The notes under the pieces were generated by a model. The model did not search any database and had not been told where the DNA came from. It worked only from the letters and a program-made list of their open reading frames with translations. The translations under genes were made by a program, and so were the position numbers. This document shows positions 1 through 64,000 of a DNA stretch of 64,000 bases, in pieces; positions within the stretch are counted from its first letter, which is position 1, and each line of letters starts with the position of its first letter. The DNA is from Adineta vaga (taxonomy: Eukaryota; Animalia; Rotifera): positions 4,278,001 through 4,342,000 of the forward strand of contig CP075493.1 of the NCBI GenBank assembly GCA_021613535.1, given 5' to 3'.

Positions 1-262
1 GGAGAAATACTGCACTGTATACAGAATAAACTCTTCTATTCTTTTTTTTTGGAAATTAAGACATTGATTGTTATAGATATTTTTTCAAGAAAGTCAAGTA
101 TATCTTTTAGATTCCAAGAAAAGAAATTAAAATATCTTATTGTTAAATGAAAAGAATGAATTTATTATAATTAAGAAAAAGTAAAACAAATTATTTGTGT
201 GTTAGACTTAATAGGTATAAAAAAATTCGTAGTCTATTGTAATCCACGAGATATCATTGGAT

Positions 263-574
263 TTATTTGCCTGTTTTGATTTCCATACATTCATCAGGAC
301 GAAATCGTTTCTTGATACAAATATTTGGCTTACAACAGGGGTTGATGCCAAACTTGCATCGAACACAATCTTTACCGATACTAAGTTCCCGTGTGTCTAA
401 TGATCCAGCATCATCATCTTCTTCACTATCACGTGTTATAGAACGAAGAAACATTCGTGCTTTCTTGTCGGATAATTCCATATCATTGTCATTATCAAGA
501 AAGAGACGTTTGGCATTTGAAGTTGAAATAATGCACACGAAAGCAATAGCAGCAAGAAGAATAAATGTTTTCAT
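263..574 (-). CDS. Secreted cysteine-rich prepropeptide (knottin/toxin- or AMP-like)
   Basis: Hydrophobic signal peptide (MKTFILLAAIAFVCIISTSNA), acidic pro-region ending LDTR, basic C-terminal peptide with C-x2-C-x6-CC-x4-C-x9-C and terminal GK; TATA-like TATAAAA on the minus strand near 655. Confidence 0.8.
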   Translation of the reverse strand: MKTFILLAAIAFVCIISTSNAKRLFLDNDNDMELSDKKARMFLRSITRDSEEDDDAGSLDTRELSIGKDCVRCKFGINPCCKPNICIKKRFRPDECMEIKTGK

Positions 575-2088
575 ATTGATTTAAATAGAATCGAATGTTA
601 CCCTGGTTGTGATGAATATTAAACTGAAGTCTGAGAGTAATTCCGCGTCTTTTTATACTATCGTCTCATTTCTCCTTTAAGGCAATTATCAAATATTTAA
701 CTTATTCATCCGAAAGAAAGAATCACAGTATGTACACCGATCAGATCACAAGCACTCTTTTTTCGTTGTCGGCACTGTTGATATTATTCATGAGAAAGCT
801 GATAAACATAAGTATTAAGAGAAGCGAATATGTCGTCGTTATATATTTGGCATTATACGATGAATTAAACAGCACAGCTTACATATGAAAGCTCATATTT
901 CGTATTTCAAAATGATCGATACTTCATTTAATGTCATTGAGTACTTTTTATATATCTCTTTCTTTTTTTTTCTTCTAATCATGAATGATTATATAAACAT
1001 ATCTATTTCAACGAAATGATCTTATGTAGCAAATTGTCTAACATGAATAATCCGTATATTTTACAATGATCTACTATTTTGCATAACATATTGTAAAATA
1101 TATTCAATCACCATCATTACTCTTGTAACGACACGAGAAGGAAAAGACTTCATAACATAATCGACCAATCACCGTTTATTAATTTCTATTGACACAAGAA
1201 AAATATATTGTACTGGATAATTACGATAAATATCGTTTAATATTCTACAGAACGACTGGATACAAGAAATGATTAATCGCCAGGTTTCGAAATATAAAAT
1301 TCAAATGGGATCAATACGGACAGATTAGATTCTGATATGAATAATATTCACTCCGAAAATGTTTCAAGTTTCATAGTCTGTAAGATACAATCGATTAATA
1401 AATTCAATCCATGCCAGAGATCAGTAATTGTCAAGAAAAAAGCGAACGTTAGAACTCTCTTAAGACAATAACAAAAGAATTTGAAAAATCAACGATGTTG
1501 GATATAATTATATGTTGATAATGTTTGTCATTGATAAGATAAAGAAAACGATGGGTATTATGTGGGAAATAGTTTCATATGAATATTCTGAATGATAGTA
1601 TTTTTTTGAAGAAAATCAATTTTCAAAACAAAACTCATAGTCTCTAATACCTATCTGTTTCAAGGTGGAAATATTCTACAGATAGTAGAATATCAATGCG
1701 TACATTTCTTATTATAGTATTCCATCAAAATCATAAACTTTGACTTATTCTGAAGTATTCAAACATACAAAGGAGATTTGATCTTTTTCCAGTTTGCTTT
1801 CTATATTTAAAAAAAATGAAACTACACAATTTTGTTTTTTTCCATGCTGTTAAGTGGAAAATACCAACAAAACGTATTGCTTACTTTTTTCAGTATTGAG
1901 GAAAAGAATATGACTCATCAAACTATGTAGGAAGTAGGTAAAAACTAGGTTATGATTCAATACTATCAGTTACTACAGCACATGGTTACTTTTGTTCTTC
2001 ATCTATTTCTTTTTCAGGTGACGGCATGTTTGTAATAAAATAATATGTTTTTCTTTTAAGATTAATTTTTTCTAAACCAAAGATTGAA

Positions 2089-4023
2089 ATGAATCTGATT
2101 AAACGTTCGTACGATTTTTATGAAACTGATCATGTTTATTCAAAAAAGTCACGAAGTAAGTTACCTATTGAAAGATTATTCCTATATTTTTTCATCTTTT
2201 TTTTAGCGACATTCAGTACAAAATAGTAAGTCATATGAATTTTAATTTATACGAATTGTTTTTTTTTCGATATTTTATAGTAGTTCAATTCCTATCTGTT
2301 TTGAACATTTACCCAATGAAATTTTGTTGGAAATATTTGATTATCTCGATGCGTATGATATTTATCGTGGATTTTCTCATTTAAATATTCGTTTTTCTAA
2401 TCTTCTACTTCGTTCATCACTTCCATTAAAAACTCGAATTCGATATGAATCAAAATCAACTATTGAATATCGTTGTCGACATGTAATCATTCCCAATGTA
2501 CATCGTCTTCTTTCTCTTCATCTTCATACTGATTCAATTATTCATAATTTCTTTAATTATTGTAATCTTGATTCATCATTTACTCGTTTAGAATCTATTG
2601 TTCTTAATGGAGTACCCGGTATGAAACTTCTAATGATTCTTTCTTATTTACAATCGTTATCTCGACTCTTCTCGCTAACAATTCTATTGGAAGAAGATTG
2701 TCTTTATACTTTAAATGATATCTATCGATTAATATTTCGATTACCTGTATTAAAATATAATAAATTATCCTTATCAGAGTATGATGAAATCAATATTACG
2801 ATACCAATAATGATCAATCAAACATTCAGTACTATCGAACATTTAATCATTGATTTTACTTGTAATATTGATGAACTTACATCGCTTCTGTACTATACTC
2901 CTCGTCTACGATATTTAACATGTAAACGAATAAGTCAACCCGAAGAAATGAATCAAAAAGAATTGCCATTAAGTTTAACGAATTTAGTTCATTGTTCATT
3001 TATACTCGAGTTGCTGACTTTTGATTTATTTGAAGTATTTTTAAAAAAAATTTCTACACAATTACAATTCTTCCGTCTTCAGACATCGTTCGATAGAGAT
3101 TATCTTGATGAAAAACGATGGAGATCGTTGATCAAGAAACATATGCCTCATTTACAAACATTTCATTTTGAATATTATCAGATGATCGAATTCGCAGATG
3201 ATGACCTACCAAATCATGAAGCAATCAAACAATTTACTTCAACATTTTGGACTGAACGACAATGGTATTTTGAATTTAAAGATTACTTTGATCGACATCT
3301 CTATTTAATACATCCATTCAAGTAAGTAAAAGAGGAAGAAAAACAACAAAAATGATAACATATCTTCTTTTGTTTAGGAAAACTTGGTTTAATTCTTCTG
3401 AACATGAACAAATCATCAATGAAAATACATTCGATACTTCATTAACTATCGAAGGATATGCATCGGATACTTGGGATACATTCTCTTTTAATAATATGAA
3501 ACTATCTCTTCAAGCCACTGGATTTACACATTTAAATATTGATTGCAATGGAATTCTTATCAACATGTTCATTGAACTTATACGTCTATTACCAAATCTT
3601 ACTTCATTAGAAGTATCATCCTTACCAAGTACGCAATTAAATTTTCTATCGACTGAAGATAATGAAATGCTTCTATTAGTATCAATTACTAATCGAATTA
3701 CCAAAGTTCGAATCAATCGAATTGATATTGTAGATGATATGAATTTTCTAATGAATCTTTGTCCACGTATGAAATATCTTGAAGTAATACATATAACAAA
3801 CAGTAATCTCGAGAATATTCTTGGAACAATATCAATGAACAATATAACACGTATACCTTATTTAAATTGTTTATCCCTGTATACCGCGAAATCCAAGGAA
3901 ACAATTATCGATGATATACATCATATTATTGATTTTGAAAGACTTTTTCATATTGAGAATGCTTTTCGTGATTATGAATTTCAATGTATAGGACAGAAAA
4001 TCTATTTGAAATGGAGATTATAG
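2089..4023 (+). CDS. F-box / LRR-like protein, 4 exons (2089-2155, 2207-2225, 2281-3321, 3378-4023)
   Basis: F-box motif FEHLPNEILLEIFDYLD; GT-AG introns with matching phases join ORFs 2324..3325 and 3352..4023 and give an ATG at 2089. Confidence 0.85.
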
Positions 4024-4256
4024 AAAAATGTTTTGTTTGTTTCTTTTTTTTGAAAGTTTATCATATCAATTAACCTAAAAAATACGATAAAATTACATAA
4101 CATGAGGAATGTATATTGGAAATTCCCAATTCATTTGTATGACTCATTCTTTGTATGTTATCAAACACGTGTTTTTATTGGAACTGTATGCGTTATAAAA
4201 GAACGAAAAAAAATAGACTTTTTCTTTTATTCTTTTAGAGTAAAAATCTCCAAGAA

Positions 4257-6090
4257 ATGAAACGTGTTCGAAGTACAGATGAAGTATTCGAAAAACAAAC
4301 AAAAAAATGTAAATTAAAATAATTTTATTCAGAAAAATATTCGTTTTTTTTTAAAATTTTAGTGACAATATTAAAGTAAATATGAAAAGTATTGTTCTCC
4401 TTTTTTTTTATAAATCTATAAATATTCTTTTCGTTTGTTACAATCTAGTCGAGTTATTTCATATATCGAACAATTACCGAATGAAATTTTTTATGAAATA
4501 TTTACTTATCTTGAATGTTGTCAATTATTTGAAGCATTTAATAATCTAAATCAACGTTTTCAACACTTATTATCTAGTTCATATCTTTCATTTCATGTTC
4601 AACTTGTTTCAAATTCGATATCTATTGCTGAATATCGTGCAAGGAATATTATTGTGCCAAATAAACATCGTATTCTTTCACTTTCATTATTGAATGGTTG
4701 GTATGATGATCAAATCTTTTCTTTACTCAATATTGATTCATCATTTAATCAACTTGAAACATTAGTTCTAAAAAATATCAATGCTGATCAATTGATTCCG
4801 ATACTTTCTAATCTAATTTCTCTTACTCGACTTTTTTCTCTAACTATTTATTTGAATGATGTTCATCAAGATCTTGGAAATATCTATCAATTAATCTTTC
4901 ATTTACCTGTATTAAAATCTATTCGAATTTTAGCTAGAAAATATCCTATCTTTACTGAAATATTATCAACTACGAATCAACCATGTACTTCTATTGAATC
5001 TATGACCATTAATCATCGTTGTACTTATAGTATTATTCAATCTTTCTTTTCAATAACTCCACATCTATCTCATTTAATTTGTGAAGAATTATTATCTTCA
5101 AGTTTACTTTATCCATCAATAGTATTGTCGAAGTTAACACATATTTCGATTGGTAATTGTAAATTATCATTTACACAATTCATTATTTGTATTAAAAGAC
5201 ATTGTCCAAATGTTCAAGTCTTACGATTAATAACATCAAATGATATTACTTATCTTGATATTGATCGTTGGGAACAAACAATTCAGAAATATTTATCTCA
5301 CCTACGAAAATTTCATCTTCAATATTATGCAACGATTACTCAACATTTTTCATTCTTGCCACATTTATGGCAAATTAATGGAATCATTTCACCATTTTGG
5401 TTAAGTAAACAATGTTTATTTGAGTGTCTATTTGATATGAATAATCCTTCTAATGGTCAAATGGTTTATTCAATAAAATATTCGAAATCATACGTAAAAA
5501 ATCATCCATTAAATAGAGATAAAGTTAAATTATCCTTTTCTATGTTAGCTGATTGTTTAGATTCAATGAAATGTAATGATATAATTGCAAATAATCTTGA
5601 AAAATATCTTCTACAAAAACGATTTAATCATTTGAAAATTAATTGTCAACAAATATCGATTAATACCCTGATTAAACTTGTATATTGTCTATCGGAACTT
5701 TTATCTTTACAAATATCGAATTTATCCGTATCAAAATTGAGAAAGTTATCTTCGTATGAGAAAGAAATCGTTCGAATTACTTCGAGAAAGAGCAAAATTA
5801 TTGAAATCTCTCTTAAACAAATCATTGAATTCGAACAAGTTAAATTTTTCATCGATCTTTGTCCTCGTATAGAATATTTAAACTTAAATTGTCTACATGA
5901 TATCAATTTAGAAATACTTATTCGAAAAATACTCATTGAAAATATTTCTCATCTTCGTGAAGTATGTTTTCATGATTGGAAGGGTAATATGAATGATTTC
6001 AAAGCTATGATTAATCATCAAGAACAGTTTTGTAATTACACTATGAAATCTTTTGATAAGAAGATTTCTCTGTTTCGAAAAATGTATTAA
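4257..6090 (+). CDS. F-box / LRR-like protein, tandem paralog (exons 4257-4308, 4363-4375, 4449-6090)
   Basis: F-box motif IEQLPNEIFYEIFTYL; same phase-1/micro-exon/phase-2 5' layout as the upstream paralog; shared NLDSSF/NIDSSF and YxLIF-LPVLK blocks. Confidence 0.85.
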
Positions 6091-6957
6091 TTGTTTTTGT
6101 TTTTTTTTATAATTATAAACGAAGAAAAAAAATATATTCTTTCTTCAATTGTTATTGATTTAAAGTAATTCGGAGAAAATAACGCGTATTTGTTTTCTTA
6201 TAGACAAACGAACATTCTCGATTGCGATGAGTCAGACAGAGAAAATAAATGTTCGTCTCATCAATATTGCGAAATACGTTTTTAGATTGACATATATCAT
6301 TGTATTGTTATAGCGATTAAAACAAAAAACAACAACAAAGTCATATAATTGATCATCGTGTCAATAGATCAAAACATATGATTTGGCTCATTAATCTTTT
6401 ATTAAACGCATCCTTTTAACGTCTCGTTTAAAGTAATTATTTTTTCCTTTCATGCAAAAACACCTGTCAGTCAATAGATCATTGAATCTATACCTTTGCT
6501 TAGAAACAATGAAAACCAACAGCTGGGTATTGTGAATAAGAGTGTGGTTGTCGGGGTAGTGGTTATTGTGGTTAAAATTGTGGAAAAAAATTAAATTTAA
6601 AGCGGTGTGGTAGTAGGTGCGGCAAGAGATTCAACTTTTTTTTTTCGCTACATACATTATCTAATCAACGTATAAACACAGTTGTTGATCTTATAGATCT
6701 GATATCAATCAATCAATCATTAATAATTCGTATACAAGTCATTTTCTCTTGATCTTGAGGTTAGAGTGCACAAATAAAAGAAGAATGATGTTTAGAGTAT
6801 AGATTTTCGTTTATTCATTGGATAAGATAAGGAGAGAACATGAAGGAGGGGAACGAGAGGAGAGAGATTTTAGCCACATTCGTGAAGGAAAAGTACACTC
6901 AGATTCCAATGAGCTTTCGATACAATGGAAAAAGAACACACTAATGTCTATCAATAT

Positions 6958-7150
6958 TTAAAAGTATCTTGGATAGTAGACCGATGGTTGATAGAATCCT
7001 GGCCGAGATACCATTGATGCTTGAGCATAAGCACAGCTGGAACAGCCGGTTGTTGGAGCATTCAAAGCTGAATAGTATGTCGATTGGTAGACCTAAATTT
7101 GATTCAATCGAAAATCAACATTATCTATATATAATTATGAAACTTACCAT
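6958..7150 (-). CDS. Spliced 45-aa Tyr-rich microprotein MVYQSTYYSALNAPTTGCSSCAYAQASMVSRPGFYQPSVYYPRYF
   Basis: ATG|GTAAGT at 7150-7147, acceptor TTTAG at 7094-7093, open frame to TAA at 6960-6958; a second 5'-UTR intron (GTAAGT near 7253, AG near 7197) and TATAAA near 7310; locally GC-richer. Confidence 0.7.
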
Positions 7151-8179
7151 GATCGTTGAGGTAACTGGATTAAATGAGACGGATAGAGATGAGGCTCTAA
7201 ATGATAGGCAACAAAATTGTATAGACGAAAATGTATGAGAAAGGAATACTTACTTCGCTTGGATTGATGGGAAAGTGAGTGTGATTTTACCGCAGAAATT
7301 CGTCGCTTTATATACGATCAGATCGGACAGGGGTAAACAAATTCAAGGTGCATAATTGACAATGAATAATTACTACGGAAAAAAAGTATAGATAAGAAAG
7401 AACACGCGTGCAATGTATGTTTTTATCCAATCGAAGACAATAAATGCCCCTCGAATATTGGAGAGAAATAAAGGAGGGAAAAAATATATATTAGGTATTT
7501 GTATCGACGTCCGATTTTTAAGGACAAAATATGATATATATCTTTATATTGATGTTCGAACTTTTGCAAACTATTTCTCATTTTCTTTCAAAAGTACCAA
7601 ATTGAAAATGTCACAATATATCATCAATCTGATTACTCATATCGACAATTTATCAAAATGATCATTGACAATCTGACAAAATGATAATTTGATCAGATAA
7701 CTGAAAATTTATTTTACTTACGTAATTTATTCAGTATTTGTTACTGTTGCTAACAATGTGAACACATCTATCGAGATTTACTCTCCTTAAATTCATCATC
7801 GACAAATGTTAAAAGATGATAACAAAATCCTTTTCTTAGAAAATTCTCATATAAAATTTTTAGTTTTTCCAATATGACTATTTGAATGCTGTAATAAATA
7901 TTGCATCATACGACAAATCATACTCATCAGATAATGTATATGATTATTGGTCATAAACACGTGGCAATCATCATGAAGAATAAGTAACATATAAAAGTGC
8001 GTTTTTTTGATATAATCAACAAAACGATCTATGATATTTGCGTTTGTTTTTTTCATCTTAATATTTGTTTAAAAAGTACAAATCGTATTGTTATCGGAAA
8101 ATTTTTTATAAGATTAGAATAGTTGTTTTATTAGTATATATTTATATGTAGCACAAAACAAGAGAAACATTTCTAAGTT

Positions 8180-9300
8180 AATTCGAAATCATAGTAGTAA
8201 AATTCTATGCTGTCGTTGTAGATGATGGTGGTGGTGTATTGACATAAGTAAATCATTGAATAACTGGTTGATGTTTTTTTCTCGTCGATATCGTCTTAGT
8301 TCTTTACGTGTTGGATCAATTCCAAAACAGTATTTGAATATATCTATTATTATGACGAATAGAATTACACATCCTATTGCAAAAATTTCAATATAACCAA
8401 ATGATGTTGCAATTAGTTTATTCGTGTACTAATTGTTTTATCGATATTTGTAGTTTGATATAATAATATGATAACTACGTCATTTAGAATATCTCTCACT
8501 CTATAAGTTGTCTCTAAAACTCAACTTTACTGCGAAAGGAGCGATGCTAGTCATTAAATAATACTGCATAATGTAACGACGACAAAAATATATTTATGGC
8601 AAGTTTATTAATATCCGACTTGCGATTAACAAAAATTCCGAAAGGAAAACTAAGTATACTTGATGTCGATCCATTCGAACCATTACCTGCAACGATTTTC
8701 GATGGGATACTATCGTTTTGGATCACTTTATGATGATCTACTATGGAGCAATTTATGTTGGAATTAATTGAAACAAGAAATCCCGTACAGATACTACTTA
8801 TATTCGCAACAATTAATATTATTATTTTTATCGACACCATCAATGTCATTTGTTCCACTTCCGCGATAATCTGGCCTGCTGTTGTGATAATATATAGGTA
8901 ACCAGCATGATGGAAAGAACCATATGGGATTATACACAGGCCTATAAGGAAAAAATGTTTGCTTCGAATGCTTCGCTTAGTTTGGTGGCGACTAGTCGAT
9001 ATGTCACTGCTACCGCCATCACCATTATCATTGTATTGAGAGTAAAAATGGATATGGTCAATACCAGTATTAGATACATTAACAGGATAGAACGAAGAAA
9101 TAATACGTAAATAATGCAGAACTGTGCTTCCATTGTTCCAAATATAGACAATATAGAGAGTCGGCGAAGCCATATAGACAATGTTTTTCGTGTTGATAAA
9201 AAAATTGTACGATTGTTTAGCGATCATACTATTATCTACAAAACCTGTTACATTAGGATTCCATGATATCCTTAGACAGAATTTCGGCAAATTGTATGAA
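8180..9300 (-). pseudogene. Degenerate NHL-repeat protein relic
   Basis: Motifs PKFC..SWNPN and IVAGNGSNGSTSSILSFPFGIFVN are typical of NHL-repeat proteins, but the intervening sequence is frameshifted or scrambled. Confidence 0.55.
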
Positions 9301-9729
9301 GTAGGTAAATTATATAAGAATTTGAAAAGTTAATGTTTAATTTGAGAATTAAGAAGTTCTCAGTTTTTCTCATAGGTTTGCATTGTTATAATCAGAATAT
9401 GAACTTATTTGTCAATTGTCAAACAACTGATAAGCAATGATTGTACATTCACGAAACTATCCAAATTCTATAGATAATCTATCGACATTTAAAGAATGTA
9501 TTAAATAAGATATTGCCTCGTGAGGAAAAGACAATGACTCATATAAACAATACCTTTCATATTCGTTTATTGTGAAAATATACTTGTATAATGAAAATTA
9601 ACAATGAATTTCTCTCGAAAGATTTCAATAAAAAGATAAAACAGATTGATTAAATTAGTCATATCTGTCTTTTACTACTTTCAGTAATAATCATGTACCA
9701 CGAAAAGAAAATAGTCTTTGATAATATTT

Positions 9730-10560
9730 CATTGGAAAATCAGTTTAATGAAATAATTGAATATCTCATAATAAATAAACCAGTTTTGCTATGAAGAATC
9801 TAATCTTCCTAATCGATTTCGCATAGTTTTCATCTATTTTGAACGATCATTAAATCATTTATCATTTAAGAAATCAATACAGCTATAAATTCTTCTCTTT
9901 CTTTCAACTTTAATATCACTTGTTCATCTTATTGAATTAACCGTTAATCTATATTCATCTGTCCAAAACTTATAATTACCAATACGATTGATTTGGAAGA
10001 ACTTTGCAATCATACCATCTTATCTTCAGTTTAATCAATGATAACAAATGATTGTTCGATTATCTTTCTCATTTAAACAGATTTGATTTTGTTTACTATG
10101 ATTATTCCTAACATAATCATGGATTAGTTTCATAGAAGAAAAAGCTTATCGGTTTACATCACCATTTTGAGCAGAATGATTCTGAAATTTTGAAATTCTC
10201 ATTGATATTAATAAGATTATCTACATTATCCATTTATTCTTTGATTATATAGTCCGATATATTTCGATAATGTATATTAAACATTTAAATGTGGATTTTC
10301 AATATACACCCGTACGATCCATTCATGAAATTGATTCATATCACAATTAAATGCAGATCTTAAAAGTAAAAATATCTCAGAGTATTGAAAAATTGACATA
10401 TATTACTCGAGTACGTATTCGATCAAAATTGAATCTACTGTTGCTCATACATGTCATAAAGTCTATGCCACTGAATGTAATCTGAAGATATCAAGATTTT
10501 CATTTGTGCTAGTTGGTAATTCAAATTTTTAATTTAGAACCTTTCTAATAACATTATTTA
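9730..10560 (+). pseudogene. Possible decayed F-box/LRR gene
   Basis: Fragment SLENQFNEIIEYL near 9730 and CPKL near 9960; no long ORF. Confidence 0.3.
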
Positions 10561-11143
10561 TTCCTAAATGAAATCATCGAATTTAAATGACGCTATACAA
10601 TACTTCGTTTGTGTTTCTTTCAATGCGTATTTTATTACTAAATAACGACATTTCTTTCTACGTAGATCAATATCAAAAATAAATACACAGGCAGTAAATA
10701 AAGGTTGGTTTTTTTCTCATACTTACCACTTCATAACGTAAAGGCAGTTTTTTTGACACGATAAATAAATGAACACATGTTGGAAAAAGTTTTGAAAAAG
10801 ATCGATTTAATTTTCTGTCATTTGAAACTTGGTAAAAATCCAATGTAATTTGTAGAAAATTTTTAATGAGTGTAAAGTCCAAGTTAATATTTATCATTAA
10901 TTTTAGTTCTCGTATAGTATATATGTAAATGACAGAATGAGAAAATTCCAAGCGTTCTGTGTTTTTTTTCTTTTCTCCTTATTCTTTCATACGAGACTCA
11001 AAAACACTCCAAGGCGTCCTTTTACAAGTAGGGTTTTTTCCAACTACACTTTGACGAAGAAAAATTGAGAATAACCTTTTACACATCATGTTACATGTTA
11101 TTTAAGTTCTGAAATATGTTTTACCATTTTCATAAATATATCT

Positions 11144-12328
11144 ATGACTATGGTAGACGTGATGTCATCCAGCAAATTGAATAAATCTGACTCATCCAAT
11201 CATGCTTGTTTCTTACATGTCAGTCAAAAAGAAGCGAAAGAAACGATTGTATCTTCTTTAAACTCGACAATAAAACAAGACGAAATAGTACACAAACAAC
11301 AATATTCTTTGAATGAAGTAGATTCACTGCGTCAATTTCGAATTCGTACTCTATCTAATTGGCCACATTTTAAACCCAATGCTGAATCAATGGCATTGGC
11401 AGGATGGTTTTGCTGTAATTTAGTCGATCGAGTAATATGTATCTATTGTAACACGATTTGTCATGAATGGACAAAAGATGATGATCCAATTGCAGTTCAT
11501 GCTATACTTGCTCCTCATTGTCCATTTGTTCATTCTTTATCTGTAATAAAAACAGCACCAAAAATCGTCAATAATACCTTGGATAACAGATTTCAACCAT
11601 CACATCCAAACATGGCTGGAATCTCTCGTCGACAAGAAACCTTTTCGAATCCAACATGGAAAGATACTTCGCCAAGTATTGAAGATTTTGTTCGTGCAGG
11701 ATTCTTTTCTACAGGTATCTCCAATACAGTAACATGTTTTTATTGTAATGGTTCATTACATCAATGGGGAACGAATGATAGTCCAATGATTGAACACGTT
11801 CGATGGTTTCCAGATTGTACTTATGCAAGACATCTTTGCGGAGAAGAATTGTATGGAAAAGTATTGATTAGTAACAAACGAATGTTAACTGAGAATAAGA
11901 TCGATGAAAATGAACTAAAACGTTCAGTTGCAGCCAGACTTGATTTACCTGTTGTTCAACGTCTTCGTTCTCAATATTCATTAGGAATTATCAAACGTTG
12001 TCTTGAAGATCAATTAAAAAATAAAAATGATGATTTCGTATCGGATTTAGATTTCACAATGGCTTGTTTGATACTTCAAAAACAAATCGATATTATCAAA
12101 GGTTGTAAAGATAGAATTATAACTCCATCGAAACATCCGCAATTAGAAACTTCAATGAAATCATCAAAGCAATCATTAGGTGAATGTTTAATATGTCTTA
12201 CGGAAGAGAAAAAATTAGCATGTTTGCCCTGTGGACACCTTTGTGCTTGTGTTTCTTGCGGATATGCACTTCGTTCATGTCCTGTTTGTAGAGAAAAAAT
12301 TCAGTGTTTTTTGAGAATCAATTCATAG
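11144..12328 (+). CDS. Inhibitor of apoptosis protein (BIR-BIR-RING), intronless
   Basis: Two BIR motifs (CIYC..W..DDP..H..CPF; CFYC..W..DSPMIEH..CTY) and a C-terminal C3HC4 RING (CLIC..CGHLCACVSC..CPVCR). Confidence 0.93.
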   Translation: MTMVDVMSSSKLNKSDSSNHACFLHVSQKEAKETIVSSLNSTIKQDEIVHKQQYSLNEVDSLRQFRIRTLSNWPHFKPNAESMALAGWFCCNLVDRVICIYCNTICHEWTKDDDPIAVHAILAPHCPFVHSLSVIKTAPKIVNNTLDNRFQPSHPNMAGISRRQETFSNPTWKDTSPSIEDFVRAGFFSTGISNTVTCFYCNGSLHQWGTNDSPMIEHVRWFPDCTYARHLCGEELYGKVLISNKRMLTENKIDENELKRSVAARLDLPVVQRLRSQYSLGIIKRCLEDQLKNKNDDFVSDLDFTMACLILQKQIDIIKGCKDRIITPSKHPQLETSMKSSKQSLGECLICLTEEKKLACLPCGHLCACVSCGYALRSCPVCREKIQCFLRINS

Positions 12329-12541
12329 ATTTTAGTAGACGTTAAAATAAATAAATGGTATGCCCGATTTTCAGGGCAAATATTATAACTTTGCTGATTT
12401 CTTCTTGTTTTACTATACTCATATAATATACATCGATTATTTCAAAAATTTAAATAGTGATGTTCTTTCACGATTGTATTCAAAAGAAAGAAAATTATAA
12501 AAAACTTCCCACAATCATCAAATACTAGTTAATTTTTTCAT

Positions 12542-15010
12542 TTAAACGTCTGAGGATACAACGGATGATCGTTTTGGAATAACATCCAATCTTCGCGGTA
12601 CGTCGATAATAGATTTTCTGCTCGTATCAATGATTTGTTTTGATATTTCTGCTGACATTGCGGCTGTTTCCTTTTTGAGCTTCTCATTATTCTTTACTTT
12701 CTGAACTTCTTTAAGATATTTTTGTATTATAAAAATTTCTGCTCGACAGTCATAACAATGATCGAGTCCTTCATTAGGTACAGTGTCCATATCATGTTCA
12801 TAATGCATTATTCGTGTTACGTTTTGAAAATAAAGCAGAGAATTGGCAAATTCTTGATGATCATAATCGACCTTTTTAGCGTCTTTCTTCACAACCAATC
12901 GGCATTCCATACTTCTTCTTGATGCCCACGGTTCAATAATTTGGCGCCCCTGAAGATATGTCGTTTTACCTAACTCACGTGGAAGGCGAAAATATAGCAA
13001 GGATGCATCAGGTTTCATTGCATCATACCAACACATTTGATCCTCCATGTCTCTAGCCGGCACAGTATTCATTCCATATTGGTGTGGTTGGTAAGTACGA
13101 ACATTACAAATGAATAACACTTTTTTTTTTGAATTACCATATGTTCTTGCAATTGAACCACTGAGCTTTTCGCGTCGTATTACAATATTACGATGTGGTT
13201 TTATAGAAAATTCTTTGTCGTCGATTAAAATAAACTCAAAATTTGGAAATAATGAAGCCAAATAATTAATATGAATACCCGGAGCGGCGCCAGCATAAAT
13301 TACTTGATGGTCAGGATCAGTGCTATATTTTGTTAGAAATTCAATTTCAGGTAAAAGTAATTTTCGCTGTCCCCAATGTTCATTTGTAGTAATTTTTTGG
13401 GAATCAGAATTACTATCTCCTGGTAATTGCGTCGCTGTTGACAGTAAAATACGATTCATTTTGGTGAATTCTTCTTTGTGAAAGCGAAGTTCTTCTCCAC
13501 ATATAAAAACTTCACGTAAATGTGGATTATTATCATAGATCTCTTGCCCTATTGATGTAAGGTTTAATTTCTTTACGTCAAAACTTCTTTCAAACTTTAT
13601 ACGATCCACAAGTCTTCTTTCATCAGCATATAATTCCCTATCCGTTGCCGAATTCTGATTAATTTTTGGAAGTACGATATTGTTCGGTACATCTGGTTCA
13701 GAATTACTTCGATGGTAAGGTGATCGATGATTGTGATCGCGTGCGCCATGCTTCTTATTATTTCCATTTCCATTTCTAAATATAAATATTAGTAGCTTTG
13801 TGCATTATCAAAAAGAATTCAAGGCTGAATTATTCAATTTAAAGTTATCTTCTAGTTGACTTTGAGATCAGATATCGTTCGAATCTCACTATTCACATTT
13901 TGTTTAGATCAGTTATTTTACGTGTATTATTTTCTGAAATATTCAAACGTTACTATTATCCTACCCTGATACTAGTTTATTAAGCAATGGACGCATTTCT
14001 CTCATGTACGATATTGACCATATGATATCATCCATTGCTCGATGATTGACAGTATCTGATCCATTCCGTACTACTTGATCTTTGATCTTTCTTTCCAACC
14101 ATGGTGCCCATCGTTTCATGATCGCTTGAAATGAACTCACATCAATAATACGATAATGTAGATAGTCATGTACTTTTGGCATTTGCAACTCTAGCACGCG
14201 TTTATCGATATGAATTGAACTTCCAGCTAATGAGCACATCTTTGGTGGACAATGACGTTGTATTAAAGTCAACAGTTCATTTTCGACTTGATCCTTCGTC
14301 AGTCTTGATTTAAGACAATCAGCAAACAAATTATTACCACCATTCTTTCGATCTGCAAATGTTTTTTGATGCCAATCTCCGAGTTTATCCATAACGGATT
14401 GATCAAAATGAATCACCCAGTTACCTACAAATACAAAAATATGAATTTCGTTTATCAAAACTTTTCCTTTGCATCTTTCAAGTGCCGCCGAGTATATATA
14501 TATATATATACTACCTTTATCCAATGTGTTTAGGTCACTATCAGTAATGATGACAGCACATTCCATGATTTCTGGTTCTTCAATAGATGTCATTTCAAGA
14601 TCAAGCCAGATGATATTCATTGATTTTAATTTTTCTTCATCTGTAGGCCATCGAGATCCTCGTTCGACTTCAGCACCACCTGCACCAAATTTTTTCAACA
14701 ATACACATAGTTCTTCGTTTGCATCCTGAGAAGCAAGATCATATGGAGTGGAACCATCTGACGCACGTCGAACATTGACGTCGAACCTATACTTTTCTAT
14801 GACATGAGAAATAACGTCGGCCATGTCTCGTTCGACGAGTTCATGAAGTAATGCATTTTTATTATTCGATCTGTTTTGCCATTTCTCGATATTCTTAGCA
14901 CCGTAATCATCCTTAATCTCATCCAGTCTTTTTATCACTTTAGATTGATTATGCTTGTTCATTTGCATAAGAAGTTTTTCAAGTTCTGTATTAAGCTCAT
15001 GCATCGACAT
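12542..15010 (-). CDS. Predicted 729-aa fusion: ankyrin-like + oligoribonuclease (DEDDh, Orn/REXO2) + VP39-like cap 2'-O-MTase fold; exons 15010-14515, 14424-13965, 13775-12542
   Basis: Orn motifs WLDLEMT, LAGSSIHID, YLHYRIIDVSS, HRAMDDI; MTase motifs HWGQRKLL..EIEFL and VIYAGAAPGIHI. The 90-nt intron 14514-14425 is in frame. The 189-nt intron 13964-13776 (GG|GTAGGA ... TACTAAT..TTTAG|A) joins phase 2 to phase 2. Domains are high confidence; the fusion is moderate to high. Confidence 0.78.
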
Positions 15011-16740
15011 GTTGTTGCTGGTATGGTTGTTCGAAAACTTGCAGATGAATAGTGTAAGTAATGCTATTTTCTTACCTTAGTTTAAAGAAAAAAGAGGAAT
15101 AAAAAGCAACATGTAAAGCAATCTGTTTTTTTTTACCAACGAATCGTTACCCTCCGTTTGGAAGGAAGAAGAAGAAAGGAAAAGAAAAAGTAAACGATAG
15201 AAAGTAAAAAAAAAGAGCATACGCACGCGACATTCGTAGAATTCTAACTAAAATAACTGAGAACAATCGTAAAAGAACGTCGCTAGTTGCATATTCTCTA
15301 AACTGTTTGCTTTTATTCATAAAGAAATATTGCATCATATTCTGTGGGAAAAAAGTTTCTACATGACATAAAAATGTATACTGTATGTTTTTCTGAGTCA
15401 CATCAAACATCTGTCTATTGAAAACTTTAAATATAATGCTTTTTACCGACAAACCAAGTACGATCGCTAGATTAATTATCATCATAGATATCAGTTAGCT
15501 AATAAGTCATGGTTTTACATCATTGCCACTCTCGGATATTCATTTGTACAAAGATACTAAAAATCTATTGAATTAGTAGCCATTCATAGATAGGAATTCG
15601 GCAAAAACGAAAGTTACAAGTGAATGCATTCATCTTTCATATGTTCATGATCTCCATTTATCCTTATAGGATTATACTTACCCTATGTTTACAGAATATT
15701 GAAAGCAACGTATATATTTACGACAATAGAAAAGCAAATGATCAATCGATCACTTGTTTATTGTTCATTCCATAACAGAACATCGATCGAGTAAAATCCG
15801 AAACGGCTGTGGCTGATAGCAGACTTCCTTCTTATTTCTGGAAGTGTCGTTCTCTTCAGAAAAGTCAACCATATGTTACTCTTTTTTGAAGTAAATCCAC
15901 TTTGTTTTATGACTTTTGTCAAATAAACTTTTGTTCAAAAACATTATTCAGTGAATAGAATTTCATAACAACTGACAATATCGTGTTCCCCAATACGATA
16001 TTCATTTTTATCAGAATACATACGTTTCCAACCGTTGCATGAAAAAAACTAATGTATTCTAAGTTTAATTCCGATGCCGAAAACTTTTCATATTCAATCT
16101 TTTCAAACTGGATAACCTATGTTTGTGAATAATAGATTAAAGTCTATAAACGGTTGTCTGTTTCTTGTATTTTTTAAAAATGGGATCTCGCGATTAGTTT
16201 CATAATTATTCCCAAAATTTGTTATTAATTTGTAGTTAAATGAAATAACTAAACTTATTTTTCGAAGATGTCATTTATATTTCTAAAAAATACATGTGAC
16301 ATGTAGATGTGACTTTTTAGTTTTCTGAACAAGTTTATTAAATTATAAATATTGAAAAAAAAATGAGTGCATTATTCATGTTCAAGTATGAGTGTCGTTA
16401 ATATTTGGTTATTTTAAATGATTTCAGAGACGATGTTCTATCTCGTTTTTAATAAGAATAGACATGAAGATTTAGTCGTGACGTTTGTTAAATAATGAAG
16501 AGAAAATGAATGAGCAACTTAAATCTTGTTTTGTATTTTTGCTAACAGTATGATCTCAGAACTATCGGTAATGACGATAAATGGAAATAATGTAAAGGAT
16601 CATCATGAGAAAAATAAGATATATTAAAGTTAATGAACAAAGAACAACTCATGCATACTTCTTAGCAATCTTTTATAAATAAAAGAGAATAATAAAACAA
16701 ATGCACTTATTTCCACATTTATTCTCATTCAAATACAAAC

Positions 16741-17845
16741 ATGTCCTCTTCAGCTAATGTAAATCTTATATTAGAAGCCAATAATCTGAATTATATGGCT
16801 ATGATGTTTATTCGATGTTACTGTTTTATCGTCATACCTATCGGAACAATTGGTCATCTATTGAATATTTATGCATTTACGCGTCCATCATTAAGATCTA
16901 ATTCTTGTAGTCGGTACTTTTTAGCAGCGAGTATCATTGGAATAATGCATACTCTATATGCTTTACCGATGAGAATGATACAATCAGCTTTTGTTGATAC
17001 AGATCCAGGAGCATATTCAGTTGTATTTTGTAAAATAACATGGCTTTGTTTAAATTCATTAAGGCATGTAGATTGTATTTTTTATCCATTCTTGTGTCAC
17101 TCTCCTTTCATCCTCTTGTAGAAGTTCAGGTTTCTGGTTAATTGTGCTAGCTTCTGTTGATCGATACTTGTGTAGTTGTTCATCAGCAAACACAAGAGCA
17201 TGGAGCAGTGTACATGTGGCTAATCGAGTCATTCCTTTGACTATTGTCACTCTTTTCACTGCATATATTCATGTTCCAATCTTCTTCAGAATAGATATTA
17301 TACCCGCTACACAAAAACCGATCTGTTATCCACCTGGTCCTCCAGGAACTTATCGAATTATTCTATCATATTTTAATTTGATTTTTCTCGGATTATCTCC
17401 ATCCTTGTCAATGCTGATCTTTGGTCTTCTTACACGACGTAACATCGAACGGTCAAAGCGACTTCTAGTTGCACCTGTAACAAATGTATTGAATGCAACA
17501 AATCGAAAGACAAATACACATATGCTACGAATGTTATTTGTTCAAGTATTTGTATATTGCATAACCGGATTAACATTTTCTGTAGCATTAATATATACAG
17601 CAATTAATGCTAGTAAAACAAAAAATATTCTTGAAGTTGCTCAAGAAAATATGATTAATGCAGTTGTTGGTATGATGTCTACTGTTGGTCCATGTTTAAG
17701 TTTCTATTTATTCACACTTTCAAGTGGTTTGTTTCGAAAAGAACTGAAGAATCTTTTTGTTCAAATCTATCTGATTGGTGGTCATTTACAAGTTCCAACT
17801 ACCATGCCGAATACTGGCCATCGAAGAACCATAAATAGACCATAG
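16741..17845 (+). CDS. Orphan class-A (rhodopsin-like) GPCR; probable GC-AG intron 17064-17121
   Basis: Seven hydrophobic segments, TM3 Cys and DRY, TM7 SFYLFTLSS..FRKEL. Confidence 0.85.
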
Positions 17846-18225
17846 TTAATGTTAAGTTCATATTACATTCAAGCGCGATTTGAATCTCAAGCAAAAACAC
17901 ATATTCTCGTTTAATGTTGTCATGTTCATGAAATTCGAGTATGTTCTTCGTTACTTTTTTCTGCTTTATCTGTTGAATATTTATAAAATAATAAATTAAC
18001 ATAAAAGCAAGTACTGAAGTGCGGAATAACATTGATAAAAATAGAATCCTATATGAATTGGTTTAAAGTGGGTTTTGACAAGAGATATGGGGTAGCACGT
18101 TCGTGGTATTATTTATCAGTTTTCTTTTATGAATGTCAACATTTTTGTGATACGTATGCGCATGATTGATTTCTTTCAAATTTTATCAAACAGAAAATCA
18201 AAGTAGAAATCTTAAGAAATCACGA

Positions 18226-19110
18226 TTACATGAGGAAAATACGAAGAAGTTCTAATTCAACCAATGAAATTAAACACAAGAATATGTTTATCTTACTACG
18301 GTAGGCTATATTACTACCAAATGTTGTCGAAGTAATATTTACAATAACATGAACTGTTGTTGAATAGATACTATCTGTGATAGTAAAACTTTCAGATGTG
18401 GTTGTTTGATTGAATCCAATCATAATAAAAGGATAAACGTGTATAAATACCTGGATGATTTACAAGAGCACAACCTGTACCGAAACTTACGATACCAACT
18501 TGTTCCCAATGTTCACCAAGCCATTGATGAATAGGACCATCGCTATCTCTTTCAAAACAGAAAAATTTCTTTCAATGAAAAGAAAAAAAAACAATTCTCT
18601 TTTGAATATTTACCTTGACAAGAATCCTTTCAATGACTGTCAATCGTGTATCTCTGATGGCATAATCGATCCAAGCATTGTTTGGTGGTAAACAAGTAAA
18701 ACCTACACAAGAATCAGTTCGTTAAAGATTTACTGGAGGTGAAACACGAAGCAAAGTGATATCATTAATAAATGTTGGTACAGGTACTTACTAAGGATGT
18801 GAAATAACTTGAACAACATGACGAGTTTGCGGAGTAGGTAACTTTTAATCATGAACACCAATAAGTACAATAGTTTGATGGCTAGAAGAACAATGAGCTG
18901 CAGTCAATATTCATTCATTGTTAATAAGAGAGCCACCACAAAAGTGGCCAAAAGCCGGCATACAAAGTGATACAATCCATGGCCAACTATGTGGTTGAGC
19001 TGGTTCACTACCAACAATACGTTCTTGACTCAAACGATATGTTGATTGTAATGAAAACTCATCATAGATTCCATCATGTTCAAAACTATTCGTTTGTTGA
19101 CAACTAAATT
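18226..19110 (-). pseudogene. Trypsin-like serine protease pseudogene, copy 1
   Basis: [35 protein letters not shown] with in-frame TGA, further stops and an internal deletion relative to copy 2. Confidence 0.8.
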
Positions 19111-19544
19111 CCACATTATTCTAAATAAATATAATACTCCTCGTACTAGGTTAGTCTTCTATCATTATAATAGTTGATATTTGGATAAAATAGTAGTGTT
19201 ACTGTTATATTTGTTATTAAATTCGTTAAGAGAAGTACAATATAGGCACTTTAGCTCTGCTCCATTTGTCTTTCGAAGGAAAATCTCTATTTTCTTAGGC
19301 AATAGCGAACTGTGCTGAGTAAGAAACAATAATTGATCAGTCTTCGAGAACGTATTAACTTTAATGTGTTATAATAAAAGTTTTCTTCCAAACGAAATAC
19401 AATATGTATTAGACAATCCTTCATTATGATGAATGTACCGAAAGTTTCGTAAAAAAACGTTTTTATTGGAATCGTTAAAGAAAAATAGAAAAATATTCAT
19501 TTCACATTATAAAAGCGTGTAGCTTCTGATAAAATAAATCAAAT

Positions 19545-20522
19545 TTAATCTTGTAATTGATTTTGAATACCTGTTGGAATAGTACTTGATGTTTTCTCTT
19601 TAAATGACAGATAATCAACAAGTCCAGTAGGTAACATTGATAATGGGAAACAGATGACACTTGATTGAAATCCTGGTCGATAACGGATATGTGGAACCGT
19701 ATTCATAACTGCATGTTGAAGAACATGAATAACTTTGATTGGATCGTCAGCATGTTTCGTCATATCTTTATTGTTTATACTTTCATACCATTCTTTCAAA
19801 TATGCATCTCCCCATCGTTCTTGAACATCATTTGGAAGTAAACTAACAAATTCAGGATATGGTCTAACAGTACTTACAATAATAGGTGTTCGCATAAGTC
19901 CAGGTTCAATGATACTGACACGTAAATTCCATGAAGCCATTTCTCGACGAAGACAATCCGAAAATGCTTCAAGTGCATATTTTGATGCACAGTATGCAGA
20001 CATACCTGGTCCTGCCAGATAACCACCAATCGACGAAACATTAATCACACGAGAATCTCGCTTTGCGATCAATAATGGTAGGAATTTTTTAGTCATAGCT
20101 ACATGTCCAAAAAAATTCACATCCATAACTTTTCGCATCGTTTCAATTGATGTCCAATCAATAAGATATCCATCGTCTATACCTGCATTATTGACAAGTG
20201 CATGTAAAACTTTTGTTTTGCTAGTGATTAATTCAAATGCAGCATCAATATCTTCTTGTTTCGTAATATCGAGACGAAAAACTGTGGCTTTTGGTGAAAG
20301 TTTGTCTTTTAGTGAAGCTATACTCTCTGGAAGAAAGACACCAGCAACAACATGAAAACCTTGTTTATCAAGTTCGAGAGCTAGACCATGACCAAAGCCA
20401 CTATCACATCCAGAAATTAAAACATATTTTCCATTTGGATTGATATTTGGTGATGGACGTAAATATTGATATAATCGATAGCTAAAATAGAATATGATTC
20501 CAAGGAGAACTACTAGAAACAT
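19545..20522 (-). CDS. Short-chain dehydrogenase/reductase (RDH/HSD17B6/DHRS9-like), chimeric copy
   Basis: N-terminal TM, SGCDSGFG, LVNNAG, YCASK, IIEPG. Confidence 0.92.
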   Translation of the reverse strand: MFLVVLLGIIFYFSYRLYQYLRPSPNINPNGKYVLISGCDSGFGHGLALELDKQGFHVVAGVFLPESIASLKDKLSPKATVFRLDITKQEDIDAAFELITSKTKVLHALVNNAGIDDGYLIDWTSIETMRKVMDVNFFGHVAMTKKFLPLLIAKRDSRVINVSSIGGYLAGPGMSAYCASKYALEAFSDCLRREMASWNLRVSIIEPGLMRTPIIVSTVRPYPEFVSLLPNDVQERWGDAYLKEWYESINNKDMTKHADDPIKVIHVLQHAVMNTVPHIRYRPGFQSSVICFPLSMLPTGLVDYLSFKEKTSSTIPTGIQNQLQD

Positions 20523-20734
20523 ACCGACAATTATTATTTATTTGTATGAAATATATGTATAACGATAAAACTAGAAATATGATAGTATGTTACTTTTTCT
20601 TATTCGTCACATGGTTATTCTATCTTCGTATGTGCGTTCATCCTTGACTAGTGTTTTCTTTTCATATTTTAAGAGAAAAAGAACTACCCAAAATCATTTT
20701 CTTTTTTATTACTCGAAGTTTAACAAAGTAAATC

Positions 20735-20880
20735 AATTAATCTTTGATTTGGTTTCGAATACCAGCTGGAGGAATAGATGTGTTAAGTAATTTGAACATC
20801 AACAAATCCGTTAACCAGGTGGGAAGCATTGAAAGTATTTGGAACAAGAATTTGCCTTGTAACTCTGGCCGATATCGAAG
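20735..20880 (-). pseudogene. 3' fragment of the SDR at 31429..32412 (repeated at ~24004-24149)
   Basis: Near-identical to 31426-31570 and truncated at the junction with protease sequence. Confidence 0.8.
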
Positions 20881-21460
20881 CTTGAATTGATACAACGCCA
20901 ATCATCATTATCCAATCTTTTCACACGAACTTGTCATAATTTCGTTGGTCGAAAACCTGAAGATGCTAGTTCACCCCATCCAATGGCTGTCAATCGTGTA
21001 TCTCTGATTGCATAATCAATCACAGCATTGTTTAGTGGTAAACAAGTAAAACCTACACAAGAATCAGCTTGTTAAAGATTTACTGGAGGTGAAACACGAA
21101 GCAAAGTGATATCGTTAATAAATGTTGGTGCAGGTACTCACTAAGGATGTGAAATAACTTGAACAACATGACGAGTTTGCGGAGTAGGTAACTTTTAATC
21201 ATGAACACCAATAAGTACAATAGTTTGATGGCTAGAAGAACAATGAGCTGCAGTCAGTATCCGTTCATCGTTAATAAGAGAACCAGCACAAAAGTGGCCA
21301 TAAACCGGCATACGAAGTGATACAATCCATAGTCAACTATGTGGTTGAGCTGTTTCATTACCAAGAATACGTCCTTGACTAAAACGATATGTTGATTGTA
21401 ATGAAAACTCATCATAGATTCCATCATGTTCAAAACTATTCGTTTGTTGACAACTAAACT
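20881..21460 (-). pseudogene. Trypsin-like serine protease pseudogene, copy 2 (partial third copy ~24150-24594)
   Basis: ILGNETAQPHS*LWIVSL..CAGSLINDERILTAAHC; GWGELASSGFRPTKL*QVRV. Confidence 0.8.
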
Positions 21461-21464
21461 CCAT

Positions 21465-22377
21465 GGTGACTGGACAATTCGACGCACAGACATTTCGTCG
21501 TCGGATGATTCGGCGCATAATTAGTTAATTGTAACAAGATTAACATAATATAAAGGTAGAGAGAGAGAGATAAACATTGTATAAGGGTCATTACGTTCGA
21601 AAAAGAAACAATAATTTTAAACAAATGTACAATACGTAACGAAACAAACTTAACAGAAATTAATTCAAAACTTTACACTTCTGAATAAAACAGTACCTGG
21701 ATTGTTTTGTTTACGGAAGATGGATTCTATAAGGGATTTTTAAGGCTTCATAATTATGAATAGATATTCTTGATAATTTATTATGTATACTGTAAAGGAG
21801 CAGTACTAACTTGAACCGTATTTTATCGAGAATCTCAATTTGGAGGTAATACTCATTTTACATAGCGATCATTGTTGTGAGCTAATGTGTATTTCATAAA
21901 AGAAATCTTTGGATTTTCACTAACTAAAATAAACATCCTAAAAATTAAATATTCACTAAATGAACTATGATAAAAATCATTCGCTAAGTTGTAGAATGTT
22001 TTTGTATAGTAGAAATTTGCTTGAATCTATTCGATTCATAATGTTGAAACATAACCTAACATTTCAAACGAAATAAATTTTTTGTCTGACAGTTAACTGA
22101 ATAACGTTCTCCTCTTAGGACTTTCTTAGAAGTTTTTTTACTATTCAAATTCTGTGTTTTGCTTTTTGGTACTTTGCAAACATTTTGTAAGAAGTTTTCA
22201 AGTGAATCCGTATCTTCTTCTTCGCAATACCACTAGAATATTAGGTTGCACTTGGTGTTACTAACACGACTGTTCTGATAGTGTAGTTATCCTATTAATC
22301 GAATTACATATGTAGCTTTGTCAATTAATTATCATATATATGCGCCGAATTGTGCGTTGACGAATTGTCCTAGTGCC
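21465..22377. mobile_element. Non-autonomous TIR DNA element (~913 bp, MITE/MULE-like)
   Basis: Imperfect TIRs (GGACAATTCG..CGCACA..ATTCGGCGCATA vs TATGCGCCGAAT..TGTGCG..CGAATTGTCC), flanked by AACTCCAT / AATTCCAC; empty site CTAAATTCCACATT at 19104-19117 in the paralogous repeat. Confidence 0.8.
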
Positions 22378-22813
22378 AATTCCACATTATTATCAGCAAA
22401 GATAATACTCCTCGTACTAGATTAGTCTTCTATCATTATAATAGTTGATATTTGGATAAAATAGTGGTGTTACTGTTATATTTGTTATTAAATTCGTTAA
22501 GAGAAGTACAATATAGGCACTTTAGCTCTGCTCCATTTGTCTTTCGAAGGAAAATCTCTATTTTCTTAGGCAATAGCGAACTGTGCTGAGTAAGAAACAA
22601 TAATTGATCAGTCTTCGAGAACGTATTAACTTTAATGTGTTATAATCAAGGTTTCCTTCCAAACGAAGTACAATATGTATTAGACCATTCTTCATTATGA
22701 TGAATGTACCGAAAGTTTCGTAAGAAAAACGTTTTTATTCGAGTCGACAAAAAGAACAGAAAAATATTCTTTTCATATTAAAAATGTATAGTTTCTGATA
22801 AAATAAATCAAAT

Positions 22814-23791
22814 TTAATCTTGTAATTGATTTTGAATACCTGTTGGAATAGTACTTGATGCTTTCTCTTTAAATGCCACATAATCAACAAGTCCAGTAGG
22901 TAACATTGATAATGGGAAATATATGACACTTGAGTCAAATCCTGGTCGATAACGGATATGTGGAACCGTATTCATAACTGCATGTTGAAGAACATGAATA
23001 ACTTTGATTGGATCGTCAGCATGTTTCGTCACATCCACATTGAATACACTTTCATGCCACCCTTTCAAATATGCATCTCCCCATCGTTCTTGAACATCAT
23101 TTGGAAGTAAACTAACAAATTCAGGATATGGTCTAACAGTACTTACAATAATAGGTGTTCGCATAAATCCGGGTTCAATGATACTGACACGTAAATTCCA
23201 TGAAGCCATTTCTCGACGAAGACAATCCGAAAATGCTTCAAGTGCATATTTTGATGCACAGTATGCAGACATACCTGGTCCTGCTAGATAACCACCAACT
23301 GAACAAACATTAACTACACGTGAATCACGTTTTGCGATCAATAATGGTAGGAATTTTTTAGTCATAGCTACATGTCCAAAAAAATTCACATCCATAACTT
23401 TTCGCATCGTTTCAATTGATGTCCAATCAATAAGATATCCATCGTCTATACCTGCATTATTGACAAGTGCATGTAAAACTTTTGTTTTGCTAGTGATTAA
23501 TTCAAATGCAGCATCAATATCTTCTTGTTTCGTAATATCGAGACGAAAAACTGTGGCTTTTGGTGAAAGTTTGTCTTTTAGTGAAGCTATACTCTCTGGA
23601 AGAAAGACACCAGCAACAACATGAAAACCTTGTTTATCAAGTTCGAGAGCTAGACCATGACCAAAGCCACTATCACATCCAGAAATTAAAACATATTTTC
23701 CATTTGGATTGATATTTGGTGATGGACGTAAATATTGATATAATCGATAGCTAAAATAGAATATGATTCCAAGGAGAACTACTAGAAACAT
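22814..23791 (-). CDS. SDR (RDH/HSD17B6-like), duplicate of 19545..20522
   Basis: Same motifs; N-terminal half identical to 19545..20522. Confidence 0.92.
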   Translation of the reverse strand: MFLVVLLGIIFYFSYRLYQYLRPSPNINPNGKYVLISGCDSGFGHGLALELDKQGFHVVAGVFLPESIASLKDKLSPKATVFRLDITKQEDIDAAFELITSKTKVLHALVNNAGIDDGYLIDWTSIETMRKVMDVNFFGHVAMTKKFLPLLIAKRDSRVVNVCSVGGYLAGPGMSAYCASKYALEAFSDCLRREMASWNLRVSIIEPGFMRTPIIVSTVRPYPEFVSLLPNDVQERWGDAYLKGWHESVFNVDVTKHADDPIKVIHVLQHAVMNTVPHIRYRPGFDSSVIYFPLSMLPTGLVDYVAFKEKASSTIPTGIQNQLQD

Positions 23792-24528
23792 ACCGACAAT
23801 TATTATTTATTTGTATGAAATATATGTATAACGATAAAACTAGAAATATGATAGTATGTTACTTTTTCTTATTCGTCACATGGTTATTCTATCTTCGTAT
23901 GTGCGTTCATCCTTGACTAGTGTTTTCTTTTCATATTTTAAGAGAAAAAGAACTACCCAAAATCATTTTCTTTTTTATTACTCGAAGTTTAACAAAGTAA
24001 ATCAATTAATCTTTGATTTGGTTTCGAATACCAGCTGGAGGAATAGATGTGTTAAGTAATTTGAACATCAACAAATCCGTTAACCAGGTGGGAAGCATTG
24101 AAAGTATTTGGAACAAGAATTTGCCTTGTAACTCTGGCCGATATCGAAGCTTGAATTGATACAACGCCAATCATCATTATCCAATCTTTTCACACGAACT
24201 TGTCATAATTTCGTTGGTCGAAAACCTGAAGATGCTAGTTCACCCCATCCAATGGCTGTCAATCGTGTATCTCTGATTGCATAATCAATCACAGCATTGT
24301 TTAGTGGTAAACAAGTAAAACCTACACAAGAATCAGCTTGTTAAAGATTTACTGGAGGTGAAACACGAAGCAAAGTGATATCGTTAATAAATGTTGGTGC
24401 AGGTACTCACTAAGGATGTGAAATAACTTGAACAACATGACGAGTTTGCGGAGTAGGTAACTTTTAATCATGAACACCAATAAGTACAATAGTTTGATGG
24501 CTAGAAGAACAATGAGCTGCAGTCAATA

Positions 24529-25678
24529 TTCATTCATTGTTAATAAGAGAACCAGCACAAAAGTGGCCATAAACCGGCATACGAAGTGATACAAACGGAA
24601 ATTCATCATGAAAAACGACTGTTGTCGAAGAATATCCACACGAATAACTTGTATTACAGATAAATAAGATAGGGTGACCTTCAAAGAATCATATTATTAC
24701 TATAAATAATTATCTTGTTCAATAGGATAAAACTTACCGAGTATTTCGGATGTAGTAGTAGTTGACAATATTGTTGCAGGTGATGCTACTGTTGGTAGCG
24801 TTGGTGGATTCTCTACTATATCCATGATATAATTCAAATATGGTAATACACGCGTATAGAGTCCTTCCGTTAGACATGCATTACGAAAACTTGTTATACC
24901 AATAAGTTCATATCGTTGATTTTCATTAGAGTAGATCATCAATGGATTGCCAGTATTACCTACATATGAAACTATGTTATATTATCAATAACAATCAGAC
25001 AAAGAAATACCTGAACAAGTACCTAGAAAGGAAAAGCATCTAGTTAGAGATTTGTTTTCACGAAGAAGATTATTTACCACTTGCACAAAGTTGTGTATCG
25101 GCATTCGTGAATTGATTTGGAGTACATTGAGCATTTTTTTGTACGATAACTTGTTGTAACACTGATGCGACTGTTGCAGTGGGAATCGTTTCAGACGAAC
25201 CATTCCAACCGATCACTGTTAAGTTCATATTTTCTAGTATTGTTAAATCTGATATTTTTATTTGGGAGACATACGATGTAGTTAAATTGAATGGCAATGA
25301 AACACGTATAAGTGCTAGATCATTAAGGAAATGTTTATTGGTATAATTTGGATGAGAAATAAAGTGTGGTATAAAACGAATTTGTTCGGGCGGTTGATCA
25401 AGATTATTCAATGTATGTATACTTGCTTTAATTGTAAAGTGCGACATAAATACGATTGAACTTTGAAAACAACTATCAGATATCAGTAAGAATATATCAG
25501 AAATGATCACACCATTACAGTCGATTTTTATCAAATTTAAAAAATTCAATCGTAATAAAACCATCCAAGGATATTTACCCACGGACACCTCAGAACCATT
25601 GATTATTCTTGAATTGAATTGTTCAGAAAAATTGTAAGAAATCAATGTAAAGAAAAATAGTACATGAAAATAACTCAT
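24529..25678 (-). CDS. Secreted serine-protease homolog (non-catalytic) with a 12-nt micro-exon 25022-25011; 3' end runs into the duplicated protease relic and stops
   Basis: Signal peptide, RIINGSEV..YPWMVLL, NDLALI; TAAHC is ISDSC and GDSGGP is GNTGNP after splicing. Confidence 0.65.
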
Positions 25679-26170
25679 GATAATATTCTCTTTGTAGCGT
25701 TGCAACAGGAAATAATTGAAATATTAACAACAGCTACAGAAAGATAAGAATATGATCCTATGATAAGAAATTATAAATTGAAACATATTATTCATATGAT
25801 ATTTTTGACTCTAATACACCTAATTACATGAAACATGAATTCAGATAGTCAATTTCAAGAATTTCATTCATTTATTCGGACTAATTCTCTATTTTCAATT
25901 AGCAACTGATGATAAGTATTCCTATTGAAGAGAATATCCTAAAATAATATCAAACATATAATCTGAATAGAACTAAAATTAGTTGTTCGATATTTATAAA
26001 AGAAAGTTATTTCATTCTCCTATCAATTGTTATTCTTTTTTCTTCTCGTTCTTCTTATTATTAACAGAGATAAATATAAAAATCCACGTGTCTCCACTAC
26101 CGTACCGTATCTACTAACGATAAAACACTAACATCAACATACTTTTCTTTTACATTTTATAATCTATATC

Positions 26171-27157
26171 TTGATAGAGATGATTATTCTAGTTCTTTTT
26201 GCACTATTTCTTGATCAAATCTATCGCTTATATCGATATTTCTTTCCATATCCAAATATTGATTCAAAAGGAAAATATGTTCTAATTAGCGGTTGTGATA
26301 CAGGTTTTGGTCATACATTAGCCATTGAACTTGATAAACAAGGTTTCAATATATTTGCTGGCGTATTTAATTTAAGTAGTGAAACATCACTTCGTCAAAC
26401 TCTTTCACAACGAGCTACTGTCTTTCATTTGGATATTACAAAACAGGAAGATATCGATGCTGCATTTGCATTAATTCAAGCAAAAACAAATACACTACAT
26501 GCACTTGTCAATAATGCTGGTATTAGTACGAGTGGTTATATTGATTGGATGACAATGGATGCAATGCGACAAATAATGGATGTTAACTATTTTGGACATG
26601 TAGCTATGACAAAAATATTTTTACCTTTACTTATATCACAACAATACTCACGTGTTATTAATATCTGTTCTGTTGCTGGAATCATTTCAGCGCCTGTTAA
26701 ATCAGCTTATTCAGCATCAAAATATGCATTAGAAGCTTTTTCGGATTGTCTTCGTCGTGAAATGGCTCCGTGGGGTTTATATGTTAGTATTATCGAACCG
26801 GGTCCAATGCGAACACCGATTATTGAAGGACACAATGAATTTATGACTAAATTTTGGAACAAATCATCAGTAGATGTTCAACAACGATGGGGTGAAGATT
26901 TCCTTAAAACACAAATAAAAAAACTATCTGATAATTTTCTTTATCGCCATGCTGAAGATCCAGATAAAGTCGTTCAAGCACTTCAACACGCTGTCTTCAA
27001 TTCGAAACCTGAAACCCGTTATCGACCTGGTTGGCAATCAAAATTCTTCTTCTTTCCTTTATCTATGGCTCCTACTTGGCTCTCAGATTTTATTCTCATA
27101 CGTGCAATTAATTCTGGCATTACTCCTGCTGCAGCACGAAAACAACATACAGAATAG
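26171..27157 (+). CDS. SDR (RDH/HSD17B6-like), inverted member of the array; likely ATG 26180
   Basis: SGCDTGFG, LVNNAG, YSASK. Confidence 0.92.
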   Translation: MIEMIILVLFALFLDQIYRLYRYFFPYPNIDSKGKYVLISGCDTGFGHTLAIELDKQGFNIFAGVFNLSSETSLRQTLSQRATVFHLDITKQEDIDAAFALIQAKTNTLHALVNNAGISTSGYIDWMTMDAMRQIMDVNYFGHVAMTKIFLPLLISQQYSRVINICSVAGIISAPVKSAYSASKYALEAFSDCLRREMAPWGLYVSIIEPGPMRTPIIEGHNEFMTKFWNKSSVDVQQRWGEDFLKTQIKKLSDNFLYRHAEDPDKVVQALQHAVFNSKPETRYRPGWQSKFFFFPLSMAPTWLSDFILIRAINSGITPAAARKQHTE

Positions 27158-27725
27158 CACTCTACTTCTATATATAAAAAACGAATGAACATGTCATTTT
27201 GTTTTTAAATACTTGATTCAATCTAAAACTAGAATCATAGTTTTATTGATTAAAACGATTTATTCTATACTTTAATTTTTAATAATATTATCTTAAAAAC
27301 TATCATTTTGTAAAATTGCTTTTAATCTCGATGCACTCTCACTGATCAATAATAATTGATATTTGGATGGAAATAGTGATGTTGTTGTTCTATTTGTTAT
27401 TAAAGTCGTTAAAAGAAGTACAATATAGACACTTTAGCTCTGCTCCATTTGTCTTTCGAAGGAAAATCTCTATTTTCTTAGGCAATAGCGAACTGTGCTG
27501 AGTAAGAAACAATAATTGATCAGTCTTCGAGAACGTATTAACTTTAATGTGTTATAATCAAGGTTTTCTTCCAAACGAAGTACAATATGTATTAGACAAT
27601 TCTTCATTATGATGAATGTACTAAAAATTTCGTAAAAAAACCGTTTTTATTGGAATCGTTAAGAAGAACAGAAAAATATTCTTTTCATATTAAAAATGTA
27701 TAGTTTCTGATAAAATAAATCAAAT

Positions 27726-28709
27726 TTAATCTTGTAATTGATTTTGAATACCCGCAGGAATAGTACTTGATGTTCTTATTTTAGCTATTAAATAATCAAC
27801 AAGTCCAGCAGGTAACATTGATAATGGGAAAAAGATGACACTTGATTGAAATCCTGGTCGATAACGGATATGTGGAACCGTATTCATAACTGCATGTTGA
27901 AGAACTTGAATAACTTTGATTGGATCTTCAGCATTTTTCGTCATATCTTTATTTTCTAATCTTTTATGCCATCCTTTCAAATATGCTTCTCCCCATCGTT
28001 CTTGAACATCATTTGGAAGTGCACTAATAAATTCAGGATATGGTTTAACAGGATTTTCAATAATAGGTGTTCGCATAAATCCAGGTTCAATGATACTGAC
28101 ACGTAAATTCCATGGTGTCATTTCTCGACGAAGACAATCCGAAAATGCTTCAAGTGCATATTTTGATGCACAGTATGAAGACATACCTGGTGCTGCTAGA
28201 TAACCAGCAACGGAACAAATATTAACAACACGTGAATCACGTTTTGCTATAAGTAATGGTAGGAATTTTTTAGTCATAGCTATATGTCCGAAATGATTCA
28301 CATCCATGACTTTACGCATAGTTTCAATTGATGTCCAATCAATCAGATAACCAGCGCCTATACCTGCATTATTGACAAGTGCATGTAAAACTTTTGTTTT
28401 GCTAGTGATTAATTCAAATGCAGCATCAATATCTTCTTGTTTCGTAATATCGAGACGAAAAACTGTGGCTTTTGGTGAAAGTTTGTCTTTTAGTGAAACT
28501 ATACTCTCTGGAAGAAAGACACCAGCAAGAACATGAAAACCTTGTTTATCAAGTTCGAGAGCTAAACCATGACCAAAGCCACTATCACATCCAGAAATTA
28601 AAACATATTTTCCATTTGGATTGATATTTGGTGCTGGAAAGTATCGTTGATATATTCGAAAACCTATATAGAGTACAATAGCAGTGGTAATAATAAAACA
28701 CAACGTCAT
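27726..28709 (-). CDS. SDR (RDH/HSD17B6-like)
   Basis: Start set at MTLCFIITT by alignment with paralogs; SGCDSGFG, NNAG, YCASK. Confidence 0.92.
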   Translation of the reverse strand: MTLCFIITTAIVLYIGFRIYQRYFPAPNINPNGKYVLISGCDSGFGHGLALELDKQGFHVLAGVFLPESIVSLKDKLSPKATVFRLDITKQEDIDAAFELITSKTKVLHALVNNAGIGAGYLIDWTSIETMRKVMDVNHFGHIAMTKKFLPLLIAKRDSRVVNICSVAGYLAAPGMSSYCASKYALEAFSDCLRREMTPWNLRVSIIEPGFMRTPIIENPVKPYPEFISALPNDVQERWGEAYLKGWHKRLENKDMTKNAEDPIKVIQVLQHAVMNTVPHIRYRPGFQSSVIFFPLSMLPAGLVDYLIAKIRTSSTIPAGIQNQLQD

Positions 28710-29072
28710 GTTGAGATTTTGTATATCGAATGACGGCAAACTGTTGATTTGATAATATAAATGCAAAGAACGATAAAACACGAGTGCTTTTTTTCTCATT
28801 CTTCTGCGTAGCATGTTTTTTTTCTCTCTCTCTCTCTCTATTTTGTCAGTTCTTGTACTTTGTGTTTGTGGGGTTAAAGATATGTCGCATTCTACCATAC
28901 TTCATCGTTCGTTTATCAATTTCCAAAGCTTACAATACAATATATAATCGTATTTTATCTGTAGGGAAAAAAAAGGCAAAGGCAACCACGTTTTTTTGTC
29001 AGTCACAGTAAAAAAGAAAGAACAGATGAACAACATGTGTTTAATTGTATAGAATCTAGAATAATTTATTTT

Positions 29073-30053
29073 CTAATTCAAACGTTGTTTTTGTAGTTCA
29101 GCAGGAATAAAATGTAATACTTTAGCTAGAATTTTATCGACTAACCATACTGGCGGTAAATAAAACACGATAAAAATCATTTTTGCTTGCCATCCTGGTC
29201 GATAACGAATGGAAGGTTTTGTATTCATTACAGCATGCTCAATTGCTTTGACAACACTCAATGGATCATCTGCATGCTGAATGAAAGGACTTTCAACAGA
29301 TTGAGTGATAACATTGTTCAGGAAATCAATTCCCCACCGTTCTTGAATATCAGTAGCGAGTCCATTCCATAGTGCTCTCAAATTCTTTTCATAACCATCG
29401 GTCATTGAGGTTCGTAAAGTACCAGGTTCGATGATACTCACATATAAATTCCATGGAGACATTTCACGTCGAAGACAATCTGAAAATGCTTCAAGAGCAC
29501 ATTTCGAAGCAGAATAAGCAGATGTATTTGGAAATGCAAAGAACCCAGTTGCTGAACACATGTTAATTACACGAGAATAACGTTTAGTTAGAAGTAATGG
29601 TAAAAATGTCTTCGTCATGGCAACATGACCAAAATAATTCACATTCATTACTCGACGCATTATATCCATCGATGTCCAATCAATACATCCATGTGTAATA
29701 ATACCAGCATTATTAATAAGTGAATGAAGTGTATTCGTTTTCTTTTTTACTAATTGAAATGCAGCATCAATATCATCGTGTTTTGTAATATCAAGATGAA
29801 AGACAGTTGCTTTAGATGAAAGTTGAGCTGATAATGATATGATATTTTCTGCAAGAAAGACACCAGCAAGAACATGAAAACCTTGTTTATCAAGTTGCAG
29901 AGCTAGTAAATGACCTACACCAGTATCACATCCCGATATCAATACATATTTATTACTTGGATGAATATTAGATAGTGAGAAAATATGATTATTTAAACGA
30001 TAGATAATATAAGTTATTGTCACAATGATCACAATGATACAATAGAAAAACAT
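29073..30053 (-). CDS. SDR (RDH/HSD17B6-like)
   Basis: SGCDTGVG, INNAG, YSASK; first in-frame ATG at 30053. Confidence 0.9.
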   Translation of the reverse strand: MFFYCIIVIIVTITYIIYRLNNHIFSLSNIHPSNKYVLISGCDTGVGHLLALQLDKQGFHVLAGVFLAENIISLSAQLSSKATVFHLDITKHDDIDAAFQLVKKKTNTLHSLINNAGIITHGCIDWTSMDIMRRVMNVNYFGHVAMTKTFLPLLLTKRYSRVINMCSATGFFAFPNTSAYSASKCALEAFSDCLRREMSPWNLYVSIIEPGTLRTSMTDGYEKNLRALWNGLATDIQERWGIDFLNNVITQSVESPFIQHADDPLSVVKAIEHAVMNTKPSIRYRPGWQAKMIFIVFYLPPVWLVDKILAKVLHFIPAELQKQRLN

Positions 30054-30242
30054 TATACACCAATAAAGAAACAACGTGATTTATTCTTATCGTTCTGCAG
30101 TAAACGAACATGTATGTTGACTCTGCTATGTCACGTGGAGTATCGTGTTTGAAGTAGAGAACAACAAAAGTACAATGCAGGAACGAGAAAAAAAAACAAT
30201 ATATGTGAATGTGCAACAATTCATGAAGGCAAAACAAACTTT

Positions 30243-31214
30243 TTATTCAATAATTTGATTCCGAACACTAATAGGAGTTACAGTTTCTCCAAGATTCAAC
30301 AGATAGTCCATTACTTGAGTTGGACAGATATACGAAAGAAAAAAGAATAAGTTAGATTGCCATCCTGGACGATATCGAATAGCAGGATTGGTATTTGACA
30401 CTGCATGTTGTATTGCTACTATGACTTTACGTGGATTATCAGCACCAACTATTATTGAACTATTTTTTACTTGTAAAATCGTATTATTCAAGAAGTTGTT
30501 TCCATAACTGTTTTGAATATCCGTGGAAAGTTCTGTCCATGAATTTCTGATACGATCACTTATATTTTCAATAAAAGCAGTTCGCATTGCTCCTGGTTGA
30601 ATAATCGAGACGTATAGATTCCAAGGCATCATTTCACGACGAAGACAATCCGAAAATGCTTCTAATGCATGGTTTGCAGACGAAATAGCAGATGTTCCTG
30701 CGAAAGATACATAACCAGATATCGATGATACATTGATCACTCTTGAATAACGTTTAACAATGAGTAAGGGTAGAAACGTTTTCGTCATAGCAATATGTCC
30801 AAATAGATTTATATTCATTACTTTGCGCATTACTTCCATCGAAGTCCAATCAATAAGATAGCCATCAGCAATACCAGCATTATTAACAAGTGCATGTAAA
30901 ACTTTTGTTTTGCTAGTGATTAATTCAAATGCAGCATCAATATCTTCTTGTTTTGTAATATCGAGACGAAAAACTGTAGCTTTCGGTGAAAGTTTGTTTT
31001 TCAGTGAAACTATACTCTCTGGAAGAAAGACACCAGCAACAACATGAAAACCTTGTTTATCAAGTTCGAGAGCTAAACCGTGACCAAATCCACTATCACA
31101 TCCAGAAATTAAAACATATTTCCCATTTGGATTGATATTTGGTGATGGACGTAAATATTGATATAATCGATAGCTAAAATAGTATATGATTCCAAGGAGA
31201 ACTACTAGAAACAT
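30243..31214 (-). CDS. SDR-like protein with inactivated catalytic motif
   Basis: Intact 323-aa ORF with SGCDSGFG and NNAG, but YxxxK is replaced by ISSAN. Confidence 0.88.
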   Translation of the reverse strand: MFLVVLLGIIYYFSYRLYQYLRPSPNINPNGKYVLISGCDSGFGHGLALELDKQGFHVVAGVFLPESIVSLKNKLSPKATVFRLDITKQEDIDAAFELITSKTKVLHALVNNAGIADGYLIDWTSMEVMRKVMNINLFGHIAMTKTFLPLLIVKRYSRVINVSSISGYVSFAGTSAISSANHALEAFSDCLRREMMPWNLYVSIIQPGAMRTAFIENISDRIRNSWTELSTDIQNSYGNNFLNNTILQVKNSSIIVGADNPRKVIVAIQHAVSNTNPAIRYRPGWQSNLFFFLSYICPTQVMDYLLNLGETVTPISVRNQIIE

Positions 31215-31428
31215 ACCGACAATTATTATTTATTTGTGTGAAATATATGTATAATGATAAAAATAGAAATATGATAGTATGTTACTTTTTCTTATTCATC
31301 ACATGTTTATTCTATCTTCGTATGTGCGTTCATCCTTGACTAGTGTTTTCTTTTCATATTTTAAGAGAAAAAGAACTACCCAAAATCATTTTCCTTTTTA
31401 TTACTCGAAGTTTAACAAAGTAAATCAA

Positions 31429-32412
31429 TTAATCTTTGATTTGGTTTCGAATACCAGCTGGAGGAATAGATGTGTTAAGTAATTTGAACATCAACAAATC
31501 CGTTAACCAAGTCGGAAGCATTGAAAGTGGTTGGAACAAGAATTTGCCTTGTAAATCTGGTCGATATCGAATATGAGGTTTACTATTCATAACTGCATGT
31601 TGAAGTGCTCGTACTACTTTCATTGGATCCTCTGCATTCTTAATGCAAATATTATTTTTTATAGATTTATCAAGTAAATCATTGAAAAAATCTTCTCCCC
31701 AATTTTCACGTTTTTCTGTTTCCAGTCCATTCCACAAACTTTGTATTAAACGATCGTGTCCTTCAATAATAGGCGTTCGTAACCAGCCGGGTTCAACGAT
31801 ACTAACACGTAAATCCCAGTGAAACATTTCGCGTCGAAGACAATCTGAAAATGCTTCAAAAGCATGTTTGGAAGCACAATATGCTGCCATTCCAGGTGGA
31901 CTAGTAAAACCCATAACTGAACAAATATTAACAACACGTGAATCACGTTTTGCTATAAGTAAAGGTAGGAACTTCTTTGTCATGGTAACATGACCAAAAT
32001 AATTGACATTCATAATTTTACGCATAATTTCCATGGAAACCCAATCAATATATCCACCACTACCAATTCCAGCATTATTAACAAGTGCATGCAATACGTT
32101 CGTCTTCTCTTTCACGATTTCAAATGCAGCATCAATATCTTCTTGTTTCGTAATATCGAGACGAAAAACTGTGGCTTTCGGTGAAAGTTTGTCTTTTAGT
32201 GAAGCTGTACTCTCTGCGAGAAAAACACCAGCAAGTACATGAAAACCTTGTTTATCAAGTTCGAGAGCTAGACCATGACCAAATCCACTATCACATCCAG
32301 AAATTAAAACATATTTTCCATTTGGATTAATATTAGATGTCGGAAAGAAATGTTGATATAATAAATACGAGATATAGAGGATGATCAAACAGCCTATAAT
32401 TAAATAAACCAT
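31429..32412 (-). CDS. SDR (RDH/HSD17B6-like)
   Basis: SGCDSGFG, NNAG, YCASK. Confidence 0.92.
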   Translation of the reverse strand: MVYLIIGCLIILYISYLLYQHFFPTSNINPNGKYVLISGCDSGFGHGLALELDKQGFHVLAGVFLAESTASLKDKLSPKATVFRLDITKQEDIDAAFEIVKEKTNVLHALVNNAGIGSGGYIDWVSMEIMRKIMNVNYFGHVTMTKKFLPLLIAKRDSRVVNICSVMGFTSPPGMAAYCASKHAFEAFSDCLRREMFHWDLRVSIVEPGWLRTPIIEGHDRLIQSLWNGLETEKRENWGEDFFNDLLDKSIKNNICIKNAEDPMKVVRALQHAVMNSKPHIRYRPDLQGKFLFQPLSMLPTWLTDLLMFKLLNTSIPPAGIRNQIKD

Positions 32413-32502
32413 TCTTCGAAGTTATCTGAAAAATTAGAATGTTTTAATTATTTCTATATTTTTAAGAACAAAAAAGGTATAAAATCTTATAGAAAACAAA
32501 TT

Positions 32503-33468
32503 TTATCTTTGATGTGAGAGTCCTGCAGGACGCTCACCGAATCCAAGAGCAATCAGCTTATCAAGTAACCAATCAGGTAGAATCGACAACGGAAAAAAGA
32601 CAAGACTTGATTGCCATCCTGGTCGATAACGAATTTGTGGTTGACGACTAATTATGGCATGGTTGAGCGCGCGAATTACTTTTGATGCACATTCACGATA
32701 TTTAATAAATGGACTATGGATTACGAATTTTAACAATACATCAAAAAATTCTTCGCCCCATCGTTGTCGAACATCGGTAGATAATTCAAGCCAGATATTT
32801 CTTAATCTATCTTCTAGTCCTTCGCTGATCGTTGTTCTCATTGTACCTGGCTCAATAATACTAACACGTAAATTCCATGGAGCCATTTCACGTCGAAGAC
32901 AATCCGAAAATGCTTCAAGCGCATATTTTGACGAACAATAACCAGAAGAACCTGGAAGACTGATATAACCACAAATGGAACTAACATTAACTACACGAGA
33001 ATCTCGCTTTGCGATCAGTAATGGAAGGAATTTTTTAGTCATGACTGCATGTCCGAAGAAATTCACATCCATTACTTTACGCATACTTTCAATTGAAATC
33101 CAGTCGATATAACCAGCTGATGCAATACCAGCATTATTAACAAGTGCATGCAATACGTTCGTCTTCTCTTTCACGATTTCAAATGCAGCATCAATATCTT
33201 CTTGTTTCGTAATATCGAGACGAAAAACTGTGGCTTTCGGTGAAAGTTTGTCTTTTAGTGAAACTATACTCTCTGGAAGAAAGACACCAGCAAGAACATG
33301 AAAACCTTGTTTATCAAGTTCGAGAGCTAGACCATGACCAAATCCACTATCACATCCAGAAATTAAAACATATTTTCCATTCGGATTGATATTAGGTGAT
33401 GGAAGTAAATGTTGATATATTCGATAAATTATATATATGAATATTATGCTGCCAACAAATAAAAACAT
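32503..33468 (-). CDS. SDR (RDH/HSD17B6-like)
   Basis: ATG 33468 (MFLFVGSII); SGCDSGFG, NNAG, YCSSK. Confidence 0.92.
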   Translation of the reverse strand: MFLFVGSIIFIYIIYRIYQHLLPSPNINPNGKYVLISGCDSGFGHGLALELDKQGFHVLAGVFLPESIVSLKDKLSPKATVFRLDITKQEDIDAAFEIVKEKTNVLHALVNNAGIASAGYIDWISIESMRKVMDVNFFGHAVMTKKFLPLLIAKRDSRVVNVSSICGYISLPGSSGYCSSKYALEAFSDCLRREMAPWNLRVSIIEPGTMRTTISEGLEDRLRNIWLELSTDVRQRWGEEFFDVLLKFVIHSPFIKYRECASKVIRALNHAIISRQPQIRYRPGWQSSLVFFPLSILPDWLLDKLIALGFGERPAGLSHQR

Positions 33469-33931
33469 GATATTGTGTTTTTCAAAAGTACAAAAACACA
33501 ACACTATTTATATTTTTCTTTCATTTCTTCTTCAGTATACACAAACACGTGTTGAAATGTGTACTAAGAAAAGATTTATCTTCGTTCGGTTTCTTTTTAC
33601 TTTTTGTATGTAAAAGAAAAGTGCAAAATAATGATTGCGAGTTACATATCTTCCGATTATTATAAATCCTTTCCACATTTCAAAATATACATTTAATTGT
33701 AAATCAGAATTTTTTTAACTATTATATAGCAATTCTTTCTTTCTGACGTAGTATCCACTTATGCGCCTGCTCATTTTTATGATTCATTGTGCACTTTTGT
33801 ATGCTCTCTTTAAAAAAGAACTATTTAGAAAATTGTACTTACGATGATTGGAAAAAACCAGCTCTAATATAGAAGAAAATTTTGATCTGCATTGTTTCAC
33901 AATAAAAAAACGTCTATTTAAGAAATTCTTC

Positions 33932-36576
33932 ATGATGAAAAAGTGTTTTTCCTGTTCAGCTGATTTTGCAAATAATCCATACTACGCAAAGAACGATCAA
34001 TATTACTGCAGGAATTGCTATGAAGAACAATTTTGTAAGATATGTATAAGATGCAATCAAAAAATTAAAATTGGAGAAAACGTCAGTAGAATGTTGTTGC
34101 TCTTTATACTCAAGATTATATTTATTTCAGAGTTTAACATGGGGAAATAGACCGTGGCACAAAAAATGTTTTAACTGTACCAATTGCCTTTTCTCACTAC
34201 TACAGACGTCATCGATATTGAAGAATAGAGGTCAACCGTATTGTACAAGATGTTATAACAAAAACTTTTCACCTCGATGCCGTAAATGTGGCGAAGCTAT
34301 CGAGTCAGGTATTATCTAATGGATTATAATCGAAAGCTTGCCATTTTCTCTCGCAGGCACGTCACGGCTAAACCTAAACGGTTACAAAATTCATCCACAT
34401 TGTTTCACTTGCGCTCGATGTAATATATGTTTAAATAATCAAGTATATTACGAGCACGACCAAAGACAGTACTGCACATCATGTGATACCCAATACTTTT
34501 GTCCTAAATGTAAAACATGTGGAAATGCTATTGGTCGAGGTATGAAAGGTTTCCTAAAAGTTTTAATGCATTTGTAAACTACTAATGTGAATATGACCGA
34601 GATTTTCGACATTTTAACTCTGTAACTCTTGTTCATATTTTGATGAACTAAATAGTTTTGAAATTCAAGGTACAGGCTACTTGACGCTTGAAGGCCACTC
34701 AATTCATAATACGTGCTTTGTTTGTTTTGGTTGCGGACAAAGGATTAAAAGTTCCTATGTACGAAGAAACGATCAAAACTATCATTCATATTGTGTTGAT
34801 AATATTCATTTATTTCAAAGAAGATTTTCATTTCATGTACGTACACAATATTTTTTAGACTTATTTAATTTATTTAGTATATTGAAGGGAGCCAATCTCA
34901 ATAATCGGACTGAAGGTGAACAAACAAAGTACGTTCATGTGTAGTCAATAAGCAATTTAGTAAACTCGTTTCAATAATTTTATAGTTACAATAATTATGC
35001 ATCGGATGATTTTAAAAGAAGTAATATTTCAGAGTCAACTACAGTTACTCCACTTAATTTGAGAAGCTTAACAGCAAGGATTACTTCTCTACAGCAATTA
35101 ATGAGTAACCGGCAAACTATCGATGGTTCAACACCACAATTAAATCAGACAGCCGCGACATCATCAAGAGAGCAATATACTTCTAATGTGAACAGAGTGC
35201 AGAACTCTATTTTGTCAAAATCTGAACGCGCAAAGACTTCAGTTTCACGTCGTTCCACTGGTATGTATGTATGTATGGCATTTTCTTGTCTATATCTATA
35301 CACAGTGATTACTTTTCAGTTAAAAAATACTTAGCTAGCTATTGAAAGACGTTATTTATATGAAAGATATTGTACCAATGAGTGTTTTAGGTAGCTATTA
35401 TTATGAGTAGAAACTGTACATTATAGAAATAAATCTTATTATGAAAATTAGATTTATCCTATTCGTTGTAGTTGAAGCGACAATACAAAATCAACGAGCA
35501 ACACAAACTGACTCTCTTCCATCGACTCAACCACCAAATCAATCCGAAGAACATATTCAAAATCGAAAGTCATTTCGTCAGCCCTTGTTTTCACGAGGTG
35601 TATTATTAATAACTTTGACTTACAACAGTTTAATATGTTTGTTCCTTTTTAGATATACAACAGAGTACAATATCGAATCAAATGATTCATTCTAATACGT
35701 AAGTATATTACAAACTCTTGATGAAATAGTTTTCAGTTAGTATAAAGTCATATCTTATTTCTACTCTATCAACACATTCTAATGCAGATTGCTTCTACAA
35801 GTTGTTATCTTCTACTAGAACAAAATCTTATATAAAACAGCTTTTCTTCAAAGTCACAAAACTATTTTAGGGTACCACCAAAACCAGCACCACGTAAGAC
35901 AAAAGCATGTCAAGTGTGCTTTGACGAGAAACCTGCAGCGTCTTTCACTCAACGTATCAGTCGACAATGTAAACACCGTGAACGTAACATCTGTAATACA
36001 TGTATCTATGAACATATTGCTCAAGCATTTCAAAAGATGTGTAGCGATGATGTACGTTGTCCTGAGTTAAACTGTAGGATTATTTTGGATTACGAGGCAA
36101 TCAAAAAAATATTACAAGATGCTCGAAATATTGATCTTTTGCAGCGTTATGAACGATTTTATCTTGAACATCAGTTGGAGCAAATGCCAGAGTTTATTTG
36201 GTGTACTCATGCTTGTGGTTCAGGTCAACTTGCTGAACAAGGAGATCAAAATAATATTATTAGATGTGTGAAATGTCGTAAGAAATCATGCTTTATCCAT
36301 CGAGTTCATTGGCATGAGGGTCTTACATGTGCAAAGTATGACGAACAGATTGATTCGGGTAAACGAGCAACTGATCAATGGTTGGCACAACACACAAAAA
36401 ATTGTCCAAAATGTCGATATGGAATTGAAAAGACAACTGGTTGTGATCATATGACATGTACGCAATGTCATTTTGAATTTTGTTGGGCATGTCTAGCTGC
36501 CTATGCAGATATTCGAAGTGATGGTAATCATCGTCATTATCAACACTGTAAGCATTTTCGTGCATATCCTAAATGA
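33932..36576 (+). CDS. LIM-domain (half LIM + 3 LIM) / RBR E3 ubiquitin ligase fusion, ~9 exons
   Basis: LIM zinc ligands (CxxC..WHKKCFxCxxC..YCxxC) over four exons; S/T/Q-rich linker exons; RING1-IBR-RING2 with CPKC..IEKTTGCDHMTC..C..FCWAC; splice phases are compatible throughout. Confidence 0.8.
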
Positions 36577-37890
36577 CAGTATTTTTTAATGAGACTGCTC
36601 TTTTTTTGTATCTTACTCAAGAATAAAACTGGAATTTTGTTGTTGTTTTTATGACAAAAAGAAATTTCATAGATTCAGAAGGTAATAACGATAAACTTTC
36701 ATATAAAAAAAATGGACAAAACCGATTGCTGACTTTGTCTGAGTTACAACAGGTAACGAAATATCAATTGTTATCAAGCGGCTTAGTATTTTTACACGTC
36801 ACTAAATGTGTCATTCAATAAACTTTCGTCTTCTTTTTTCCCACTATAAAGCACAACTGATTACTTTCGCAACATTTCTTTATCTTTCACAAAACAAATC
36901 ATATGAGATCATTTGTTAAATTCTTACATAAACAGAAAAGGTCAACAGTCAGCGACATCCTATATGACTTTTTTTATGAATGGTTCGCTGACAGAACGAG
37001 TCATTCAAGAGGTAAATTAATCGCAATGGTACTTCTGCTTTTGACATCTGATAAGGATTTCAAGGCATAGTAAATAACATTAAATAAATGACGCATTGTA
37101 CAATATTATTAACAAGTTTTACACCAATAAGAACATTTTTTCTTCAAATCAACCTATAAATTAAGTCATTTTCGCTGAATCTATTTTATGACGTGCATAT
37201 AATTCACTTTTATACGTATTCTCAATACTCATATATGTATAACTGTAATTGACATTTATAAGATCAAAAACAATGCTTTTCTTTTTCGTTTTTCTCTCCA
37301 TCAATGAAAACAATTAACGGAGAAACAGGCGCTACATCAACCGATCATTTAACATATATGCAAATTAACATCCGACTTTTTTTTCTCTATTCTCCACATC
37401 AATATTCTTTTTTAGTAGGCAGAAACGTGCACTTGTATGAAGAATTACCAATAAGTAGTCAATTGGAAGTTTCTCGTTTTTTTCCTCTTCTCCTTTTCAT
37501 TCAGTCTTTTTTTCTTATACTTCGCAGGTAAGTTGAAATAACATGAGAGGCTAGGCCAGATATTTCTCGATAGATTCTGTTAGATTTCGGCGATAACTCA
37601 AGGTCAATATTTAGATAGGAAGAAAAAAATGACGTCAGTGTCCTATCAATTCTTTTATAAGAAAAAGAACAAGCTCATTTCTTTTTTCTTTCTCTACTGT
37701 CTGTCTGTCATAGACCCAGAAATAATACTACGACACAGAAACGCCTACGCATACAACAAAAATTCTTTCTAACGAGAATGATAGAGAATATGAGTCATAC
37801 GTGGTACTAATGGACTAATAATGCATCTATATATGTATATATATAAATGAGTAACTATGTAGTGTTTTTTTTAGAGTATTGATTAATCCA

Positions 37891-40800
37891 ATGAGTGACG
37901 AATTTCGTGATTGTTTTGTGGTAAGTTAATTAAGAAAAATTTTCTTTATATAAATTAAATGTTTCTGTTTTATTTAGAGTGAAAAAGGTTATGATGCTTT
38001 GAAGAAATTGATGAGAGGTGGAAATGATTTGAGTAAAGATCTTGCAAAATGTTTCCAGGAAAGGTAAGAAGAGAATTTCAATGTAAAAGATTTATTTGAA
38101 AAAGAAATGATTTGTTTGTAGAAATGAAGCCGAATTAGCATATGTTAGAGCTCTTCGGAAGAATAGTGACTCATTACAAAAACTTGCAGGTCGAACTAAA
38201 GGGTAAATAAGTTCATTCTTGTTTTCTTTTGTATTTTAAAGTCTTTTTTAATTTACTTAAGATCATTTTCACAAGCATTAACAACACTTGCTAGTCAAAC
38301 AAATAAACAAAGTGATGCTCATAGTATGATTGGTGACGTTTTACTACGAGAGATTTCGATGCCAATGAAAAATCTCGCTGAAACACAATATAAAGACTTA
38401 AAATTGGTATTGATTAGAAAAAAGTTACAATCTGATTTTCAATTAAACTCTTTATTTAGATTGAGGATGCACTAAATGCAAAATTTAAAGAATGGAACCT
38501 TCAAAAAGACATTGATAATAAGGTATGAAGACAGGAAATTCGACTTTAACTAAGTTCATTTTGTTTTGACTTTAGTATCGTTCACGTCAATTTGATAAAT
38601 CAAGAGAAATTGAAACATTAAATGTTAAAATAAGTGAAGCATCAAAAACAGGCAAAAGTTCTTCAAAAGATTCTTCAAAGGTGAGAAATTCCAACGGTAT
38701 ATTTAAACCAATCTTCTCATCCATAGGAGAGTAATTTACCTACAACATTGCTCAAAGGTTGTGTCCGACCATCTGGACGTTCTACCAGTCATTTTGAAAA
38801 GGTGTGAAAAAATATCTAAATTCTCCCTCTGCTTCTAAATATCTTGCTTTACTTAACTGAAGAATATTCTTTTTGTGGCTCTTGTGATTAATTTGTTTTC
38901 TTTTCTTTCTTGGGCGTGGGTACATTTTATATTTTACTAGAAGAAAATCAACTGTAGACAGTTTTTTTTTAATCTAAAATTTTTCCTATTAGGCAAACTC
39001 AACCATTGATACCAGACTACAGGCCAATGTAAGACCCTTATAGTTCATTAAACTGATTAATGCTACTAACTGCTTTGTTTAAATTGATTAATAATTTCTG
39101 TTTTGTATAACTGATGCTTTGTGTATTCAATCATTGTTTTCTTTTGATTTATTAGTTGGATACATCGATTAAAAAAGCTGAAGAAGAACTAGAAGCGATC
39201 GAAAGGAAATATCATACGGCAACAAAAGATGTTGAAATAGCACGCCAAGCATGTGATGAAGAAATGTGTCGAGTAAATATTTGAATTGAATCGAAGAAAT
39301 AATCTATTGTTGTTATTTTAGAATTGTGATCGATTACAAAAAATGGAAATAGATCGATTAACTGAAATGGCCAATTTCTTTCGAACATTTGATGGCACAA
39401 TGAAAACAGTTAGCGAAACTATACATCAAGTAAGAGAATTAAATGTAATGAATTCTTATCTTCTATTTTTGCAAAAAAAAAACAGATTTCAGAAGATATA
39501 CATACAATTCAAATCATACCAGAAAATGATATTGTTACAGTAGCTCGATCAAGTGTTCAAATGCCGGAAACAGAAATCTTACTTTATGATATTTATGTAA
39601 GTTTTTATTAGTTATATTGTTCAAATTTTTTAATTCTAATACATTCAATTTAGGCTGAAAATATGAGTAATACCATGAGTGAATATCGACGAAAACTAAG
39701 TCTTATGCAATGGATTGAAACGTTAAAACGAGATATCGAAATACAAAAACAAACTAGAACTGGTAAGAGAAATTTTTCAGAGTTAAAGAACAAACAATGA
39801 ATGATTTTGCTTTTAGAAGGTCTTTCTTCGTTATCGTCGGCACCTTCAAAGAAAAAATTGAAAGATCAATCAATAAACGATGGTGTAGATTTATCCAGTG
39901 ATGGAGCCATGTGTTCAACACGCTCCAAAAGAGGTATCATGGATTTATCTATTGTGTTTATCTTCAACTCTTTGTTTTTGTTTTAGACGCTGCTCCTGTT
40001 GATGAAGAAGAGAATTCATCATCGAATGATGATGATGGTGGTATGCATCGTAGAAAAAGTAAAAAATTAGGAAAGAAAAACATAGAAGGTAATAGAATAT
40101 TTAAGAAAAATACTTGTAACATTCATTCGTATTCTTTAGATGAAGATACATTTTCCAGTGAACGATTTATTGATCGACGTAGTGTAAGAGAAAGACTTGT
40201 TTAATTTTGTATGTTGATTGATTGTTGAATATAATATTCAGGTTGAACTAGTATTGTGTCTCTATGAAGCTAGTTTATATAAATTCGAATATGCTTATAA
40301 TCAAATGATAAAAGCACCTGAACCATATTTTGAATATGCAAATTGTATTACAAAAACTTTCAATGACAAAGTTTGTAGCAAATAATTCTCTTTTTGTCTC
40401 TATTTTGTTTTTTTTCTTTGATGAACATATAGGGAACTCCAATAACGTTAGTTCGTGTTCCATTTCAACCAACGACACAAACTCCTCCATCCGCTCCATC
40501 AGCAATGACATATTTTGCTAAATCAATAATGCCACAACCAATGGCATATGCTAGTGTACAAAAACAACCACCAAACTATGGTTGGAAAGCTCCTGATTCT
40601 CGACAGGAATCACCAATGCCAGGTAAATCATAGAAAATATTGATTGATAGATACTTTCTTTTGATTTATTCTCATGATCAAAGATCGATAACAGTCTTTC
40701 ACTCTTCATTATTATTCGTTTTTCTAATCATACTATTCATTATAGCGAAAGTTTCTGTTGCTCAACGTGAGTCCTACCCTGAGAAAAGGATAATGCGTAA

Positions 40801-41424
40801 GTTTCATGGAAGATGTCGAGACATAATTTTGCTAACTCAAAAACTTTGCTTTAAAGAACATATCTTCTTCTTCTTTTACGTTTGATCAGAATCTATGCGA
40901 ATAAGGTAGATTGATTTGCTTTTATGAAAACTTTACTTTACTCACATTCACTGATAATATATATGCTTGCTTTTCTTTTTCTAATTGGTAACATCATCAG
41001 GCATTTATCCACTGTGTAAGTCTAACAAAGATATCTGATTGATGTGTTCTGATATCAGCATGTTTACAGCTTTTGCAAAACGATTCATTTGATAATGAAA
41101 TCGTACAATTGTTTATTTGTTTTCATTGTAGGTAATCAAATGGTAGCATGCGCACCACCTGGTCCAGCTCTTATGACAAGATCAGTTGAATTTGTTCGGC
41201 CAAATCGAGATAAACATGTTCGAGCGAAATTTTCGTACAAAGCAAAACGTGAAGATGAATTGGACCTACAAAAAGGTACGATGGTTCGATTTTAACTCTC
41301 TTTTATCTTCGTTTATTTAGGTGATATTATTATATTGCTTGAAACTCGACAAGATGGTTGGTGTAGAGGACAAATCGAGGACAAATTTGGTTTATTTCCT
41401 GGAAATTACGTAGAAGATGCATAA
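37891..41424 (+). CDS. F-BAR ... SH3 adaptor (NOSTRIN/PSTPIP-like), multi-exon
   Basis: Spliced N-terminus FRDCFVSEKGYDALKKLMRGGNDLSKDLAKCFQER (FCH/F-BAR); C-terminal SH3 AKFSYKAKREDELDLQKGD..DGWCRG..GLFPGNYVE*. Confidence 0.8.
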
Positions 41425-41670
41425 TGATTACTGACTTCGATAGATTGTATTTACTCAAAAGAAATACTTCAATGTTATTTGAAAGAAAAGTTTTTTGTAT
41501 AGAACAGTACGAATGGTGAGGGTAAAAGCAAAAAAAATCAAAGGAACAGTTTCTTTTTGTATTTGTATTTATTCATATACGCGTGTGTGTGTGTGTGTTT
41601 TTAAAATATAATATTATTGTTGTGTTCAACAAATTTTTACTTTACTGTCTTCGAATTTATTCTTAAAAAA

Positions 41671-43642
41671 CTACCACCAAAGATAAAAATTTTGATGAAT
41701 AGTCTTTATTGTATAATCGAGAAGGAGTTTCTCTGATTCGATCAGAGCTTTTAATTTCTCATTGATAATTGAATCTGTACCGAATATTGTTAATGATGAA
41801 AGACGACAATCGATTTTTGTTGTTTGTGTTAGTAAAAATTGTATTGTTGGTTCAAGACAATTTTCTGATATGCCAAAAGAAATTCGTTGTAATTTTGGAC
41901 AAAGATTGACGAAAAGTTGAATACTTCTTACGGAATAATTAAATGAAACAGTTAAATCTTTGATTATATTTTGATTGGCTACCATTTGAAATTGTTTAGC
42001 TTGTTGTACTGAAAAATAATCTGTTGCAACAATTGTTATACGTTGCAATACTAATGTTTGAACATTGGGTGTAGAAGATAATAGATCGATGACTTTACTA
42101 AATGGTCGATGATAATAATCGATCGTTAGTTTAGTAAGGTGATTTAATGGAATGATTTGATCGATATTGAAATTAGTAGATCGTCGAGAACGATCAATAC
42201 GTTGATCAGAAATAGTGAGTTCAAGAGCATTTGGAAAATATTTTGAGCAATATTCAATGATTCTCTCATCATGAACGATAACATGTTCGACAGAAGAAAA
42301 TGAAATCTTTTTGTGATATGTATTCCCAGTCAATGAATTTGATTCATCAACTAGGGTGTAAGTTTTTCGTCTAAAAAAATCACAACAAATTTATATTGGA
42401 TATCTAAAGAAAAATGGCATGTCTTTATACCTGTAAGATTGAATGGATTGAGAGGTTTCAAGTGATGAACTTCCATAATTATTATTACATGTAAAAAACC
42501 ATTTACGTTCAGTCCAGAATAGTGAATTGAAATGATTCAATAGAGGCTGATAACAGATAGTTTGTTCAAAACGATCATTTAGTCCACAATTATATTGAAT
42601 ATCAAATATTTGTAAATGTGGCATATGATTTTCAATTAGTTTTTGCCACTGACCAACATCAATATAACTCCTATAAATGCTTGATGTTATACGCAAAATT
42701 TTTACTTGATGAAAATATGTTTTAATCAAATTTTCGAGTTGCTCAAATGGTACGTCAGTCAGGTGTAGAGAAACATAGGTTAGATATTTCATAAATGATG
42801 TTAATGTACTTGTTCCATGTTTGTAATAAGAATACAAATCATTAATGGATAAACGACGAAGTTGTGGAAGATATGATAAGAGAGAACAGGTTAGAAAATA
42901 ATCTAATTGACCATGAATAACTAGATGTTCAATAGAACTTGTCGTGTTCGATATGTCTGATGGTTTCAAAGCAAAATAACCTTTATTTATGAAAGTTATT
43001 TTCAGATATTTTAAAACGGGTAATTGCATGATTCGATTCCATAATGTAGTTAGATCAGAATTAAGGTAAATAGGAATAGTTAATGATGAAAAATAACTTA
43101 GTGAAGACAGATGAATAAGAAGATTGTCCAAATGAGATGGTTCAATTTGATCGAGCATGAGACTTTGCAGTTGAATACAATCGATAATATTTTGTCTTGA
43201 TGACGAAGAAAAGAAATCAATAATGAATGGATCTGAGAAATGAAGTGATTGAATGCGATGTTTTTTATGCATTATTAAATGAGTATAACATCGTTGAAAA
43301 CTTGATTTGGATGTAAATGAACTATCAATCTTGATTGAAAGATATGATATAAGACAAAGATTACGAAAATGTAGATTTAGATCGAAAAAACATTCATAAA
43401 GTTCATTAGTATGAAAATATTCGAATAGTTCATATATAAGTTCGTTTGACAGATTTTCAAGATGTGTACCTGAACTGCTGTAACAAATGATCAGAGTATC
43501 GTAAAATGTAGAAAATAAATTTAACTAACCTGTTTGTGATAGGCTTGGTTAATGTATCCAGCGAAGTACATTGTATCTTGCTCTTTTTCGCCGTGCTACA
43601 TCCATCTTTCGGAGTACGTCGTTGGCGCTTGTTTTGATTCAT
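41671..43642 (-). CDS. F-box / LRR-like protein, 3 exons
   Basis: Basic N-terminus MNQNKRQRR..KKSK; intron ~43529-43482; LENLSNELIYELFEYF F-box; intron ~42431-42371 at the same position as in the 2089 gene. Confidence 0.8.
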
Positions 43643-43821
43643 ATAGACTGATATTAGAACAAAATTCAACGTTTTAATAGGCTTTTTTTTGTATTTAATC
43701 AGTTTTAGAGAGTTTCATCTGCTTGTGAAATTACATTCTATTATCTTTATCGCTCGTTTAGAGCAGAGGAAAAAAAAGAAATAAGTTTTGAAAAGAACGA
43801 AATAAAATCGAGTAACTACTT

Positions 43822-46503
43822 TCATGTTTGTAAAGATGTTTTTTGACGAGCAACTCTTTTGTCAGATTTTCGAAATTTTGACGGTAAAACACGACCAATA
43901 TGAGATATCGGAGAATAACATAGTTTATATATAAGAAAAACTGTCGTAAATAGATCGATGATTGTAAAAATGAATAATAGTGTATGAAAGACAAGTTCTG
44001 TAATACGAACGATTGGTCTTTGATTATTCAAAAGAAAATAAGATTCTTCAAAAAAACTTATTTTCAAGATCGTTCGATCTGATATATATCGTAAGTATTG
44101 TCCATTTTGTTCGAAAATCAATTCATCAGAAAGAGCATCGGTACTCATCGTTGTACCCCAACGTCCATCGATGATGTTATCATCACCTACACGAAGTGGT
44201 TTTGTTTGATTGATAACTTTAATAAGTTTTACAGTGAAGTCAGTAACTAAACCAATCGTTTGATTATCTGTATAGAATAAAGTACATGTATCGAGATGAT
44301 GTAAACGATGGATATTATTTTCTGTACGAGCATCACCATGAAGACAGAAACGAACAGCGCCAAGAAAATATGCACCGATTATATCAAGTTTAATACTCGA
44401 TCGATGTGTTGGTAGAAGAAAGCGAAATGAAAGTGTAGTATTATCTTTTGAAAGGGTACAATTTCGTATTGGTAAGTTAACTGAACGAACATTAACTCTT
44501 GTCCATTGAATAGAAATATCTTTACATAACGGTTGAGCAATGTTAATTAAATCGACAGACATAGTAAAGTCTTGTTCATTGAGCATATCAAATATTGGCC
44601 ATCGTTCGCCGTGTATATCAGCTAATGGAAGTTGTAAAGCATTATCAAATTGAGTATTACGTATGTCACCTTGACATGTAGCAATGTCAAAAGGAATTAT
44701 TTCAATGGGATATAGATTAAGATAAGTTAAGGCAATCCAAAAGAGAATACCAATAAGAACGAGTATAATAACTGATGCTAAACCACCAATCCATCGTTCG
44801 CCAGAACCAATAATATCTGTATGTTTAAAAAGACTTTTTATTTGCTTTCGATGTATTGTCGATGTTGGCCAACGATGTGAACATTGTTTAAGAATAAACA
44901 TAATTAACCAAATAATTACACATATAACACTGATAAGAATAATCCAGAAAAGAGGTGACATTAAAAGACAATATTTGGCTTTATTTTCCATATCAATAGT
45001 CAAGAAATTAATCAATAAATAATCATCAATATTATTAATATCAGGTGAATCCGGATAGGTTGCTATCTGTGTATATGAAGAGACATTTTTAAGGTCAACT
45101 TCACCACTAGCACCAAGTGGACAAAATGCATCGGTCATACATAAACGACAACGAATCGTATCATTACCCGAATTCATTGTATTCGATGGACACACAGTAC
45201 ATGGTCCTAAGGATGTTTCATTTCGAAATGTACCACGTATGCAAGGAAACCATTCGAAATGATATAAAGGTGTATTCAGTATTTCCTGTTGAATTATCGA
45301 ACATGCACCAGGTGGTGATGGAGGAACATAGTAAAGACTACTATCACTATTGAGTAAAAGTAAATTTTGATTTTTTGTTAAGACAAGAAAAATATCTAAC
45401 AAATTCGTATTTGTATTAATATTTAAGAAAACTTGTTGATGATTTGGAAGGACAAAATCAGGATGACGACGTGAATTTTGAAATGTTACATTCGAATACA
45501 CACGTAATTGAGAGTAAGACCATATACTTTGATCATACTTACCAATGACAACAGCAAGTTTACCAGATTCAATCCAAGCTATAGAACGACCAAACTCACT
45601 AATACTATTCGAATCTGTATTCATCAATGGTAGATTTGTATTCATGGAAATCTGCCAAGAATCTTCTTCTGATGGAATCACTTGACAAAAGATTATTTTA
45701 TTTATACTTGGTATTCCAATTGCAATTAAACCGGTCGAACGATCAAGCGAAATTGGTAAATTTGATGGTCGATTGTATTGAATCATTTGCACATTATACG
45801 TACGTTCTGTAAAAATGACATTTCCTCCCGCAACATAGATTTCAGGTTGTAATGCGAAAAGAGTAACACAATAGAATCCAAATGAATCAGACCAAGGAGA
45901 AACCAAATATCCTGTAACAAATGCCCATTGATCAGTAATAACAAATGAACGAAAAAAAATTCGTTCTCTTGTTTGTGAGAGTACTATATCACCAAAAGTA
46001 AAATTTTGTATAATCGTATTATTAACTAAATCATACGAAAGTAGAAATGAATCTGCCATAATATATGCATATTTTTCTTGTGAATCTATTTCAATTTGTA
46101 GATATTGTTGATGACAATTTTGACAAATAATCGTATCAACATAACTTGTATGAAAACAAGTTGTTTGAACAACACTTAAAACAACATCCAATGACGTGGT
46201 ATCTTCAGCAAGTTGAACAAAGCGAATTGTTTCATTATCAATCATAGACATACCTGAAATACTATATATGTAATATTTTTGCCGATCATCAGCGAGATAC
46301 GGATGACATATATTGTATGTACTAGTACTCATCGGCCCAATAAGATATTCAATTAAATAGTATGCATAGATATTGAATGCTCCAACAATGTATTGTTCAT
46401 TCATAAAGATTCGTAAACCATGAGCATCATCATCTGTTTCAAAACTAATTGAAAAAATCATTGGAAGAAATAAAACTGATAGAAAACATCGAAATTGCTC
46501 CAT
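43822..46503 (-). CDS. 893-aa membrane protein: signal peptide, large ectodomain, Cys-rich repeat (ephrin-receptor/TNFR-like), 3 TM segments; intronless
   Basis: CIRGTFRNETSLGPCTVCPSNT..CRLC..FCPLG; hydrophobic stretches near aa 520, 580 and 845. Confidence 0.8.
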   Translation of the reverse strand: MEQFRCFLSVLFLPMIFSISFETDDDAHGLRIFMNEQYIVGAFNIYAYYLIEYLIGPMSTSTYNICHPYLADDRQKYYIYSISGMSMIDNETIRFVQLAEDTTSLDVVLSVVQTTCFHTSYVDTIICQNCHQQYLQIEIDSQEKYAYIMADSFLLSYDLVNNTIIQNFTFGDIVLSQTRERIFFRSFVITDQWAFVTGYLVSPWSDSFGFYCVTLFALQPEIYVAGGNVIFTERTYNVQMIQYNRPSNLPISLDRSTGLIAIGIPSINKIIFCQVIPSEEDSWQISMNTNLPLMNTDSNSISEFGRSIAWIESGKLAVVIGKYDQSIWSYSQLRVYSNVTFQNSRRHPDFVLPNHQQVFLNINTNTNLLDIFLVLTKNQNLLLLNSDSSLYYVPPSPPGACSIIQQEILNTPLYHFEWFPCIRGTFRNETSLGPCTVCPSNTMNSGNDTIRCRLCMTDAFCPLGASGEVDLKNVSSYTQIATYPDSPDINNIDDYLLINFLTIDMENKAKYCLLMSPLFWIILISVICVIIWLIMFILKQCSHRWPTSTIHRKQIKSLFKHTDIIGSGERWIGGLASVIILVLIGILFWIALTYLNLYPIEIIPFDIATCQGDIRNTQFDNALQLPLADIHGERWPIFDMLNEQDFTMSVDLINIAQPLCKDISIQWTRVNVRSVNLPIRNCTLSKDNTTLSFRFLLPTHRSSIKLDIIGAYFLGAVRFCLHGDARTENNIHRLHHLDTCTLFYTDNQTIGLVTDFTVKLIKVINQTKPLRVGDDNIIDGRWGTTMSTDALSDELIFEQNGQYLRYISDRTILKISFFEESYFLLNNQRPIVRITELVFHTLLFIFTIIDLFTTVFLIYKLCYSPISHIGRVLPSKFRKSDKRVARQKTSLQT

Positions 46504-47828
46504 GTAATGTATAGAGAAAAGATTGATGTATATATCGTCCTTAAATACACGAAAACTAGGACGTTTTTGCGTCGATATGCATTTCGAAGTGGTCTTTCAA
46601 CAATGAAATCTTTCATATAAACGAATTACTTGTGTGATGAATAACCAGAAAGAAAATAAATTCTTTTCATTCGATGATTTTAAATAGAATCAATAATCTC
46701 ACAGTTATATTTTTGTATTATGGTTATTTATTACGTTCTATTATTAGAACTCTGTGTTTGTTTTGTAACTGCGTTTTCATCGGTTTGTATGATACGGTTA
46801 TATATTGGAAAGAGTCTCACTATCGAGTCAATATTAATGATAGGTAGTTCTGATTATTTACAATTACATGATATGAGTTCACAAGAGTAATCTAGATGTA
46901 AAGATTCTGTAATATTAAAATGTTAGGTGTAATAGATTGAAATTTCACATGGTAATATATTATTTAGAAAAGATTTGATGATAAATAATAGAGTTGTAAA
47001 TAGTTAGATCTTTCTGAAATATATTGTGAAATAGTAAGAGAGATTAATTTGCTCAGTTGATGAAAGTAAAAAAGAACAGATAATTACTTCGTGTCTAGTC
47101 TTGATTTAATCTTAGTAGTATTCAATAAATAACGGATTCAAATAAATTTCATTTGTTTTCTAGTTAAAATCATTTTATACTTTTTAAATTTCAATAAAAC
47201 ATCTTTCAAAATTAATAACTATACTTCTGTCTATGTTGAACACTTACACAATCAATTCCCTGTTTGTTCATCTTGATAGGAGATTCTTATATACGTCTTC
47301 TATGGAATAGTGAAAGCAAATGAAATTAGCAGACTTTCATGAGAGACAATCTTCGTCATCATTGGAAGTTATTTTCATAAATATAATAGCAGTACTTTTT
47401 TTTGATTTTCTAATAATACCTTACTACCGAGAACGATTCCGGCTTTCAATTACCGTTTCGTTACTAAAGGTAAAGAATACGTTATTATCAACATAAAGAA
47501 AACATATAATCATAACTCACGCAAAGTTCATCGAGAAGAAATATAATAATATTTGAATCAGAATCTTGATTGGAAAAAGACAAATACTTGGAAGCTGTTG
47601 AACTCTTAGATATATCTCTTAAACAAATTTTTATTAATAGTATACGATACGATATATTGTCATACGAGTTTTCGACATGAACAGTACCGTTCACTACATT
47701 TGTTTTGTTTCTCATATATAATATAGGCGAGAAGAAAAAGTCATAGTATGAACTATAGCTGTTAGTATGCTCGTAAAATAGTCTTACTCTCTAGATTTCA
47801 TCTTCTGTGTATTAGGGATTTCGGTAAA

Positions 47829-48948
47829 ATGGTTTTAAATAATCAAACACTTCGTCTCGATCATACATTATCAACGAGATCAATCGCTGATACTTTGGTT
47901 CTTATACAACAACGATATCTCAGTCACCTTCCACTCGTCATTATTATTCTTGGTCTGGTTGGATTTATTGGTAATCTTTTTACTTTTCTCCAACCAACTC
48001 TTCGAACTAATTCATTCTGTATCTATACACTTTCTGCTTCATTCATTGATATTATCAATCTCTTTCTCAATCTTTTCCCTCTATGTCTAAATCCATCTGT
48101 AGTTAATCTCGTGTTAACCATGACGGACAGTTTATCATGTAAACTGAAACTATTTTCAGTCGTGTTCTTTCCACAATTATCATTGAATCTCTTAATTATG
48201 TCTCTTATTGATCGATATGCATGCACATTCAGTCCAGCATCTCGAATGTATCGATTATGTCGATTAAAAATGGTACCATTGATGATTATATTGACCATAA
48301 TCATTAGTGGTACTGTGTCCTTATATTCTCCTCCTCTTTATGATTTTATTCCTGACGTTGGATGTAGTTCAACATATCCGACAATAAATGCTGTTTTCTA
48401 TATACTTATTCATGGACTAATGACACCAACAGTGATGTTAGTCTTAATGTTTCTCACCTATGGACGATTTACACAAAATCGACGCCGAGTAGTAAGTAGT
48501 GAATCTCATTTTTTTTAATATTCTAAAAAGTGAACGTGGTTGGTTTTAGGGTGCAGTAATAATGAGAAATAAGATTCATGTTCGTAATCAATTCATTGCA
48601 ACGGTATTTGCTCAAGTACTTGTAAGTAGTTTATTTATATTACAATGGATAGTGATGTATTGGTATTTTTTGGCAACGTCAACTAAAAACAAAACTACTG
48701 AAGAATGGACGATCATATATTTTGTATTCAATTTGACGAATACTTTATATTATGTAATCAATGTAAAATCATTTTATTTGTCAACATTGACGTCTCGTTT
48801 GTTTCGCGAGACAATGATCCTCGGCTTTCTAAAAATACTACCGGGAAATTTACATCGACGATGGAGTAAAACAAATAATGCTTTTATGATGACGAATCCT
48901 CGTAAGAGTAAATCAGAAGCAACTGTTCGTCGAAAAAGAGACACTTGA
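47829..48948 (+). CDS. Orphan class-A GPCR (intron 48492-48549)
   Basis: TM1 GN, TM3 C..DRY, TM7 SFYLSTLTSRLFR; a phase-0 intron joins the two ORFs. Confidence 0.85.
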
Positions 48949-49310
48949 ATTACTTTTAAGATTTTGTATTCTGATCTATTGTTTTGTAATATTGCTGTGA
49001 ACAAATGTTTAATATAATTACTTATTTTTCTGAAAAGAATATCGTATAAAAATACGACAGAATATTATTCGAAATATTAATATATACTTTGTCTGTATTT
49101 AACATGATGAAATGAAAGGTGAGAAATATATTCAAAAGTATCGTGAATAATCTACCTTTGAAACTATACATGATCTTTATGATGAGTAGCTCTGATTGAA
49201 AGTTTCATCATCCAATTGAAATATTTTTTGTTTCTTAACAGTACGAACATGTGTATTTGCTAAAGTAAAATAACGACAATAACACGACAACTATAAATTA
49301 TGTTTTAGGT

Positions 49311-50237
49311 ATGTATACTCGATTGGAACATTTTCCCAATGAATTATTACTTCATGTTTTCTTATATACCGATACTCGTGATCTATTTTATGGATTTTGG
49401 GGATTAAATCAACGATTTAATTATCTTCTACAAACATTACGCAGACGTTCGCTGATAATTGAAAAAGATGAATCAAAACTAAGCAAATTATATGGGCCTC
49501 AAATATATAAATTGGTAATTGATACTTGTCTAGATGTTGATTTTAACCAATTTCCTTATTTACACTCATTAATCTTATATGATATAACAAAAAATAATTC
49601 CCTACGAATTCGAACACGATATATGCCCTCTCTTGTTTATCTTTCGATTTCATCACGAAATATATCATGGCATCGGAATCAATTTCTTTCATTAATATTT
49701 TCTCAAGAGTTATCATCACTGACTACTGTTAATATCGGAATTCCTTTCCCAATGCATTTTCCCTTTTTCAACAAATCGTATGGAATTCAATCATTAACTG
49801 TTTGTTGTATGGGTACAAGCACAATTCTCACCGTTCTTTCATTATGTCCGAATCTTTCAAAACTTCATGTGCATATTGAAGAAAGCCATTACCTTATATC
49901 TCCAGCAACACCATCCCTAACAAATTATCCACTTAAATATTTTATTCTCTCCGATCCATATGATATGTTACGTGTGAATAATATCGATGCTTATCTTACT
50001 TACATACCAAATGTTGAACAAATTCAACTGATTTGTATTTCTAGTATTATATTTATTGATTTGGCTCGAATGATTACTAATCGATTATCTTTCCTACGTC
50101 AATTTGATTGTCATATTAATAGTAAATTAGATGATGATATGAGTAGTATTGACACTGTTCATCAACTTCATCCCTGCTTCAAACGTATCCGATGTACTGT
50201 AGATGAATATGGATATCGAACATATTCAACAAAATAG
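49311..50237 (+). CDS. F-box protein
   Basis: LEHFPNELLLHVFLY..FWGLNQRF. Confidence 0.82.
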   Translation: MYTRLEHFPNELLLHVFLYTDTRDLFYGFWGLNQRFNYLLQTLRRRSLIIEKDESKLSKLYGPQIYKLVIDTCLDVDFNQFPYLHSLILYDITKNNSLRIRTRYMPSLVYLSISSRNISWHRNQFLSLIFSQELSSLTTVNIGIPFPMHFPFFNKSYGIQSLTVCCMGTSTILTVLSLCPNLSKLHVHIEESHYLISPATPSLTNYPLKYFILSDPYDMLRVNNIDAYLTYIPNVEQIQLICISSIIFIDLARMITNRLSFLRQFDCHINSKLDDDMSSIDTVHQLHPCFKRIRCTVDEYGYRTYSTK

Positions 50238-50528
50238 ATGATGATTGACTTTCAAAAGTTTCTATCAAAGATAGTTACAAGGTATCGCAAAAGTTTCGTA
50301 TCTAATCAATGCAATACAATATATATGAAAAAGGATAGGACTTCATAGTATTTTGTCAGATGCACTTTCATAATTTTGCTTTTTCTTTGCTATCTTGTAT
50401 TCTTGAAGTTCAAAAGATTAAAAAGTTAAGCATCATTTATTGTTCAAATTATAGAGTAATAATCTATTCTTATCACACTCGAGAAATATAATCAGTTGAT
50501 TTATTTATTTGTCACAAATTGATGATTT

Positions 50529-51213
50529 TTATGTATCTCGATTGGCAACATAATTTCGATAATGTTCAGTTGCACTATCAATAAATTCTAAAACAAATCA
50601 TGTCAATATGAATACACTTAGTTCTTGAATCAAGATATCATCTTACGTTGATAGCTAACTTTATCATTATCATCTCGTGTAAAGATCTTTGTGAAAAACT
50701 TTTTCTTTTGTTCAGAAAGATCACCAGCTTTTTCTGTCAGAATTTGATTGAATTCATTTTTATCAACATAACCATCGCCATTAACATCTCCATTCAAATA
50801 TAAACAAATATATACTCAATTACATATGAAAGTTCACTTTTTTTACCAAATGTATTGAATAATTTTTTTACACCAAGTGGAGTCATTGGAACATGTTTTG
50901 TAATTATAACTTCAAACTCATCAATTGTAATAATATCATCCTCTGTATATAAATCAAAATTATAAATTACAAAGAAAAAACGAAAGGAATTACTTACTAT
51001 TTGTATCAATTACTTGCATAACTTTTGCGATATCATCATCATCTATTCCTCCGCCACTAACAAATTCAATGAGTTCTTTGACTTCTTTTTTATCCAATTT
51101 ACCATTTTTATCAGCATCAAATAGTGAAAAAAGAATTTTTATATCTAAATAAAAATAGAAAGAGTAAACATATACATGTTAATTCATTTACCATCAGAAT
51201 CATAAGTAGCCAT
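50529..51213 (-). CDS. Calmodulin-like four-EF-hand protein, 5 exons
   Basis: Spliced loops DADKNGKLDKKE, DTNKDDIITIDE, DVNGDGYVDKNE and degenerate TRDDNDKVSYQE. Confidence 0.8.
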
Positions 51214-51921
51214 TTGAGAAAATGTATGATAATATGAAGAAAAGAAAAAAACTATCAACGAATAACACGATGTATGTAACTACAAAAACAGTCTGTTACT
51301 GAATCTACGAAGTTATATGAATATATATATATATATTTTCGTACGCAGAGAACAAAAAAGTTTATTTTCTTGTTTTTATGAAATGAGATTACCTGCAGGG
51401 ACTGATTCAAAGCAAAGTGATTTTGAGAATCTAACAAAAGAAAAACAAATGTGATGAAAAATATTTCCATTCCTGACAATACTCACTTCAAAACATCGTA
51501 TTTTTAATCGATTATGAATAACAAGCTACAGTACTTCTCACTCACTATGTATGAAATTAGATTTTATTCATATATTTTCAGATTCAATGTAATCACACAG
51601 TAAGAATCAAACAGAAGACTCGTTTTATTTCATTTTTCTACAAGTATTTCTATGAATATTGAGATTAGAATTATCGATTGATTTATTCTTGATATAGTAC
51701 ATTAGTTTACGAATGTTCCATCTTATGTACTATTACTAGCAGAGATATACGACACATTTTCGAAAATTTTTATTGTATAATGATATAGGTATAAATTTCA
51801 AATAGCATCTCCCTTTTTTCGGAGTATTATTGCATTCTTTTTAATTGTATGAGTTCTATTTGAATTGTAAGAGTATCAGCACAATGAAACAAATCGACGA
51901 AATACCAGTAAGAATTGTGGA

Positions 51922-52960
51922 TGAACACAAATATGGGTTAACTCATGTAACTCTCATTGTTCTAGGTTTCGACGATGAATCTCAATTCAAACAATGGAAA
52001 TCTTTCTAGCAGTTTATCAAGAGTATCATATGTGTATCTTAACTGTCTGCTTATAAATAAACACAATAAATACTCGTAGATTGACGCCTACGCTTCGACA
52101 AAGAAAACTATCACGATATTTTATTGCTTTCAATTGCTCTTATATTAGTGATATCAGCTGTAGTTATTCCATTAAGTCTTATACTCACGAAGAAATCGAA
52201 GCCGACAACAACAGCAACAAAAACTTATGAGAAAATATGAATTAATAAAGAGATCGTCATGAATCTTATCTTGTCGATATAAGCAGGATATATTAACAAT
52301 TAATTTTTATTTTTAGTAGTATTATAATACGTTTAAATAGTTTCCTATACATACTAAACCAAGCTAAAACCTAAGACTTTTTATAAACAAAACAAAATGG
52401 TTTTTAAAATACTCTAGATCGAAGTTTGATGAAATTTTAAATTTACATTTAAAAGAATAAAATAGCATCATAGATAGATTGAAGTCTTCAAGATAGTAAA
52501 TACTGTTATGTTACAAAACATAATCAAATATTGTTGTTAGTTTGGTTAAATGTGGGAAAGATAAGCCAACCACGACATGATTGTGCAAACAGCTATCTTA
52601 TCTAACAATGAGATATTGATTAGTGGTGTACACAACTATGGTAAAGGTAACGAGCATATTATCAACATTATTAAACGGTAAAATATTAGCTACCGGTGGA
52701 TATGTGACCGATGTTTCAAACACGTCTGAGCTTTACGATTCGACAACTAGCGCGTGGAATAGTACTGGTAATATGAATGAATGAAGATATGATCACACCG
52801 CTACTGTATTAACAAATAGAAAAGTATTAGTTGTCGGTGGGTGGTCCATTTTAAATGCAGCAATAAATGATGTTGAAATGTATGATCCGTCTACAAAAAA
52901 TTGGTATACAATGAATACTTTACAATATTCTCAATTTTCACATTTAGCATTCCTTAACAA
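51922..52960 (+). pseudogene. Decayed TM-anchored kelch-repeat (galactose-oxidase-type) gene
   Basis: TM segment ILLLSIALILVISAVVIPLSLIL; kelch fragments SELYDSTTSAWNSTGNMNE*RYDHTATVLTNRKVLVVGG..EMYDP with stops and frameshifts. Confidence 0.65.
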
Positions 52961-53262
52961 AAATTCAACACATATCAGCTGTATTGATTGATTCATCGCA
53001 TAGCTTTTTAATAAAAGAAAATACTGCTACCACACACAAAACAATATTCTATCGAATATAAAGTTTTAAACTATCACCTTCTAGATATATTAAAAAATCT
53101 AATCTAAACATCGGTTGATCTTTACCGACGTATAACTTGTCCAGTAAACTGTTCCATTCGTTATATCTATTCTATCAAAACAATAACTGTAGTTTGAACA
53201 TGGTTGAGTTCAATTCTAAATATATATTTTTATTAACAAAAATAAATTAACAAATATTTTAT

Positions 53263-54321
53263 TTAAGATTTACAAATTGAAATCGTAATAATTTCATATC
53301 CAATAAATATCTTTTCAAACCAGTTGACTTTAAGTGATCGTTGATATTTTTCATTCATAGCTAATAAAATTGATTGAAATCTATCGACATTCGTTTGTGT
53401 ATTATTATCAATAGTCATTTGAGTTCGTTGACAATTGATAGATAGATTTACGTGTGAAATTTGTTCAATAATTGACCACCAATGACAAATAAGATTTTCA
53501 AAAAAATCTTCTGTAAGATAATTATAATTAATATTCAAATGAAAATAGTGCAAATTTGGCATTATTTTATGTAAATTTTCAAAGAAATTTGGATCACAAT
53601 ACATTAATGACCAATTAATTTTTATTCTTTGCAATTGTGGAAGTAGAAATGTTGGTTTAGCAAATGGTGATTGTCGATTATCGAAATATATTTCTGGACT
53701 ATGAATTTCTAATCTTTGTAATTTTGGCATATGACTTAAAAGTAAATTCATCAACGAATTCTGTTCATCATCTCGAAGTGTAATGGAAAATCTTTCAATA
53801 TTACTCATTATTTTGCTTTTGGAATTAATCGATGTTAATACTCGTAGAAAATTTACATGACAAATACGTATTGAAGAAGTTGAAAGAACAGCATCGAGTA
53901 ACATTTGATTCGGTACACAATCGATTGAAAGATATTCAAGTGAAGGAAGTTGTGGAAGAACATAACATATGGCAGGTATTTCTCGTCCACGTAATTTAAC
54001 TTTTAAAAATTTCAATTGAATTAATTTTGTACAATGCCAACGAAGAAATTCAGGTATATGAGATGTTTTATGTGAATCAATTGGTTGAAGACTAACAATA
54101 CGATTGAGAATTGAATCAGACCAATATGATTGAGTGGAATAATCTAATGGATTATGATTTGTTTTACCTAATCGAACATGAAATACTAAATAATTTGATG
54201 TCAGTATTTGATTAATATGATGATTTAGATTAGAAAATGCTTGTAAAAGTTCATGTGCTTCTAAATACGAAAAAATTGATATCCATAATTCGACAGGTAA
54301 TTGTTCAAAAGTTGTGCACAT
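53263..54321 (-). CDS. F-box protein
   Basis: FEQLPVELWISIFSYL..AFSNLN; start set at MCTTF. Confidence 0.82.
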   Translation of the reverse strand: MCTTFEQLPVELWISIFSYLEAHELLQAFSNLNHHINQILTSNYLVFHVRLGKTNHNPLDYSTQSYWSDSILNRIVSLQPIDSHKTSHIPEFLRWHCTKLIQLKFLKVKLRGREIPAICYVLPQLPSLEYLSIDCVPNQMLLDAVLSTSSIRICHVNFLRVLTSINSKSKIMSNIERFSITLRDDEQNSLMNLLLSHMPKLQRLEIHSPEIYFDNRQSPFAKPTFLLPQLQRIKINWSLMYCDPNFFENLHKIMPNLHYFHLNINYNYLTEDFFENLICHWWSIIEQISHVNLSINCQRTQMTIDNNTQTNVDRFQSILLAMNEKYQRSLKVNWFEKIFIGYEIITISICKS

Positions 54322-55149
54322 CTTGATTACAGTTGAAAAATCATTTTTATAATTATAACAAACGAAACAATCTAAACTAAAATGATGTGAATATCCATAG
54401 TTTATTACAATACGATGATACATAACGAATACAAAAGAAGAAAATATAGATGGCGATAGAAAATTCTACAAGATTATATATTAGAGTTAATCGTCCATTG
54501 ATTTTATTCTATGTTTTTTTTCTGATAATGTCTACGGAATATGGTACTACCATTTTGAGTATTAATATTTATTTTCAAAAATTGTTCACATGAAATTCAC
54601 AATGATTATCTCTTATGTAAAACTCATGAATATCGAAGCAATTGAGAAACATTATCAAATTCTTCTTTGTTGCAAATGTTTCCGTTAAAGAAACTGAAAA
54701 ACTTCGATCTATTGACCGAGGAAAAAATAAATGAGGCCAATGTACTAAACCTGTTTTTTTTCTTCGTCGTTCTCTTCTCTTCTCTTATAAGACACACCTT
54801 CTCTTCGTCGGCTTCGAAACATACAAGACTAAATTGTATTTTCTTTCGTCCCTCTTCTCTCTGTTTCTCTTTTCCGAAATAGACAGCTGATGTACAGAAT
54901 AGTGACATAAATAAAAATTATCGAGTGCATTATTTTATCACAAACAGCTAGTAAAAATAGACCATCAATGTTAAATATTTCTGTCTGTTTTTCTTATTTT
55001 ACTTTTTGATATGTACGAAATTGATGTGTTTTTTTCATTAGAAATGATGATTTCACGCATGATACACATTTTATATAACTTTGTAACTTCATATCGATTA
55101 ACAGTATTAGTTTATTTGTAGAAAAGAAAAACATTTCTTGAACTCAATA

Positions 55150-56550
55150 ATGTCTTTAAATCAAATAAATCGTTTGATTTCAACCAGTCGACAAAGTTAT
55201 ATTTCATCTGTAAATTCAATACGATCTTTATCAACGGCGAAAGATAGTAAGTAATATCTAATATATGGCCCATATACAAACGGTTAAATGGCTTTGTTTT
55301 TAGTTCCATCATTTCCTATGAAACGAAAATCTCCTCTTCGTCCACCACCCGAATATGCTAAATTACGCAAAGAAGCACCTGTAACGAAAGCAAAAATTTG
55401 GGATGGTAGTTCAGTTTGGTTGGTGTCACGCCATAAAGATGTTGTTAAAGTTCTTACTGATTCATCATTCAGTAAAGTACGTACTCATGAAGGATTTCCT
55501 GAAACGGGACCAGGTGGTAAAGCAGCAGCTACAGCTACTAAACCAACATTCGTCGATATGGATCCTCCTGAACATACTCAACATCGATCTATGGTTGAAA
55601 ATGATTTCTCAATGAAAAATGTTGAATCTTTACGGCCTAAACTTGAAAAAATTGCCAATAATTTAATTGATGAGATGAAAAAGAAAAAACAGCCAGTTGA
55701 TTTACATATTTCATATTCTCTACCTGTACCGACATTCACGATTTATGATATGTTAGGAATTCCGTATGAAGATCATGATTTCTTAGAACGATGTAATGCT
55801 ATTCGTACGAATGGAAGTGCAACATCTGCTGAATCATCAGCTGCTAGTCAAGATCTCATGAATTATCTTGCACGTTTAGTATGTTATTGCTTCGATATCT
55901 TTGATTTTATTTCAATCGTTGAATTTATCTTTTAGGTAGAAAAGAAGAAAAAGAATAAAGGTGGTAATGATATGATTACTCGTCTTTTAAAACAAGTTCA
56001 ACAAGGAAAATTGACTGATGAAGAACTTGTTGCTATGTCATTTCTTCTTTTAGTTGCTGGAAATGCAACAACGGCAAATATGATTACATTAGGTATTTTA
56101 ACATTACTTCAACATCCCAATCAATTAAATGAACTGAAAAAGAATCCATCATTAATTAAAAATGCTGTCGAAGAAATTCTTCGTTATCTAACTGGTTCAC
56201 AATTTGCTACTCGACGAGTTGCAATTCAAAAAGTTCAAATCGGTAATCAACTTATTGAAAAAAATCAAGGTGTCTGGGCGTTGAATGCATCAGCCAATGA
56301 TGATGAAGAAGTTTTCAAGAATCCGACTCAATTTGATATTCATCGTCAGCCAAATCCACATTTAGCTTTTGGTGAAGGTATTCATAGATGTGTTGCTGAA
56401 CATTTAGCACGTGCTGAAATTGAAGTTGCTATCAATACTCTTCTTCATCGTTTACCAAATCTTCAACTTGCTGTACCATTTGATAAAATTGAATATGTTA
56501 CTGATTCTTCACGAGATTTCGGTGTTAATGCATTACCGATCAAATGGTAA
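55150..56550 (+). CDS. CYP55: Cytochrome P450nor (CYP55-type nitric-oxide reductase), 428 aa with mitochondrial presequence; exons 55150-55246, 55304-55878, 55936-56550
   Basis: Close match to recalled fungal P450nor blocks SKVRT..GFPE, KPTFVDMDPPEH..QRSMVE, LPVP, NAIRTNGS, FLLLVAGNAT, HRCxAEHLA (heme Cys), RDxG; both GT-AG introns are phase-consistent. Confidence 0.9.
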
Positions 56551-56845
56551 TTTCAAAATTTGAGATTCAGACAATTTAATTTTTTTTCAATTTAGCTTAT
56601 CTAACTACTAACTATTGACTTTTATTCAACAATAAAAAGATATATCTATTATTTATTACATATAACAACAACTTGAACATGATTTGCAATGTTTATCGTA
56701 AAGAGAAAGCTTATATTTTCTTAATTAAATTTCATACGAGAGTTTAGCTTTATTTTTAATCGAAAAAACAAGATAGAAGAAATCAAGGTAGACAAAATCT
56801 TGAATGAGAAAAAAAAGAATTAGTTTTTGTTCATCTAAATATCGA

Positions 56846-57284
56846 CTAATTCGATGGATGATTCGGTAGTGGTGGATAATTGATTTTGTTTCTAAACAAA
56901 AATCGTTTAGTATTGAATACATTTATAGATTGAAAAGATTCTCTACATACAACTGAGATTGTGTATTTCCAAATCGTTCACCGCCATCCATTCCTAAAGC
57001 ACCGGCACCAATACCAAAACCAACACCACGAATACCAAATTTTCTTGTATAACATTGTTTACAATATACATCTCCATCATGTTCAGCAACGTTGGAAATT
57101 TCTAACATTTTCTTACAAAGTCCTACAGAAATTAAATTTTACATCGATTAAATTAATCAATCATCTTACCACATCGAAAACAAATTTTATGCCACATTTT
57201 GCCTGCGACGGGAATTGATTCTGCATGAAAAGCGGCATGACCACATCGAGGACAATGAGGTGTTTCTGCACTTGTAAATGGCAT
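56846..57284 (-). CDS. Single-LIM cysteine/glycine-rich protein (CRP/MLP family), 3 exons
   Basis: [21 protein letters not shown] followed by [16 protein letters not shown]. Confidence 0.88.
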
Positions 57285-58002
57285 CTTCTCGAACAAATAA
57301 CAATAATAATGCTAATAATAAATTACACTCGATTTTTGTAAAGTAACAGAAACTTTCCACATATATATATATATATAAGTGCGCTACCGAACAATTGATA
57401 TCTGCGTCGTTTTTTTATTTTGAGTACAAAAAGTTAGTAGCAATATATCAACTCTAGTGTAACCAAGCAAATAGAACAAGTATAGAAAGATAAGAGAAGC
57501 ACAATCTGTCAACAGAAAATTGTTTGTATTCAGCGTAGGTTGCTTTCTACTACAAAACATTCCAACAACGAATGTCAATCATTAATAAGACGTAATTTTA
57601 TTTTTTACATATATATATATATATAGGAGGACAGAGAAATATACGTTGGTGCAATCATAATTCAATTGTTAAAGCTAGTTGATAGTGTTGTTGATATTTC
57701 TGTAATTAGTTATTTAGATGATAGATGTATCAAATCTTTTTCCTAATGATAAGGTCATTTCATTGAATTAAAAAAAGAAACGAATCCTACTTTATGACAT
57801 TCCAATATAGATACACGTGAAAACATGTGAATATTGTTCTCATCACGTTTTGATAAAGATTATATATTAAACTAGAGCAACATAAAAAGAATACATTCTT
57901 TTTCGTTTTGAAAGTATTCAGTATTGCAAAAAAAAGGAAATATTCTATTCTCTGTTTAGTACATTTGATATTGTAATTTATTTTGAGAAAATTTATCTGC
58001 AA

Positions 58003-58437
58003 ATGGCATCATCTAGTCTTGAATCTCTTCGTAAATATACTGTTAATATTTCAACAAATGAAGCACTTGAAACATTAAATCAGCAATTACATCGATTACT
58101 TGCCGATACTCATATAGATTTTAATAAAAGAAAAAAAATGCTTTTACAATTGGAACGAAAACACAATCAATATCGGCGTTTATTTGAACAAAATGATTAT
58201 CATAATCAACATAAATTAGCTGATAATACAAATCTTATTCGACGCATAAAAAAGAAAATTATTGAAGACGATCGTCAACAACGACAACGAAGACATGCAG
58301 AACAAGAACAAACAGCAAGTACAAATTGGTCTCCTGGATATACGGTTATTCTAGTAGGTGGTGCACTTGCCGGCGTTCTATGTGTTGCCACATTAATAAT
58401 TATGATATTAAATAATTCAAAAGAAAAATATGTGTAA
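58003..58437 (+). CDS. Small coiled-coil protein with C-terminal TM (tail-anchored-like), function unknown
   Basis: Intact 144-aa ORF; charged helical body; hydrophobic VILVGGALAGVLCVATLIIMIL near the C-terminus. Confidence 0.6.
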   Translation: MASSSLESLRKYTVNISTNEALETLNQQLHRLLADTHIDFNKRKKMLLQLERKHNQYRRLFEQNDYHNQHKLADNTNLIRRIKKKIIEDDRQQRQRRHAEQEQTASTNWSPGYTVILVGGALAGVLCVATLIIMILNNSKEKYV

Positions 58438-58616
58438 TATATTCATTCATTTGTTTAATTTCATTCGGAATACAATTTATAAAGACTTTTCTATTTGTAC
58501 TCTATACGAAAAAGAACAAATGTTCGTTACTCAGCTTTGAGAATGTCGTGCTGTGTTCTGTTTTTTTTTGTCTCTGTCAATTTTAGAGAGAAAGTGTATG
58601 AAATTAAGAAACTACA

Positions 58617-58699
58617 GCTGTGATGGCCGAGCGGTCTAAGGCGTCTGATTGCTAGTCAGATGGGGTTTCCCCTCGTAGGTTCAAATCCTGCTCGCAGCG
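58617..58699 (+). tRNA. tRNA-Ser (GCT)
   Basis: Acceptor GCTGTGA/TCGCAGC + G73; anticodon arm TCTGA-TTGCTAG-TCAGA; long variable arm GGGGTTTCCCC; T-arm GTAGG-TTCAAAT-CCTGC; downstream T5 terminator. Confidence 0.93.
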
Positions 58700-58944
58700 T
58701 TACATTTTTGCTTTTGCTGTTGCTTGTAAGAAAGAATGAATAATTCTTACGAAATTTTACCTTTGTATTGCATCTTACACATGAATACTATTTCATCCGT
58801 CAATTTTGTTCTGCTCTTTCATGTCTATTTTTGAGTAAATCTATTATTTCAAATGAATATTGCAAAACGAATTTATTAAATTAAAACAACAGTTTCTTAT
58901 CAAGACAGAGTTATATTATATTTCCATTATTAAAATCTCGGTTT

Positions 58945-60369
58945 CTAAAAGAACCATTCAGTTTTGCTCCATAAAATGCAATAACCAAAAACAATACCAC
59001 TACCGAATATACATGCTGTTGTCAACAGTGAACCAAGAAGTAAATGTGTCGTGCCCGATATTCCTTGTCCACTTGTACATCCACCTGCACATCTTGCTCC
59101 AATAAATAAAAGAAATCCTCCGAGAACACTAGCTAGAACGTTTGTTCCATTTTCTGGTCCTAACGGTATAGTATGAGATAGAGTCGATGATAAAGCACTA
59201 CCACCGATAGCAGCTACACCAAAGAGAAAGATTGTATAATTTTCGAGTCCAGAACTTAAAGAACTCAATGATGGTAAGGCTCGTCCAATGGATTTAATTC
59301 GACATACTTGAGCAGCTAATACAGAAAATGCGGATGATGCTCCTAAAGTCATTTCCAAAAGAAGTATAAAGAATAATTGTAGTAGACCAACACCTGCACC
59401 ACAAAGAGATGGTGGCCAAGCAGCCATACGAAAGACGGATCCAATCATACTGTCTGGATTCATAAAGCTTCTGTCTCGAAAATAATAATCTAAATCTGAT
59501 CTCCAAGGTACGAAGAATTCCAAGCCAATAGCTGCACCAAGGAAAACAAGACCAAATATTGAGTGAAGAACAACACTTGGAGTATGTAATATATCAGAAA
59601 GACGACGAAATACAGGTGATGTGGATGGTAATCTTTCTTTTGTGATACGATCATGAATTACAATATAATAGAAGAAAGTGCCTAAAAGTGCACCCAGACA
59701 AGTAAAGAGTGAATTAAAGATACCGGAACCTCTAGAAGCAAAAAATATGTAGAAAATCGATGTTCAATCTTAGGGAAAGATCATCAATATTTACACTTGA
59801 ACAAATATTGTTCCAGGACAACTACCACAGATGACCATTCCTAAACCAATTAGTGAACCTCCAGCAATATAATGAATAACTACAAAAGGAAATTCAGCAT
59901 ATCAACAAAAGTTTTAGACAAGTTTCACTTACTTCCTCGTCGACAATTGTATTCAATATCATCAACAAGAACTTTTCCATAAAGACTTTTACGAACAAGT
60001 TCAAGTATTGCAACGCTTAACATTGATACGCCAACAGCAGCAAGAAACATTTTCAGCATAACAAAACGTTGAAAAACCATTTGTTTACGAATCGTTGGTG
60101 TTAGAAAGACAGTTGCTTTATTCATTAGGAAGCCAAATAAAACTCCAAGAATGATTACACTTAGAACAGTACGAATTATCTTCACCATATTTTTATTTTT
60201 AGATTGACCTTGAGTACTAACTGGATGCTCAACCATTTTTGTTTTACTCGTCTCCCTAACAAATCAAAAAAAAAACAAACAAATAGTTCAAGTTTAATTA
60301 AAATCCAACTGATGCTAAATCTTACCCTAACTTTTTTTGTTCTGCTGGTAACATTGAATCGTTTTCCAT
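58945..60369 (-). CDS. YeeE/YedE (TsuA-like) sulfur-compound transporter, copy 1, 4 exons
   Basis: Polytopic membrane protein with GMVICGSCPGT and GARCAGGCTSGQGISG motifs; ATG 60369 is spliced in phase to the 59925..60236 exon. Confidence 0.85.
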
Positions 60370-61183
60370 TTTGATCACAATTTCAACTGTGATATATTCT
60401 ATAAGTTATTTGCCAATCTTACGTTGTAATATCGTTTACGATAAAAAAATCGATAATGATTGAAAGAGAGAAAAAAATCGTTCGTATAAATCTGAAAGGA
60501 TGAATATACTTGTACAGGTAGGAAGAACGAAGGATAAAATAATAATAATATCGTATTTGAAAATAATAGTTCTTAGCCTTACCTGGATACGTTTGCATAA
60601 GATAAACTTGATTTGATCATTCTTAGAGGACGTTTTTATAATTTCATTAAAGAAAAGAAAATCTGTTATGTCAATGGAAAATAACAAGTTTTATTTTTGA
60701 ATATAAGCATGTTGTTGCTACACAAGAAAACATTCACTAAATTGCGACACATTTCATATGAAAGCAAGGTGAATTTGATATTTTATCTGATGCAACGCCA
60801 TTCGTGTAAACACATATTAATAGATACTTATCAAATACACATTTGGCAAAGAATCAGCGAACGACGTAAATAAATTAATTATAGCAGTTGGCAATATATT
60901 CTAGTTTTCTTTTGCTTTTTTAGAAATTAGAACTATTGATATTGAAATTATATACCAATAGGAAACAATTACGACGAAATATGCACGACTATTTTGATTT
61001 TTCTCATAGAATATGCACTGATATTTGATTCTATTTTCAAGATCATGATACTCTTGTGATAAATAAATTGAAAGTGCACACAAATTTGAAATACAATATC
61101 CTTAGATATAGATTGAAGGTGAATATATTATAATAAATGTCAATCGTTAGAAAAAAAAGCGTTCTGTCTATTTGCATATGATT

Positions 61184-62580
61184 TTAAAACAACCATTCAT
61201 TTTTACTCAGCGAAAAAGAGAAAGCAAAAATAATACCACTACCAAATATACATGCTGTTGTCAAAAATGAACCGACAAGAAGATGTGTTGTACCTGATAT
61301 TCCTTGTCCACTTGTACATCCACCGGCACAACGTGCACCAACAAGCAGAAGAAATCCTCCGAGAATACTAGAAAGAATATTTGTTCCATTTTCTGGTCCT
61401 AATGGTAAAGTATCAGATAGAATCGATGATAAAGCACTACCACCAACAGCAGCCAAAGCAAATAAAAGAGCTGTATAGTTTTTTAATCCATAGGTTAAAC
61501 CAACCAATGATGGTATCTTTTGACCAATAATCTTAATACGACATAATTGTGCAGCTAATACAGAAAATGCAGATGATGCTCCTAATGATTTTTCAAGGCA
61601 AAGTATGAAGAAGAATTGAAGAAGACCAACACCTGCACCGCAAAGCGATGGTGGCCATGCTGCCATACGAAAGACAGATCCGATCATTCTTTGTGGATTC
61701 AAATTACTTCGGATTTGAAAATAATAATCTAAATCTGATCTCCAAGGTACTAAGAATTCTAAACCAATAGCTGCACCAAGAAATAAAAGACCAAGTATCA
61801 AATGAACAATAATACTTGGCGTATGTAATAAATCAGAAATACGACGCAGAACGAATGATGTGGATGGTAATTTTTCTGTGGAGACACGTTCATGAATAAT
61901 ACCGTAATAAAAATAAGTACCTAGAAGACCACCTAAACATGTGAAGAGTGAATTCACGATACCAGAACCCCTACAAAATACAAGAACACGAGAATATTAT
62001 TGTTCATACGATGATCTAGCTACCTACACTTGAATATATACTGTTCCTGGACAACTACCACAGATGACCATTCCTAGGCCAATAAGCGAACCTCCAACGA
62101 TATAATGTACAACTACAAAATAGAATATGAGTTAGTTGAGTACGTTTTTGTTCTCTAGCAAGAAAGCTTTGACTTACAATTTCGTCGACTATTGTGTTCG
62201 ATATACCCATTGATAATTTTTCCATATAAAACTTTACGAAAAAGCTCCAGTAACGCAACACTCAACATTGACATTCCCACAGCAGCGAGAAACATTTTTA
62301 ACATAGCAAAACGTTGAAATAACATTTGTTTACGAATTGTCGGTGCCACAAAGACTGTTCCTTTATTTATTAAAAATCCGAATACAAGACCAAAGATAAT
62401 TGAACATAGAATAGTAAAAATATTCATCAATATGCTTATATTATTGGAATGACCATGTGCAGTGACTGGAGTGTTTTTCTTACTATTTTAAAAGTAGAAT
62501 TAGTTTTTCTAAAAAAAATAAACTTACTCTAAATTCGTCTGTTGTGATGATAACATCGGATCATTTTCTTTATTAGCCAT
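61184..62580 (-). CDS. YeeE/YedE (TsuA-like) sulfur-compound transporter, copy 2, 4 exons
   Basis: Tandem paralog with the same motifs and intron positions; ATG 62580. Confidence 0.85.
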
Positions 62581-63787
62581 TTGATCAGATTTAATATATT
62601 CTTTTTGTTGTTTATCAGTTTCAATTTTCAATATCACCCATCAAAACAATTTGTTAGCGCTAAAAAGAAAGAAAATAATATTTTCTTATTTATTACGAAG
62701 TATAAATTATACGTCATGATGACAAGGTATTTTTTGTTCTATCTGATGTAATGCTATTGGTTACAAATAAATATTTATAAGTAATGAGAGGTGTGTGTAA
62801 AAACAGAACAAAATTGGGTACTTAACCTCATATATATTTTGCTGAAAGAAAGAATATTTTTCTAGATTATAATGATAATGAATGCTGGGTTCAAAGATAT
62901 ATGCTGAATAGATTTTCTCAAGTGTTCTTTATAGTAAATAATTATCATCATGTATGCATTAGGATATACTATGCTCAGAAGAAAGAGAAAAATAATATGA
63001 TGGCGTTAGTTGCTATAGTGAATATTTGTCACACCCTCAAGGATATTGACAGAAAAGTCACATGAAAATAGAAAAAAAAGCATTTTCGTTTTAAGAACAA
63101 AAAACATCCATTAAAAGTATTATTCATGTTTTGATATATAAGTACTTATATGTATAAATACAACAGCTAAACGTTTTCTTTTGACAGCAACTTTTTTTTT
63201 ATCCTTAAGTTTCCATTAAAATGAGAAAAAGTACATTCGATATCAAAAATACAAGTAAAAGAAAAATAAGGATTTATTATAAATTTCAAAAATTAACAGA
63301 TGTCTAGATATTTTTTTTAAATTAAATTCTATCATTTAAAGAATAACGTTAATTTTATTCAAGTAAGTTTCGATCTGAAAAAAATACGACAGATCTGCTA
63401 GCGTCATTTCACATTACTCGAAGGGGTTCCCGTTGAAATTTTTTTTTCTTCTGATGCAATGTAGGTGATTTATGCTAGAGAAGATAAGAAATTGTCCTAT
63501 GTCGTTTTTTTTCTTTCTCATTGTCGACATCGACCAAAGACAAATGGTAAACTATATTTTACTGCATTATTCAATTGTTTTACAATTTTAAAAACTTCAT
63601 ATCTAAATTCATAGAGCTCGCGTAACTATCATAATTTTACTTAAATATATGAATAATAATCACAAGATAGAAAGATATCTTTTGGATAAATAAAAAAGAA
63701 ACAAATGAAGCGTAGCAATATATGACATATAATATGGATAGAAAATATATCTTTTTCTCTCTTATTTGAGATTTTATACTTTAGATA

Positions 63788-63812
63788 TTCTATTCTATTC
63801 TATTCTATTCTA
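63788..63812 (+). repeat. (TTCTA)5 microsatellite
   Basis: Read directly from the sequence. Confidence 0.85.
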
Positions 63813-63828
63813 TTAATCATTAAAATCA

Positions 63829-64000
63829 ATGTCGAAACATTTATTTAGACAGGTATTATTCAAAGAGATATATTTGTATATATATATATATATTAATCGA
63901 ATAAATTCTTATTACAGTTCTTCGAACATGAATCATCAACATATACATATTTATTGGCTGATTTAACAACAAAAGAAGCATTAGTTATTGATCCTGTTGT
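63829..64000 (+). CDS. ETHE1: Persulfide dioxygenase ETHE1 (5' part, truncated by the window end; intron 63853-63917)
   Basis: Spliced MSKHLFRQ|FFEHESSTYTYLLADLTTKEALVIDPV matches the conserved ETHE1/PDO N-terminus (FRQLFE..SxTYTYLL.D....EA..IDPV). Confidence 0.82.

Follow-up and report, generated by a model that had tools for sequence, protein, structure and literature searches.

An expressed gene of the rotifer Adineta vaga joins an Orn/REXO2-like nuclease domain to a VP39-like domain with an altered catalytic tetrad

Introduction

Enzymes of the Orn/REXO2 type carry out the final step of RNA decay and prevent dinucleotide-primed transcription; normally they are stand-alone proteins. A binding role has a precedent in the cap methyltransferase VP39, whose second, non-catalytic function is that of a processivity factor of poly(A) polymerase. 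The roles of the residues that form the 5'-phosphate cap and the stacking contact in REXO2 have been described, and this phosphate cap restricts Orn/REXO2 to pNpN dinucleotides (PMC6613908). A comparative paper on cap methyltransferases does not mention rotifers (PMC9479742).

Here we analyze a locus from the bdelloid rotifer Adineta vaga. The window is a stretch of 64,000 nucleotides (assembly GCA_021613535.1, contig CP075493.1, positions 4,278,001 to 4,342,000), and all positions below are counted within it. A first-pass annotation of this DNA had proposed that an ankyrin part, an Orn nuclease and a VP39-like methyltransferase are joined by splicing into a single protein, which was taken as a candidate cap-recognising RNA nuclease.

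Results

The locus is one expressed three-exon gene

The features of the gene are listed in Table 1. Its exons contribute 496 + 460 + 1231 nt, i.e. 729 codons once the 90-nt intron 1 is removed as well. The Orn reading frame ends with the letters TCA GG/G TAG, where the slash marks the exon border; the donor GT lies at 13964-13963 and the TAG stop is intronic. Intron 2 has a branch-like TACTAAT at 13794-13788 and an acceptor AG at 13777-13776, and the first letter of exon 3, at 13775, completes the codon GG/A for Gly. From there the methyltransferase frame is open, with codon 106 of exon 3 as its first in-frame ATG. The sequence hence confirms what had been noted earlier, namely that the apparent Orn stop lies within a donor site and that the methyltransferase frame extends in matching phase back to a strong acceptor over about 100 codons without an ATG; the exact count is 105.

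Table 1. Features of the fusion gene. Positions refer to the window and residue numbers to the 729-aa protein.
Feature	Position	Strand	Description
Orn-VP39-like fusion gene	15010-14515, 14424-13965, 13775-12542	-	three exons; 729-aa protein
Exon 1	14515..15010	-	ATG 15010-15008; aa 1-165 and first base of codon 166; RNA contigs over 14519-15037
Exon 1 content			N-terminal helical region with two ankyrin-like repeats (~aa 1-118); start of Orn including D137 and E139 (WLDLEMT)
Intron 1	14425..14514	-	90 nt, GT..AG, in frame, stop-free
Exon 2	13965..14424	-	remainder of Orn/REXO2 domain: W183, S235, D239, Y256, R257, S262, H293, D298
Intron 2	13776..13964	-	189 nt, GT..AG; holds the apparent Orn stop TAG 13963-13961
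Exon 3	12542..13775	-	low-complexity linker, VP39-like pseudo-methyltransferase, TAA stop 12544-12542
Linker (in exon 3)			aa 320 to ~365; AATGGA repeat at its start
VP39-like domain (in exon 3)			~aa 366-715: K457, YAGAAPG 479-485, D504, N543 (for Asp), Y580 (for Lys), E609, DHCYDC 657-662
Divergent segment	12944..13065		inside exon 3, between the positions of N543 and Y580

The RNA evidence consists of assembled contigs, not raw reads, and the kind of each run was guessed from its intergenic depth. Run X14, which covers intergenic DNA about 100x, was treated as DNA; runs X1, X11 and X5 have zero depth at 15175-16000 and behave as RNA. Runs X1 (study P1) and X11 (study P5) each contain a contig of 438 letters, which comprises 13363-13775 and 25 letters that resume at 13965. 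The joint skips 189 letters and has GT..AG borders on the minus strand. The exon-2 contigs of both runs stop exactly at 13965 and 14426, and the interior of intron 2 has no depth in X1. The third contig, from X5 (study P2, organism label B), is 395 letters long with 288 letters of exon 2 and 107 of exon 3; its joint (13769 to 13965) skips 195 letters, which corresponds to one AATGGA repeat unit fewer and keeps the frame. In two of the three junction contigs, those from X1 and X11, the short side of 25 letters is under the 31-letter bridging rule; this should be the expected look of a k=31 unitig at a fork between spliced and unspliced sequence.

Intron 1 is spliced in X5, where 14519 is joined to 14426, and in X11, where a loose end at 14426 continues with letters of exon 1. 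In X1 and X11 it still has partial depth, about 7 as compared with 23-27. The contig data are compatible with an additional short transcript that may end in intron 2. The RNA check across 13965/13775 that the first-pass annotation had proposed thus yielded exact junction contigs from three studies. These results show a single expressed Adineta vaga gene with three exons on the minus strand of 12542-15010, and a single 729-aa protein with ankyrin-like, Orn and VP39-like parts, made through the proposed junction, is supported by sequence and RNA contigs.

Every run, including the DNA run X14, also contains a second contig of 199 letters that matches the divergent segment at its ends only (joint 12943 to 13066, side of 30). 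A third intron at this place was rejected: the borders are not GT..AG, the length is not a multiple of three and the joint occurs also in the DNA run. Our reading is that the second contig represents a strongly divergent second allele.

The Orn domain keeps the DEDDh and 5'-phosphate-cap residues

The exons were searched separately, and full-length comparisons were made with the public protein P0247 and its orthologues; the 30 intron-encoded residues of P0247 were dropped for numbering and identity counts. Exon 2 matches the Pfam family RNase_T (9e-10) and human REXO2 (E 1.4e-19, about 33% identity). Alignment to the structures 6n6i and 6j7y shows that the DEDDh set is complete, with D137, E139, D239, H293 and D298 in the places of D15, E17, D115, H162 and D167 of REXO2; these residues are invariant among 23 homologues. 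The 5'-phosphate cap is also present (S235, Y256, R257 and S262 for REXO2 S111, Y132, R133 and S138), as is the stacking Trp (W183 for W64). The model of the orthologue P0248 (residues 1-335, pLDDT 85.9), from which the fold is predicted, matches REXO2 with E 8e-16 and TMt 0.86-0.90. By analogy the domain would be a homodimer with activity limited to dinucleotides. A strict dinucleotide specificity is not certain, because the wedge residue L21 of REXO2 is replaced by Ile143 (L, I or F among the homologues) and because the Orn subfamily has an insertion of 5 residues (..GGNxLF..) after the Trp. Since the phosphate cap is kept, a direct attack on capped fragments is unlikely, i.e. the predicted active site should not accept capped RNA.

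The VP39-like domain has lost catalytic residues and is still conserved

Exon 3 contains a match to PARP_regulatory (PF01358; 1.8e-14, 53.8 bits against a cut-off of 25.4), and VP39 itself is matched with E 6e-06 by phmmer and E 3e-26 by a profile. In the model of the domain (pLDDT 89.6) Foldseek aligns about 308 columns with VP39, close to its full length (E 4e-18, TMt up to 0.79). The assignment to the VP39-type family in the first-pass annotation therefore holds, as the Pfam score is above the cut-off and the model has the VP39 fold.

The catalytic tetrad K-D-K-E of VP39 (K41, D138, K175, E207) reads K457, N543, Y580 and E609. The position of K175 is occupied by Y, N, T, S or R in all 22 Orn-fused copies, and 13 of these also lack Asp138; in contrast, 172 unfused relatives have kept the tetrad. 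Since the catalytic Asp and Lys are lost, the domain is predicted to be a catalytically dead homologue and not a functional cap 2'-O-methyltransferase. The SAM motif YAGAAPG and D504, equivalent to VP39 G68-G72 and D95, are kept in the Adineta vaga copy and in 20/22 fused copies; degraded motifs occur in P0058 (YLENSSN) and P0034 (YTGAAPR). The retained motif predicts a SAM-binding pocket, and a motif does not by itself prove binding.

A VP39-style recognition of the m7G cap appears doubtful from the alignment, because the Tyr at the place of VP39 Y22 is lost and the equivalent of the cap contact E233 is Ala in the Adineta vaga copy. Active relatives conserve this Tyr about 20 residues ahead of K41; it is equated with Y22 by spacing only and is probably the cap-stacking residue. 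The dead clade has lost a Tyr and a His that lie upstream of the WGQRK motif and are conserved in at least 85% of the active members. For VP39 F180 and D182 the alignment has a gap in all family members.

Pairs of sequences from 15 fusions have a mean identity of 0.49-0.51 in the methyltransferase core and the C-extension as compared to 0.21 in the linker, a 2.3-fold difference, and about 23 residues are conserved in the dead clade only. These patterns suggest that the dead domain is still under constraint.

The N-terminal part is ankyrin-like

A Pfam scan of exon 1 gave no ankyrin match at E 0.01 or better. With the limit relaxed to E 1 all matches stayed sub-threshold; the Ank_2 match of the Adineta vaga copy is weak (E 0.019; score 16 bits, cut-off 27.3), and in the homologues P0037 and P0254 the ankyrin match passes or nears the cut-off. 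The model of the orthologue P0248 has two helix-pair units in this part. The ankyrin part of the first-pass annotation hence stands as ankyrin-like helix pairs in an orthologue model, but as a Pfam assignment it is below the cut-off in this copy.

The fusion is confined to bdelloid rotifers

At least 20 full-length Ank-Orn-PF01358 proteins were found in Adineta and Rotaria, and the domain of the fusion is also kept in unnamed metagenome rotifers. The architecture is confined to bdelloid rotifers and comprises at least three old subfamilies. The closest orthologue DNA is 53-61% identical at the protein level. The orthologues A. ricciae P0248, the closest with 61% in the methyltransferase part, and A. 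steineri P0013 have the same order of Ank, Orn and dead methyltransferase and have lost the catalytic Lys. A metagenomic orthologous locus has Ank, RNase_T and PARP_regulatory ORFs in a row and an IAP neighbour as in Adineta vaga. The Adineta vaga genome contains a second fused paralogue on another chromosome (G000:C4:14509275-14511469); it is an old duplicate, 43-58% identical by domain, with matching domain order and, judged by exon spacing, matching intron placement, and it too has lost the catalytic Lys. Ank-Orn proteins without the methyltransferase domain occur in other eukaryotes (P0254, P0256), and a canonical REXO2, 34% identical, is also encoded in the genome (G000:C3:7742287).

The same genome encodes a standalone VP39-like protein without Orn, P0041 (I4U23_011430, G000:C3:2618081-2619263), in which K-D-K-E is intact and which is presumably a working enzyme. 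P0041 and the standalone P0093 from Didymodactylos carnosus are 43% identical to exon 3 and have the same N- and C-extensions; unlike P0041, P0093 shows a gap in the column of the second Lys. In two trees the bdelloid clade had SH-aLRT support of 97-98 and the dead, fused clade 96-99. P0041 branches basally in the bdelloid clade beside P0093, and both trees place these two closest to the dead clade as its outgroups. This shows that the dead domains are one clade next to the rotifers' own standalone intact VP39-like gene. Giant-virus relatives (20 from IMG/VR) are 37-43% identical. After these were added no sister group of the bdelloid VP39-like clade was found; the backbone was unresolved and the bdelloid clade held. 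With no sister group supported, we make no claim of horizontal gene transfer.

Public records and neighbouring genes

The fusion is already in GenBank as Adineta vaga I4U23_001358, with the same junction of exons 2 and 3 (LVSG/NGNG). This model wrongly retains intron 1, which places 30 extra residues within the Orn fold; these residues are absent from the orthologues, and the correct length is 729 aa instead of 759 aa. Further copies from Adineta vaga, A. steineri, A. ricciae and Rotaria spp. are held in GenBank/UniProt as unnamed or automatically named proteins, and the automatic name of the orthologues, 'cap-specific mRNA 2'-O-methyltransferase', is misleading. A literature search (bdelloid oligoribonuclease; VP39 in rotifers) did not find the architecture in any paper or characterised protein. 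The earlier statement that it was not known from any characterised protein is thus correct for the literature, but the proteins themselves were already in the databases.

The neighbouring genes encode, according to Pfam matches of their ORFs, an IAP, a GPCR fragment, two short-chain dehydrogenases and a trypsin. The idea of a defence island was rejected, as these neighbours include no defence genes.

Discussion

We consider it reasonably probable that the locus encodes a homodimeric pNpN nuclease joined, in one expressed gene, to a dead methyltransferase and an ankyrin part with a non-catalytic, binding or regulatory function. The nuclease would act like Orn/REXO2 as a homodimer on dinucleotides or nanoRNA and convert pNpN to NMPs. 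We infer that the dead methyltransferase and the ankyrin part perform no catalysis and may bind SAM/SAH, a protein partner or a 5' segment of an RNA. The bound ligand or partner would position the nuclease or control it, and the most plausible place for this is where mRNA 5' ends are turned over. The linker is long, variable, disordered and of low complexity, which argues for flexible tethering.

The automatic UniProt name implies a bifunctional enzyme with an active cap-specific 2'-O-methyltransferase and an oligoribonuclease. The PF01358 score, the VP39 fold, the SAM motif and the kept equivalents of K41 and E207 speak for it, but the second Lys is absent from 22/22 copies and its variation between Y, N, T, S and R points to relaxed selection and not to a new catalytic residue. 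Furthermore Asp138 is Asn here, and the same genome has the separate K-D-K-E copy P0041. A bifunctional enzyme is therefore very improbable. The loss of catalytic residues could also mean that the methyltransferase part is a decaying relic and that Ank-Orn alone is functional, as the degraded SAM motifs of P0058 and P0034 and the Ank-Orn proteins P0254 and P0256, which lack the domain, would allow. However, three or more subfamilies from Adineta and Rotaria, as well as the unnamed metagenome rotifers, have kept the long open frame. The domain is moreover 2.3-fold better conserved than the linker, with clade-specific conserved residues and a confident fold, so that a relic is improbable. Hardly credible is the view that there are two separate genes and that the fusion is an artefact of annotation or assembly. 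The Orn ORF does have its own genomic stop, and prokaryote-style gene callers split the locus in metagenomes; but the junction contigs come from three studies with exact GT..AG borders, exon 3 has 105 ATG-free codons, and the junction recurs in independent annotations of several species.

The first-pass annotation had favoured a nuclease that senses or clears capped RNA, possibly in antiviral defence: the VP39-like domain would bind m7G-capped fragments and pass them to the nuclease. A non-catalytic VP39-like domain suits a binding role, relatives of the domain are elsewhere fused to XRN, a cap N7-methyltransferase, PCIF1_WW and a DEAD helicase, and giant viruses carry active relatives. Against this, the tetrad reads K-N-Y-E, the dead clade no longer has the Tyr at the Y22 position, this copy carries Ala where VP39 has E233, and nothing in the family alignment corresponds to F180 or D182, which makes the cap grip doubtful. 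The Orn phosphate cap is furthermore expected to bar anything beyond a 5'-phosphate (PMC6613908), and evidence for antiviral defence, which was looked for among the neighbouring ORFs with Pfam, was not found. Taken together a cap-guided scavenger is unlikely and the label of a cap-recognising nuclease is not sustained. It is an equally long shot that the pseudo-methyltransferase serves a lineage-specific pathway as a sensor of a ligand or RNA end coupled to dinucleotide clearance; for this it would use its retained SAM/SAH pocket and a surface that became conserved in this clade. One form would be the disposal of what mRNA decay leaves over next to the cap, namely 2'-O-methylated di- or oligonucleotides, for which ordinary Orn should be a poor enzyme; another would be a removal of nanoRNA tied to the methylation state. 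If true, it would be a new use of a dead cap enzyme as a reader of a product or ligand.

On the favoured reading of a nuclease with a binding or regulatory partner domain, a bdelloid lineage has long kept, in several paralogues, Orn joined to an inactivated cap methyltransferase. This is a natural experiment in how an enzyme becomes a module for binding or regulation. The finding does not open onto a long-standing question; it provides a concrete and cheap target for expression and assays in research on RNA decay and pseudoenzymes, together with a corrected gene model.

Compared with human REXO2 and bacterial Orn (PDB 6n6i, 6rci, 6n6a), the rotifer protein shares the DnaQ fold, the DEDDh residues, the S/Y/R/S phosphate cap and the stacking Trp; it differs in its fused C-terminal part of 410 aa and in its membership of a distinct eukaryotic subfamily whose N-terminus is ankyrin-like. 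With vaccinia and monkeypox VP39 (PDB 1av6, 8cgb) and with TbMTr2 and TbMTr3 of Trypanosoma brucei it has PF01358, the fold, the SAM motif and the equivalents of K41 and E207 in common. The rotifer domain departs from VP39 in having Asn for D138, Tyr for K175 and Ala for E233, and in the loss of the Tyr at the place of Y22. Its N-terminal helices (NPHLREVF) and C-terminal DHCYDC are absent from VP39 and present in protist and giant-virus relatives. Other VP39-like fusions have as partners the XRN 5'-3' exonuclease, a cap N7-methyltransferase, a DEAD helicase, PCIF1_WW or RRM, and none has Orn; only P0228 (PCIF1_WW) among them departs from K-D-K-E, with K-D-R-E. Like the rotifer protein, these fusions, among them the environmental XRN-VP39-like fusion P0209, carry a VP39-like domain in one chain with a nuclease or cap enzyme.

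Gene structure and transcription

The window (G000:C1:4278001-4342000, in a genome of 100.8 Mb and six contigs) is AT-rich and eukaryotic, with about 30% G+C. We re-read exons, introns and phases from the minus strand; everything that the first-pass annotation had stated about the sequence was correct (see table). The phases of exons 2 and 3 fit (GG/A), the three exons give 729 codons, and the first 105 codons of exon 3 contain no in-frame ATG. The A. vaga protein I4U23_001358 in GenBank (P0247) is 100% identical to both ORFs of the fusion. It has the same exon 2-exon 3 junction, but keeps intron 1, resulting in 759 aa. The readthrough places 30 extra residues inside the Orn fold; because the orthologues do not have them, 729 aa is the better model.

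Next, four public runs were mapped on positions 11000-16000; the RNA evidence consists of assembled contigs, and the kind of each run is the tool's guess. X14 has a depth of about 100x both in genes and between them and is therefore DNA. X1, X11 and X5 behave as transcriptomes, since they have zero depth at 15175-16000. X1 (study P1) and X11 (study P5) contain a 438-letter contig, which spans 13363-13775 and then has 25 more letters that resume at 13965; the exon-2 contigs of both runs end exactly at 13965 and 14426. One side of these two joints has only 25 letters, which should be expected of a k=31 unitig at a fork between spliced and unspliced sequence. X5 (study P2, second organism label, B) contains a 395-letter contig, in which 288 letters of exon 2 are joined to 107 of exon 3. 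Its joint (13769 to 13965) spans six bases beyond 189; as a tandem AATGGA repeat stands at the start of exon 3 (13757-13775), X5 has one unit fewer and is still in frame. Hence the 13965/13775 junction, which had been claimed and proposed for an RNA check, occurs exactly there in X1 and X11 and one repeat unit shorter in X5. The X5 contig also carries 14 differences over the next 107 bases of exon 3. In orthologues the linker is likewise a variable tandem repeat, with RGASNHH-like units in P0001, P0003 and P0006.

Intron 2 has no depth in X1. Record 30 of X5 and a loose end in X11 show intron 1 spliced out; its depth of about 7, versus 23-27, in X1 and X11 suggests that it is partly retained there. 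The RNA contigs and all of the orthologues support its removal.

Each of the four runs, the DNA run X14 among them, has a second contig of 199 letters at 12944-13065, which matches at its ends only (12914-12943 and 13066-13112). This is probably a second, strongly diverged allele of the loop that separates the two lost catalytic positions.

Features of the fusion gene, its surroundings and related A. vaga copies
Feature	Position	Strand	Remarks
Exon 1	15010-14515	-	from sequence
Intron 1	14514-14425	-	90 nt, GT..AG, in frame, no stop
Exon 2	14424-13965	-	from sequence
Intron 2	13964-13776	-	189 nt, GT..AG; apparent stop TAG 13963-13961; TACTAAT 13794-13788
Exon 3	13775-12542	-	from sequence
DHCYDC element	~12737-12796		exon-3 residues 327-346
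IAP gene	11144-12328	+	two BIR + RING, 394 aa, intronless-looking, tail-to-tail with fusion
7tm_1 fragment	17144-17845
Short-chain dehydrogenase paralogues (tandem)	19545-20522, 22814-23791	-	325 aa; adh_short, E ~1e-44
Trypsin-like ORF	25070-25705
I4U23_001345 (P0250), recent partial duplicate of fusion	G000:C1:4266356-4268916 (L016 3357-5917)		25 kb upstream of fusion, ~9-12 kb before window start
Second complete fusion	A. vaga C4		43/58/44% identity by part
Standalone VP39-like gene (P0041)	A. vaga C3
Canonical REXO2	A. vaga C3

The nuclease and VP39-like parts

Exon 2 matches human REXO2 with E 1.4e-19. Mapping on structure 6n6i, with residue roles taken from PMC6613908, showed that the DEDDh residues D15, E17, D115, H162 and D167 of REXO2 correspond to D137, E139, D239, H293 and D298, and the phosphate cap (S111, Y132, R133, S138) to S235, Y256, R257 and S262. 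W64 is W183, and Ile143 takes the place of the wedge L21. The catalytic residues do not vary among 23 homologues, nor do R257, S262 and S235. A predicted model of the Ank-Orn half of the nearest orthologue (pLDDT 85.9) aligned with REXO2 at TMt 0.86-0.90. From residues and model, the nuclease part looks competent.

PF01358 is found in exon 3 with 53.8 bits (Pfam). The domain model, built from a 65-sequence alignment (pLDDT 89.6), matches monkeypox/vaccinia VP39 over ~308 columns (E 4e-18, TMt up to 0.79). The VP39 tetrad K41/D138/K175/E207 aligns with K/N/Y/E in the fusion. Among all the proteins compared, the 22 Orn-fused copies have without exception lost Lys175 (Y, N, T, S or R instead), and 13 of them have also lost Asp138. 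K-D-K-E is present in 172 unfused relatives, including the A. vaga standalone P0041; some 50 further sequences without it are mostly exon-only calls on metagenome contigs, in the same clade as the fusions. A comparison of 62 dead with 172 active sequences showed that the Tyr and His directly upstream of WGQRK are gone in the dead clade. The lost Tyr precedes the first Lys by about 20 residues and so, by spacing alone, would be equivalent to the cap-stacking Y22 of VP39. The counterpart of VP39 E233 is Ala in this copy. Judged by these residues, the VP39-like part is a predicted conserved pseudoenzyme; this call and the Ank-Orn-VP39-like architecture are almost certainly correct.

Distribution, origin and neighbouring loci

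With each exon searched on its own, exon 3 gave 426 relatives. Full-length proteins of 690-759 aa with PF00929 and PF01358 (ankyrin in some) occur in Adineta steineri, A. ricciae, Rotaria sordida, R. magnacalcarata and Rotaria sp. The top-scoring matches come from metagenome contigs and are ORFs of the size of an exon (53-56% identity, 412-520 aa). One such contig, L013, carries consecutive Ank, RNase_T and PARP_regulatory ORFs and then a BIR+RING IAP gene. The architecture is thus conserved but restricted.

Rotifer sequences form one clade in both trees (SH-aLRT 97-98). P0041 is basal in it, together with the Didymodactylos protein P0093, whose second-Lys column is a gap. All sequences that are dead or fused group in an inner clade (SH-aLRT 96-99), which comprises at least three subfamilies. 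Most simply, a duplicate of the rotifers' own VP39-like gene would have joined an Ank-Orn gene, and catalysis would then have been lost ahead of the divergence of the subfamilies. Other eukaryotes have Ank-Orn proteins that lack the methyltransferase (P0254, P0256). Giant-virus MAGs contain relatives at 37-43% identity; we name no donor because the tree backbone is unresolved.

I4U23_001345 is a young chimeric gene (RNase_T plus IBR/RBR). Positions 3071-4394 of its locus, L016, are 94.9% identical in DNA to 15299-13974 of the window, a segment that starts upstream of the gene and takes in exon 1, intron 1 and almost the whole of exon 2, breaking off 9 nt short of its donor. Next comes an RBR E3-ligase ORF. 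In the copy, the ankyrin part is frameshifted near codon 84, and the stacking Trp of the Orn pocket is replaced by Arg. Its public model begins at the Met inside DLEMT and so is without the first two catalytic residues. The IAP gene also adjoins the orthologous locus on L013 (10386-11558); synteny is therefore kept across distant bdelloids. The dehydrogenases, trypsin-like ORF and 7tm_1 fragment are ordinary context.

Possible function

The locus produces a single expressed protein, in which a flexible linker connects an intact Orn site to a dead but conserved VP39-like domain with a SAM motif. Two separate genes would agree with the apparent stop behind exon 2, but not with the spliced contigs. 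An active methyltransferase would suit the SAM motif YAGAAPG, which is retained with the next Asp; the loss of the second Lys of the tetrad in every Orn-fused copy speaks against it. A neutral relic, too, would fit that loss, but is unlikely. Among 15 fusions, the methyltransferase core and C-extension have a mean pairwise identity of 0.49-0.51; the linker reaches 0.21, Orn 0.64 and the N-terminus 0.40. About 23 positions are conserved in the dead clade only (62 dead versus 172 active sequences), and the dead domain thus appears to be still constrained.

The first-pass annotation had suggested that the protein may sense or clear capped RNA fragments, possibly in antiviral defense, as a cap-guided scavenger would. 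In environmental eukaryotes or viruses, VP39-like domains occur in one chain with a DEAD helicase, a cap guanine-N7 methyltransferase, an XRN 5'-3' exonuclease, RRM and PCIF1_WW (P0152, P0207, P0209, P0215, P0220, P0228); the domain is a promiscuous mRNA 5'-end module. The phosphate cap, however, restricts Orn to 5'-phosphorylated dinucleotides, and groups larger than a 5'-phosphate are expected to fit poorly, if at all (PMC6613908). It is therefore unlikely that the nuclease attacks capped fragments directly. Our own, tentative proposal is a homodimeric dinucleotide/nanoRNA nuclease, in which both non-catalytic modules would bind a ligand, an RNA segment or a partner and thereby localize or regulate the nuclease. 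With relatives fused to XRN, cap N7-methyltransferase, PCIF1_WW and DEAD helicase, the site of action could plausibly be mRNA 5'-end turnover.

The claim that this architecture is not known from a characterized protein agrees with the literature, where we found no mention of it in any paper; the Adineta and Rotaria proteins were, however, already in databases. The eukaryote/giant-virus branch of PF01358 also has an invariant DHCYDC element (G-x-D-H-C-x-D-C-x-x-E) and a conserved upstream His (alignments A1 and A2), which may form a metal-binding site. Active and dead relatives both keep the element and the His, whereas VP39 has neither.

Follow-up and report, generated by a model that had tools for sequence, protein, structure and literature searches.

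The release of N2O by invertebrates is generally ascribed to their microbes. A gene in the rotifer Adineta vaga that resembles the nitric oxide reductase P450nor (CYP55) raises the question of whether such an enzyme truly belongs to an animal, where it came from, and whether an animal cell might itself turn NO into N2O. The CYP55 family and its chemistry are well known, as is massive gene transfer into bdelloids, and in a survey of RefSeq the only lineages with p450nor were fungi and three green algae (Higgins et al. 2018, PMC6161760). Full-text searches of a paper library yielded no publication in which P450nor, CYP55 or nitric-oxide reductase is connected to rotifers. What is new here is the host lineage, the apparent retention of donor introns, and the pairing of a copy bearing a putative mitochondrial presequence with a copy that does not. 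Taken as a whole, we consider it quite likely that the gene is a horizontally acquired CYP55 from a eukaryotic donor which is integrated, expressed, held under purifying selection and predicted to encode an NO reductase.

Gene structure and transcription

The window analyzed here is a stretch of 64,000 nucleotides from contig 1 (4.278-4.342 Mb) of the A. vaga assembly, which comprises 100.8 Mb in 6 contigs. The P450nor gene lies on the forward strand of this window. Its features are as follows, with residue numbers for the rotifer protein, here and throughout, being those of Fusarium CYP55A1.

55150..55246, forward strand: exon 1, 97 nt, with the ATG at 55150; codes for 32 residues and one further base (MSLNQINRLISTSRQSYISSVNSIRSLSTAKD), ending in phase 1
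55247..55303, forward strand: intron 1, 57 nt, phase 1, GTAAGT..TAG; absent from RNA contigs and kept in DNA contigs
55304..55878, forward strand: exon 2, coding for the first (N-terminal) half of the P450 fold, with K62, R64, E71, G73, G75, D88 and R174
55879..55935, forward strand: intron 2, 57 nt, phase 0, GTATGT..TAG; absent from RNA contigs
55936..56550, forward strand: exon 3, the C-terminal half, with AGNAT, S286, R291, R292, the cysteine of FGEGIHRCVAEH, R392, D393 and the TAA stop
56551..56745, forward strand: 3' untranslated region, reached by RNA contigs to 56601 (X1) and 56745 (X6)
56631-56636, forward strand: AATAAA signal within the 3' untranslated region

The three exons make a coding sequence of 1287 nt, or 428 amino acids, and the resulting protein is identical to the public record I4U23_001377 (P0270, 428 aa, Adineta vaga), which is annotated as a hypothetical protein. 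The junctions (55246/55304 and 55878/55936) and the 428-residue spliced model proposed by an earlier sequence-only reading of this DNA were thus exact. For database searching the exons were run separately, and the whole protein was represented by P0270. Splicing of intron 1 is demonstrated by an X1 RNA contig that carries part of exon 1 (55184-55246) and joins 55246 to 55304, and in two further contigs the last ten bases of exon 1 appear as loose ends at 55304. Intron 2 is removed in contigs from both X1 (1220 nt) and X3 (755 nt), RNA-like contig sets which come from different studies, with 55878 joined to 55936. Contigs of the DNA run X11 read through both introns, intron 2 lying inside a contig of 1231 nt. 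The RNA junction check therefore bears out both splices, with the introns retained in genomic DNA.

Integration into the rotifer genome

The gene is located on chromosome 1 of A. vaga, 4.3 Mb into a contig of 18,146,847 bp. In X11, an independent DNA run from 2013 whose contigs overlap into both flanks of the gene, read depth over the gene was 119-131, equal to that of the two flanking haplotype contigs added together (63+63 and 68+67). GC at third codon positions of the P450nor exons (0.13-0.17) fell within the range of the neighbouring genes (0.12-0.20). Gene order was also compared with that of Adineta ricciae, read from a separate assembly, and the two species have in common the series F-box, p450, LIM, a gene of 144 aa, Sulf_transp and Lactamase_B. 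Linkage to animal genes, the lack of which would have counted against the earlier reading, is therefore established by the 18.1-Mb contig, by depth equal to that of the flanks and by the conserved gene order in A. ricciae.

We considered the alternative that the gene is a fungal or algal contaminant, or a product of misassembly, and lies outside the animal genome. In its favor are the introns, which occupy fungal and algal positions, and the nearest non-rotifer relatives, which are fungi, algae and metagenome sequences. Against it stand the position of the gene 4.3 Mb inside an 18.1-Mb contig, a depth in X11 equal to that of diploid flanks with contigs overlapping on either side, a GC3 matching that of surrounding host genes, the same neighbours in a separate A. 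ricciae assembly, and homologues that form one clade across six named bdelloid species. Because depth, A. ricciae synteny and GC3 are all host-like, contamination and misassembly are excluded for practical purposes, and the chance that either accounts for the gene is negligible. The sequence-only reading had offered the host-style introns as its argument against contamination. They are indeed host-sized, but their positions and phases are algal and fungal, and introns alone therefore cannot exclude a eukaryotic contaminant; it is depth, synteny and GC3 that carry the argument.

CYP55 membership and diagnostic residues

Fusarium oxysporum P450nor, CYP55A1 (1ROM, 1EHE, 1CL6, 1XQD, 1ULW), was the best solved-structure match of both exon 2 (207 bits, E 1e-60) and exon 3 (185 bits, E 1e-53), while the best other P450 reached 128 and 166 bits, respectively. 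With such E values the match to P450nor is far beyond chance. Exon 3 also matches Pfam p450 (E 1e-25). Like Fusarium P450nor, the window protein is a soluble, single-domain enzyme by sequence: it has a single Pfam p450 domain with no membrane anchor or fused reductase, and its N-terminus is polar and basic, not hydrophobic.

By the nomenclature rule for P450 families, amino-acid identity above 40% places a protein in the same family, and we applied this threshold to named CYP55 members. The window protein P0270 shares 52% identity with P0001, a member of the CYP55 clade. For the rotifer query P0271 the values are 49-57% against named CYP55A proteins of fungi and 52% against the CYP55 of Chlamydomonas; fungal CYP55 proteins show the same 49-57% to the rotifer proteins. 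Taking Fusarium P450nor together with Chlamydomonas CYP55, identity to the window protein is 52-57%. Bacterial relatives reach 32-44% over exon 2. A maximum-likelihood tree of 59 sequences (LG+C20+F+G4) separates rotifers together with CYP55 from the nearest bacterial P450s by a branch 0.51 changes per site long, with 100/100 support. The phylogeny check therefore places the window protein within CYP55 and apart from the bacterial P450s of CYP105-like type, in agreement with the identity first proposed for it.

Residues were matched using HMMER alignments with PDB numbering together with a multiple alignment of 48 rows. K62, R64, E71, D88, R174, T243, S286 and D393 all align to identical residues of Fusarium CYP55A1, so that the retention of this set, claimed earlier from the letters alone, is upheld; R292, C352 and R392 are likewise kept. 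C352 aligns to the cysteine of FGEGIHRCVAEH, the F-G-x-G-x-H-x-C heme-thiolate motif. Both the NAD(P)H-pocket set (K62, R64, R174, K/R291, R292, R392) and the E71/D88 salt-bridge network are complete in the window protein. The conservation extends across the clade, with K62, R64, E71, D88, R174, N241-A242-T243, S286, R291, R292, C352 and D393 present in every full-length rotifer sequence, and with AGNAT in all 14 of these as well as in a second A. vaga copy on contig 6, both halves of which carry the same diagnostic set. R392 is invariant among rotifer sequences except for a His in P0271.

Two differences from the Fusarium enzyme were observed within this region. Position 291 is Arg in the rotifer and Lys in Fusarium, and all rotifer sequences have Gly at both 73 and 75. 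The latter explains why the top PDB match of exon 2 is 1ULW, an engineered S73G/S75G variant of the Fusarium protein. This variant shows improved use of NADPH, and Gly73/Gly75 predicts that the rotifer enzyme could use both NADH and NADPH.

The competing family assignment is that of a CYP105-like monooxygenase which would depend on a redox partner and hydroxylate small molecules, its likeness to P450nor being at the level of the family only. The actinobacterial CYP105 enzymes (P450 SU-1/Vdh, 2ZBX; MoxA, 2Z36) have the same fold, are the nearest bacterial relatives, and score 120-166 bits against the exons; CYP55 is considered to descend from CYP105 stock (PMC6161760). Moreover, the look-alikes returned by the language-model and structure searches of the ESM Atlas are actinobacterial P450 clusters, for example pentalenic acid synthase. 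As these were generic actinobacterial P450 clusters only, we set them aside as a guide to family. CYP105-type enzymes are O2-activating monooxygenases with an acid-alcohol pair in the I-helix, which reads H-E-T in 10 of the 15 nearest bacterial P450s. The acid of this pair is Ala in the rotifer proteins, as in P450nor, and Glu in most of the bacterial neighbours. The bacterial 15 also lack most of the CYP55 diagnostic residues, including the NADH-binding cluster and the proton-relay residues found in the rotifer proteins; S286 and D393, present in every aligned rotifer and CYP55 sequence, occur in none of them. CYP105 membership was rejected on the I-helix Ala-Thr, which leaves no E/D-T pair, and on a placement outside the bacterial side of the 100/100 split. 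A CYP105-like monooxygenase is accordingly a very improbable reading, and the sequence evidence assigns the window protein to CYP55, not CYP105.

Distribution among bdelloids and selection on the gene

Homologues were found in A. ricciae, four Rotaria species, Didymodactylos carnosus and several further assemblies. The rotifer sequences are monophyletic with support of 100/98 by maximum likelihood, or 100/100 with Didymodactylos added. After the bdelloid sequences, all named matches are to fungi or green algae and the remainder are metagenome or transcriptome entries; among the best 120 matches of each database search, bdelloids were the only animals.

Comparison of A. vaga with its A. ricciae orthologue gave dN/dS values of 0.08 for exon 2 and 0.125 for exon 3, and the catalytic exons are thus under strong purifying selection between these species. 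Between the two A. vaga paralogues the value was 0.31-0.35. The stem of the window copy in the tree is long (0.34-0.41 changes per site), and relaxed change, as opposed to adaptive change, could account for its length.

It might be argued that the gene is a transcribed relic from which no working enzyme is made. The moderate dN/dS between paralogues could be read in this way, as could the Didymodactylos prediction P0304, which is without the I-helix segment. Reading frames are, however, intact in both A. vaga copies and in the full-length Adineta and Rotaria predictions, the catalytic residues are all kept apart from the His replacing R392 in P0271, the orthologue dN/dS is 0.08-0.125, and 4 of the 7 coding-sequence variants in X11 are synonymous. 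We therefore give a relic little credence, and prefer a gene maintained for a functional protein.

Origin of the gene and its introns

In the tree, the first split within CYP55 parts the rotifer clade from every sampled sequence of fungal, green-algal or metagenomic origin (100/99), and the rotifers thus lie outside the fungal-algal crown in which the Fusarium enzyme sits. Intron positions were mapped in seven non-rotifer CYP55 genes. The column and phase of intron 1 are common to Myrmecia, Collybia, Quaeritorhiza and Gaertneriomyces, and are also found in the contig-6 copy and in Rotaria sordida. Those of intron 2 are common to Chlamydomonas, Volvox and Myrmecia, and are again found in the contig-6 copy, A. 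ricciae and R. sordida. The Chlamydomonas reinhardtii gene (Cre01.g007950; P0305) has ten introns compared with two in the rotifers; one of them coincides exactly with rotifer intron 2, and another, of phase 1, is two codons away from the site of rotifer intron 1. With 15 known sites among approximately 1185 possible, the chance of both rotifer introns falling on known sites by independent gain is about 1.6e-4, and when a tenfold site bias is allowed the chance of this double coincidence is 1.6e-2.

Since both introns share column and phase with algal or fungal CYP55 introns, they point to a eukaryotic donor. They were most likely inherited from it, and their reduction to host size in A. vaga would have come later; the corresponding introns of R. 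sordida are 795 and 1274 nt. The view of the introns as additions made by the host, which the earlier reading implied, is improbable in the light of this comparison of positions and phases. Its broader proposal of a domesticated, horizontally acquired gene stands, given the non-metazoan nearest relatives, the host linkage, composition and depth, and the spliced transcription.

With respect to the donor, no sampled lineage is nameable from these sequences. A fungal donor was rejected, as the AU test rejects a placement of rotifers nearer to fungi than to the Volvox/MMETSP pair (p 0.0002, for a group chosen with the tree already in view). In the scenario we favor, a CYP55 gene would most likely have entered the bdelloid lineage before the split of Adinetidae, Philodinidae and Philodinavidae, probably from a eukaryote with an intron-bearing CYP55 gene of which two ancestral introns survive. 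Such an event fits the published pattern of bdelloid transferred genes, with 2679 transfer candidates (8.3% of genes) in A. vaga, among which functions in oxidoreduction and the term 'response to nitrosative stress' are over-represented (PMC8494291). Relative to other transferred genes of bdelloids, it is set apart by an apparent eukaryotic donor with donor introns retained. It would be a clean eukaryote-to-eukaryote transfer with surviving donor introns, and bears on the function of foreign genes in bdelloids.

Vertical inheritance from an early eukaryote, with loss in nearly all other animals, would also place the rotifer clade outside the sampled fungal and algal CYP55 and would also keep ancestral intron positions. 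This account needs very many independent losses, as bdelloids are the only animals among the best 120 matches of each database search and Higgins et al. 2018 (PMC6161760) found p450nor in no RefSeq lineage but fungi and three green algae, and approximately 8% of bdelloid genes are transfer candidates in any case (PMC8494291). We judge vertical descent highly unlikely and retain horizontal acquisition.

The second copy and the first exon

The A. vaga genome contains exactly two P450nor copies. The second, at 0.62 Mb of contig 6, matches the window copy at 70-73% identity and has both introns at the same positions and phases. A tblastx comparison of the window with 36 kb around the contig-6 copy revealed nothing beyond the gene itself, and two flanking genes from the window had no partner around that copy. 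Chromosome 1 of A. vaga is homoeologous to chromosome 4, not 6 (PMC8494291). Given these unshared flanks and the homoeology of chromosomes 1 and 4, the label of ohnologues is not warranted for the two copies. Timing of the duplication from the tree was also abandoned, the base of the rotifer clade being a polytomy.

The copies differ at their N-termini. Exon 1 of the window copy encodes 32 residues with four K/R (a charge of +4), 11 S/T and just one acidic residue, placed at the extreme end, and contains the motif R-S-L|S-T, which is R-T-L|S-T in A. ricciae. The orthologous exon in A. ricciae (L009, from 4647), which is unannotated, is identical at 22 of 32 residues with its splice donor intact, and dN/dS between the two is 0.31. 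The hydrophobic moment of exon 1 was no higher than that of shuffled sequences (not significant). Basic extensions ahead of the same intron are also seen in Collybia, Quaeritorhiza and Volvox. Other rotifer N-termini are acidic (Rotaria) or consist of four residues (the contig-6 type), the first exon of the contig-6 copy having ten bases and three codons (M-T-D). On the basis of its composition, the R-x-L|S motif and the conservation of the exon, we lean towards reading exon 1 of the window copy as a mitochondrial presequence. The contig-6 copy, because its first exon has only ten bases, is without an N-terminal extension and is probably cytosolic. Chlamydomonas CYP55 offers a functional precedent, being reported as a dark NO-to-N2O reductase present in the mitochondrial proteome (PMC7412212).

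Nitrogen-oxide context and predicted function

Six-frame searches of the A. vaga genome identified at least five flavohemoglobin-like genes:

Contig 4: three full-length flavohemoglobin-like genes in tandem
Contig 3: one full-length flavohemoglobin-like gene
Contig 1: one flavohemoglobin-like gene, matched in two adjacent pieces

A nitrate reductase was also present, an intronless gene of 807 aa with the complete assimilatory architecture (Mo-co, dimerisation, cytochrome b5, FAD and NAD domains). The same six-frame searches, which cannot prove absence, gave no NirK above cut-off, no NOS oxygenase domain and no siroheme nitrite reductase. In Chlamydomonas NirK serves as a mitochondrial NO source; in A. 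vaga, since none of these three was found, NO would have to be supplied from outside or by non-dedicated nitrite reduction.

The catalytic activity and cofactor use of the rotifer enzyme are predicted from its likeness to P450nor. NO would bind the ferric heme, NAD(P)H would bind directly in the distal pocket without a redox partner and deliver a hydride, and a second NO would then react to give N2O and water. A. vaga may thus produce N2O with its own enzyme, and the conserved, expressed pair of genes offers a direct test of whether an animal cell turns NO into N2O. As to physiological role, we favor removal of NO, especially where oxygen would be too low for flavohemoglobins. The flavohemoglobin NO dioxygenases (Hmp/Yhb1 type) are likewise NO-removing, of microbial type and encoded in the same rotifer genome, and in fungi they co-occur with p450nor (PMC6161760). 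They differ from P450nor in having an unrelated fold, in needing O2 and in yielding nitrate, not N2O. P450nor would therefore complement these oxygen-dependent enzymes, although in air the five or more flavohemoglobin-like genes could make it redundant for NO detoxification. Should the enzyme prove inactive or redundant, it would be one more entry among the foreign genes of bdelloids.

The P450nor pair shares its genome with the nitrate reductase and with flavohemoglobins of foreign type, which invites a more ambitious proposal, namely an animal-encoded, denitrification-like route in bdelloids. Its component genes would have been acquired by transfer; nitrate reductase would supply nitrite, side-activities of molybdoenzymes or the hypoxic respiratory chain would convert this to NO, and mitochondrial and cytosolic P450nor would turn NO into N2O. 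If true, bdelloids would be intrinsic producers of N2O, and the route would serve as a sink for NO, or even for electrons, at times of hypoxia or rehydration in which flavohemoglobins fail. We regard this complete route as a speculative proposal with the balance clearly against it, and the favored role is the simpler one of NO removal.

A different use for the enzyme is suggested by work on fungi, where P450nor may serve secondary metabolism, on the grounds of its CYP105 ancestry, its co-occurrence with flavohemoglobin and its biosynthetic neighbours (Higgins et al. 2018, PMC6161760). By extension, the rotifer protein could be a genuine CYP55 whose main role is biosynthetic (of nitration type or in a secondary-metabolite pathway) with NO or another substrate, N2O being a by-product at most. 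Several flavohemoglobin-like genes are present in the rotifer as well, and the Colletotrichum gene adjoins, or is fused to, a methyltransferase. We find a biosynthetic role improbable in the rotifer. The window neighbours are F-box, LIM and sulfur-transport genes and the contig-6 neighbour is a TPR protein, none of them biosynthetic, and the residues for NADH binding and proton relay known from the characterised NO reductase are all kept, under strong constraint.

Neighborhood of the P450nor gene

The genes considered around P450nor (CYP55) in the window are:

43822-46503, minus strand: intronless 893-aa ORF
56716-57296, minus strand: LIM-domain gene, converging on P450nor
58945-64000: two sulfur-transport genes of the YeeE/YedE type, together with a lactamase_B (ETHE1-like) gene

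RNA contigs of the LIM-domain gene stopped at about 56716 in an unaligned stretch of T, the mark of a minus-strand poly(A) tail. Since an RNA contig of P450nor reached 56745, the 3' ends of the two convergent genes overlap by approximately 30 nt.

With respect to the sulfur-transport and lactamase_B genes, these lie 2.4-8 kb downstream of P450nor, and in the Adineta ricciae stretch carrying the orthologue (L009:8360-13005) the order P450nor, sulfur-transport gene, lactamase_B gene is conserved for one of the two sulfur-transport genes. Cytochrome oxidase is poisoned by NO and by sulfide alike, and for this reason the placement of P450nor near these genes may be non-accidental.

The 893-aa ORF gave no match in a Pfam search. 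Its family has over 50 matches, distributed across all six A. vaga contigs, and several of the copies contain stop codons.

Nitrate-reductase-type and flavohemoglobin-like genes in the A. vaga genome

The following genes were located elsewhere in the A. vaga assembly:

Contig 6, at approximately 12.546 Mb (L021:694-3117): nitrate-reductase-type ORF, 807 aa, intronless
Contig 4, 1,539,074-1,546,539 (L010-L012): three flavohemoglobin-like genes in tandem, full-length, intronless
Contig 3, 18,777,743-18,778,876: flavohemoglobin-like gene, full-length, intronless
Contig 1, 10,334,794-10,335,929: flavohemoglobin-like match in two adjacent pieces

The 807-aa ORF encodes Oxidored_molyb, Mo-co_dimer, Cyt-b5, FAD_binding_6 and NAD_binding_1 domains in that order, which is the order of a complete eukaryotic assimilatory nitrate reductase. 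Six-frame searches of the A. vaga genome found no siroheme nitrite reductase (PF01077). At least five flavohemoglobin-like genes are present in the genome. With the model for NO-inducible flavohemoprotein they score 310-320 bits, and globin and NAD-binding domains were confirmed in the one gene checked.

CYP55 in other organisms and in environmental RNA

Certain CYP55 proteins were observed to be joined to, or to adjoin, other domains. The 979-aa protein P0004 carries its CYP55 domain at the N-terminal end, and in Colletotrichum p450nor is fused to or lies beside a methyltransferase/NvfJ_N gene (P0218, 718 aa, from Colletotrichum costaricense; locus L015:3193-3638). In the chytrid Gaertneriomyces sp. 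(L019:1-395), the neighbor of p450nor codes for a protein of 777 aa that combines multicopper-oxidase with alternative-oxidase domains, possibly a nitrite-reductase-like fusion.

The predicted Didymodactylos carnosus homologue (P0304, 284 aa) is without the N-terminus and approximately 25 residues including the I-helix AGNAT; either an exon was predicted wrongly or the copy is damaged.

Two plant-associated metatranscriptomes (runs X9 and X10) contained 8-9% of the words sampled from the P450nor gene, which hints at its expression by bdelloids in natural samples.

Follow-up and report, generated by a model that had tools for sequence, protein, structure and literature searches.

A split YedE1E2 channel with one essential Cys in each half imports zero-valent sulfur, and a co-expressed persulfide dioxygenase oxidizes the imported sulfur; the TsuA-type YedE3, on the other hand, does not import zero-valent sulfur for persulfide dioxygenase (PMC10812762). 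Uptake through YeeE in vivo has been reported to require YeeD, and YeeE/YedE proteins have been stated to occur in eukaryotes (PMC11073785). An operon combining yeeE and yedE with a dioxygenase gene, yeeE-yedE-pdo2, is controlled by BigR (PMC7315123). Some animal relatives already carry the NCBI label 'thiosulfate transporter TsuA-like', while other members of the same clade are annotated 'Sulphur transport domain-containing protein'. Our literature search found no functional study of the eukaryotic YeeE/YedE proteins, and no paper joining YeeE with rotifers was among the matches listed. To our knowledge, little has been established about which animal membrane proteins transport thiosulfate or sulfane sulfur.

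We analyzed a stretch of 64,000 nucleotides (the window) from the bdelloid rotifer Adineta vaga (contig CP075493.1, positions 4,278,001 to 4,342,000, forward strand). Toward its right end lie two YeeE/YedE genes, here termed A and B, and the start of a gene for an ETHE1 persulfide dioxygenase, here termed ETHE1-1. Features are as follows, in window coordinates except for the last line.

58945..59731, minus strand: gene A last exon, 261 aa plus stop, with WPP…LGASS and GGCTSGQGISG; PF04143
59795..59879, minus strand: gene A middle exon, 85 nt, with GSCPG holding the StYeeE Cys91 equivalent; splice sites read
59933..60236, minus strand: gene A first recognized exon, ATG at 60236, with FGFLMNKATVF and Phe at the StYeeE Cys22 position
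61184..61970, minus strand: gene B last exon, 261 aa plus stop; PF04143; frame read
62028..62112, minus strand: gene B 85-nt exon with the GSCPG motif, read from sequence
62178..62434, minus strand: gene B exon with the first transmembrane helices (FGFLINKGTVF)
62528..62580, minus strand: gene B predicted first exon, MANKENDPML…, a hydrophilic N-terminus; GTAAGT donor
62581..63828: intergenic region, 1,248 bp between the start codons of gene B and ETHE1-1, with a (TATTC)n run just 5' of the ETHE1-1 ATG
63706..63716, minus strand: 11-bp motif GCTACGCTTCA, ~110 bp upstream of the ETHE1-1 ATG
63829..63852, plus strand: ETHE1-1 exon 1, MSKHLFRQ; donor GT at 63853
63918..64000, plus strand: ETHE1-1 exon 2, continuing to 64062, past the window end
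L002 6119-6319, 6379-6561, 6608-6724 and 6782-6831: ETHE1-1 exons 3-6 (L002 5830-6831 corresponds to window 63829-64830)

Genes A and B are tandem Sulf_transp copies on the minus strand, and predicted splicing gives each an intact ORF, with three exons for A (1,176 nt, 391 aa) and four for B (1,182 nt, 393 aa, the first exon being predicted). Their last exons share 75–76% identity, and intron positions and phases, read directly, are equal in the two genes: after …RRG in phase 1, and between …FVQ and V in phase 2. Gene A may have an extra 5' exon, as in A. ricciae; the predicted N-terminus of gene B is similar to that of A. steineri P0003. The splice models are predictions backed by the annotated orthologs P0008, P0003 and P0200 and by P0004, an uninterrupted reading frame of 437 aa on a relative's contig of 1.7 kb. 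Exons of A. vaga were searched singly, with the annotated orthologs serving as full-length proxies. The last exons scored 57.6 bits (A) and 65.8 bits (B) against the Pfam Sulf_transp profile PF04143, whose cut-off is 27 bits, and the PDB matches of the gene B last exon were YeeE entries only. On these matches both proteins are assigned to the YeeE/YedE superfamily.

The whole ETHE1-1 gene was recovered from the genome; six exons encode 239 aa under predicted splicing, with exon junctions that agree with those of the ortholog P0200. The haploid A. vaga genome contains only three YeeE loci and two ETHE1 loci. A first-pass annotation of the window had described two intron-bearing YeeE/YedE paralogs on the minus strand, diverging across ~1.25 kb from a plus-strand ETHE1 start that has no obvious mitochondrial presequence, and this description held throughout: both paralogs are intact, the distance from ATG to ATG is that listed above, and ETHE1-1 begins at MSKHLFRQ with no N-terminal extension and with an in-frame stop five codons 5' of its ATG.

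Fold was examined with the A. ricciae ortholog P0008, which is 79% identical to the gene A last exon. Its AlphaFold model (pLDDT 89.9, pTM 0.87) matched StYeeE structures only (6LEO, probability 1.00, E 6e-8, TM 0.60/0.73), the next-best fold being at E 0.02. Sequence identity of the rotifer proteins to StYeeE is 16–18%. Two of the three YeeE cysteines are kept: equivalents of StYeeE Cys91 and Cys293 lie in GSCPG and GGCTSGQG in genes A and B, as they do in almost every member of the clade. The rotifer proteins are thus like YeeE/TsuA (StYeeE 6LEO; YeeE-YeeD complex 8K1R) in Pfam family, in fold and in these two cysteines within GxCPG and GGCTSG. They differ in a hydrophilic N-terminal extension and at the YeeD-facing Cys22, whose position is occupied by Phe or Tyr. 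Phe or Tyr is found there throughout almost all of the eukaryotic clade as well, all but one of its sampled sequences being non-Cys, and the position is also non-Cys in alphaproteobacterial split relatives. As to the partner protein, a six-frame search of the whole A. vaga genome gave no match to TusA/YeeD (PF01206); the control for this search detected the domain in 10 of 14 reference genomes, and an intron-split domain of 70 residues could escape it.

Because the YeeD-facing Cys is missing and no TusA/YeeD was detected, the rotifer channels appear to resemble the two-cysteine YedE1E2 importers of zero-valent sulfur more than TsuA. Of the two marks by which YedE1E2 is defined (PMC10812762), the rotifer proteins show one, a Cys in each half without the third, and lack the other, two half-size polypeptides, each being a single chain of 391–393 aa. 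The likeness is one of cysteine pattern and gene neighborhood: the same two families are immediate neighbors, each channel half has one conserved Cys, the third Cys and YeeD are both absent, and the cytoplasmic face is where the dioxygenase would work. The rotifer channel differs from the bacterial PmpA/PmpB-type pair in being fused, with its halves in the order opposite to that of the bacterial genes. Unlike a bacterial yedE-pdo operon on one strand, the rotifer genes are divergent and have introns, and their dioxygenase is an ETHE1 (type I) rather than CstB-like or type II. Such operons are under a persulfide-sensing repressor, but around the rotifer locus no gene of ArsR/BigR type was seen.

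Fused relatives of genes A and B were found in oyster, crinoid, starfish, sea cucumber, hemichordate, fungi, an oomycete, a labyrinthulid and an amoebozoan. In the tree, rotifer YeeE falls inside this eukaryotic fused clade (support 100/98) and is separate from the bacterial split pairs that were sampled; in these pairs the C-half-type gene comes first and the N-half-type gene second, the reverse of the eukaryotic domain order. A long-branched clade (100/100) holds the bdelloid genes alone, divided into two subfamilies, and the gene A last exon groups with A. ricciae P0008 (100/100). Six intron positions are shared by oyster, starfish and crinoid, of which the bdelloid YeeE genes have 0/6; animal monophyly of the YeeE genes was neither established nor rejected (AU p = 0.185). 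Rotifer and other eukaryotic proteins have in common the fused architecture, the two-cysteine pattern and the clade, and differ in that, among the animals examined, only bdelloids have an ETHE1 neighbor.

For ETHE1-1, exons 3 and 4 both had human ETHE1 (4CHL) as top PDB match, followed by Arabidopsis or a bacterial MBL protein, with glyoxalase II far lower. HxHxDH and the metal-binding motifs with the His/His/Asp iron ligands are intact, and THVHADH, PGHT and FTGDALL match human ETHE1 residue by residue. Along with HxHxDH, PGHT and FTGD, the rotifer protein shares with the human mitochondrial enzyme the motif GRTDFQQG and a catalytic core of equal length; it differs in beginning at the conserved core, in being a second copy beside an extended paralog, and in adjoining a YeeE gene. 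That paralog, at C1:3.33 Mb, has a basic, presequence-like N-terminal extension of 26 aa. All five intron positions are common to the two A. vaga ETHE1 genes, and when the paralog was used as query its nearest named non-rotifer matches were animal ETHE1s. Both rotifer ETHE1 types are distant in the tree from the CstB-like neighbor genes of bacteria. We assign ETHE1-1, on matches, motifs and tree, as a paralog of eukaryote-type ETHE1, a type I persulfide dioxygenase, and consider it probably non-mitochondrial because it lacks an N-terminal extension. Since several annotated invertebrate ETHE1s likewise begin at the conserved core, the absent extension is weak evidence for a cytosolic ETHE1-1.

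The divergent pair is conserved across two bdelloid families. A Lactamase_B gene of 239–240 aa, the size of the ETHE1-1 orthologs, lies head-to-head with a Sulf_transp gene in A. steineri, in A. ricciae and in three assemblies of Rotaria socialis. No ETHE1 was found within 10 kb of YeeE in oyster, starfish or crinoid, or at the other bdelloid YeeE copies. The pair sits in a larger conserved block, Urb2 … ETHE1-YeeE … LIM, so that its own conservation could be passive. The ETHE1 linked to YeeE is a decayed gene at the locus examined in R. magnacalcarata (in-frame stop, no exons 4–5), and the adjoining YeeE is annotated as intact. Long ORFs in the next ~20 kb beyond the window encode a MACPF-like protein, a RING protein and two proteins with no Pfam match. 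An intronless MACPF ORF of fungal type in the surrounding region is likely foreign. Supplements of A. vaga transcriptome papers contained no matches to the searched terms.

Aligned intergenic regions from five bdelloids (0.9–2.2 kb) had almost no common sequence. A 10-bp core, CTACGCTTCA, was found in all three Adineta species, while the Rotaria sequences differ; in A. steineri, A replaces the first G of GCTACGCTTCA. The full motif has one match in the window, and 32 of 100 shuffles gave at least one match by chance, which makes it weak evidence. As to a conserved promoter, such as the putative bidirectional one of the first-pass annotation, the five-region alignment yielded only this one short Adineta-specific motif, not significant alone.

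The same pairing of families occurs elsewhere. A split YedE pair has a CstB-like MBL-rhodanese gene immediately upstream at 24 of 75 loci from bacterial genomes and at 25 of 45 loci from metagenomes (counting those with a length of at least 5 kb), for a range of 32–56% of the sampled bacterial loci. In Aspergillus multicolor, the one locus from which the fungal pairing is known here, a YeeE-like gene is flanked by a gene resembling type II PDO (4YSK, E 2e-28) and by a SLAC1/TDT-family gene. The YeeE-dioxygenase pairing thus recurs independently among bacteria, one fungus and bdelloids, and three classes of dioxygenase take part in it. That the families are neighbors in many bacteria and an Aspergillus, with three dioxygenase classes, argues for selection on the pairing.

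These comparisons bear on further statements of the first-pass annotation. Its remark that bacterial YeeE/YedE genes often neighbor persulfide dioxygenase genes is borne out by the locus counts and by the operon of PMC7315123. Of the checks it proposed, that of linkage in other species found the pair kept in other bdelloids, and that for a rhodanese gene found no rhodanese-domain match near the window, the nearest on the chromosome being at 9.8 Mb. The view that these are not standard animal genes is only partly right because the fused clade occurs in oyster, echinoderms and a hemichordate. Phylogenies of the two genes placed YeeE in the eukaryotic clade and the rotifer ETHE1s far from the CstB-like bacterial genes, and spoke against descent from a bacterial operon. 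Of a module 'retained or reassembled' in a eukaryote, the first half is rejected because ETHE1-1 is of eukaryote type and shares five introns with the second ETHE1, and YeeE is in the eukaryotic fused clade; the second half fits, with the pair present in A. steineri, A. ricciae and Rotaria socialis and not in oyster, starfish or crinoid.

We read the locus, with a probability of about 0.5, as a functionally coupled pair of eukaryotic origin, formed by a two-cysteine fused channel and an ETHE1 paralog that is probably non-mitochondrial. The channel would move zero-valent sulfur of the polysulfide or persulfide type, or thiosulfate, across a non-mitochondrial membrane, with its two cysteines relaying sulfur through the membrane. 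The transported sulfur would turn up in the cytosol as glutathione persulfide, which ETHE1-1 would oxidize to sulfite, while the classical mitochondrial pathway would be the task of the second ETHE1 with its presequence-like extension. The arrangement would have originated among bdelloids, once a duplicated ETHE1 was placed beside a YeeE gene, and would not be an operon relic. In this scheme we infer the substrate, the direction of transport, the localization of both proteins and any co-regulation. A more detailed proposal, to which we give rather low odds, is that bdelloids built an animal counterpart of the YedE1E2-dioxygenase module, in which an ETHE1 copy lost its presequence, became cytosolic and was co-regulated with the channel from the shared spacer, so that sulfane sulfur or thiosulfate could be taken up or disposed of at a membrane outside the mitochondria.

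It is possible, though we think it somewhat unlikely, that the two genes are incidental neighbors, each functional, with adjacency an accident in a block of conserved synteny and with independent regulation and use. The conserved flanking Urb2 and LIM genes, the unconserved spacer, the decayed ETHE1 in R. magnacalcarata, and the lack of an ETHE1 neighbor for other YeeE paralogs and for YeeE of other animals all comport with such an accident. Yet with only three YeeE and two ETHE1 loci in the genome, we roughly estimate the chance of adjacency at ~1e-3 or less, and the same families adjoin in many bacteria and an Aspergillus.

Sediment-dwelling invertebrates that oxidize sulfide form thiosulfate as a major end product. 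The channel could then be a TsuA-like thiosulfate transporter, working in uptake or in export of this detoxification end product, with ETHE1-1 tied to it only through general sulfide metabolism. The StYeeE fold, the conservation of both pore-lining cysteines and the presence of the family in oyster, echinoderms and a hemichordate fit such a role, which we nonetheless regard as improbable given the missing Cys22 equivalent, the undetected YeeD/TusA partner, YeeD being reported as essential for YeeE uptake in vivo (PMC11073785), and the low identity to StYeeE.

Finally, descent of the pair from a bacterial yedE-pdo operon that entered the rotifer whole and gained introns later might be suggested by the many foreign genes of bdelloids, among them the likely foreign MACPF ORF nearby, and by the existence of bacterial operons of such content, but it is very hard to reconcile with two tested ETHE1-1 exons that both match human ETHE1 best, a second ETHE1 whose nearest named relatives are animal, the distance of the rotifer ETHE1s from CstB-like bacterial neighbors, the five intron positions common to both ETHE1 genes, and a fused YeeE in the eukaryotic clade with the bacterial split-pair order reversed. 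A recent bacterial transfer is ruled out by the trees and the intron evidence.

For the family, the cysteine pattern counsels caution over the automatic label 'TsuA-like thiosulfate transporter' for the eukaryotic clade. The locus offers a testable hypothesis, that of a two-cysteine channel supplying a non-mitochondrial ETHE1, which gains support from the independent recurrence of the pairing. If the coupled-pair reading is true, functional gene clustering would have emerged de novo in an animal, with no transfer of an operon. If the more detailed proposal of a YedE1E2-like module holds, the eukaryotic YeeE/YedE proteins would have their first functional assignment.

Exons read directly from the sequence, with Pfam Sulf_transp (PF04143) matches well above threshold in the last exons of both transporter genes, bear out two intact, intron-bearing YeeE/YedE paralogs in tandem on the minus strand, divergent from a plus-strand ETHE1. 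The window is C1:4278001-4342000 of the A. vaga assembly, which has six contigs (100.8 Mb, GC ~30%). Gene models at the locus and elsewhere in the genome are as follows, in window coordinates unless a contig or locus is named.

Gene A: exons 60236-59933, 59879-59795 and 59731-58945, minus strand; YeeE/YedE, 391 aa, intact, read from sequence.
Gene B: exons 62580-62528, 62434-62178, 62112-62028 and 61970-61184, minus strand; YeeE/YedE, 393 aa, intact, read from sequence.
ETHE1-1: ATG at 63829, continuing beyond the window (L002, the genomic continuation), plus strand; ETHE1, six exons, complete, 239 aa.
ETHE1-2: L009 4374-5452, equal to G000 C1:3334374-3335452; second ETHE1, five intron positions as in ETHE1-1, basic 26-aa N-terminal extension.
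Third YeeE gene: C2:1098027; NCBI protein I4U23_006010.

Intron positions and phases are identical in genes A and B, all borders are canonical GT-AG, the 85-nt and 787-nt exons have equal lengths in both, and the last exons share 75-76% identity. The start codons of gene B and ETHE1-1 are 1,248 bp apart, in agreement with the ~1.25 kb spacer of the first-pass annotation; its remark that this ETHE1 has no obvious mitochondrial presequence also holds, with an in-frame stop five codons 5′ of the ATG. The window genes were searched one exon at a time, or with orthologues as full-length proxies. Predicted splice models are consistent with annotated orthologues (YeeE P0008 of A. ricciae and P0003 of A. 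steineri; ETHE1 P0200) and with P0004, an uninterrupted 437-aa ORF on a relative's 1.7-kb contig; this sequence must come from spliced RNA. On the gene A side lies a LIM-domain gene (56923-57296, minus strand), and between the two a 144-aa ORF (58003-58437, plus strand) with a hydrophobic C-terminal stretch and no Pfam match; the A. ricciae annotation has a LIM gene and a 144-aa product in the same order.

The divergent ETHE1-YeeE pair is conserved across species, with spacers of 1.2 kb in A. steineri, 2.2 kb in A. ricciae and 0.9 kb in three R. socialis assemblies, every conserved pair sitting in a block in which Urb2 and, in most cases, a LIM gene are retained as well. At the R. magnacalcarata locus examined, an unannotated, decayed ETHE1 (L007 8297-9006, minus strand; in-frame stop in exon 2, exons 4 and 5 missing) lies beside the annotated YeeE gene. 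No ETHE1 was found within 10 kb of other bdelloid YeeE copies, or of the oyster, starfish and crinoid YeeE genes. In Saccostrea cucullata (L011 1-7939) a HIF1A-type bHLH-PAS gene precedes a YeeE-like gene by 2 kb on the same strand, possibly by coincidence. No rhodanese-domain match occurs near the window; the third YeeE gene has one 53 kb away (G000 C2:1151748-1152074). Alignment of five bdelloid intergenic regions gave as sole common element a short Adineta-specific motif, not significant alone, which leaves the bidirectional promoter of the first-pass annotation a hypothesis. A (TATTC) pentanucleotide run (63789-63815) lies just 5′ of the ETHE1-1 start codon.

What chiefly argues for a functional rather than a chance adjacency in rotifers is that the pairing recurs: it arose in three kinds of organism, and three classes of dioxygenase are involved. 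Immediately upstream of the split YedE pair, 24 of 75 prokaryotic genome loci and 25 of 45 metagenome loci (loci ≥5 kb) carry a CstB-like MBL-plus-rhodanese gene; at three alphaproteobacterial loci a type-II-like dioxygenase takes its place. Operons of the composition yeeE-yedE-pdo2 have been described (PMC7315123). At the one fungal locus sampled, in Aspergillus multicolor (L099 10001-13771), adjoining YeeE-like, type-II-PDO-like and SLAC1/TDT-family genes look like a fungal sulfur cluster.

ETHE1-1 has all the metal-binding motifs. Its exons 3 and 4 match human ETHE1 (4CHL) best, followed by Arabidopsis ETHE1 and bacterial MBL proteins in an order differing by exon. ETHE1-2, the one further ETHE1 in the genome, has an N-terminus typical of a presequence and is probably the mitochondrial copy. 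A word search with ETHE1-2 returned bdelloid proteins 239-240 aa long, among them those encoded by the YeeE-linked genes in A. ricciae and R. socialis; animal ETHE1s were the next best named matches. In the tree the two rotifer types cluster together weakly (97/0), far from the MBL-rhodanese proteins beside bacterial YedE pairs. From the five common introns, the human top match, the animal relatives and the tree, we infer that ETHE1-1 arose by duplication of a eukaryote-type ETHE1 and lost the N-terminal extension before the Adineta/Rotaria split. Since several annotated invertebrate ETHE1s likewise begin at the conserved core, a cytosolic location for ETHE1-1 is only suggested.

By word search, close relatives of the YeeE genes are confined to bdelloids (Adineta, Rotaria, Didymodactylos), in two subfamilies. 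Profile search reached oyster, crinoid, starfish and hemichordate, as well as fungi, an oomycete, a labyrinthulid, an amoebozoan and transcriptome entries; a sea cucumber relative came from cluster look-up. Some eukaryotic relatives carry the NCBI label 'thiosulfate transporter TsuA-like'. The closest prokaryotic relatives, the best of them from Alphaproteobacteria, are pairs of adjoining half-size genes, gene 1 matching the C-terminal half of the Pfam model and gene 2 the N-terminal half. At 10 of 11 junctions inspected near position 5500 (L015, L017, L023, L031, L058, L062, L066, L070, L081, L082, L093), a sample biased by choosing pairs that are same-frame ORFs, the second gene starts in frame with the first, after one stop codon (TGA, TAG or TAA) and a few to ~20 codons; the exception, L081, has no recognisable start of the second gene. 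One mutation would fuse such a pair, but as C-half then N-half, the reverse of the eukaryotic fusion.

In a careful maximum-likelihood tree, for which the bacterial halves were placed side by side by script (groupings were unchanged when half order was corrected), fused proteins of eukaryotes fall into a single clade (100/98), with bdelloids as one clade inside it (100/100) and non-bdelloid animals as a separate one (96/93). The …FVQ|V|GSG intron of the window genes recurs in the C2 copy and is thus older than the bdelloid duplication. We lean slightly towards transfer from an intron-poor eukaryote. Alternatively, the bdelloid genes may have come down from an animal ancestor, their introns having turned over completely; the AU test does not reject a tree constrained to unite bdelloids with the other animals (p = 0.185). 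Of six intron positions common to oyster, starfish and crinoid none occurs in bdelloid genes, four of them falling inside the 261-aa last exon of the latter. Also in the neighbourhood is an intronless fungal-type ORF of 482 aa, L002 8484-9932 (equal to 66483-67931 in window coordinates, minus strand, just beyond the window and 1.7 kb downstream of ETHE1-1), which matches Pfam 'Fungal MACPF-like domain' (PF22693, 74 bits) and is possibly a foreign gene. The eukaryotic fused clade and the intron pattern exclude a recent bacterial origin. Of the proposal that an operon-like module was 'retained or reassembled', reassembly in a eukaryote survives; retention does not fit a eukaryote-type ETHE1 duplicate and YeeE genes from the eukaryotic fused clade.

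Modelled with AlphaFold, the A. ricciae YeeE orthologue (pLDDT 89.9) matched only StYeeE structures in the PDB. In StYeeE, Cys293, Cys91 and Cys22 are arrayed across the membrane, Cys22 facing YeeD (PMC11073785), whereas rotifer proteins keep the Cys293 and Cys91 equivalents but carry Phe or Tyr in place of Cys22. Nearly the whole eukaryotic clade and the alphaproteobacterial split relatives have this two-cysteine pattern. A six-frame PF01206 search of the A. vaga genome found no TusA/YeeD domain, although an intron-split 70-residue domain could escape it. In split YedE1E2 each half has one essential cysteine; the pair imports zero-valent sulfur, and a co-expressed persulfide dioxygenase then oxidises it, whereas TsuA-type YedE3 does not import it for PDO oxidation (PMC10812762). 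On these features, the mode of action of rotifer YeeE would be closer to that of a fused YedE1E2 than to that of TsuA.

The sulfur-cluster interpretation is thus partly supported. This YeeE-ETHE1 system is already in public annotations, but unnamed, and the locus suggests, in testable form, what YeeE/YedE proteins may do in eukaryotes.
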